Positions 1 to 8,548 of a stretch of DNA of 8,548 nucleotides are shown here, one piece after another. Every line of letters starts with the position of its first letter. Within the stretch, counting starts at the first letter, position 1. Location of the stretch: the IMG/VR virus record IMGVR_UViG_3300029518_000108; one strand, given 5' to 3'. The notes below the pieces were generated by a model, which was not told where the DNA came from, ran no database searches, and saw only the letters and a list, made by a program, of their open reading frames with translations. Source of the stretch: a virus (Duplodnaviria > Heunggongvirae > Uroviricota > Caudoviricetes). Both the position numbers and the translations under genes were made by a program.

Positions 1-1
1 G

Positions 2-2152
2 CCTTCACATGCCGGAACCATTACCGTCTATGAAGGTTCCAGACCAGGTACGCTGAATGATTTTCTCGGTGCCATGACGGAAGATGATGTCATGCCGGAG
101 GCATTGCGTCGTTTTGAGGAAATGGTGGAAGAAGCGGCACGCAACGCTGAAGCCGCCTCTCAGAGCGCAGCGGCGGCAAAGAAATCCGAAACTGCAGCGG
201 CATCATCGAAGAACGCGGCGAAAACCTCAGAAACGAATGCAGCTAACAGCGCACAGGCGGCAGCGACCTCACAGACTGCATCGGCAAACTCCGCGACAGC
301 AGCCAAAAAATCAGAAACCAACGCGAAAAACAGCGAGACAGCCGCAAAGACGAGCGAAACCAACGCAAAGTCCAGCCAGACGGCAGCGAAGACCAGCGAA
401 ACGAATGCCAAAGCCAGTGAAACTGCGGCAAAAAACAGCCAGGTTGCAGCAGCCCAAAGCGAGAGCGCGGCAGCCGGTTCTGCGACTTCAGCAGCTGGAT
501 CAGCAACTGCTGCGGCTAACAGCCAGAAAGCTGCGAAGACGAGTGAAACTAACGCAAAGTCCAGCCAGACGGCAGCGAAGACCAGCGAAACGAATGCCAA
601 AGCCAGCGAAACTGCGGCAAAAAACAGTCAGGATGCAGCGGCCCAAAGCGAGAGTGCCGCAGCTGGTTCTGCAAGTGCGGCGGCTAATAGCCAAAAAGCT
701 GCAAAAACCAGTGAAACTAACGCAAAGACGAGTGAAACAAAAGCAGCAGCCAGCGAGACAGAAGCAACGTCAGCCGCAACAAGAGCAGAGAATGCAGCCC
801 GGATTGCAGAAGATGCCGCTGATCCTGCTTCAGTCCCTCCGCTTCCTGATATCTGGCTACCCTTGAATGATTCTCTGGAAGCGATAACAGGGTATGCCCC
901 GGGCTATAAAACAATAACCATCGGCAGTGATGAAATAACAATGCCTGTTAATGGCATATGCCAATTTAGCCGCGCTTCATCAGCAACGTATATTGATAAG
1001 TCAGGGCATATTACCGTGGCAGGGAATAACGTTCCTCGTTTTGAAAAATATGGTTTGCTGATAGAGAATCAGCGAACAAACATGTTCGTAAATAGTTTTA
1101 ATCCTGATGCGTGGAATAAAAGCGGTGGTATATCTGTAACATCATCAACAGATGAATTTGAGTTTAAATATGGACGTTTCGCAGTAGGAAGTGAGATAGC
1201 AGGAACGACAACAGGGAGAAATATATGCACAGTTGCTGGTAATAAAGGCATAGATGTGACTGGCGATGATCAGTACAGTAAAGGTCCGTATGTTACCGCG
1301 TCGTTCAGGGTAAGAAGTGATCTCAATGTTCGCGCACGTATCCGTTTTGAACGGTATAACTCGGAAGGATACACTTTCCTTTGTGACGCCTATTTGTCAT
1401 TACAGACCCATGAACTACAAATTACGGGTGGTAATGCCCAGCTATTAACAGCAAACTTTGAAATCGACCCTGGTAGTGGATGGATATATTTTCAGGCAAC
1501 ACTGAAATGTCTGCCAGAATGGGGAATGGTTGGTACGCAGCTGCAAATTGCAGCCGACAGAGCAGTGGGGGCTTTTGCAACAGGTGACTGGATAGAAGTA
1601 ACCACCCCGCAATTCGAGTATGGTGCTTGTGCAACTTCCTTTATCATAACGACAACAGAGCCAGCGACTCGTGCATCAGATTTATGTAAATTTCCGCTGA
1701 TGAAAAATATGTATACCATGCCTTTTACGTTCATGGTGGAAGTCCATAAAAACTGGTTTATTTCTCATAATGCTGCACCGCGTGTCATTGATTCAGAAAA
1801 TCACCAGTCCGGAGGCCCATTTATTATGGGGTTTGGTTCTTCTGGAACTATCAGTCAGGATGGTTATTCGTATTGCGATATAGGCGGGGCTAACCGGCGT
1901 GTATATGAGTCATGCGGAGTAAGAGATCTCGTTATGGGATTCAGGGTTAAGGCTGACGGCATGACATGCTCATTTGCAAATAAGAATATAAGCACTGAAA
2001 CCAAAACAGTATGGAAATATATTCGTGAAGCAGCCGTGATTCGTATCGGGGGGCAAACGACGACAGGATTACGACACCTTAATGGTCATATAAAAAACCT
2101 CCGTTTCTGGAACAGAGCATTGTCAGATACGCAGCTTAAGGAATACGTATAA
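2..2152 (+). CDS. stf: Side tail fibre protein (lambda Stf-like), 5'-partial: the reading frame is open from position 2, the ATG at 74 is internal
   Basis: Translation from position 2 gives PSHAGTITVYEGSRPGTLNDFLGAMTEDD..., matching the lambda Stf segment I recall (HAGTITVYEDSQPGTLNDFLCAMTEDD). This is followed by KTSETNAK/AAKTSE-type repeats and a 430-aa C-terminal module ending ...GHIKNLRFWNRALSDTQLKEYV. Stop TAA at 2150-2152. Confidence 0.9.
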   Translation, partial: PSHAGTITVYEGSRPGTLNDFLGAMTEDDVMPEALRRFEEMVEEAARNAEAASQSAAAAKKSETAAASSKNAAKTSETNAANSAQAAATSQTASANSATAAKKSETNAKNSETAAKTSETNAKSSQTAAKTSETNAKASETAAKNSQVAAAQSESAAAGSATSAAGSATAAANSQKAAKTSETNAKSSQTAAKTSETNAKASETAAKNSQDAAAQSESAAAGSASAAANSQKAAKTSETNAKTSETKAAASETEATSAATRAENAARIAEDAADPASVPPLPDIWLPLNDSLEAITGYAPGYKTITIGSDEITMPVNGICQFSRASSATYIDKSGHITVAGNNVPRFEKYGLLIENQRTNMFVNSFNPDAWNKSGGISVTSSTDEFEFKYGRFAVGSEIAGTTTGRNICTVAGNKGIDVTGDDQYSKGPYVTASFRVRSDLNVRARIRFERYNSEGYTFLCDAYLSLQTHELQITGGNAQLLTANFEIDPGSGWIYFQATLKCLPEWGMVGTQLQIAADRAVGAFATGDWIEVTTPQFEYGACATSFIITTTEPATRASDLCKFPLMKNMYTMPFTFMVEVHKNWFISHNAAPRVIDSENHQSGGPFIMGFGSSGTISQDGYSYCDIGGANRRVYESCGVRDLVMGFRVKADGMTCSFANKNISTETKTVWKYIREAAVIRIGGQTTTGLRHLNGHIKNLRFWNRALSDTQLKEYV
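347..706 (+). repeat. Near-identical tandem direct repeat inside stf: unit 1 is 347-535 (189 bp, 63 aa), unit 2 is 536-706 (about 171 bp, with an 18-bp in-frame deletion)
   Basis: Direct comparison of 347-535 with 536-706 shows only a few mismatches; the encoded peptides are both KTSETNAKSSQTAAKTSETNAKASETAAKNSQ.AAAQSESAAAGSA... Shorter degenerate copies lie at about 170-346 and 707-760. Confidence 0.9.
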
Positions 2153-2421
2153 TGCGGGATATAACATTACGATTCGATAACAGAGAACAGTTTAACGCAA
2201 TTGTATATGACAGTGGCCTGTTCAGTCTTGAAGAAGAAAATGGGGTTCTTGTTGATGTTATTGGCTGCATTATTGATTACGAGGAGCCAGAAAACGAAAG
2301 ATGTACAGGCATTGATCGCGGTGGTTTTTTCGTAAACATGAGGATTGTTGATGGCAGTAAAAACATATCTTCTTTAATGCCTTTCATTACGACAGATCAG
2401 CATGTAAGGACATGGGCTTAA
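2152..2421 (+). CDS. Hypothetical acidic 89-aa protein, translationally coupled to stf (TAATG overlap); possible fibre-tip assembly factor
   Basis: ATG at 2152 overlaps the stf stop; AAGGA at 2138-2142; same AT-rich composition as the stf C-terminal module. I recognise no motif in it. Confidence 0.55.
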   Translation: MRDITLRFDNREQFNAIVYDSGLFSLEEENGVLVDVIGCIIDYEEPENERCTGIDRGGFFVNMRIVDGSKNISSLMPFITTDQHVRTWA

Positions 2422-2433
2422 TGGAGTAAGACA

Positions 2434-3117
2434 ATGGTTACAAAAACAGTAATTCCGGGAGACATCACCACGCTAAAGGGAGATATTTCCTCAATTAACG
2501 GAAAAGTATCAACGCTTCAGACTGAGATGACCAGTGCAAAGCAGGATATCAGCACCAGATACACAAAAACTGAAGTTGATAATAAGCTGAAAAACAAAGT
2601 GGAAGCGAACGATCTGGAAAGCGGTCGTTATGGCGGTGATTTTTACCCGCTGACTGGCCGCGAAGCGTTTTATTTATGGGGGTTGGGCACGACTACTGCG
2701 GCGGCAAACCTTTATCTTAATCCTGACCCTGCAATTTCGTCTGTACTGCGGTCCACATCGTCTATCCGCTATAAACATTCAGTAGAGACGATAGATTCAG
2801 AGCACGCCGATCTCATTTTCAGGATGCGCCCTGTGTGGTACAGGTCGCAATGCGAAAATGACAGGCGTGACTGGGGGTTCTACGGATTGATTGCCGAGGA
2901 AGTAGGAGAAATTGCCCCTCAGTTTGTACACTGGCGACCAGCTAACGAAGATGATGCTCCTGAAGCTATTTCCAGCAATGGCCTTGTTGCCGAAGGTGTA
3001 ATGTACGAACGTCTGGTTGTTCCACTGATTCACCATATCCAGAAGCTGACTGAAAGAGTTGATGAACTTGAGTCAGAATTAAAGTTGTTATCCGTTTCCC
3101 GAAGCGATATCGGATAA
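2434..3117 (+). CDS. Tail-fibre-like protein, 227 aa: N-terminal coiled-coil-like segment plus a C-terminal intramolecular-chaperone (Peptidase S74-like) domain
   Basis: GGAG 7 nt upstream of the ATG. C-terminal half SSIRYKHSVETIDSEHADLIF...WGFYGLIAEEVGEIAPQFV...GVMYERLVVPLIHHIQKLTERVDELESELKLL fits the S74 chaperone pattern as I recall it (S-x-R-x-K, GLIAQEV-like core, terminal helix). Confidence 0.7.
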   Translation: MVTKTVIPGDITTLKGDISSINGKVSTLQTEMTSAKQDISTRYTKTEVDNKLKNKVEANDLESGRYGGDFYPLTGREAFYLWGLGTTTAAANLYLNPDPAISSVLRSTSSIRYKHSVETIDSEHADLIFRMRPVWYRSQCENDRRDWGFYGLIAEEVGEIAPQFVHWRPANEDDAPEAISSNGLVAEGVMYERLVVPLIHHIQKLTERVDELESELKLLSVSRSDIG

Positions 3118-3127
3118 AGGAGGCGTA

Positions 3128-3417
3128 ATGGATATAACACCTTTCCTTCATGCACTTTGTGCTGTGGCTGCGCAGGTACTGGTTGGTCTTTTTACCGGAA
3201 ACTGGGCTTACGGGGCGATAGCTGGTTGTACGTTCTTCATTGCGCGTGAACATACCCAGGCAGAATATCGCTGGATTGAAATGTTCGGGCATGGCAAGCG
3301 TATGAATATGCCGTGGTGGGGCGGTTTTGATCCGCGCGCGTGGGATGTGGCAAGCCTGATGGATTTTGCTGTGCCGGTGGTGGCGTGTCTGCTGGTCTGG
3401 CTGTTGGTTAATCGTGG
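3128..3417 (+). CDS. Small predicted inner-membrane protein (about 3 hydrophobic helices); 3' end undetermined because the ORF runs into the assembly gap
   Basis: Strong Shine-Dalgarno AAGGAGG at 3117-3123, ATG at 3128. Hydrophobic stretches FLHALCAVAAQVLVGLF, YGAIAGCTFFIA, VASLMDFAVPVVACLLVWLLV. The listed ORF end at 3505 crosses the N-run and is not trustworthy. Confidence 0.5.
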
Positions 3418-3427
3418 NNNNNNNNNN
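3418..3427. other. Assembly gap (run of 10 N); true length and content unknown
   Basis: Ten consecutive n characters; flanking genes are incomplete on both sides. Confidence 0.99.
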
Positions 3428-3438
3428 AAAAAAGGTGA

Positions 3439-3567
3439 GCTGTATATGCAACGGAGGAAGAAAACTCGTTGCTGGAAGCCTGGAAAAAGTATCGGGTATT
3501 GCTGAACCGTGTTGATACGTCAACTGCACCTGATATTGAGTGGCCTACGAACCCTGTCAGGGAGTAA
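3439..3567 (+). CDS. tfa: 3'-terminal fragment of a tail fibre assembly (Tfa) gene; N-terminal part missing in or before the gap
   Basis: Frame ending at TAA 3565-3567 translates to ...[38 protein letters not shown], matching the conserved lambda Tfa C-terminus as I recall it ([26 protein letters not shown]). An in-frame TGA at 3436-3438 sits just after the gap. Confidence 0.7.
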
Positions 3568-3581
3568 TCATTGGGATTATG

Positions 3582-3614
3582 CCGCAGCACGTCTTAAGCA
3601 AGAACGTGCTGCGG
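3582..3614. terminator. Perfect 11-bp inverted repeat (CCGCAGCACGT, 11-nt loop, ACGTGCTGCGG) between convergent tfa and dinI-like genes; candidate bidirectional terminator
   Basis: Stem read directly from the sequence; only weak T-richness follows on either strand, so intrinsic-terminator function is uncertain. Confidence 0.4.
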
Positions 3615-3682
3615 TTGGATGGTGAACTTTCGATAGTGCGAGTATTGAATGATTTCCAGCCGTTACCGATTTTACGTGTTAA

Positions 3683-3931
3683 TTAGTGAACAAACCACTC
3701 GTCAGCAGACTCCCAGGTATCTTTCAGAGTTTCCTGAACAAAAGTTTTAGCTGAATCTTTATCGGCGGTGCGCGTAACAGAAAGGCCATCGTTGCTGGTA
3801 GCTTTTACGATCACCTCTACATCGTCATAACGTTTACTGATGCGTCGGGTTAATTCTTCCTTTAACGCATCCACAGCACCGGTTGGCATTTTAGTCATTT
3901 TTTCTTTGGCTATGCAGATTTCAATACGCAT
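3683..3931 (-). CDS. DinI-like protein (prophage-encoded DinI family, 82 aa)
   Basis: MRIEICIAK...[11 protein letters not shown] resembles E. coli DinI as I recall it (MRIEVTIAK...TWESADDWFV). GAGGG Shine-Dalgarno upstream on the minus strand; SOS promoter directly upstream. Confidence 0.85.
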
Positions 3932-3946
3932 AAAAGTCCCTCTACA

Positions 3947-3962
3947 CTGTGTTTGTATACAG
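3947..3962. promoter_or_regulatory. LexA box 1 (CTGT-N8-ACAG: CTGTGTTTGTATACAG) between the -10 and the dinI-like start codon
   Basis: Exact match to the CTGT-N8-ACAG core with an AT-rich centre; extended site is ACTGTGTTTGTATACAGTAT. Confidence 0.8.
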
Positions 3963-3967
3963 TATCA

Positions 3968-3996
3968 TTTTTAACTGTATGGATAAACAGTGTCAA
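3968..3996 (-). promoter_or_regulatory. Sigma70-type promoter of the dinI-like gene: -35 TTGACA (plus-strand coordinates 3991-3996), 17-bp spacer, -10 TAAAAA (3968-3973)
   Basis: Minus-strand read is TTGACA-ctgtttatccatacagt-TAAAAA; perfect -35, 4/6 -10, about 35 nt to the ATG. No transcription start mapped. Confidence 0.6.
3975..3990. promoter_or_regulatory. LexA box 2 (CTGTATGGATAAACAG) filling the -35/-10 spacer
   Basis: Exact CTGT-N8-ACAG core; extended site is AACTGTATGGATAAACAGTG. Confidence 0.8.
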
Positions 3997-4017
3997 GGGT
4001 GAAGGAAAGTGATTTTT

Positions 4018-4076
4018 TGGGGCATGCATGGGGCAAAAATATTTGTTGTGGGGCATTTTGGGGCATGATTGGGACA
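4018..4076. repeat. Five helically phased direct copies of TGGGGCA(T/A) (starts 4018, 4029, 4049, 4059; degenerate TGGGACA at 4070)
   Basis: Read directly; spacings are 11, 20, 10 and 11 bp, i.e. roughly one helical turn. Located between the dinI-like promoter and the prophage/yecE junction. Confidence 0.85.
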
Positions 4077-4178
4077 CTTTGTTACATATGAACTTTGCCG
4101 ATTTTTATATGACATGGAAATACAACGCTTTGATTCTTCTAAATAAAAAACATGCTCTTGGGCGTTCTTTAGTGATTT

Positions 4179-4289
4179 TTAAAAATTCCGTATCACGCAG
4201 TTAAAGTGGCGGGCATACTCTTCAAGGCTGGTGATCCCCAACCGCACCCATTTAGGATGCGACCATTGCGGCAGACCGATGTAAATCAT
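4179..4289 (-). pseudogene. yecE: yecE 5' stub (about 32 native codons) fused to 4 phage-derived codons and a stop; gene disrupted by prophage insertion
   Basis: ATG at 4287-4289 overlaps the yecD stop (ATGA). Translation [36 protein letters not shown]-stop. The N-terminus fits the YecE/DUF72 pattern as I recall it; the ORF ends prematurely in AT-rich DNA. Confidence 0.6.
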
Positions 4290-4852
4290 AATGCGTTGAG
4301 GATCTCTTCCACACTGCGCACACGGGCGATGCGTGGGTAGATATGGTTGATGCTGTTATTGTGCTGCTCGGCGCTGGCGGCGCTGCAGGCGTCTTCGGCA
4401 ATCACCAGATTAAAACCGAGTTCCCAGGCATTGCGGGCGGTGGATTCAACACCGATATTGGTCGAGATCCCACATAAAACAATGGTATCGATATCCCGGC
4501 GGCGTAATTGCAACTCCAGATCCGTACCGTAAAACGCACCCCATTGACGTTTGATGATTTCGATATCGCTGTCGGTTGCACCTAATGCAGCAGGATGTTG
4601 CCACCAGTTTTCGGGTAACACTTTAGCGGGGGAAGGGGCATCAACCGGCTGTTTTAATGCTTCGGCGTAATCGGCAGACCAGCCAACGCGCACCAGAAAC
4701 ACGGGCTGACCGCTGGCGCGAAATTTTGCCGCCAGCTTCCCGGCGCGATTAACCACCTCATCGGCAGTATGTGGACCACCGGCAAAAGGTAAGATGCCTT
4801 CTTGTAAATCGATCACCACCAGCGCAGTGGTTTTAGCATTAAGTTCAAGCAT
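4286..4852 (-). CDS. yecD: Isochorismatase-family hydrolase YecD (188 aa)
   Basis: Protein [19 protein letters not shown]...[16 protein letters not shown]... has isochorismatase-like motifs. AGGAG sits 6 nt upstream of the ATG at 4852; the listed ORF start at 4885 is an upstream GTG without a Shine-Dalgarno. Confidence 0.9.
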
Positions 4853-5161
4853 GCTGACTCCTGACAAAACAAAATCGTGCCTCACACCTTAATGCGATTA
4901 GCCGATGGCGGAACGACAAATTTTGTTAATTTTTATGAGTTCGGGCAACACCTTTATAGCAAACTGGCGTAGAGTCTGATTTCAGGCCCGATATAAAGTG
5001 GTAACGAGGTGTTCCAGCGCGGGCCAGGCTCTTACGGTGCGGCAGAATTTCCAGTATAATAGCCGCCTTTTTTCATTCAGTTGTGACATACAGCTAACGC
5101 TGCGACTTGGTCACCTGCGCAGCAGGGGGCATCCGCCGGCAGCTAAGTTAAGGGATATCTC
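4853..5161. promoter_or_regulatory. Divergent yecD/aspS intergenic region; candidate aspS promoter -10 TATAAT at 5055-5060 with a weak -35 (TTACGG, 5032-5037)
   Basis: A perfect TATAAT hexamer lies about 100 nt upstream of the aspS ATG; the -35 is poor. Sequence-only prediction. Confidence 0.3.
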
Positions 5162-6934
5162 ATGCGTACAGAATATTGTGGACAGCTCCGTTTGTCCCAC
5201 GTGGGGCAGCAGGTGACTCTGTGTGGTTGGGTCAACCGTCGTCGTGATCTTGGTAGCCTGATCTTCATCGATATGCGCGACCGCGAAGGTATCGTGCAGG
5301 TATTTTTCGATCCGGATCGTGCGGACGCGTTAAAGCTGGCCTCTGAACTGCGTAATGAGTTCTGCATTCAGGTCACGGGCACCGTACGTGCGCGTGACGA
5401 AAAAAATATTAACCGCGATATGGCGACCGGCGAAATTGAAGTGCTGGCGTCCTCGCTGACTATCATCAACCGCGCAGATGTTCTGCCGCTTGACTCTAAC
5501 CACGTCAACACCGAAGAAGCGCGTCTGAAATACCGCTACCTCGACCTGCGTCGCCCGGAAATGGCTCAGCGCCTGAAAACCCGCGCTAAAATCACCAGCC
5601 TGGTGCGCCGTTTTATGGATGACCACGGCTTCCTCGACATCGAAACTCCGATGCTGACCAAAGCCACGCCGGAAGGCGCGCGAGACTACCTGGTGCCTTC
5701 TCGTGTGCACAAAGGTAAATTCTACGCACTGCCGCAATCCCCGCAGTTGTTCAAACAGCTGCTGATGATGTCCGGTTTTGACCGTTACTATCAGATCGTT
5801 AAATGCTTCCGTGACGAAGACCTGCGCGCTGATCGTCAGCCTGAATTTACTCAGATCGATGTGGAAACTTCTTTCATGACCGCCCCGCAAGTGCGTGAAG
5901 TGATGGAAGCGCTGGTGCGTCATCTGTGGCTGGAAGTGAAGGGTGTGGATATGGGCGATTTCCCGGTAATGACCTTTGCGGAAGCAGAACGCCGTTATGG
6001 TTCTGATAAACCGGATCTGCGTAACCCGATGGAACTGACTGACGTTGCTGATCTGCTGAAATCTGTTGAGTTTGCTGTATTTGCAGGTCCGGCGAACGAT
6101 CCGAAAGGTCGCGTAGCGGCTCTGCGCGTTCCGGGCGGCGCATCGCTGACCCGTAAGCAGATCGACGAATACGGTAACTTCGTTAAAATCTACGGCGCGA
6201 AAGGTCTGGCTTACATCAAAGTTAACGAACGCGCGAAAGGTCTGGAAGGTATCAACAGCCCGGTAGCGAAGTTCCTTAATGCAGAAATCATCGAAGCCAT
6301 CCTGGATCGTACTGCCGCGCAAGATGGCGATATGATTTTCTTCGGTGCCGACAACAAGAAAATTGTTGCCGACGCGATGGGTGCACTGCGCCTGAAAGTG
6401 GGTAAAGACCTTGGTCTGACCGACGAAAGCAAATGGGCACCGCTGTGGGTTATCGATTTCCCGATGTTTGAAGACGACGGTGAAGGCGGCCTGACGGCAA
6501 TGCACCATCCGTTCACCTCACCAAAAGACATGACTGCTGCAGAACTGAAAGCTGCACCAGAAAATGCGGTGGCGAACGCTTACGATATGGTCATCAATGG
6601 TTACGAAGTGGGCGGTGGTTCTGTGCGTATCCATAATGGTGATATGCAGCAGACGGTGTTTGGTATTCTGGGTATCAACGAAGAGGAACAGCGCGAGAAA
6701 TTCGGCTTCCTGCTCGACGCCCTGAAATACGGTACTCCGCCGCACGCAGGTCTGGCATTCGGTCTTGACCGTCTGACCATGCTGCTGACCGGCACCGACA
6801 ATATCCGTGACGTTATCGCCTTCCCGAAAACCACGGCGGCAGCGTGTCTGATGACTGAAGCACCGAGCTTTGCTAACCCGACTGCACTGGCTGAGCTGAG
6901 CATTCAGGTTGTGAAGAAGGCAGAGAATAACTGA
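5162..6934 (+). CDS. aspS: Aspartate--tRNA ligase (590 aa)
   Basis: Full-length ORF; N-terminus [31 protein letters not shown] and class II synthetase motifs ([23 protein letters not shown]); length matches E. coli AspRS. Confidence 0.97.
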
Positions 6935-7051
6935 TATGACTCAAATACACGAAATCATTCGCGTTGCATCGAGGCGGCAACTGAGTGAACTCCCATGAGC
7001 ATAGATAACTATGTGAATGGGATGAGCGAAGGCAGTCAACGAAGAGGCAGC

Positions 7052-7504
7052 GTGAAGGATAAAGTGTATAAGCGTCCCGTTTCGATCTTAGTGGTCATCT
7101 ACGCACAAGATACGAAACGGGTGCTGATGTTGCAGCGGCGTGACGATCCCGATTTCTGGCAGTCGGTAACCGGCAGCGTGGAAGAGGGTGAAACCGCGCC
7201 GCAAGCTGCCATGCGCGAAGTAAAGGAAGAGGTCACCATCGATGTTGTCGCTGAACAACTGACCTTAATTGACTGTCAGCGCACGGTAGAATTTGAAATT
7301 TTTTCACATTTACGTCATCGCTATGCGCCGGGCGTGACGCGTAATACGGAATCATGGTTCTGTCTTGCGCTCCCGCACGAACGCCAGGTCGTCTTCACTG
7401 AACATCTGGCCTACAAGTGGCTTGATGCGCCTGCTGCGGCGGCGCTCACTAAGTCCTGGAGCAACCGGCAGGCGATTGAACAGTTTGTAATTAACGCTGC
7501 CTGA
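7052..7504 (+). CDS. nudB: Dihydroneopterin triphosphate diphosphatase (Nudix hydrolase NudB, 150 aa) from a GTG start
   Basis: Nudix box [24 protein letters not shown] at 7052 with GAAGAGG about 6 nt upstream gives (M)[13 protein letters not shown]... The open frame also extends upstream to ATGs at 6995 and 7022. Confidence 0.88.
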
Positions 7505-7532
7505 ACAGGCAGGGCTATCTGGAGATATTTTT

Positions 7533-8273
7533 ATGGCAGGTCATAGTAAATGGGCCAACACCAGACATCGTAAAGCTGCGCAGGATGCTAAGCGCGGTAA
7601 AATCTTCACTAAAATCATTCGTGAGCTGGTAACCGCGGCTAAGCTGGGCGGTGGTGACCCGGACGCTAACCCGCGTCTGCGTGCAGCAATTGATAAAGCA
7701 TTGTCTAACAACATGACCCGTGACACTCTGAACCGCGCAATTGCACGTGGTGTGGGCGGTGATGATGATGCAAACATGGAAACCATCATCTACGAAGGTT
7801 ACGGTCCTGGCGGCACGGCAATCATGATTGAATGTCTGTCTGACAACCGCAACCGTACCGTTGCTGAAGTGCGTCATGCATTCAGTAAATGTGGCGGTAA
7901 CCTCGGTACTGATGGTTCCGTAGCTTATCTGTTCAGCAAAAAAGGCGTGATCTCCTTCGAGAAAGGCGATGAAGACACCATCATGGAAGCAGCACTGGAA
8001 GCAGGTGCTGAAGACGTTGTGACCTATGATGACGGCGCGATTGATGTCTACACTGCATGGGAAGAAATGGGTAAAGTGCGCGACGCTCTGGAAGCGGCAG
8101 GTCTGAAAGCAGACAGCGCGGAAGTTTCCATGATCCCGTCCACCAAAGCTGATATGGATGCAGAAACCGCACCGAAACTGATGCGTCTGATCGATATGCT
8201 GGAAGATTGCGACGACGTGCAGGAAGTTTACCATAACGGTGAAATCTCTGATGAGGTCGCAGCGACTCTCTGA
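7533..8273 (+). CDS. yebC: YebC/PmpR-family (TACO1-like) probable transcriptional regulator (246 aa)
   Basis: [31 protein letters not shown]... is the characteristic family N-terminus; GGAG 8 nt upstream of the ATG. Confidence 0.95.
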
Positions 8274-8307
8274 TGAGGCCTGCTAAACAGCAAAACGGAG
8301 ACGCGTG

Positions 8308-8548
8308 ATGGCTATTATTCTCGGCATTGATCCGGGTTCGCGCGTGACCGGCTACGGCGTCATCCGCCAGGTAGGTAGGCAACTGTCCTACCTGGGTAGC
8401 GGATGCATCCGCACCAAAGTGGATGATTTACCGTCTCGTCTGAAACTCATCTATGCGGGCGTGACGGAAATCATCACCCAGTTCCAGCCTGATTATTTCG
8501 CCATTGAACAAGTCTTTATGGCAAAGAACGCTGACTCAGCCCTGAAAC
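8308..8548 (+). CDS. ruvC: Holliday junction resolvase RuvC, 5' part only (runs off the right window edge)
   Basis: ATG at 8308 with GGAG 7 nt upstream; translation [31 protein letters not shown]...[27 protein letters not shown]. Not in the ORF track because it has no stop inside the window. Confidence 0.9.

Follow-up and report, generated by a model that had tools for sequence, protein, structure and literature searches.

A probable mobile lateral-tail-fibre cassette at the stf locus of a lambda-type phage

We consider it fairly probable that the genes found at the stf locus of an 8,548-nt stretch of phage DNA (hereafter the window) form a conserved, horizontally mobile lateral-tail-fibre cassette of three functional units, which replaced the C-terminal part of stf together with tfa in a lambda-type ancestor. 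The locus resembles that of lambda in its placement after J and lom, in the retention of a 3′ remnant of tfa and in the N-terminal tail-attachment domain of Stf, which is homologous to that of lambda Stf (PF08400; PDB 9e7m, 'Tail fiber protein', is matched at E 7e-49 by the N-terminal end of the complete Stf). It differs from the lambda Stf/Tfa pair in that the fibre tip is a lectin-like head and no functional Tfa is encoded. An earlier note on this DNA had described a non-canonical three-gene block in place of the usual stf-tfa pair. We confirmed the existence and the position of this block; it is, however, unusual only in the sense of being unlike lambda, the same arrangement being widespread in described phages.

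Gene layout and distribution of the block

The features of the locus, with the evidence for each, are as follows.

2-2152, + strand: stf (side tail fibre), cut at its 5′ end (open frame, phrog_1419, identity to the Stf of THO-008 and PhiR55_1)
833-2149, + strand: C-terminal 'lectin head' module of Stf (GTA_spike_fiber, 6tb9, Laminin_G_3)
2152-2421, + strand: ORF89, small acidic protein of the phrog_1361 family (profile match, homologues, coupling)
2434-3117, + strand: ORF227, distal mini-fibre precursor (Pfam S74, phrogs, Foldseek, dN/dS)
2758-2775, + strand: predicted autocleavage motif in ORF227 (motif conservation)
3128-3421, + strand: ORF97, small membrane protein, phrog_1443 (profile match, conserved CDS, dN/dS)
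3439-3567, + strand: 3′ remnant of tfa, 42 codons (PGAP annotation in relatives)

As had been noted, the last A of the TAA stop codon of stf (2150-2152) is also the first letter of the ATG that opens the 89-aa ORF, generating a TAATG overlap. The start of ORF227 at 2434 also stood, but the spacing from ORF89 is 12 nt and not 13; a GGAG sequence is located upstream of this start, at 2423-2426. The AAGGAGG reported after ORF227 was found at 3117-3123, following the stop codon at 3115-3117 and preceding the ATG of the membrane-protein ORF at 3128. On the + strand, neither a promoter nor a terminator was detected inside the block. ORF89, ORF227 and ORF97, for which the note had considered a lack of conservation, are all conserved and evolve under purifying selection (dN/dS 0.08-0.45 across the three genes).

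Identical gene order and junctions were present in the 19 loci examined, which belong to four siphovirus groups, and the order is common to lambdoid phages (PhiR55_1, PhiR49_1), Drexlerviridae, Queuovirinae and T5-like phages. The synteny comparison recovered the arrangement in PhiR55_1, PhiR49_1, IdasGreatGrand, PeterMerian, VogelGryff, KurtStettler, IrisVonRoten and AKFV33, and about one third of the complete E. coli genomes (1,925 out of 5,426) matched the block in part. As many E. coli phages have it, the arrangement is an ordinary one. Side fibres are not required for the plating of lambda-type phages, and the plaque-forming PhiR55_1 is therefore no proof that the block is functional.

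The Gp22-Gp23-Gp24 locus of IrisVonRoten (Bas32, T5-like), modelled by Humolli et al. 2025, is gene-for-gene homologous, and its Gp22/Gp24 pair had thus already been modelled in the BASEL work (PMC11990801). The C-module of Gp22 is 45-51% identical to that of Stf and carries the same lectin/galectin-like head; Gp23, for which the paper gives no role (PMC11990801), is 33% identical to ORF89 and overlaps the fibre gene by 4 nt; and Gp24 shares with ORF227 the N-terminal MVTKTVIPxDITxLK and the C-terminal IMC. The two loci differ in the N-terminal anchor of the first gene, which is T5-type in IrisVonRoten and lambda-type in the window, in the lack of ORF97 in IrisVonRoten and in the third gene (hereafter gene 3), Gp24 being a T-shaped fibre of 574 aa that carries two receptor-binding domains and ORF227 a minimal version of 227 aa. 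The gp31-gp30-gp29 genes of PeterMerian (Bas05, Drexlerviridae) are the same three, mini gene 3 included: gp30 is 31% identical to ORF89, while gp29, labelled as a chaperone in GenBank, has 231 aa, is 58% identical to ORF227 and bears the same TSSxRYK motif. PeterMerian is virulent and lacks both ORF97 and the tfa scar.

The lectin-like head of Stf and the small gene that overlaps it

The stf gene is cut by the window edge, with its frame open from base 2. The first residue in the window corresponds to residue 70 of a 785-aa Stf, so that residues 70-785 are present, and these share 98.6% identity with the complete Stf of THO-008 and of PhiR55_1. Stf matches phrog_1419 (E=0) and its shaft bears SETNAK-type repeats. 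The C-module comprises a head-spike-fibre-like domain (1058-1675) and a Laminin_G_3-type domain whose final strands lie at 1994-2137. The module matches the NCBIfam model GTA_spike_fiber (E 2.9e-12), and the head profile finds the RcGTA head spike fibre 6tb9 in the PDB (E 2.4e-7). The description of the fibre as LamG-tipped is supported at the family level only: all 12 homologous fibre C-termini matched Pfam Laminin_G_3 (best E 1.5e-9), but the window-type sequence alone stays under the gathering score (E 9e-4). The C-module is present in 206 phage records, with identities of 30-65% among lambdoid, Drexlerviridae, Queuovirinae, T5-like and Vequintavirus fibres, and the IrisVonRoten homologue, Gp22, has been reported to be a proximal fibre and to contain a galectin-like domain (PMC11990801).

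The small ORF89, which the earlier note recognised as nothing, belongs to phrog_1361 (E 1.9e-30), a family without assigned function, and matched neither Caudo_TAP nor any other family in Pfam. Its 130 homologues have 88-96 aa and none of them is named. An AF2 model (pLDDT 74) gave no informative fold match. Judged from its sequence, ORF89 is unrelated to Tfa.

ORF89 goes with the lectin head and not with gene 3. The start of the small ORF overlaps the fibre stop in 18 of the 19 loci, and genes of this family were found in 145 records with the phage 21 protein as query and in 40 with the ORF89 of the window. Phage 21 is lambdoid, with a lectin-head Stf of the same type and the same 97-aa ORF97; it carries an overlapping 92-aa ORF that the ORF89 family profile finds at E 3.5e-46 (hmmsearch) and lacks gene 3, and the combination of stf, small ORF and ORF97 without gene 3 occurs as well in Lambda_2G7a and in two other loci (L017 and L019). 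The fibre of the Vequintavirus FFH2, a myovirus, has 1,479 aa and the same C-end; behind it lies a gene for a 110-aa member of the ORF89 family (E 1.6e-18), and gene 3 is missing. A fusion of ORF89 to a fibre was not seen among 101 matches from 1.84 billion representatives. Small-ORF identity correlates better with that of the Stf C-module (rho 0.53) than with that of the gene 3 body (rho 0.20); in some pairs, however, the small ORF tracks gene 3 and not the head (loci L006 and L018: head 49%, small ORF 85%, gene 3 95%; loci L008 and L020: head 44%, small ORF 78%, gene 3 86%), so that linkage by proximity is inseparable from interaction. Because ORF89 is strictly coupled to this fibre head across five phage groups, the proposal that it acts as a chaperone or adaptor of the lectin-headed Stf is plausible, and we infer that it is a dedicated assembly partner of the head that replaced Tfa.

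A structural role is a possible though clearly less probable alternative. ORF89 would then be a hinge or adaptor that is kept in the virion, sitting on the Stf head as a socket for the adaptors of interchangeable distal fibres instead of acting as a transient chaperone; gp35, the knee protein of the T4 long tail fibre, offers an analogy. Conserved linkage extends from the extreme C-terminus of Stf across the small ORF and into gene 3, where it covers the first ~14-26 residues; in three pairs of loci (L008/L020, L006/L018 and L013/L021) it is gene 3 with its adaptor, not the head, that the small ORF tracks; and the gene 3 adaptor is confined to cassettes with the small ORF. In addition, the ORF89 profile resembles PKD-like repeats (hhalign 84%), which a structural Ig-like subunit would fit better than a chaperone, but the AF2 model is not an Ig fold. 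Also against a hinge, the small ORF is retained without a distal fibre gene in phage 21, 2G7a, FFH2, L017 and L019, and in the published model of IrisVonRoten, Gp24 is attached to the proximal fibre with no part played by the small protein (PMC11990801). We also observed that the AF2 model contains a helix at odds with PKD.

ORF227 as a probable distal mini-fibre with an S74 domain

S74 domains act in cis on their own polypeptide, as in endosialidase and T5 pb1. Both structural traits that had been read in ORF227 were recovered: residues 109-165 match Pfam Peptidase_S74 (E 7.4e-6, 26.6 bits; cut-off 22), and the AF2 model shows a long helix at residues 12-40, in the N-terminal coiled-coil-like segment. 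Along the protein we distinguish an adaptor at aa 1-26 (nt 2434-2511), a coiled coil at about aa 12-53, a small tip at about aa 60-109 and, at aa 110-227 (nt 2761-3114), the S74 intramolecular chaperone; phrog_4563 matches the N-terminus and phrog_3299 the C-terminus. ORF227 shares the Pfam S74 family, the fold and the Ser...Lys spacing with the S74/ICA chaperones (endosialidase K1F, T5 pb1, GA-1 gp12 and MyRF), Foldseek returning the MyRF ICA 7dc3 (E 8e-5) and also 3gud and 3gw6. It differs from them in an unusually short passenger (109 residues) and in having Ser followed by Ser, not Asp. The motif S109-S-I-R-Y-K114 belongs to a stretch, RSTSSxxYK, that is invariant or nearly so in 33 aligned homologues, and position 1 of the Pfam S74 profile aligns to S109. 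Its S(x4)K spacing is presumably that of the endosialidase Ser/Lys dyad. Autocleavage is predicted to occur between S109 and S110.

The branched lateral fibres LtfA/LtfB of DT57C (T5-like) follow the same concept of a second fibre hung on the first (PMC4728585, PMC10713586). The C-terminus of LtfA, its IMC (8hqz_d), aligns to the S74 domain of ORF227, with TSGIEYK in LtfA and TSSIRYK in ORF227. In contrast to the window, LtfA ends in this IMC and not in a lectin head, no small ORF lies between the fibre genes and the N-terminus of LtfB is unrelated to the ORF227 adaptor.

Gene 3 alleles vary between 227 and 586 aa and have in common only the N-terminal M[VAT]TxTxIPxDI[TK]xLK. This adaptor segregates with the upstream genes: in loci L001 and L021, gene 3 bodies are 95% identical, while the first 25 aa are 56% and the small ORFs 35% identical. 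In E. coli genomes, the breakpoint falls at about codon 14 of ORF227, and the same distal-fibre body occurs in Wifcevirus, Gordonclarkvirinae and DT57C LtfA, where it starts after residue 27-49 behind other N-termini. Among the alleles of this exchangeable distal fibre, ORF227 is the shortest.

It is very unlikely that ORF227 is a non-functional leftover, that is, the 3′ end of an ancestral long S74-ended fibre gene stranded by the mid-gene insertion of a segment with the lectin head and ORF89. Such an origin would agree with the position of ORF227 at 1147-1384 of the 1,385-position phrog_3299, a family in which the Stf shaft covers 214-446, with the swapping of lectin-like head and S74 end on otherwise similar fibres of Vequintavirinae (PMC12143355) and with the adjoining tfa scar, which marks a recombination-prone region. 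However, ORF227 is preceded by a GGAG and starts at an ATG of its own, is conserved at the N-terminus, shows a dN/dS of 0.16-0.41, belongs to clusters with 650 and 2,928 members and has stand-alone homologues of 221-269 aa in compact virulent Drexlerviridae and in 60-kb phages, and intact fibres of 330-586 aa fill the same slot elsewhere. We regard it as about equally unlikely that ORF227 is a trans-acting chaperone for Stf. In the BASEL records of GenBank, the label 'putative lateral tail fiber chaperone' is given to the homologues of PeterMerian, VogelGryff and KurtStettler, and the Pfam family is titled 'Chaperone of endosialidase'. S74 domains are nevertheless known to work in cis, the 510-aa KurtStettler protein and several other gene 3 alleles lack an S74-like regular-expression match, and IrisVonRoten Gp24 was modelled as a receptor-binding fibre. 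Moreover, the same Stf head exists without gene 3 in phage 21, Lambda_2G7a and FFH2. Thus, from the alternative chaperone or adaptor set for Stf that had been proposed, ORF89 is retained and ORF227 is not, as the head and an ORF89 homologue occur without gene 3; the other proposal, a second mini-fibre, is the best fit for ORF227, with its own, predicted self-cleaving, S74 chaperone. A mature fibre of 109 residues would leave almost no space for a receptor-binding domain, which counts against this reading.

ORF97, the tfa remnant and the proposed assembly of the fibre

The small membrane ORF starts at 3128 behind a strong AAGGAGG, as described, and is 97 aa long, its stop falling inside the N-run at 3418-3427, whose 10 N correspond to only GTGA in strain THO-008. 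The 125-aa length in the ORF list is an artefact of read-through across the Ns. ORF97 matches phrog_1443 (E 5.5e-59), is a 97-aa CDS in THO-008, H22, PhiR55_1, PhiR11_1, phage 21 and 2G7a, and is the last gene of the operon (dN/dS 0.08-0.36). It occurs only in temperate versions of the block and is missing from those of virulent phages. ORF97 is probably a lysogen-expressed add-on, for example with an exclusion function, and not a part of the fibre. The 'recognisable tfa' reported after the gap turned out to be a start-less 3′ remnant, annotated by PGAP as 'tail fiber assembly protein, incomplete, missing N-terminus' (pseudogene) in THO-008, H22 and NEBExpress and missing in PhiR55_1. This remnant is a recombination scar.

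In the cassette we propose, Stf would keep its lambda-type N-terminus, plugging into the tail tip, and would end in the globular lectin-like head (head-spike-fibre-like plus Laminin_G_3), most likely binding glycans at the surface. ORF89 would be made in step with Stf through translational coupling and may be either an assembly chaperone, in the role of Tfa at lambda-type tips, or a small subunit remaining bound at the head. ORF227 would be an optional second fibre extending or branching Stf, its first ~26 residues acting as the adaptor specific to the cassette, with the Stf head, ORF89 or both as docking site, followed by a coiled coil that trimerises and by a tip of very small size; the S74 domain would fold the trimer in cis and then cut itself off at S109|S110, releasing the mature chain. 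Other phages have in the same position the longer alleles, which carry real receptor-binding domains.

Gene order downstream of stf and its distribution

The window contains the right end of a lambdoid prophage and, beyond it, genes of the host: one of the isochorismatase family, aspS, nudB and yebC. The side tail fibre gene stf, whose 5′ part is cut by the window edge, is open in frame from base 2, although the ORF had been listed as 74-2152, and matches residues 70-785 of Stf, a protein of 785 aa whose complete gene occurs in E. coli THO-008 and in PhiR55_1, an induced phage. The three-gene block that an earlier note had described after stf is present, and the details given for it (such as the TAATG and AAGGAGG junctions) were largely correct:

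2150-2154, + strand, TAATG overlap of the stf stop and the start of ORF89 (2152-2421)
2434, + strand, start of ORF227 (2434-3117), 12 nt past the ORF89 stop and with GGAG ahead
3128, + strand, start of the membrane-protein ORF97, 10 nt past the ORF227 stop and with AAGGAGG ahead
3439-3567, + strand, start-less 3′ remnant of tfa, 42 codons

Neither a promoter-like nor a terminator-like interruption was found on the + strand across the block. A run of 10 N occupies positions 3418-3427; since the corresponding flanks in THO-008 are only GTGA apart, the membrane protein is 97 aa long and the run need not conceal anything further. A 125-aa ORF at 3128-3505 was rejected, since it arises artificially by translation across the Ns. 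Also, two long ORFs within the part of stf that encodes the SETNAK repeats of the shaft, a stretch rich in Ala, Ser and Thr, one in an alternative frame (84-866, + strand) and one antisense (160-694, - strand), were discarded as by-products of repeat composition.

The same order of fibre gene, ~90-aa ORF and third gene (hereafter gene 3), with the same junctions, was found in the lambdoid phages PhiR55_1, PhiR11_1, PhiR49_1 and IdasGreatGrand, in PeterMerian (Drexlerviridae), VogelGryff and KurtStettler (Queuovirinae), in the T5-like IrisVonRoten and AKFV33 and in IMG/VR contigs. In 18 of the 19 loci compared, the start of the small ORF overlapped the fibre stop by 1-4 nt. Searches with tblastn retrieved the Stf C-terminal module in 206 phage records, and relatives of the small ORF in 145 records when the query came from phage 21 and in 40 when the window protein was used. 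Among 5,426 complete E. coli genomes, 1,925 matched part of positions 2100-3417 and 45 matched the whole of it, while ORF227 and ORF97 were present in about one third of the ranked E. coli records, the Qin-like prophage of strain B among them. All three genes were under purifying selection (dN/dS 0.08-0.45). The block is thus a common, mobile cassette, and the arrangement, which had been taken to be non-canonical, turned out to be an ordinary one already present in described phages. Two-protein lateral fibres have in fact been noted and partly modelled in the BASEL papers (PMC8594841, PMC11990801).

ORF97 belongs to phrog_1443 and carries three predicted hydrophobic segments. In every temperate version of the cassette it closed the operon, and virulent versions lacked it; judged by this position and distribution, it is probably a lysogeny-related add-on, possibly with an exclusion function. 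The sequence read as a recognisable tfa after the gap is a 3′ remnant that PGAP annotates as a pseudogene in relatives and that is missing from PhiR55_1. In many E. coli genomes a copy of high identity directly follows ORF97, and the remnant marks the breakpoint of recombination on the right-hand side of the cassette. The downstream end of the fibre operon is also a cargo hot spot. Genes of the sitABCD iron/manganese transporter were seen downstream of the ORF97 homologue in three compared loci (L025, 5307-8131; L026, 5268-8092; L004, from E. coli H22, 10720-13538); they adjoin it in phage 21 and Lambda_2G7a, and are separated from it in E. coli H22 by a tfa remnant and a gene for an efflux transporter. 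In E. coli LR-60 (NZ_AP027570.1), the stretch matching window positions 1-3996 contains reverse transcriptase and SLATT-domain genes, which look like a defence-type insertion. Further towards the prophage end, two perfect CTGT-N8-ACAG LexA-box-like sites (3947-3962 and 3975-3990) overlap a sigma-70-like promoter (3996..3967, - strand) just upstream of a dinI-like gene (3683-3931, - strand), a layout that would fit control of the prophage DinI by the SOS response. Between dinI and the isochorismatase-family gene of the host, TGGGGCA occurs four times (at 4018, 4029, 4049 and 4059, window 4018-4065); these copies may be attachment-site or recombinase-binding repeats at the end of the prophage.

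The lectin head of Stf and the small protein ORF89

Stf begins with the tail-attachment domain of lambda Stf (PF08400, E 1.5e-9 for the partial protein; PDB 9e7m, E 7e-49 for a full-length relative). In lambda an intact tfa of the Caudo_TAP type follows stf directly, whereas the window holds only the remnant. At the other end, the C-terminal ~440 residues of the fibres showed 30-65% identity across phage groups (35-51% between the window module and eight other fibres) and shared an end reading ...GH[IV][KR]N[LF]R[IV]W... The NCBIfam model GTA_spike_fiber matched Stf residues 422-627, and a profile of 12 fibre C-termini matched the RcGTA head spike fibre 6tb9 (E 2.4e-7). Pfam Laminin_G_3 was matched in 12 out of 12 of these C-termini, with a best E of 1.5e-9 and a sub-threshold 9e-4 for the window type. 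The homologous Gp22 of IrisVonRoten has been described as a proximal fibre from which a galectin-like domain protrudes (Humolli et al., PMC11990801), and in Vequintavirinae fibres lectin-like heads replace S74 ends (RBPseg, PMC12143355). On account of these matches and published heads, the description of the fibre as LamG-tipped was a fair one.

ORF89 is a member of phrog_1361 (E 1.9e-30), a family with no assigned function. A word-index search with the single sequence returned only four fragments and a five-sequence profile was required; profile searching yielded 130 unnamed homologues, each 88-96 aa long. When 1.84 billion representatives were searched exhaustively, 101 matches came up, nearly all of them small, stand-alone proteins. 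None of the representatives carried ORF89 fused to a fibre (Rosetta-stone test), the long proteins with multiple matches being PKD-repeat proteins. Two scans of genome contigs found no relatives, and the distribution figures refer to E. coli and its phages. Pfam, NCBIfam, PDB and PADLOC contained no match to ORF89, and no similarity to Tfa was found in the first three. Its AF2 model (pLDDT 74) is a small domain of the alpha/beta type, in which residues 11-21 form a helix, and had no informative structural neighbour. Literature searches on phage 21, the ECOR phages and the relevant accessions turned up nothing on the small protein.

Several loci carry the small ORF in the absence of gene 3. Phage 21 and Lambda_2G7a possess stf, o92 and o97 only, and this arrangement recurs in two IMG/VR loci. 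In Vequintavirus FFH2, the fibre is 1,479 aa long, has a matching C-terminal end and is followed by a 110-aa member of the ORF89 family (E 1.6e-18), again with no third gene. Because the small ORF accompanies the head even in these cases, we infer from the sequence comparisons that ORF89 would be a dedicated partner of the lectin head, functionally replacing Tfa.

Gene 3: the S74 domain of ORF227 and a shared N-terminal motif

Residues 1-109 of ORF227 comprise an N-terminal stretch of about 26 residues, a coiled coil weakly resembling the needle repeats of P22 gp26, and a conserved tip of ~45 residues. The C-terminus agreed with the Peptidase_S74 family in profile, fold and Ser/Lys motif. Residues 109-165 aligned to positions 1-57 of the 58 of PF13884 (E 7.4e-6), scoring 26.6 bits where 22 is the cut-off, and the AF2 model of residues 120-226 (pLDDT 80-92) matched, by Foldseek against PDB, the MyRF ICA 7dc3 (E 8e-5) and the intramolecular chaperone domains (IMC) of GA-1 (3gud) and endosialidase (3gw6). 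The domain also aligned to the IMC of DT57C LtfA, whose TSGIEYK corresponds to the RSTSSxxYK of ORF227. This motif, which holds S109 and K114, was invariant or nearly so in 33 homologues, and its spacing is the S-x4-K of the Peptidase_S74 family. Based on this conservation and spacing, autoproteolysis is predicted to occur between S109 and S110, leaving 109 residues.

The alleles of gene 3 ranged from 227 to 586 aa and had only an N-terminal M[VAT]TxTxIPxDI[TK]xLK in common. The N-terminus of ORF227, MVTKTVIPGDITTLK, fits this motif, which was found in 17 of the 19 loci, the remaining two being those with no gene 3. The first residues segregated with the upstream genes and not with the body of their own gene. 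Thus, loci L001 and L021 shared 95% identity in the body, 56% in the first 25 residues and 35% in the small ORF; in loci L013 and L021 the values were 26% for the body, 84% for the N-terminus and 90% for the small ORF. In E. coli the breakpoint falls near codon 14 of ORF227. Elsewhere, in Wifcevirus, Gordonclarkvirinae and DT57C LtfA, the same distal-fibre body starts after residue 27-49, behind other N-termini. Both this and the segregation with the upstream genes suggest that the N-terminus is a candidate cassette-specific docking adaptor. The window block shares with the IrisVonRoten Gp22-24 type the C-module of gene 1, the overlapping phrog_1361 gene and the N-terminal motif of gene 3, and a published AlphaFold-Multimer model of the IrisVonRoten homologues has Gp24 attached to Gp22 (PMC11990801). 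Docking of the DT57C LtfB type was considered and rejected: the docking domain that LtfB and phiEco32 gp15 have in common at the N-terminus was not found in ORF227, and the first 120 residues of LtfB showed no meaningful similarity to the gene 3 N-termini of ORF227, AKFV33 or IrisVonRoten.

Roles of ORF89 and ORF227 in the fibre

The match of ORF227 to the C-terminus of phrog_3299 could be explained if the gene were a leftover of a longer fibre gene. This is unlikely, given that ORF227 has its own start signals, is under purifying selection, forms very large clusters and has stand-alone homologues in compact virulent genomes. The BASEL records in GenBank label gene 3 'putative lateral tail fiber chaperone' (PeterMerian, locus L006, 5001-5696; VogelGryff, L007, 5267-6433; KurtStettler, L009, 5001-6533). 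A chaperone acting in trans is contradicted by the lectin-head fibres that lack gene 3. The label appears to derive from the title of the Pfam family. It is probably an artefact of naming, since a simple S74-like regular expression found no match in the 510-aa KurtStettler and 388-aa VogelGryff proteins. PADLOC detected no defence-system match in ORF89, ORF227 or ORF97. Of the proposal that ORF89 and ORF227 form an alternative chaperone or adaptor set or a second mini-fibre, what stands is a mini-fibre plus a fibre-specific accessory protein; that the set was an unusual one does not.

For ORF89 itself, we keep alive the reading that it is retained as a structural socket for the distal fibre rather than acting as a transient chaperone. 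A block of conserved linkage takes in the very C-terminal end of Stf, the small ORF and the opening residues of gene 3, and in some pairs of loci the small ORF follows gene 3 and not the head, although physical interaction and linkage by proximity are not separable in such identity-matrix correlations. The ORF89 profile also resembled PKD-like repeats (hhalign probability 84%) and matched 4-10 tandem repeats in the giant PKD-repeat proteins P0256, P0257 and P0280; the alpha/beta AF2 model conflicts with this likeness, and none of 60 family members matched Pfam PKD at E<=1. A partnership with the lectin head and a socket role could both hold: it is possible, if somewhat doubtful, that phrog_1361 represents an unrecognised class of fibre accessory proteins that fold or cap lectin heads instead of Tfa and then stay in place as the socket of the distal fibre.

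For genome annotation, these findings mean that there is nothing unusual in a prophage that carries the block, the tfa scar or ORF97, the cassette being among the commonest fibre arrangements of E. coli prophages and of therapeutic-type coliphages (T1-like, T5-like and rV5-like). Engineers retargeting the host range of side fibres would benefit from knowing whether a lectin head needs ORF89 and not Tfa, and distal fibres would be swappable behind an adaptor of ~26 residues if the docking reading is true. Should the socket reading also be true, ORF89 and these adaptors would constitute a plug-and-play host-range system across lambdoid, T1-like, T5-like, Seuratvirus-like and rV5-like phages.

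Follow-up and report, generated by a model that had tools for sequence, protein, structure and literature searches.

A mosaic lambda-type side tail fibre ending in a sugar-binding-type, two-domain knob

The first gene of the window (the whole 8,548-nt stretch of viral DNA that was analysed) is a mosaic side tail fibre (stf) gene, in which a lambda-like repeat shaft carries a two-domain knob of a sugar-binding (LamG/galectin-like) type. The fibre type itself is ordinary and already catalogued from E. coli prophages, having a name in the NCBI annotation pipeline, a group in PHROGs and a homologue in the work on the BASEL collection, and its knob is common to many coliphages. On balance, the fibre is probably a lambdoid Stf with a non-enzymatic lectin knob, which moves as an exchangeable low-GC cassette together with an ORF of ~90 aa and usually a second fibre. 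The features are as follows:

2..2152, + strand: side tail fibre (Stf) gene, 5′ end cut by the window, stop codon TAA at 2150-2152
128..844, + strand: Ala/Ser/Thr/Lys/Glu-rich repeat shaft, lambda Stf-like (Tandem Repeats Finder, identity to lambda orf-401, composition)
659..720, + strand: exchange joint between shaft and tip cassette, relative to the closest other lambdoid fibres (megablast, binned identity, GC3)
839..877, + strand: shaft-to-knob junction motif PLPDIW-LPLNDSL, conserved in alignments A1 and A2
905..1096, + strand: beta-strand neck (module aa 17-80; motif FSRASSATY...PRFE..GLLIE..RTN), from conservation and AlphaFold strands
1097..1630, + strand: middle beta-sandwich of the "phage head spike fiber" (GTA_spike_fiber) family (module aa 81-258), from NF048003
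1664..2149, + strand: C-terminal LamG/ConA-like (Laminin_G_3-type) domain (module aa 270-431), with the helix ...DTQLKEYV at its end
2152..2421, + strand: partner ORF of 89 aa, phrog_1361, its start overlapping the stf stop (TAATG)
2434..3117, + strand: second fibre protein of 227 aa (orf227), with an MVTKTVIPxDITxLK N-terminus, a short coiled coil and Peptidase_S74

The translated stf reading frame is already open at nt 2, so that the gene is cut by the 5′ end of the window and the ATG at 74 is internal. About 92 residues are absent upstream, as judged from the profile positions at which the matches begin, and the 3′ four-fifths of this lambdoid prophage stf gene lie in the window; the full-length gene of E. 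coli NR301 and of phage PhiR11_1 encodes 785 aa. The lambda Stf-type "Prophage tail fibre N-terminal" family (PF08400) was matched at 38.4 bits, against a cut-off of 26.6, with only positions 93-131 of 134 present because the window cuts the gene; two full-length homologues (P0003 and P0005) carry both PF08400 and PF13620. PHROG 1419 (tail protein) was matched from end to end of the available protein, at 1053.6 bits (aa 1-692 against profile positions 93-793 of 793). A tRNA scan of the whole window found none.

Residues 1-204 of the fibre are 53% identical to residues 69-286 of lambda Stf orf-401, and the two fibres have in common the PF08400 attachment domain, an alanine-rich repeat shaft and a place after J and lom. 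The likeness to lambda ends there: in BLASTP with the whole fibre, neither orf-314 (the C-terminal half of lambda Stf) nor Tfa was matched at E<=0.01, orf-401 alone being found, and instead of a tfa-type assembly gene 3′ of the fibre there are the 89-aa ORF and the S74-chaperone protein. The preliminary description, made from the sequence alone, had read the gene as a mosaic lambda Stf-like fibre with an AT-richer C-terminal part and an end unlike that of lambda Stf, and the analysis bears it out.

The shaft is 33% alanine, 16% serine and 12% threonine, and at 329-745 Tandem Repeats Finder identified a tandem duplication of 189 nt (63 aa), within which the sub-period is 21 nt (a heptad). Composition changes sharply inside the gene, as had been claimed from hand counts that proved exact (61.7% GC at 421-480 and 36.7% at 1081-1140). 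GC content is 55.3% over nt 2-865 (0.55/0.64/0.47 at codon positions 1/2/3) and 43.1% over nt 866-2149 (0.47/0.46/0.36), and the likelihood ratio for a change point was reached by 0/300 codon shuffles, both with all positions and with GC3 alone; neither GC nor GC3 is uniform along the gene. The maximum-likelihood change point lies at nt 905 for all positions, at nt 842 for codon position 2, and at nt 659 for codon position 3 (silent sites), where GC3 falls from 0.52 to 0.35. The position-2 switch reflects amino-acid composition, at the point where the alanine-rich shaft ends. Matches by megablast at 98% identity to 2G7b, ev207, Tritos, PhiR49_1 and others end at nt 685, and binned identity to 2G7b drops from at least 0.92 to about 0.55 at nt 720. 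An island of local identity to 2G7b and phage 21 lies at 841-900, at the shaft-knob junction, where the motif ...DPASVPPLPDIW was found with its PDIW at nt 845-856. Thus, a switch at 830-870, as originally placed, corresponds to the amino-acid boundary but not to the silent-site switch or the identity break at nt 685-720, both of which fall within the repeats. An intragenic GC step in a tail-fibre gene can be largely an effect of amino-acid composition, and a recombination joint is better placed by third-position GC in conjunction with identity breaks.

The same architecture (N-terminus, shaft, knob and ~90-aa ORF) is present in phage 21, 2G7b, ev207, Tritos and the PhiR phages. While the shaft of 2G7b and ev207 is 98% shared up to nt 685, the other lambdoid knob alleles are 42-48% identical in protein to that of the window; the alleles of the window, 2G7b and phage 21 are nonetheless alike in composition, at ~43% GC and ~36% GC3. 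The closest non-lambdoid relatives of the tip are only ~50% identical. Taken together, these values indicate that the visible event is a swap of alleles between fibres of the same architecture.

A recent capture of a foreign tip by a lambda-type Stf from a lower-GC donor, with fusion at nt 830-870, was the original proposal. It is unlikely, and the acquisition as such was not demonstrated, even though the tip does stand apart (43% GC and 36% GC3) from the shaft (55% and 47%) and from the host genes in the window (GC3 of 0.49-0.58). Homologous tips of T5-like, T1-like and Seuratvirus phages are also low in GC (40-41%), making a long-term flow from lower-GC virulent phages plausible. However, the silent-site switch and the identity break lie at nt 660-720 rather than at 830-870; all lambdoid alleles, that of the classical phage 21 among them, have this low GC even though their proteins diverge by more than 50%; and the allele is at most about 52% identical to that of any non-lambdoid phage. 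Moreover, of 5426 complete E. coli genomes, 141 have the allele fixed together with its shaft at no less than 95% nt identity. In Dhillonvirus KarlBarth, which is 54% GC, the homologous tip likewise has a GC content of 54%, so composition tracks residence time.

A reading with no signal of horizontal transfer, in which GC drops simply because an alanine-rich shaft gives way to an ordinary globular domain, accounts for the largest drop being at codon position 2 (0.64 to 0.46) and for its switch at the end of the repeats. It is very improbable, and largely refuted by the GC3 and identity-break results: the GC3 drop, matched by none of the shuffles, lies 180 nt upstream of the protein switch, at the point where nucleotide identity to sister fibres is lost. 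In addition, the low-GC block runs past 2152 through the next downstream ORF (39% GC) to about nt 2600.

The knob begins with the neck, for which AlphaFold predicts strands. It is the most conserved segment, with a mean identity in alignment A2 of 52% versus 27% in the middle domain, and its alignment to Rcc01080, the head-spike fibre of the Rhodobacter capsulatus gene transfer agent (RcGTA), begins at residue 45. The middle domain matched NF048003 at 47.8 bits, above the cut-off of 36, over nt 1058-1675 (profile positions 1-181 of 182). The A2 profile also found Rcc01080 with an E-value of 7.8e-37 (residues 45-282) and the proteins Pa193 gp46 and E217 gp45 with E-values of about 2e-14. The AlphaFold model used was built from a diverse 39-sequence alignment and gave the middle domain a pLDDT above 90; an initial run with 25 close homologues (about 50% identity) reached a pLDDT of 51, with confidence in the middle domain alone, and was discarded. 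The middle domain has the lowest conservation of the tip module, whereas the neck and the C-terminal strands have the highest, the pattern expected of a specificity domain on a conserved scaffold, and it is the likeliest determinant of specificity.

The end of the fibre is a genuine LamG/ConA-like domain, as its last residues had suggested. The C-terminal string GLRHLNGHIKNLRFWNRALSDTQLKEYV was found, and it aligns to the end of Pfam Laminin_G_3 (PF13385); the alignment covers module aa 380-427 and profile positions 104-150 of 151, within a domain formed by the last ~160 aa. For the C-terminal module of this fibre the score was 20.8 bits (E 4.6e-4), below the cut-off of 27.6, but 34 of 38 family members matched at E<=0.01 and several relatives exceeded the cut-off (P0174 at 41.4 bits over profile positions 8-151, P0235 at 30.0 and P0242 at 28.0). 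Domain profiles also matched solved LamG-type structures, and the fold is a beta-sandwich jelly roll superposable on LamG, pentraxin or lectin structures. When the whole 692-aa protein was scanned against Pfam, no LamG match appeared even at E<=1; the match emerged only when the C-terminal module was scanned alone, so the whole-protein negative is not evidence of absence. We would guess that the low-complexity shaft affects the score correction. No paper naming this module came up in a literature search on tail fibres and LamG.

The neck and middle domain are homologous to Rcc01080 (PDB 6TB9 chain F3) at about 25% identity. That protein binds capsular polysaccharide (PMC7296036, PMC10218006), and is a 325-aa monomer that sits on the capsid pentamer through its N-terminal nine residues, lacking both a shaft and a C-terminal Laminin_G_3 domain. 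The shaft of the window fibre is presumably trimeric; the Rcc01080 homologue is a monomer. Because only residues 2-10 of Rcc01080 have been resolved experimentally (PMC7296036), the PDB entry holds no fold information and was set aside as a guide to the fold. The suggestion of a carbohydrate-binding tip is reasonable given the match to the capsule-binding RcGTA family (PMC10218006), and the knob may bind glycans, by analogy with the fold and this one distant relative. As a counterpoint to the lectin view, two Pseudomonas myophage proteins of the baseplate wedge, E217 gp45 (8ENV) and Pa193 gp46 (9B45), contain homologous domains; they belong to the "triplex" of contractile tails and are not fibre tips, and the role described for them in the E217 work is structural and includes the anchoring of fibres by a different loop (PMC10329688).

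The knob does not travel alone. Nine other loci, from lambdoid phages and five other phage groups, were inspected, and in each of them (9/9) a homologue of the 89-aa ORF comes directly after the homologous tip; a second fibre gene usually, but not always, accompanies the pair. In the window this third gene is orf227, with a Peptidase_S74 intramolecular chaperone (PF13884) at aa 109-165 (26.6 bits, cut-off 22). Its N-terminal motif is common to the third cassette gene of PhiR11_1, KurtStettler, HMD-P4, swan01, 2G7b, KarlBarth and IrisVonRoten (Gp24), and the distal parts vary widely in length, from 98 to 574 aa. Hence the tip predicted to bind the receptor may not be the only or final tip of the fibre, since the cassette adds the ~90-aa ORF and a second fibre. 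Tips of this kind are widespread: besides lambdoids such as phage 21, they are present in T5-like, T1-like, Dhillonvirus, Queuovirinae and rV5-like phages; the groups carrying the cassette are lambdoids (unclassified prophage-derived, Nesevirus, Jouyvirus), Seuratvirus, Tequintavirus, Warwickvirus, Dhillonvirus and Vequintavirus. PhiR11_1, a complete deposited phage genome, holds the same allele at 99.8% nt identity; its record lists E. coli K-12 MG1655 as host, and a literature search on this phage found no paper.

The closest described counterpart is the lateral fibre locus of IrisVonRoten (Bas32, Tequintavirus), which has the same gene order and stop/start overlap. Residues 371-796 of its Gp22 are 50.6% identical to the tip over 431 aa, Gp23 is 33% identical to orf89, and Gp24 resembles orf227 both in its S74 chaperone and in its N-terminal motif, which is 57% identical over 28 aa. 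Humolli et al. (2025) present Gp22 as a proximal fibre whose C-terminal, galectin-like domain protrudes and could be an additional receptor-binding domain; Gp24, a T-shaped distal fibre, is attached to Gp22 according to AlphaFold-Multimer predictions (PMC11990801). At the level of genes and homology, this two-component layout of knob, small ORF and docking-motif protein is reproduced in the window. There, in contrast, the fibre N-terminus is of the lambda type (PF08400), for a lambdoid rather than a T5-type tail, and the third gene is minimal, encoding 227 aa of which about 108 form the mature part. Two other published fibres are functional analogies only, neither having the knob: Gifsy-1 Stf has a lambda-type tip and DT57C LtfA, of the LtfA/LtfB pair, ends in an S74 chaperone.

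Under the favoured reading, the fibre consists of three parts: a lambda-type N-terminus for virion attachment, a heptad-periodic alanine-rich shaft and a 430-residue all-beta knob, the last comprising the conserved strand neck, the variable "GTA head-spike fibre" beta-sandwich and the C-terminal LamG/galectin-like jelly roll. The knob would bind an E. coli surface polysaccharide (O-antigen, capsule or another glycan) reversibly, as a primary and facultative adsorption step, and engagement of the terminal receptor by the J tip protein would follow. The low-GC cassette includes the knob, the translationally coupled ~90-aa ORF and usually the second, short fibre protein, which may attach to the proximal fibre through its conserved N-terminal docking motif; docking of orf227 onto Stf is proposed by analogy with the predicted Gp22/Gp24 complex. 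Alleles of the cassette are swapped between phages by recombination, either at the conserved PLPDIW junction or, as here near nt 660-720, within the repeats of the shaft.

Alternatively, the knob could be mainly a structural hub that docks a distal fibre, with the 89-aa protein perhaps as adaptor and specificity residing in the distal fibre. The constancy of the third-gene docking motif beside such variable distal parts would suit a hub, as would the discussion of IrisVonRoten O16 specificity in terms of the receptor-binding domains of Gp24 (PMC11990801) and the identity of the solved middle-domain homologues as wedge proteins that anchor fibres (PMC10329688). Nevertheless, this alternative has only a modest chance of being correct: phage 21, whose cassette lacks the third gene found in the window, and the rV5-like EmilHeitz have the tip and small ORF without such a gene; the only functionally tested relative binds polysaccharide (PMC10218006); the fibre-attachment loop of E217 gp45 (residues 76-123) lies outside the homologous region (residues 198-442); and the knob alleles are very divergent, with a mean identity of 27% in their middle domain, for which diversification driven by receptors is a better explanation than a pure adaptor. 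Least probable of all is an enzyme, that is, a glycanase or lyase of the ConA-like fold that degrades O-antigen or capsule as tailspikes do, which was rejected since, although GH16 glucanases and PL7 lyases belong to the ConA-like superfamily, what is matched in such chains is their binding modules without catalytic function (AbnA domain 4, CBM40), the best matches are lectin-type domains, no glycoside-hydrolase or lyase family was matched in Pfam or NCBIfam, and no GH16-type ExDxxE motif was seen on inspection of the translation.

A broader and more speculative proposal is that knob, 89-aa ORF and third gene together make up a self-contained, mobile "fibre-end cassette", the LamG-like knob serving at once as a lectin and as a universal socket. 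If this were true, the cassette would pass between temperate lambdoids on the one hand and, on the other, virulent siphophages (T5-like, T1-like, Queuovirinae and Dhillonvirus), with rV5-type myophages carrying at least the pair of knob and small ORF. The ~90-aa protein would be an adaptor or chaperone, any distal fibre bearing MVTKTVIPxDITxLK could plug in, and the 227-aa gene of the window would represent a minimal plug, consisting of docking motif and self-cleaving chaperone with almost no receptor-binding part. As a widespread module, the knob with its ~90-aa partner and plug-in second fibre is a candidate for host-range engineering of lambdoid and T5/T1-like phages.

The window comprises E. 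coli chromosomal DNA in which a lambdoid prophage ends, and its genes are arranged as follows.

From beyond the 5′ edge to nt 2152, plus strand: side tail fibre gene (stf), frame open from nt 2
2152–2421, plus strand: 89-aa ORF (orf89; phrog_1361, no known function), its ATG overlapping the stf stop (TAATG)
2434–3117, plus strand: 227-aa fibre protein with Peptidase_S74 chaperone (orf227)
3128–3427, plus strand: small membrane-protein gene, interrupted by a run of 10 Ns
3683–3931, minus strand: DinI-like gene
Thereafter, in this order: yecD-like isochorismatase gene, aspS, nudB, yebC

Matches of the fibre to PF08400 and phrog_1419 both begin at profile position 93, indicating that the window lacks the first ~92 residues of the protein; the E. 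coli NR301 copy of the gene encodes 785 aa and is located downstream of J and lom. The N run (3418–3427), which points to a gap left by scaffolding a draft assembly, falls exactly at the end of the gene for a 97-aa two-TM protein (phrog_1443), a homologue of phage 21 CPT_21_24, and gene order across it agrees with NR301. A 125-aa ORF (3128–3505, plus strand) was rejected as an artefact of a frame read through the Ns. Phage genes end with the DinI-like gene, which is followed by the yecD-like gene (region 3683–4285), and neither an integrase nor a tRNA was found within the window. In NR301, this fibre cassette and the DinI gene are part of a prophage inserted at dusA, next to an integrase; thus, related cassette-bearing prophages occupy different chromosomal sites.

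Scanned alone, the C-terminal 431 aa of the fibre (the tip, or knob; nt 857–2149) gave a sub-threshold match to Laminin_G_3 (20.8 bits, E 4.6e-4), covering exactly the residues in which the preliminary description had seen a LamG-like end. The same profile is matched by 28 of the 39 relatives scanned at full length and by 34 of 38 C-terminal domains scanned in isolation, and its curated cut-off is passed by three of ten distant relatives scanned one by one. The distant relative P0174 passes over profile positions 8–151, which map to the last ~160 residues of the window's fibre. A C-terminal domain profile also matched three solved LamG-type chains: 4qvs (8.7e-5), the botulinum neurotoxin D domain (6e-4), and C-reactive protein (1e-3). 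These results from relatives settle the assignment of the fibre end. An AlphaFold model of the tip, built from a diverse 39-sequence alignment, is confident (pLDDT 88, pTM 0.87), almost all beta, and comprises three parts.

Tip aa 17–80: strand neck
Tip aa 81–258: sandwich (middle)
Tip aa 270–431: second sandwich, with a short helix at its end

Foldseek added tandem galectins from the PDB to the fold matches and, among viral models, recovered both domains in this arrangement from many phage proteins that bear a ConA-like label. Profile matches in relatives, model, and fold searches all agree on a LamG/ConA-like end, and the structural interpretation was right; neither a lack of such matches or fold nor a uniform composition was found, since both matches and fold were recovered and the composition change described below is real.

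The region preceding the LamG-like domain scores above the cut-off of NCBIfam NF048003 ("phage head spike fiber domain"; 47.8 vs 36 bits), and the family profile matches Rcc01080, the head-spike fibre of RcGTA (E 7.8e-37), as well as baseplate wedge proteins from the Pseudomonas phages Pa193 and E217 (about 2e-14). The RcGTA fibre, the only tested relative, binds capsular polysaccharide (PMC7296036, PMC10218006). Within the tip, mean identity is lowest in the middle sandwich (27%; LamG domain, 34%; neck, 52%), and this most variable part is a candidate specificity determinant.

The tip belongs to a three-gene cassette. At each of nine further loci examined, drawn from lambdoid phages and five additional groups of phages, the tip is directly followed by a ~90-aa ORF (phrog_1361) whose start overlaps the stop of the tip gene; orf89 and its homologues share the motifs (M)+D+TL+F, LLD.IG, and GYFVN+RI, and orf89 may be the knob's adaptor or chaperone. 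The third gene starts with MVTKTVIPxDITxLK in seven of the nine, diverges completely beyond it, and often carries an S74 intramolecular chaperone at its end. Here, orf227, a "tail fiber domain" protein, consists almost only of a short coiled coil between a conserved N-terminal motif (MVTKTVIPGDITTLKGD) and the Peptidase_S74 intramolecular chaperone (aa 109–165), with a likely cleavage site near ...STS/SIRYK that would leave about 108 aa in the mature protein. The similar version in phage swan01 is 224 aa long, whereas PhiR11_1 combines the same knob allele with a different, 346-aa version. In phage 21 (5951–9275), the cassette is directly followed by a sitABCD operon for iron/manganese transport, whose annotation calls it a plasmid-like cargo.

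The equivalent genes of Tequintavirus IrisVonRoten encode Gp22 (aa 371–796 50.6% identical to the window's tip), Gp23 (33% identical to orf89), and Gp24 (N-terminus 57% identical to that of orf227). The module has thus already been published under another name, as homologous Gp22 is the proximal fibre to which the T-shaped fibre Gp24 is predicted to attach (Humolli et al. 2025, PMC11990801). Most likely, the window encodes a trimeric lambda-type side fibre ending in lectin-like knobs, which would bind a surface glycan reversibly as a primary, dispensable adsorption step; BASEL work has argued that O-antigen is the general target of lateral fibres in these siphophages (PMC8594841). In addition, the knob probably holds a small distal fibre made from orf227. 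A knob serving purely as an adaptor is less likely than one that both binds glycan and docks this fibre, and a knob acting as an enzyme is likewise less likely. Glycan binding, oligomeric arrangement, and docking are all inferred here.

A lambda-like shaft with a non-lambda tip had been proposed, and lambda orf-401 is indeed 53% identical to fibre aa 1–204, while orf-314 and Tfa have no match anywhere in the window's fibre. The earlier hand counts of GC (61.7% and 36.7%) were exact. Fibre GC falls from 55.3% (nt 2–865) to 43.1% (nt 866–2149), with a likelihood change point at nt 905 matched by 0 of 300 codon shuffles; the change is real and non-random, and a mere composition artefact is the less likely explanation. 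The switch placed at 830–870, however, mainly reflects protein composition: GC at codon position 2 drops from 0.64 to 0.46 at nt 842 because the Ala/Ser/Thr-rich shaft (33%, 16%, and 12%) ends. Silent sites (position 3) drop from 0.52 to 0.35 at nt 659, coinciding with the identity break to sister fibres: nt 1–685 are 98% identical in 2G7b, ev207, Tritos, PhiR49_1, and others, and binned identity to 2G7b falls to about 55% from nt 720. The allele-exchange joint (nt 660–720) thus lies ~130–190 nt upstream of the proposed switch, inside a 189-nt (63-aa) tandem duplication of the shaft (329–745, plus strand; about 2 copies, 82–91% matches). The shaft is built of 21-nt (heptad) units, and the duplication of 21- and 42-nt sub-repeats, which provides plenty of internal homology.

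The module family is large: at E<=1e-3, it comprises 2056 representatives of 50%-identity clusters and 2375 matches in a 90%-identity database, and it also includes 218 phage records. Carriers include lambdoid phages (classical phage 21, 2G7b, ev207, and ECOR-derived PhiR phages) and T5-like, T1-like (Drexlerviridae), Dhillonvirus, Queuovirinae, and rV5-like phages, with tips 33–52% identical to the window's allele. That exact allele is 99.8% identical in PhiR11_1 (recorded host, E. coli K-12 MG1655) and occurs at >=95% identity in 141 of 5426 complete E. coli genomes. Tip GC is 40–44% (GC3 29–37%) in lambdoid, T5-like, T1-like, and Seuratvirus examples, against local backgrounds of 39 to 51%, and 48% in an rV5-like example; in Dhillonvirus KarlBarth (4001–5257; genome 54% GC), it is 54% (GC3 60%). 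The cassette thus seems to keep its low GC in most hosts and to be fully ameliorated in the KarlBarth lineage. Recent acquisition from a low-GC donor, as first suggested, is unsupported, since lambdoid alleles differ at more than half of residues yet are all low in GC, and no lower-GC phage among the records compared has a close copy; this evolutionary inference, like the boundary, needs correction. The fibre end is of a known, widespread kind, and the data show instead allele swapping among fibres already of this architecture, with the joint in the repeats.

Follow-up and report, generated by a model that had tools for sequence, protein, structure and literature searches.

[quoted passage not shown] 2011, PMC3121763; PMC8072944). 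In these phages dinI heads an operon repressed by LexA, and the antirepressor on which induction depends is encoded in the same operon (PMC3121763; PMC8072944); the operon (dinI, the antirepressor gene gfoA or gftA, and irsA) lies inside the prophage and has one LexA box approximately 19 bp from the ATG. The locus described here resembles the Gifsy loci in that a LexA box overlaps a sigma-70 promoter and a prophage DinI paralogue directly follows this promoter, and the Salmonella homologues are 74–76% identical to its protein. It differs from them in being monocistronic, in its position at the attR end of the prophage, in the presence of two boxes and in the hairpin and convergent tail-fibre-assembly remnant that follow the gene. 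The Gifsy-type layout, with one box (heterology index, 3.9), is also that of phage mEp237, in which the dinI-like gene is followed by a co-directional 82-aa ORF and by a STM1020-like gene (L138, 601–1428); mEp237, a coliphage, is likely to carry a LexA-controlled antirepressor operon.

Other described systems share single aspects of the locus. The chromosomal dinI gene of E. coli encodes a protein of the same fold family and the same length, and is itself LexA-regulated, but in K-12 only one box (ACCTGTATAAATAACCAGTA) precedes it, which has an index of 6.24 and lies 39 nt from the ATG, whereas two are present here. Several LexA operators overlapping the core promoter are found in lexA (two boxes) and recN (three boxes), as listed in a Salmonella gene table in which the lexA boxes are 21 bp apart, as opposed to 28 bp in the present locus and 26–29 bp among its relatives. 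Control by LexA and a DinI-like domain are also found together in the phage gene tum of coliphage 186 and in the split tum genes of PSP3 and Fels-2; Tum has an antirepressor domain N-terminal to its DinI-like part, whereas the protein considered here corresponds to the DinI part alone. With regard to the transcript, a similar arrangement is that of dinI-DinR of Klebsiella pneumoniae, with a box over the dinI transcription start and a conserved 3′UTR closed by a terminator hairpin (PMC10907235). The ftsZ ribosome-binding site is the target of DinR, which base-pairs with it by means of a stretch specific to Klebsiella (PMC10907235); the 3′UTR of the present gene is unrelated to DinR in sequence and has no such complementarity to ftsZ.

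The DNA analysed (8548 bases in all, hereafter the window) is a piece of E. coli chromosome in which, reading from the right, yebC, nudB, aspS, yecD and the first approximately 100 bp of yecE are found in this order, before, at approximately 4190–4212, host sequence gives way to a lambdoid prophage, represented by its right end. The attR core is placed at this junction with the truncated yecE (4190–4212, plus strand; the 5′ end of yecE and then yecD are next to it), which can be aligned with a 21-bp feature that the annotation of phage PPyecE_EH1910, another yecE integrator, labels ‘duplication due to insertion’. [quoted passage not shown] That the gene is prophage-borne, as the initial annotation had it, is thereby substantiated, with tail-fibre genes on one side and the yecE attR on the other. 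Between the gene and attR, three direct copies of TTTTGGGGCAT were detected by a repeat search (4015–4066, plus strand), with an inverted copy at 4027–4039. These repeats (region 4008–4076) start 19 bp upstream of the −35 element and belong to the flanking context, outside the cassette defined below; they are likely to be integrase arm-type sites of attR, and GGGGCAT repeats are present too in another yecE-integrating phage. The closest complete match, in strain MINF_1A (99.2% identity over 3100–4300), is a prophage of approximately 50 kb with int and xis at its far end that encodes a ‘LexA family protein’ repressor. The immunity region of the window's own prophage lies beyond the window.

The gene (3683–3931, minus strand, stop codon included) encodes a protein of 82 residues, and its assignment to the DinI family in the initial annotation was upheld by profile and structure-based searches. 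The Pfam DinI profile (PF06183) is matched with 70.9 bits, compared with a cut-off of 24.2 (E = 1.1e-19), residues 16–80 covering positions 1–63 of the 63 of the profile; PHROG 189 (‘RecA filament binding protein DinI’, a profile of 151 positions) is matched over its positions 71–149 with E = 5.7e-31; and the E. coli DinI structures 1GHH and 7YWA are matched end to end (query 1–81 versus chain 1–79, E = 3.7e-13). The NCBIfam equivalog of chromosomal DinI, NF007893, was not reached (73 bits versus a cut-off of 111). From its sequence the protein is, thus, a DinI-like paralogue and not the host DinI, to which it is approximately 49% identical, and, the equivalog threshold having been missed, it may differ from chromosomal DinI in activity. 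In the cryo-EM structure of the RecA–DinI complex (7YWA) the contacts are made by a hydrophobic pocket formed by L13, L21, W71, W77 and F78, and by the acidic residues E24, E69 and D76. The 1GHH/7YWA alignment places M15, L23, W73, W79, F80, E26, D71 and E78 of the window protein at the equivalent positions, five of the eight being identical and three conservatively replaced. Since all eight contact residues are either identical or conservative, it is a well-founded prediction that the protein binds the RecA filament. No variation is seen at W73, E74, A76, D77, W79 and F80 among 16 homologues. Some E. coli DinI-like proteins (P0001–P0003) reach 108–112 residues as a result of an internal 30-residue tandem duplication.

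Upstream of the gene, on the minus strand, a perfect −35 element (TTGACA, 3996–3991), two LexA boxes and a Shine–Dalgarno sequence (GAGGGA, 3942–3937, 5 nt ahead of the ATG at 3931–3929, which opens the ORF ending at 3683) are read directly, and all these elements were found where the initial annotation had placed them. The core of LexA box 1, CTGTTTATCCATACAG, spans 3990–3975 (20-mer CACTGTTTATCCATACAGTT, 3992–3973) and fills the spacer between the −35 and −10 elements. Box 2, with core CTGTATACAAACACAG at 3962–3947 (20-mer TACTGTATACAAACACAGTG, 3964–3945), starts 2 nt past the −10 element and spans the transcription start, predicted from the position of the latter at approximately 3963–3958. 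The promoter that had been proposed was correct in its −35 hexamer; its −10 hexamer, given as TAAAAA with a 17-nt spacer, was one base out of register. The promoter scan selects the same TTGACA followed, after 18 nt, by AAAAAT (3972–3967), with 10 of the 12 positions of the two hexamers (3996..3967) matched and four of six in the −10 element. In an alignment of 41 distinct promoters 99.6% of the cells in the AAAAAT hexamer show the majority base, and five of the six columns are invariant. The register is settled by a diverged lineage that reads TTGACA, 18 nt and AATAAT, that is, with a −10 element in the 18-nt register.

The proposal that both palindromes are LexA boxes could be evaluated on the scale of the heterology index, for which values are available in a published supplement covering 368 candidate SOS boxes of K-12. 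An additive scoring matrix was solved from 140 of the published rows with a maximum residual of 5e-5 (9e-5 on held-out rows), and it reproduces the published values for recA, sulA, umuDC, uvrB and others. The indices obtained in this way are 7.20 for box 1 and 7.54 for box 2, well within the range of genuine operators, as had been anticipated: their neighbours in the published table are uvrA (6.98), yebG (7.04) and lexA box 2 (8.32), the proven LexA sites in the table extend from 2.8 to approximately 12.8, and the boundary of the low-index cluster is at approximately 13.6–13.9. The window contains nine further CTG-N10-CAG strings, all with an index of at least 15.4. The stricter CTGT-N8-ACAG pattern occurs only twice in the window, both times at the dinI-like promoter, and two or more such sites were found in none of 200 shuffles. 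By score, therefore, both boxes are predicted to be genuine LexA operators.

Related promoters were collected with two protein queries, that of the window and a homologue 68% identical to it, scanned against viral contigs and genomes. The scans yielded 134 gene copies, 89 of them with at least 100 nt of upstream sequence, corresponding to the 41 distinct upstream sequences mentioned above. A single-protein scan of a species-representative genome collection returned four close loci only, so that the phylogenetic breadth of the comparison comes from viral contigs and GenBank phages. Both boxes, each with an index below 13, are found at the same positions in 38 of the 41 distinct promoters. In the alignment conservation is highest in the −10 element (0.996) and in the arms of box 2 (0.997), followed by the −35 element (0.96) and the arms of box 1 (0.957), while lower values were obtained for the interior of box 2 (0.857), for the remaining positions (0.79) and for the bases preceding the −35 element (0.64). 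The order −35, box, −10, box is kept in homologues with 60–71% protein identity, in which the third codon positions are only approximately 50% identical, and one lineage, the one with the AATAAT −10 element, retains the layout despite quite different box interiors. Conservation of both boxes, thus, persists where the synonymous sites of the gene are saturated. Among relatives the boxes are 26 to 29 bp apart, centre to centre, with no fixed helical phasing, and cooperative binding of LexA to phased sites, which was also considered, is not supported. More distant phage dinI genes have a single strong box (index 3.9–5.4) placed over the −10 element and the start site, as in Klebsiella phages (51–68% identity) and in mEp237 (42% identity, with its Gifsy-type operon), and therefore the two-box layout is specific to this clade.

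The comparison of genomic contexts also defines the limits of the unit. Homology to other phage contexts breaks approximately 4 nt upstream of the −35 element and, at the other end, at a stem-loop (3582–3614, minus strand; 11-bp stem, centroid structure at −23 kcal/mol) in which compensatory changes are seen at seven pairs when 13 sequences are compared. Copies of the cassette lie directly after the integrase stop codon in mEp460-like phages, beside the yecE attR, and elsewhere; in the mEp460-like GenBank record the promoter is annotated and the LexA boxes are not. The lambdoid morons described by Juhala and Hendrix are inserted between modules with their own promoter and terminator. Like these, the present unit has its own promoter, one gene, a terminal hairpin, an orientation opposite to that of the late operon and matching homology breakpoints at both ends, besides varied genomic contexts. 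As judged from these features it is a self-contained accessory cassette, or ‘moron’, made of promoter, gene, conserved 3′UTR and covarying hairpin. Whereas expression from the repressed prophage is typical of classical morons, the prediction for this cassette is that it stays silent until the SOS response sets in.

The stem-loop is the probable terminator of both the cassette and the tail-fibre operon, which would share it back-to-back. A U-rich tail is found 3′ of the stem-loop in several other contexts, whereas the window reads CAUAAUCCC instead, because the junction with the tail-fibre-assembly remnant falls at the foot of the stem. A terminator scan of the window did not call the stem-loop, and, with no U-tail in this copy, its termination efficiency is uncertain. 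Neither an antirepressor gene nor irsA is found co-directionally downstream of the dinI-like gene, where the 3′UTR, the hairpin and the tail-fibre-assembly remnant on the opposite strand are present instead. The only ORF found there on the minus strand (3408–3590, GTG start) was considered as an antirepressor candidate and rejected, being antisense to the remnant, spanning a run of N and matching no family. The remnant itself (3441–3567, plus strand) is the C-terminal part of a tail-fibre-assembly gene, is annotated as a pseudogene by RefSeq in the nearest genome and ends 14 nt short of the hairpin that also closes the cassette. The run of ten N (masked bases, 3418–3427) falls inside ORF 3128–3505, a phage membrane protein of PHROG 1443 whose function is not known.

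Of 5426 complete E. coli genomes, at least 1409 contain the full cassette, and a single genome can have as many as nine matching places. Among GenBank phages, 133 records include the protein, and many of these are of Stx1- or Stx2-converting phages. The literature was searched for this promoter, for the regulation of E. coli prophage dinI and for the 3′UTR sequence, and nothing specific was found, nor any experiment on this promoter or its protein. For dinI of E. coli lambdoid phages the papers consist of annotation and of one remark, made without a test, that phage DinI might limit the induction of Stx2a phages. A two-box dinI promoter was not found described in this literature, a conclusion limited to the papers that could be searched. 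SOS control of a prophage dinI being already known, it is only the two-site layout of the promoter that appears to be undescribed.

Taken together, the data are best described by a cassette that LexA represses and DNA damage induces, and whose product is a DinI paralogue able to bind the RecA filament, a reading to which we assign a probability of about 0.8, and in which LexA occupancy, induction by damage, RecA binding and the downstream consequences are what we infer. In an undamaged lysogen LexA dimers would sit on both operators, in the spacer and at the transcription start, and exclude RNA polymerase. On DNA damage the formation of RecA filaments would lead to LexA self-cleavage and to clearance of both operators, with production of a short monocistronic mRNA that ends at the conserved hairpin and encodes the 82-aa paralogue. 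By analogy with the Gifsy dinI promoters it is reasonable to expect that this one would be ‘tightly repressed and sharply induced’, as initially proposed. The host yecD and yecE stub are transcribed toward the cassette with no predicted terminator between, and some LexA-independent expression is therefore possible. It could be argued that the boxes are chance or relic palindromes next to a dead or constitutive promoter, and that the gene has no SOS regulation. In line with this, promoter-like matches in the region are not above chance (three versus 1.8 expected), so that the promoter call rests on conservation and not on the scan, and one or both boxes are lost in three of the 41 relatives. 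However, two perfect CTGT-N8-ACAG sites are set 28 bp apart where 0.10 are expected by chance per window, their indices fall in the range of proven operators, and their arms are conserved while the interiors vary, also in lineages with saturated synonymous sites, which makes inert boxes highly improbable. A separate question is what the induced protein would do to the prophage. It has been considered that the DinI paralogue, possibly summed over the prophage copies of a cell, rivals a CI-type repressor for the RecA groove and, thus, raises the threshold of induction or delays it. Structurally this is plausible, as DinI and lambda CI occupy the same groove of the RecA filament; the nearest complete prophage copy encodes a repressor of the LexA family, the cassette is as widespread and as repeated within genomes as stated above, and the idea has already been voiced, in the remark on Stx2a phages. 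On the other hand, when dinI was removed from Gifsy-1 and Gifsy-3 by non-polar deletion, neither the level nor the rate of induction was significantly altered (PMC3121763; PMC8072944). The latter result is not decisive, because Gifsy phages use antirepressors and their repressors are not cleaved. Host DinI at near-stoichiometric levels is also reported by Lusetti et al. 2004 to stabilise the filaments and to block UmuD cleavage much more than LexA cleavage, which speaks against the idea. A brake on induction is on balance a tentative and rather doubtful addition to the LexA-controlled cassette.

The transcript of the cassette might, in addition, have a second function, with the near-invariant 3′UTR and the hairpin being freed as an SOS-induced regulatory RNA besides the message for the DinI-like protein, in many E. 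coli prophages. The 3′UTR (68 nt, 3615–3682, minus strand) was compared in 43 distinct variants, across which a 39-nt block (3665–3627, minus strand) is essentially invariant; the block is 87–95% identical where the third codon positions are 53–77% identical. This comparison is based on three informative lineages only, and mosaic recombination could give the same pattern. In K-12 and most E. coli genomes a promoter-less, decayed dinI-like relic is found between ecpE and ykgJ, and 55 of 57 positions are identical between it and the cassette 3′UTR although its coding part has decayed (L143, 2184–2495; L140, 2440–2700); this copy is fixed in the core genome, and the ecp fimbrial operon transcript would there have it as its tail. 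The succession of a first stem, the covarying terminal hairpin and, in several contexts, a U-tail resembles that of Hfq-type sRNAs, and the DinR sRNA, produced from the dinI 3′UTR of Klebsiella, provides a precedent (PMC10907235). However, the window copy has no U-tail, an Rfam search of the 3′UTR found no family on the dinI strand, and the 3′UTR sequence was not met in the literature searched. Targeting of ftsZ in the manner of DinR is unsupported, the ftsZ translation start ranking 34th of 41 genes in duplex energy, as obtained with a crude method that ignores accessibility and is to be used for ranking only. A regulatory RNA is, overall, unlikely, and more so than an effect on induction. 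Conservation of the 3′UTR due to an overlapping plus-strand ORF (3540–3686, 48 aa, hypothetical in RefSeq) was also considered and discarded, as this ORF has no PHROG match and is not conserved across contexts because its start lies beyond the cassette breakpoint.

Returning to the LexA-controlled cassette, if its promoter acts as predicted many E. coli lysogens add at least one LexA-controlled DinI copy to their SOS regulon, the full cassette being present in at least a quarter of the complete genomes, with Stx1 and Stx2 phages included. The amount of RecA-filament modulator available after damage would then be altered, which could affect SOS mutagenesis and might shift the threshold at which antibiotics induce Shiga-toxin phages. 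With two operators, one gene and one hairpin, the small and clean cassette would be a convenient system to address the role of phage-borne DinI paralogues, a question left by the work on Gifsy phages.

A few additional features of the region are worth recording. Rfam matches below threshold are found on the plus strand for IS009 (3357–3524, 62 bits versus a gathering score of 117) and for the Shigella sRNA CssrB (3551–3613, 33 bits versus 76), the latter overlapping the shared hairpin. In some phage contigs (L081, L079) a ykgJ-like gene directly follows the cassette, so that the ecpE–ykgJ locus of K-12 may be an old prophage end. Finally, the tail-fibre gene at 74–2152 contains tandem repeats (314–767; approximately two copies of a 189-nt unit, with nested 42- and 21-nt units), which encode a repetitive N-terminal region of the tail fibre rich in Ala, Lys, Ser and Thr.

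Follow-up and report, generated by a model that had tools for sequence, protein, structure and literature searches.

A Helically Phased TGGGRCA Array at the attR of a yecE Prophage: Probable Arm-Type Sites of the Prophage's Own Integrase

Introduction

Between an SOS promoter and the right end of a lambdoid prophage lies an array of five TGGGRCA heptamers, which with a probability of about 0.85 constitutes the P-arm arm-type binding sites of the prophage's own heterobivalent tyrosine integrase (Int). The array occupies positions 4018-4076 of the stretch of DNA analysed here, 8,548 nucleotides of a tailed-phage record in IMG/VR (IMGVR_UViG_3300029518_000108), which will be called the window. 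The assignment is built on comparisons of sequence. The heptamer recurs as a tandem pair in attL, Int carries an arm-binding domain, and motif and distances are kept in relatives that recombine at other cores. A first-pass annotation of the window had left two readings side by side, arm-type recombinase sites or an operator array for the divergent dinI-like promoter; the first of these is supported by what follows, and the second is not.

In phage lambda the five Int arm sites, P1, P2 and P'1-P'3, are accessory sites that lie in both arms, in tandem with spacings of about 10-11 bp and roughly 55-150 bp from the crossover, with sites for IHF in between. They are read by the N-terminal domain of the heterobivalent integrase, while excisionase sets the directionality of the reaction. 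The general concept of the arm-type site is described in PMC9791396.

Results

The Window as a Prophage Right Junction

A lambdoid prophage of about 50.6 kb inserted in yecE has its right junction (attR) in the window. Its segment 3600-4400 is 100% identical to Escherichia coli MINF_1A, where the locus is flanked by phage tail-fibre genes and a DinI-like gene on one side and by yecD-aspS on the other, and phage PhiR49_2 ends at about window position 4195. The crossover was mapped by comparing attR in the window with the empty attB of Ecol_316, with attL of PhiR49_2 and of MINF_1A, and with the intact attP of a metagenomic contig (L089, the same as L062), which has both sets of sites on one molecule. 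This four-way comparison confines strand exchange to the seven base pairs CAGTTAA at 4198-4204 (plus strand). To the left the overlap is flanked by CACG in the phage or CACA in the host, and to the right by AGTG in the host or CATG in the phage; attR combines the phage half-site CACG (4194-4197) with the host half-site AGTG (4205-4208).

Beyond the crossover lies the severed 5' remnant of host yecE (4205-4289, minus strand), at which RefSeq has a pseudogene in the matching position and for which Ecol_316 has an intact yecE-yecD. At attL of MINF_1A (L178 7076-7846) RefSeq annotates an apparently intact DUF72/yecE coding sequence, which starts inside the phage P' arm and overlaps the 3' end of int. 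Rather than merely disrupting yecE, insertion may give it a new N-terminus, with the original 5' remnant left behind at attR. On the phage side, the tail-fibre region contains a run of ten N at 3418-3427, masked or unresolved in the supplied sequence.

Five Heptamers on One Face of the Helix

Read directly from the window, the plus strand has exact copies of TGGGGCA starting at 4018, 4029, 4049 and 4059 and a copy with one mismatch, TGGGACA, at 4070, which agrees with the five copies, one of them degenerate, that had been listed at these starts. Successive starts are 11, 20, 10 and 11 bp apart, or 52 bp over five helical turns, and at a period of 10.4 bp the phase resultant is 0.97, so that the sites lie, as had been proposed, on one helix face. 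Measured from the CAGTTAA crossover they start at -180, -169, -149, -139 and -128, and together they span -180 to -122. The distance of 110-170 bp given for them by the first-pass annotation has to be corrected to these values; the rest of its observation holds. The DNA from the array to the junction (4077-4197) is AT-rich, again as claimed, with a GC content of 0.31 compared with 0.50 for the whole window.

The motif-enrichment statistics that had been suggested as a check leave little room for coincidence. Five TGGGRCA on the same strand within 60 bp were never approached in simulation: the best of 2,000 first-order Markov simulations of the window had two, and the best of 20,000 simulations of the intergenic region had three.

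The five putative arm-type sites differ in how widely they are shared. Site 1 (4018-4024) and site 2 (4029-4035), both exact matches, form a distal pair with the 11-bp spacing that is modal in the family, and this pair is restricted to the closest clade (L089, L168 and VT2-Sakai). Site 3 (4049-4055) is an extra proximal copy, also exact. Site 4 (4059-4065) and site 5 (4070-4076), TGGGGCA and TGGGACA, form the conserved proximal pair, which aligns with a P-arm pair invariant in 21 diverse attPs. The sites at 4059 and 4070 are universally conserved, those at 4018, 4029 and 4049 are clade-specific, and the number of distal copies ranges from zero to three. The G/A variation at position 5 of the heptamer, by which site 5 departs from the others, occurs in 11 of 97 family sites. 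All five lie outside the core, and the core pattern of the family, CAYR-N7-YATG in the alignment of 21 attPs, is unrelated to TGGGRCA.

Some further features of the window may be recorded here. The sole other copy of the heptamer belongs to a palindrome, TGYCCCA-NN-TGGGGCA, at 5193-5208, some 30 bp into aspS, and is probably there by chance. The open reading frames over the array (3910-4077, minus strand; 4028-4204, plus strand) have no RefSeq counterpart and are spurious. A search of 3600-4400 for an intrinsic terminator found none.

The Partner Arm and the Integrase

The other prophage end, about 50 kb away, encodes a tyrosine integrase of 437 amino acids that is 100% identical to the Int of PhiR49_2. 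Residues 7-70 match the Pfam family Arm-DNA-bind_2 (PF12167) with E = 1e-23, and this N-terminal domain precedes the core-binding and catalytic domains. A search with the Int sequence against the PDB returned relatives of the catalytic domain and found no structure of the N-terminal domain. The prophage excisionase, a DUF1233 protein of 78 amino acids, is encoded at the same end as int.

The comparison with the partner arm that the first-pass annotation had called for gave a clear answer. The attL of MINF_1A, in the same genome, carries TGGGGCAtcatTGGGACA, a tandem pair TGGGGCA/TGGGACA in the same orientation as the array, at +71 and +82 from the overlap, a position that falls within the final codons of int. 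These P' sites overlap C-terminal Int codons that are poorly conserved (VPMMPH, VPYMPH or APDVPQ), and in PHB10 and Rac the pair lies in non-coding DNA just after the int stop. From this follows that the constraint is on the DNA, not on the protein.

The Same Layout around Different Cores

The heptamers follow the integrase from one host gene to another. Phages with Int proteins 43-86% identical to that of the window phage and with unrelated cores (wrbA, ttcA and others) have the same layout. The five-site arrangement of the window is reproduced exactly, at -52, -41, -21, -11 and 0 relative to the last site, in L168, whose Int is 81% identical. Stx2_EH2201, another yecE phage (Int 76% identical), has three sites at attR and two at attL, and the arm DNA around them has diverged. 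In VT2-Sakai, which uses wrbA and another core (Int 67% identical), four sites lie between -171 and -129 with spacings of 11, 20 and 11, and the pair beyond the core is at +71/+82, as in MINF_1A. With Int identity down to 43%, the Rac prophage of K-12 (IntR, ttcA) still has three sites plus two, and the P arm of PHB10 (43-44%) has three clear (A/T)GGGGCA copies and a degenerate one, with a pair on the far side of the core.

The distances are as constant as the motif. From the proximal P site to the crossover it is 125-129 bp in four phages whose intervening DNA differs, and from the crossover to the first P' site it is 70-71 bp, again in four phages. The stretch between the dinI -35 hexamer and the array, in contrast, measures anywhere from 19 to 36 bp among relatives that have dinI at all, while array and core keep a fixed separation.

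The number of P-arm copies varies from two to five even among close relatives (BP-4795, which is L174, and L002, L007, L089 and L168). In the yecE phage BP-4795 four perfect tandem TGGGGCATCAA units followed by TGGGACA make five uninterrupted copies, a run that suggests expansion by slippage or unequal exchange.

A Family-Wide Scan for the Arm Pattern

The pattern TGGGRCA-N186-194-TGGGGCA-N4-TGGGRCA was used to scan IMG/VR. It occurs at no fewer than 80 loci, compared with two for a mirrored control pattern of the same composition. Among the matches listed, an integrase reading frame runs on the expected strand and stops at the P' pair in 62 of 80; at seven others the integrase adjoins the pattern from the opposite side, and at four the contig breaks off too early on the int side. 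When 29 integrases were scanned (27 representatives from the pattern loci together with those of PhiR49_2 and PHB10), Arm-DNA-bind_2 was found in 23.

In a MAFFT alignment of 21 diverse attPs, with Int proteins 48-86% identical and unrelated cores, few blocks stay conserved. The two heptamer pairs, one in each arm, dominate; beside them are the core pattern and, in the P' arm, an IHF-like box, and a further block at -44 to -13 is confined to the closest clade. The consensus of the sites is (A/T/G)TGGGGCA(T/A), 48 of the 54 neighbouring pairs within an arm are spaced by 11 bp, and the two arms are 195-200 bp apart in all 21. The heptamer itself varies with the type of integrase: TGGGGCA goes with the 933W/yecE type, AGGGGCA with Rac, and pairs of TGGGAAC with phiCTX. 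Since phiCTX has the same pair-core-pair layout with a different heptamer, the motif drifts with the integrase.

Integrase and excisionase, with their Arm-DNA-bind_2 and DUF1233 domains, are co-inherited across the family, and for this reason their co-occurrence with the motif cannot by itself tell which of the two proteins reads it. This question is taken up below, together with the other readings of the array.

Alternative Readings of the Array

Consider first the promoter beside the array. The dinI-like gene (3683-3931, minus strand; Pfam DinI, E = 1e-19) belongs to a neighbouring cargo module outside the recombination site, and its SOS promoter (3947-3996, minus strand), which the first-pass annotation had recognized, is confirmed by LexA boxes at 3947-3962 and 3975-3990, two perfect matches to CTGT-N8-ACAG where 0.1 is expected, and by a -35 hexamer TTGACA at 3996-3991. 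The array starts 22 bp upstream of this hexamer, in the region where activators or UP-like elements act, and its repeats could for that reason be operators for a regulator of the divergent promoter. The array contains no LexA box, the two boxes just named lying outside it, and the homology of the dinI module ends at about 3997, near the -35 hexamer. What decides the matter is that module and array come apart in both directions. In mEp460, Stx2c_JNE072859 and PhiR12_1, dinI and both LexA boxes are 82-97% identical to the window and stand by other integrases or att sites, and in these three phages the 319-330 bp that follow the start codon of dinI (in PhiR12_1, up to the end of the record) contain no TGGGRCA. 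Conversely, VT2-Sakai, PHB10 and Rac have the array without dinI, and the variable promoter distance given above contrasts with the fixed distance to the core. The array tracks the type of integrase and not dinI, so that the operator reading, very improbable on this evidence, is rejected. A weaker version, compatible with arm-type sites, would have Int occupancy of 4018-4076 also modulate the SOS promoter and thereby couple dinI to excision. It is suggested by proximity, the sites lying about 22-85 bp upstream of the -35 hexamer, and by the fact that dinI adjoins an attP of this kind in several yecE phages (EH2201, BP-4795 and L164). We regard such dual use as unlikely, in that the distance to the promoter varies and most members of the family lack the juxtaposition. 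Hardly credible, finally, is a functionless simple repeat that arose by chance or slippage, or a widespread unrelated repeat family. The variable copy number and the uninterrupted run in BP-4795 do look like the products of slippage duplication, but the cluster is far beyond chance, it is conserved where its flanks have diverged, and among the matches listed, with the mirrored control at two, the repeats are confined to the att arms that go with this type of integrase.

The more serious competitor is the excisionase. Lambda Xis, Gifsy-1 Xis and the Apl protein of phage 186 all bind phased direct repeats and bend the arm, and the DUF1233 protein could in the same way polymerise on the phased repeats of the window to bend the P arm. 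Sites of recombination directionality factors (RDFs) are typically direct repeats one helical turn apart (PMC7498355), and Gifsy-1 Xis binds three imperfect direct repeats (PMC2603039). The array likewise consists of phased direct repeats in an att arm, with spacings of 10-11 bp, and a DUF1233 Xis accompanies Int in 18 of 22 loci examined. RDF arrays, however, are found in one arm only, while the present motif occupies both arms, each time at a set distance from the crossover, one of its pairs falling within int or directly behind it, and the family minimum of two sites plus two fits an Int tetramer. A published electrophoretic mobility shift experiment on Rac also bears on the question: XisR shifted the fragment AttR, but not the control fragment AttM (PMC4632033). 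The published primers map exactly, AttR to L176 1290-1583 and AttM to L176 1169-1459, and the Rac array at L176 1316-1352 is inside both fragments, near the centre of AttM. As AttM contains the array and was not shifted, XisR does not detectably bind the array; this is evidence by proxy, from one negative control in a system whose Xis is 33% identical. Some relatives offer alternative Xis candidates in a pair of phased GAAnTTCGnn repeats beside the array, described below. Taken together, these points make excisionase sites a distinctly unlikely reading of the array and leave arm-type sites for Int as the preferred one.

Three further observations concern these systems. The dinI module (3683-3997) is portable, and is found at the right end of lambdoid phages with at least four integrases or att sites. 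By primer mapping on Rac attR, XisR binding in the published experiment depends on L176 1460-1583, either on DNA that begins with the 26-bp core identity and continues to the right, or on a site straddling 1459. The P arm upstream is not needed for it, and this is an unexpected place for an excisionase site. Gifsy-1 was considered as a model for excisionase sites and set aside as not comparable, its Int being P4-like, the 5' end of its int facing attP, and its repeats being of the GTGGACA type.

Other Elements between Array and Core

A perfect match to the IHF consensus, AATCAAAGCGTTG, lies at 4123-4135 on the minus strand. Nothing else on the phage side of the window matches WATCARNNNNTTR. 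The site is not clearly conserved in the family alignment, and its assignment is by consensus match only. The conserved box in the P' arm of the family, TAACTnAnTGAT (reverse complement ATCAnTnAGTTA), is IHF-like by the same criterion.

The block GCTCTTGGGCGTTCTTTAGTGATTTTTAAAAA at 4154-4185 (plus strand), identified by alignment, is the clade-restricted one at -44 to -13 from the crossover. It has the same distance to the crossover in nine of 21 attPs, the window included. Where Int was measured for these attPs it is 64-86% identical to the Int of the window phage, and their cores differ (yecE, wrbA and others). The block is present in VT2-Sakai (wrbA) and missing from the more distant half of the family. 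Candidate partners for it are Xis, a host factor or an additional contact of Int. The sequence AGTGATTTTT recurs at 4008-4017, with a related copy at 4093-4107.

Several relatives (L164, L108 and L117) have, on the core-proximal side of the arm pair, two direct repeats of GAAnTTCGnn phased by 10 bp, for example GAAATTCGTCGAAGTTCGTC, and the equivalent in the window, at 4090-4109, is GAACTTTGCCGATTTTTATA. Repeats of this type are candidate excisionase sites. In a subclade (L096, L106, L107, L122, L125, L127, L132, L141, L153 and L154) the region is replaced by a long inverted repeat, whose two arms co-vary: TTAGCGCAA...TTGCGCTAA, for example, corresponds to TTACCGCAA...TTGCGGTAA elsewhere. This element, which adjoins the P-arm pair, has the appearance of a hairpin, a terminator or a palindromic site for a protein.

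Discussion

Lambda offers an analogy from which the working of the sites can be sketched. Int would bind the core half-sites on either side of CAGTTAA (4198-4204) with its C-terminal domains and the TGGGRCA arm sites with its N-terminal domains. A bend of the IHF type between arm and core would then allow one Int protomer to bridge an arm site and a core site. In excision, the five sites of attR would cooperate with the TGGGGCA/TGGGACA pair of attL and with the DUF1233 excisionase. Once the prophage has been excised, attP would unite the two sets, separated by about 197 bp, for use in integration. The sequences themselves show that the sites exist, that they occupy both arms in a fixed and conserved geometry and that they go with this type of integrase; in the scheme we infer that the heptamer-binding protein is the N-terminal domain of Int, and how the sites divide between integration and excision. 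The five P sites and two P' sites are seven in all, more than the four arm-binding domains of an Int tetramer, although lambda too exceeds that number with its five.

The arrangement resembles that of lambda in that accessory sites, distinct from the core, lie in both arms in tandem with spacings of about 10-11 bp. It differs in the heptamer, TGGGRCA rather than the CAGTCACTAT-type consensus of lambda; in the N-terminal domain, PF12167 rather than another Pfam family; in the distribution of sites, five P plus two P' compared with two plus three; and in that all sites share one orientation and the P' pair is inside the int reading frame. The IntR/XisR system of Rac (K-12, ttcA) has an Int of the same family at 43% identity and a DUF1233 Xis at 33%; its attR arm carries three copies of (T/A)GGGGCA, and a pair adjoins the intR stop. 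There the core is that of ttcA, the heptamer is mostly AGGGGCA, and the arms are about 187 bp apart, about one helical turn shorter; the arm sites are not described in the paper on Rac excision (PMC4632033). Another related system is that of 933W/VT2-Sakai (Sp5, wrbA), which shares a 67% identical Int, a DUF1233 Xis, the spacings 11/20/11, the pair at +71/+82 and the conserved block, there at -45 to -30, and which differs in core and host gene, in having no dinI neighbour and in having four P-arm sites instead of five. The Pseudomonas phage phiCTX has an Int of the same family (30% identity over residues 9-414), and tandem pairs of a TGGG-containing heptamer, with annotated repeats R1/R2, flank its annotated attP core; this P2-like phage, which has another host, differs in its heptamer, TGGGAAC, and in the distance between its arms, about 161 bp. 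Attachment sites of the mycobacteriophage type also have arm-site pairs flanking the core, with an integrase lineage and hosts that are different. With the RDF arrays (X1-X1.5-X2 of lambda, and those of Gifsy-1 Xis and 186 Apl) the window shares direct repeats phased by the helical turn in an att arm; theirs lie in one arm only and those described here in both, and the array fragment of Rac was not bound by XisR.

Whether the pattern extends beyond this integrase family is a separate matter. At fourteen divergent IMG/VR loci (L099, L105, L114, L115, L118, L120, L124, L126, L147, L155, L157 and L161-L163), with GC contents of 0.38-0.70, pairs of TGGGGCA-N4-TGGGGCA lie about 195-200 bp apart around putative cores. 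The integrases at these loci are, where measured, 19-34% identical, with relatives in Firmicutes and actinobacterial phages. The N-terminal 60 residues or so of six such integrases matched no Pfam arm-binding family, and the small reading frames upstream of the divergent integrases gave no assignable Pfam families, so that these loci do not yet discriminate between Int and an RDF. It is conceivable, though we hold it only tentatively and think it rather doubtful, that tandem TGGGGCA pairs with 11-bp spacing, about 195-200 bp apart around a crossover, constitute an attP signature that crosses phyla. If so, very divergent arm-binding domains would share one DNA specificity, and the pattern could locate attP sites and crossover points from sequence alone.

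Arm-type sites are a well-known kind of element, and no concept is changed by the present ones. A literature search for the heptamer, or for any mapping of arm sites in the yecE, 933W or Rac integrase systems, found nothing relevant, and these particular sites seem not to have been mapped before. What the analysis gives is a testable map of attP, attL and attR for the integrase family of many Shiga-toxin and other lambdoid prophages (yecE, wrbA and Rac/ttcA), which comprises the 7-bp overlap, the core half-sites, two to five P-arm sites, the P' pair within int and, as a second conserved element, the block near the core. Such a map can be used for defining precise prophage ends, for the design of excision and integration assays and of vectors, and for the recognition of attP in metagenomic phage contigs.

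What the first reader, a model, noticed from the sequence alone, without database searches (positions are those of the whole stretch)
4150..4300. Prophage-host junction inside yecE, leaving a 5' stub overlapping the yecD stop
Seen in sequence: the yecD stop TGA (4286-4288) overlaps an ATG (4287-4289) on the same strand, opening a frame that encodes [32 protein letters not shown] and then ends after IRNF at 4179-4181 in AT-rich DNA. Established: yecE follows yecD in E. coli K-12, YecE is a DUF72 protein of about 270 aa, and yecE is a reported integration site for lambdoid and Stx-converting prophages. Inference: the att core lies near 4190-4196, and the insertion inactivates yecE.
Basis: partly seen in the sequence, partly recalled or inferred. 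Interest (0 to 1): 0.5.

Follow-up and report, generated by a model that had tools for sequence, protein, structure and literature searches.

The report
Prophage end inserted in yecE
This is the tail-side end of a lambda-like prophage sitting in its usual attachment site inside the E. coli gene yecE, a well-documented and common arrangement that is ordinary.

Summary
On the minus strand, yecD (4852-4286) ends in an ATGA overlap with the yecE start (4289-4287). The first 32 yecE codons (4289-4194) match K-12. Identity then drops to chance level at 4193, and the frame closes after IRNF at 4181-4179.

Everything left of the junction is prophage: a DinI-like gene with two LexA boxes, and tail-fibre genes. 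The junction carries the 11-bp sequence TTAACTGCGTG (4204-4194). The Stx2e phage phiP27 record annotates exactly this sequence as its attL and attR.

The same junction occurs in 155-283 of 5426 complete E. coli genomes. About 10% of those genomes have yecE interrupted at this place. In related genomes the other prophage end carries xis and an arm-binding tyrosine integrase, followed by the rest of yecE.

Refinements:
- The core is 4194-4204, not 4190-4196.
- A natural C/T polymorphism at 4197 suggests strand exchange within TTAACTG (4198-4204), so 4194-4197 are probably phage-derived.
- Five TGYCCCA repeats (4018-4076) are candidate integrase arm sites.
- yecE inactivation is likely but untested.
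- Stx or effector cargo cannot be assessed from this window.

The feature is already known and of low interest.

The parts
4286..4852 (-). yecD (isochorismatase-family hydrolase), host gene. Its TGA stop at 4286-4288 overlaps the yecE ATG.
   Evidence: 567 nt, 95.8% identical to K-12 yecD. Annotated as yecD in all matching genomes.
4194..4289 (-). 5' stub of yecE: codons 1-32, [32 protein letters not shown].
   Evidence: One silent mismatch to K-12 yecE over 96 nt. Identity ends at 4193.
4179..4289 (-). Hybrid stub ORF of 36 codons: 32 yecE codons, then the phage-encoded IRNF, then TAA. It keeps the native ATGA coupling to yecD.
   Evidence: No Pfam match. PGAP calls the equivalent ORF a partial pseudogene in other genomes.
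4194..4204 (-). att core copy TTAACTGCGTG on the tail side (attR in the phiP27 record's naming).
   Evidence: Identical to the 11-bp attL and attR misc_features of phiP27 AJ298298. It lies inside the site of the 21-bp att reported for Stx phages at yecE: the reverse complement of the related 21-bp attB-in-prophage sequence printed in PMC8112680, GTCATGCAGTTAAAGTGGCGG, is CCGCCACTTTAACTGCATGAC.
4198..4204 (-). TTAACTG, the inferred 7-bp strand-exchange (overlap) region. The host-to-phage switch lies here.
   Evidence: Base 4197 is C in the window. It is T in the closest prophage-free genome (Ecol_316), and that is the only difference between 4194 and 5742. Lysogens ECO_1_S and AR_0372 have C at this junction and T at the int-side junction. 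Left of TTAACTG the phage and host arms differ.
4153..4184 (-). Phage arm block TTTTAAAAATCACTAAAGAACGCCCAAGAGCA next to the core, conserved across three diverged phages. It may hold core-type or accessory-factor binding sites.
   Evidence: 31 of 32 columns are invariant in alignment A1 (window type, phiP27, CharmingMan), whose mean column identity is 86%.
4018..4076 (-). Five TG(C/T)CCCA repeats, arranged as two doublets 41 nt apart plus a single copy. They are candidate arm-type binding sites for the integrase.
   Evidence: Five of the window's seven matches fall in 59 bp, against 1.9 expected in the whole window. The doublets with 41-nt spacing recur in CharmingMan. Positions are conserved in phiP27 and CharmingMan, and two more copies lie in the int-proximal arm. 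The integrase has Pfam Arm-DNA-bind_2.
3947..3990 (+). Two LexA-box palindromes (CTGT-N8-ACAG) at 3947-3962 and 3975-3990. They overlap a promoter-like site upstream of the dinI-like gene.
   Evidence: Two matches against 0.10 expected. Promoter-like TTGACA-18-AAAAAT on the minus strand at 3996-3967.
3683..3931 (-). DinI-like gene (82 aa), the last intact gene of the prophage before the att site.
   Evidence: Pfam DinI, E = 1.1e-19. Annotated as DinI-like in the matching genomes.
3428..4193 (+). Right-end segment of the prophage, nearly identical to the right end of the induced phage PhiR49_2 (PV340570).
   Evidence: Four mismatches in an ungapped comparison that starts right after the N-run. 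The phage record ends at window 4195.
3418..3427 (.). Run of 10 N (scaffold gap) inside the prophage.
1..3417 (+). Prophage side-tail-fibre module: ORFs 74-2152, 2152-2421, 2434-3117 and 3128 onward.
   Evidence: 97.5% identical to phage PhiR55_1 over window 1-3406, annotated there as side tail fiber protein plus hypothetical proteins.

Best explanation
The window holds the tail-side junction (attR in the phiP27 record's naming) of a lambdoid prophage. The prophage integrated by tyrosine-integrase site-specific recombination into its attachment site within codons 29-32 of yecE.

**Shown.** Host DNA (ruvC-yebC-nudB-aspS / yecD / first 32 codons of yecE) runs up to the 11-bp core TTAACTGCGTG at 4204-4194. 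Phage DNA follows: a conserved arm, five TGYCCCA repeats, a LexA-controlled dinI-like gene, and tail-fibre genes.

**Shown in related genomes, not in the window.** The other end of such prophages carries xis and a 437-aa integrase with an arm-DNA-binding domain. A second core copy and yecE codons 33-272 follow it.

**Inferred.**
- Strand exchange occurs in the 7-bp TTAACTG (4198-4204).
- This stretch is flanked by short imperfect inverted core sites, (CC)GTCA..TGA(C/T)A.
- The TGYCCCA repeats are the arm-type sites bound by the integrase N-terminal domain.
- Integration splits yecE. What is left is a 36-codon hybrid stub still coupled to yecD, and a promoterless 3' part without a canonical start. 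YecE is therefore most likely not made.
For: **Break in identity.** Identity with K-12 ends exactly after yecE codon 32.

**Core.** The core is identical to phiP27 attL and attR.

**Phage arm.**
- It is near-identical to the right end of the viable induced phage PhiR49_2, whose left end encodes int and xis.
- It is contiguous with the int-side arm across an intact attP in the free phage CharmingMan.

**Complete prophage elsewhere.** In ECO_1_S a roughly 41.6-kb prophage lies between the same junction and xis-int-yecE'.

**Integrase.** Pfam finds Arm-DNA-bind_2 and Phage_integrase.

**Frequency.**
- The junction is present in 155-283 complete genomes.
- yecE is contiguous at this site in 4903 of 5426 genomes, so about 10% are interrupted.

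**Position of exchange.**
- The closest prophage-free genome has T at the position matching 4197, where the window has C.
- The T allele is present in 524 intact yecE genes.
- Lysogens with C at the tail-side junction and T at the int-side junction exist. None of the three T-type tail-side junctions checked had C at the int side.

**Repeats.** TGYCCCA copies are clustered and conserved.

**Literature.** yecE is an established att locus (PMC8112680; PMC3603311; PMC8065619; PMC9751135).
Against: - The int-side junction, int and xis of this particular prophage are not in the window. Whether it is complete, excisable or a remnant is unknown.
- A scaffold gap (3418-3427) interrupts the prophage 767 bases from the junction.
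- Placing the exchange in TTAACTG rests on one SNP and assumes the ancestral host had T. A heteroduplex across a longer overlap that segregated at replication would give the same C/T pattern. Only 3 of the 11 T-type tail-side junctions were examined, and all three carry the same prophage type.
- Arm-type and core-type sites are inferred from repeats and conservation. No binding data exist.
- Loss of YecE function is not tested. The 3' part still scores as DUF72 (profile positions 15-215) and lies directly downstream of int on the same strand.
Confidence: 0.93

Rival explanations
1. The junction is the scar of a degraded or rearranged prophage. The remainder of yecE and the integrase end have been deleted or moved elsewhere by recombination between prophages, so this is not one end of an intact, simply integrated phage.
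For: - The window lacks the other junction.
- A scaffold gap sits in the tail-fibre region, and sequence on its two sides matches different phages best: PhiR55_1 on the left, PhiR49_2 on the right.
- Tail-fibre assembly pseudogene fragments are annotated in the equivalent region of ECO_1_S.
- In BEC1-S17-ESBL-09, NMBU_W05E18 and MLI109 the two yecE junctions lie 0.6-0.9 Mb apart.
Against: - The junction itself is the precise att core, so the original event was still site-specific integration.
- Many genomes with this junction have a complete prophage with int and xis about 42-48 kb away.
- PhiR49_2, which has the same right end, is an induced viable phage.
Confidence: 0.15
2. Integration does not abolish YecE. 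The phage supplies a new N-terminus and expression signals, so that a remodelled 256-aa DUF72 protein is made from the int transcript. Phages that integrate in icd repair their target gene in a comparable way.
For: - PGAP annotates a 256-aa DUF72 protein overlapping the int stop in lysogens.
- It keeps Pfam DUF72 profile positions 15-215 of 217.
- The last 7 phage-encoded residues, TRHVNCV, mimic YecE ARHFNCV.
Against: - The annotated start is ATT. There is no ATG, GTG or TTG before codon 32 in that frame, and I saw no Shine-Dalgarno-like sequence when reading it.
- The similarity TRHVNCV/ARHFNCV is what core-type site similarity between attP and attB would produce anyway.
- YecE residues 1-25, which align with the N-terminus of the solved DUF72 protein EF0366 (1vpy), are replaced by 9 unrelated residues.
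- Bobay et al. list yecE among genes disrupted by prophage integration.
Confidence: 0.07
3. The junction is an assembly or scaffolding artefact that joins phage and chromosomal contigs.
For: The window contains a 10-N scaffold gap at 3418-3427.
Against: - The gap is 767 bases from the junction.
- Sequence from 3428 through the junction into yecD is continuous.
- The same junction is found base for base in 155 closed genomes.
Confidence: 0.01

Closest known systems
Stx2e phage phiP27 (AJ298298 / NC_003356) integrated in yecE
   Same: - The 11-bp att core TTAACTGCGTG is identical, at the same place in yecE.
- The int-proximal arm of the window-type prophage (taken from ECO_1_S) is 93.8% identical to phiP27 over its last 400 nt.
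- The tail-side arm shares the conserved block next to the core and the TGYCCCA repeat layout.
   Different: - The rest of the tail-side arm is diverged. phiP27 has no dinI-like gene at that end; it has L57 and L58 instead.
- The tail-fibre genes differ.
- The window gives no evidence of stx2e.
Escherichia phage PhiR49_2 (PV340570), an induced ECOR phage
   Same: The last 768 nt before the att site match with 4 mismatches, covering the dinI-like gene, LexA boxes, repeats and arm. Its left end has the same int and xis as the ECO_1_S prophage.
   Different: The tail-fibre module left of the window's N-run matches PhiR55_1 and PhiR11_1 better.
Stx1a, Stx2a and Stx2d phages and non-Stx phages at yecE in O145:H28 and other STEC (Nakamura et al. 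2021, PMC8112680)
   Same: They use the same site in yecE. The printed 21-bp attB-in-prophage sequence, which the paper says is similar to the yecE att and derived from yecE, reverse-complements to CCGCCACTTTAACTGCATGAC. That overlaps window 4194-4214.
   Different: The reported shared att is 21 bp, against 11 bp for phiP27. The cargo includes stx genes. I did not compare their integrases or arms with those here.
Phage lambda attP / Int system
   Same: It works the same way in outline: a tyrosine integrase with an N-terminal arm-binding domain, a short core with a roughly 7-bp overlap, repeated arm-type sites on both arms, and xis next to int.
   Different: The target differs (inside a protein-coding gene rather than between gal and bio). 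The core and arm-site sequences differ, and the integrase is larger (437 aa). None of the site roles is tested here.

Membership tests
phiP27-type yecE attachment site junction | The 11-bp core TTAACTGCGTG lies at the phage-host boundary. | tested here: met
   Window 4204-4194 on the minus strand equals the attL and attR features of AJ298298.
phiP27-type yecE attachment site junction | The host side of the boundary is yecE, interrupted at codons 29-32 and downstream of yecD. | tested here: met
   Ungapped alignment to K-12 yecD-yecE.
phiP27-type yecE attachment site junction | The phage side is homologous to the tail-side att arm of phages with this integrase. | tested here: met
   Near-identical to the PhiR49_2 right end. 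Conserved blocks shared with phiP27 and with the native attP of CharmingMan.
phiP27-type yecE attachment site junction | A P27-family tyrosine integrase and excisionase lie at the other prophage end, followed by a second core copy and the 3' part of yecE. | not testable with these tools
   This lies outside the 8.5-kb window. It is present in related lysogens ECO_1_S, Combat2C1, HM670 and MS20657.
Stx-converting (or effector-carrying) prophage | stx genes between Q and the lysis genes, or T3SS effector genes near the tail end. | not testable with these tools
   - The window covers only the last roughly 4.2 kb of the prophage, and none of the ORFs I identified in it (tail-fibre genes, dinI-like gene) is a toxin or effector gene.
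- ECO_1_S and PhiR49_2 carry tRNAs but no stx at the Q-S position.
- Other yecE prophages carry an ArtAB-like toxin or stx (literature).
Lambda-type tyrosine-integrase att site | Repeated arm-type sites on both arms, and an integrase with an arm-binding domain. | tested here: inconclusive
   - TGYCCCA repeats are clustered.
- They are conserved in position in three phages and occur on both arms.
- Pfam Arm-DNA-bind_2 is present in the integrase of related prophages.
- Binding is not tested.
Lambda-type tyrosine-integrase att site | A 6-8 bp overlap region, identical in attP and attB, in which strands are exchanged. | tested here: inconclusive
   The C/T polymorphism at 4197 segregates with the arms, which places exchange in TTAACTG. 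A single SNP cannot exclude the heteroduplex alternative.

The most novel reading that the evidence does not exclude
The most novel reading left open has two parts.

1. Natural C/T variation at core position 8 maps the exchange region of the P27-family integrase to the 7-bp TTAACTG. If so, the four bases 4194-4197, which look like host sequence when compared with K-12, are actually phage-derived.
2. Lysogens may still express a remodelled, N-terminally replaced YecE, or the 36-aa stub peptide, with some function.

The first part is a small mechanistic refinement of a known att site. The second would make yecE integration a gene-remodelling event rather than a simple knockout.
Probability: 0.1. 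Interest if true: 0.3.

Novelty: already known. Interest (0 to 1): 0.1.

Why it matters
It matters little beyond annotation.

- **Prophage boundary.** The result fixes the right boundary of the prophage in this assembly at 4194-4204.
- **Annotation of the stub.** The 36-codon ORF after yecD should be annotated as a yecE pseudogene fragment.
- **Locus of interest.** yecE is one of the recognised insertion sites of Shiga-toxin phages, and related yecE prophages carry an ArtAB-like toxin. The rest of the source genome should therefore be screened for such cargo.
- **Exchange region.** The C/T polymorphism offers a cheap, data-only way to place the exchange region of this integrase family. The site itself and the gene disruption are long established.

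Tried and rejected
- **RNA genes.** Rfam at gathering thresholds and a tRNA scan of the whole window found nothing. No RNA gene is involved in this att site.
- **Terminators.** The terminator scan around the junction found none. I found no evidence that the phage arm supplies a terminator after the stub.
- **IHF sites.** I looked by eye for IHF-like consensus sites in the conserved block next to the core and found no convincing match. This is not reported as a feature.
- **Original phiP27 paper.** I tried to read it (PMC127862) for the experimentally defined attP and attB. It is not held, so the GenBank attL and attR features were used instead.
- **PhiR49_2 as attP evidence.** I rejected using the joined ends of the PhiR49_2 record, because the record is cut at approximate prophage boundaries. 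The native attP of CharmingMan was used instead.
- **Pairing junction alleles.** The exact 31-mer lists could not pair the two junction alleles for the T-type genomes. Those genomes have an extra SNP (GAGGGTAAC) beside the int-side core. Three were checked individually instead.
- **Assembly artefact.** Considered and rejected.

Full report
**1. The observation**

Reading the minus strand, yecD runs from ATG 4852 to TGA 4288-4286. The ATG at 4289-4287 overlaps that stop as ATGA. It opens a frame encoding [32 protein letters not shown], then IRNF, and stops at TAA 4181-4179.

I fetched K-12 MG1655 yecD-yecE (yecD b1867; yecE b1868, 272 aa; then yecN, cmoA, cmoB) and aligned it without gaps.
- yecD is 95.8% identical.
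- The first 96 nt of yecE have one silent mismatch.
- Identity collapses to chance level from window 4193 leftward.

The stub is therefore yecE codons 1-32, and the break is real.

**2. What lies on the other side**

Left of the break the window is prophage DNA.
- ORF 3683-3931 (minus strand) is a DinI-family protein (Pfam E = 1.1e-19).
- It is preceded by two CTGT-N8-ACAG LexA-type palindromes at 3947-3962 and 3975-3990. That is 2 found against 0.10 expected.
- A promoter-like TTGACA-18-AAAAAT lies there too.
- Window 1-3406 is 97.5% identical to the side-tail-fibre region of phage PhiR55_1.
- Window 3428-4195 matches the extreme right end of the induced ECOR phage PhiR49_2 with 4 mismatches.
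- A run of 10 N at 3418-3427 separates these two parts. It is a scaffold gap 767 bases inside the prophage and does not affect the junction.
- Rfam and tRNA scans of the window are empty.

**3. Recurrence**

- A 1301-nt query across the junction is at least 80% covered in 283 of 5426 complete E. coli genomes.
- The exact 31-mer across the junction is in 155.
- The first 200 nt of yecE are contiguous in 4903 of 5426 genomes, so about 10% are interrupted at or near this place.

This is a common, stereotyped junction.

**4. The other end, seen in relatives**

In strain ECO_1_S the same junction is followed by a typical lambdoid prophage. Its genes run from tail to head, terminase, lysis, Q with tRNAs, replication, and cI/cro. 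It ends about 41.6 kb away with an excisionase and a 437-aa tyrosine integrase, directly followed by the remainder of yecE, then yecN, cmoA and cmoB.

The integrase has Pfam Arm-DNA-bind_2 (E = 9.8e-24) and Phage_integrase domains.

At that junction the sequence is ...ACCCGTCATGTTAACTGTGTG|GAGGGCAAC.... Identity to K-12 yecE resumes at codon 33, with imperfect similarity over the preceding 20 nt or so.

**5. Identity of the att site**

- The phiP27 (Stx2e phage) record AJ298298 annotates attL (1-11) and attR (42565-42575). Both read TTAACTGCGTG in yecE orientation. That is exactly window 4204-4194.
- Its integrase-side arm is 93.8% identical to that of the ECO_1_S prophage.
- The free phage CharmingMan carries a native, diverged attP in which the int-side arm, the core (TCAACTGCGTG) and the tail-side arm are contiguous. 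This confirms that the window's phage arm is one half of an attP.
- Nakamura et al. (PMC8112680) report Stx1a, Stx2a, Stx2d and non-Stx phages at yecE with a 21-bp att. They print a related, yecE-derived 21-bp attB found inside prophages as GTCATGCAGTTAAAGTGGCGG. Its reverse complement, CCGCCACTTTAACTGCATGAC, overlaps the same yecE bases, window 4194-4214.
- Reviews and other studies list yecE among the standard Stx-phage insertion sites.
- Bobay et al. list yecE among core genes disrupted by prophages.

**6. Refining where exchange happens**

Core position 8 (window 4197) is polymorphic.
- The window has C.
- The closest prophage-free genome, Ecol_316, is 99.4% identical over the host part. 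It has an intact yecE with T there, and this is the only difference between 4194 and 5742.
- The T allele occurs in 524 intact yecE genes.

Exact 31-mer counts for the junction alleles:

| Junction | C allele | T allele |
|---|---|---|
| Tail side | 155 genomes | 11 genomes |
| Int side | 136 genomes | 46 genomes |

- ECO_1_S and AR_0372 have C at the tail side and T at the int side.
- FORC_069 and NCCP15648 have C at both.
- Combat2C1, HM670 and MS20657 have T at both, and all three carry the same, different prophage type.
- No case of T at the tail side with C at the int side was seen.

The simplest reading is as follows. Position 8 travels with the arm to its right, so exchange lies to its left. 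Phage and host already differ just left of TTAACTG (CATG against CACT). The exchanged segment is therefore the 7-bp TTAACTG, window 4198-4204.

That stretch sits symmetrically between short imperfect inverted repeats, GTCA-tg-TTAACTG-cg-TGA(C/T)A, which I read directly.

On this reading, bases 4194-4197 are phage-derived in the window. They coincide with the K-12 allele only by chance.

This is an inference from one SNP. A longer overlap with heteroduplex segregation would also yield the C/T class.

**7. Candidate arm sites**

- TG(C/T)CCCA occurs five times in 4018-4076 on the minus strand. That is 5 of the window's 7 matches, with 1.9 expected in the whole window.
- The copies form two doublets 41 nt apart plus a single copy.
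- The same layout, with the same spacing, is found in CharmingMan and phiP27 despite divergence of the flanks. Two further copies lie in the int-proximal arm inside the 3' end of int.

Together with the arm-binding domain of the integrase, these are the likely arm-type sites. A 32-nt block next to the core (window 4153-4184) is nearly invariant in the three phages. Its role is unknown.

**8. Consequence for yecE**

In the window, the stub keeps the native translational coupling to yecD. It would give a 36-residue peptide with no Pfam match.

In related lysogens the 3' part (codons 33-272) is fused in frame to 16 phage codons overlapping the int stop. PGAP annotates it as a 256-aa DUF72 protein starting at ATT. 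It still matches DUF72 profile positions 15-215.

Several points argue against expression or function:
- There is no ATG, GTG or TTG before codon 32 in that frame.
- YecE residues 1-25 align with the N-terminus of the solved DUF72 protein EF0366 (1vpy). They are replaced by unrelated residues.
- The short resemblance TRHVNCV/ARHFNCV is what similarity of core-type sites would produce.

Loss of YecE is therefore likely (my estimate is about 0.8), but it is not demonstrated. The function of YecE is unknown.

**9. What cannot be said**

The window does not include the regulatory or toxin-carrying part of the prophage, int, or the second junction. Completeness, inducibility and cargo of this particular prophage are therefore open.

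Among prophages at this site, some carry nothing notable at the Q-S position except tRNAs (ECO_1_S, PhiR49_2). Others carry an ArtAB-like toxin pair and ompT. Others carry stx (literature).

**10. Verdict**

The feature is the well-known yecE prophage attachment junction of the phiP27 type. It is already known and ordinary, and interest is low. The refinements are:
- the exact core, 4194-4204;
- the probable exchange region, 4198-4204;
- the candidate arm sites, 4018-4076;
- the caveat that yecE inactivation and toxin cargo are untested.

Noticed in passing
window 3418-3427: A run of 10 N (scaffold gap) coincides with a switch in best phage match: PhiR55_1-like tail-fibre genes on the left, a PhiR49_2-like right end on the right. 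Continuity across the gap is unverified. The ORF 3128-3505 that spans it is not trustworthy.
   Followed up: partly
window 3683-3996: A DinI-like gene (3683-3931, minus strand) is preceded by two LexA-box palindromes (3947-3962, 3975-3990) and a promoter-like site. This looks like an SOS-controlled moron at the prophage end.
   Followed up: partly
L003 21550-22320 (ECO_1_S), and the equivalents in L009, L010 and L012: PGAP annotates the 5'-truncated yecE next to int as an intact 256-aa 'DUF72 domain-containing protein' (sometimes even as 'yecE'). The start is a non-canonical ATT overlapping the int stop. This is probably an annotation artefact that hides the gene disruption.
   Followed up: partly
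L009 32497-33783; L010 33055-34341; L012 33096-34382: Other prophages at the same yecE site (Combat2C1, HM670, MS20657) carry a scabin-related ADP-ribosyltransferase plus a subtilase-family AB5 binding subunit just downstream of Q. This is an ArtAB-like toxin pair at the position where stx sits in Stx phages. They also carry ompT and an acetyltransferase near the att end.
   Followed up: no
NZ_AP022298.1, NZ_CP042878.1, NZ_CP117008.1: In BEC1-S17-ESBL-09, NMBU_W05E18 and MLI109 the tail-side and int-side yecE junctions lie about 0.63, 0.88 and 0.71 Mb apart. This suggests large chromosomal inversions or translocations by recombination between prophages.
   Followed up: no
window 5743-6106 and 8228-8523: The 27 differences from the closest complete genome (Ecol_316) are clustered: 11 within aspS at 5743-6106, and 10 from the 3' end of yebC into ruvC at 8228-8523. 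Long stretches elsewhere are identical. The pattern looks like short recombination tracts. No complete genome is more than 99.4% identical over the host part.
   Followed up: no
window 74-900: The N-terminal third of the 692-aa side-tail-fibre ORF is a low-complexity Ala/Ser/Thr/Lys-rich region with repeated AAKTSETNAK-like units. It generates many spurious overlapping ORFs on both strands.
   Followed up: no
window 4093-4107 and 4167-4181; L007 2913-2925 and 2986-2998: A second short repeat, AAAATC(A/G)(C/G)(T/C)AAAG in yecE orientation, occurs twice about 73-74 nt apart in the tail-side att arm of both the window-type phage and CharmingMan. It may be an accessory-protein site.
   Followed up: no
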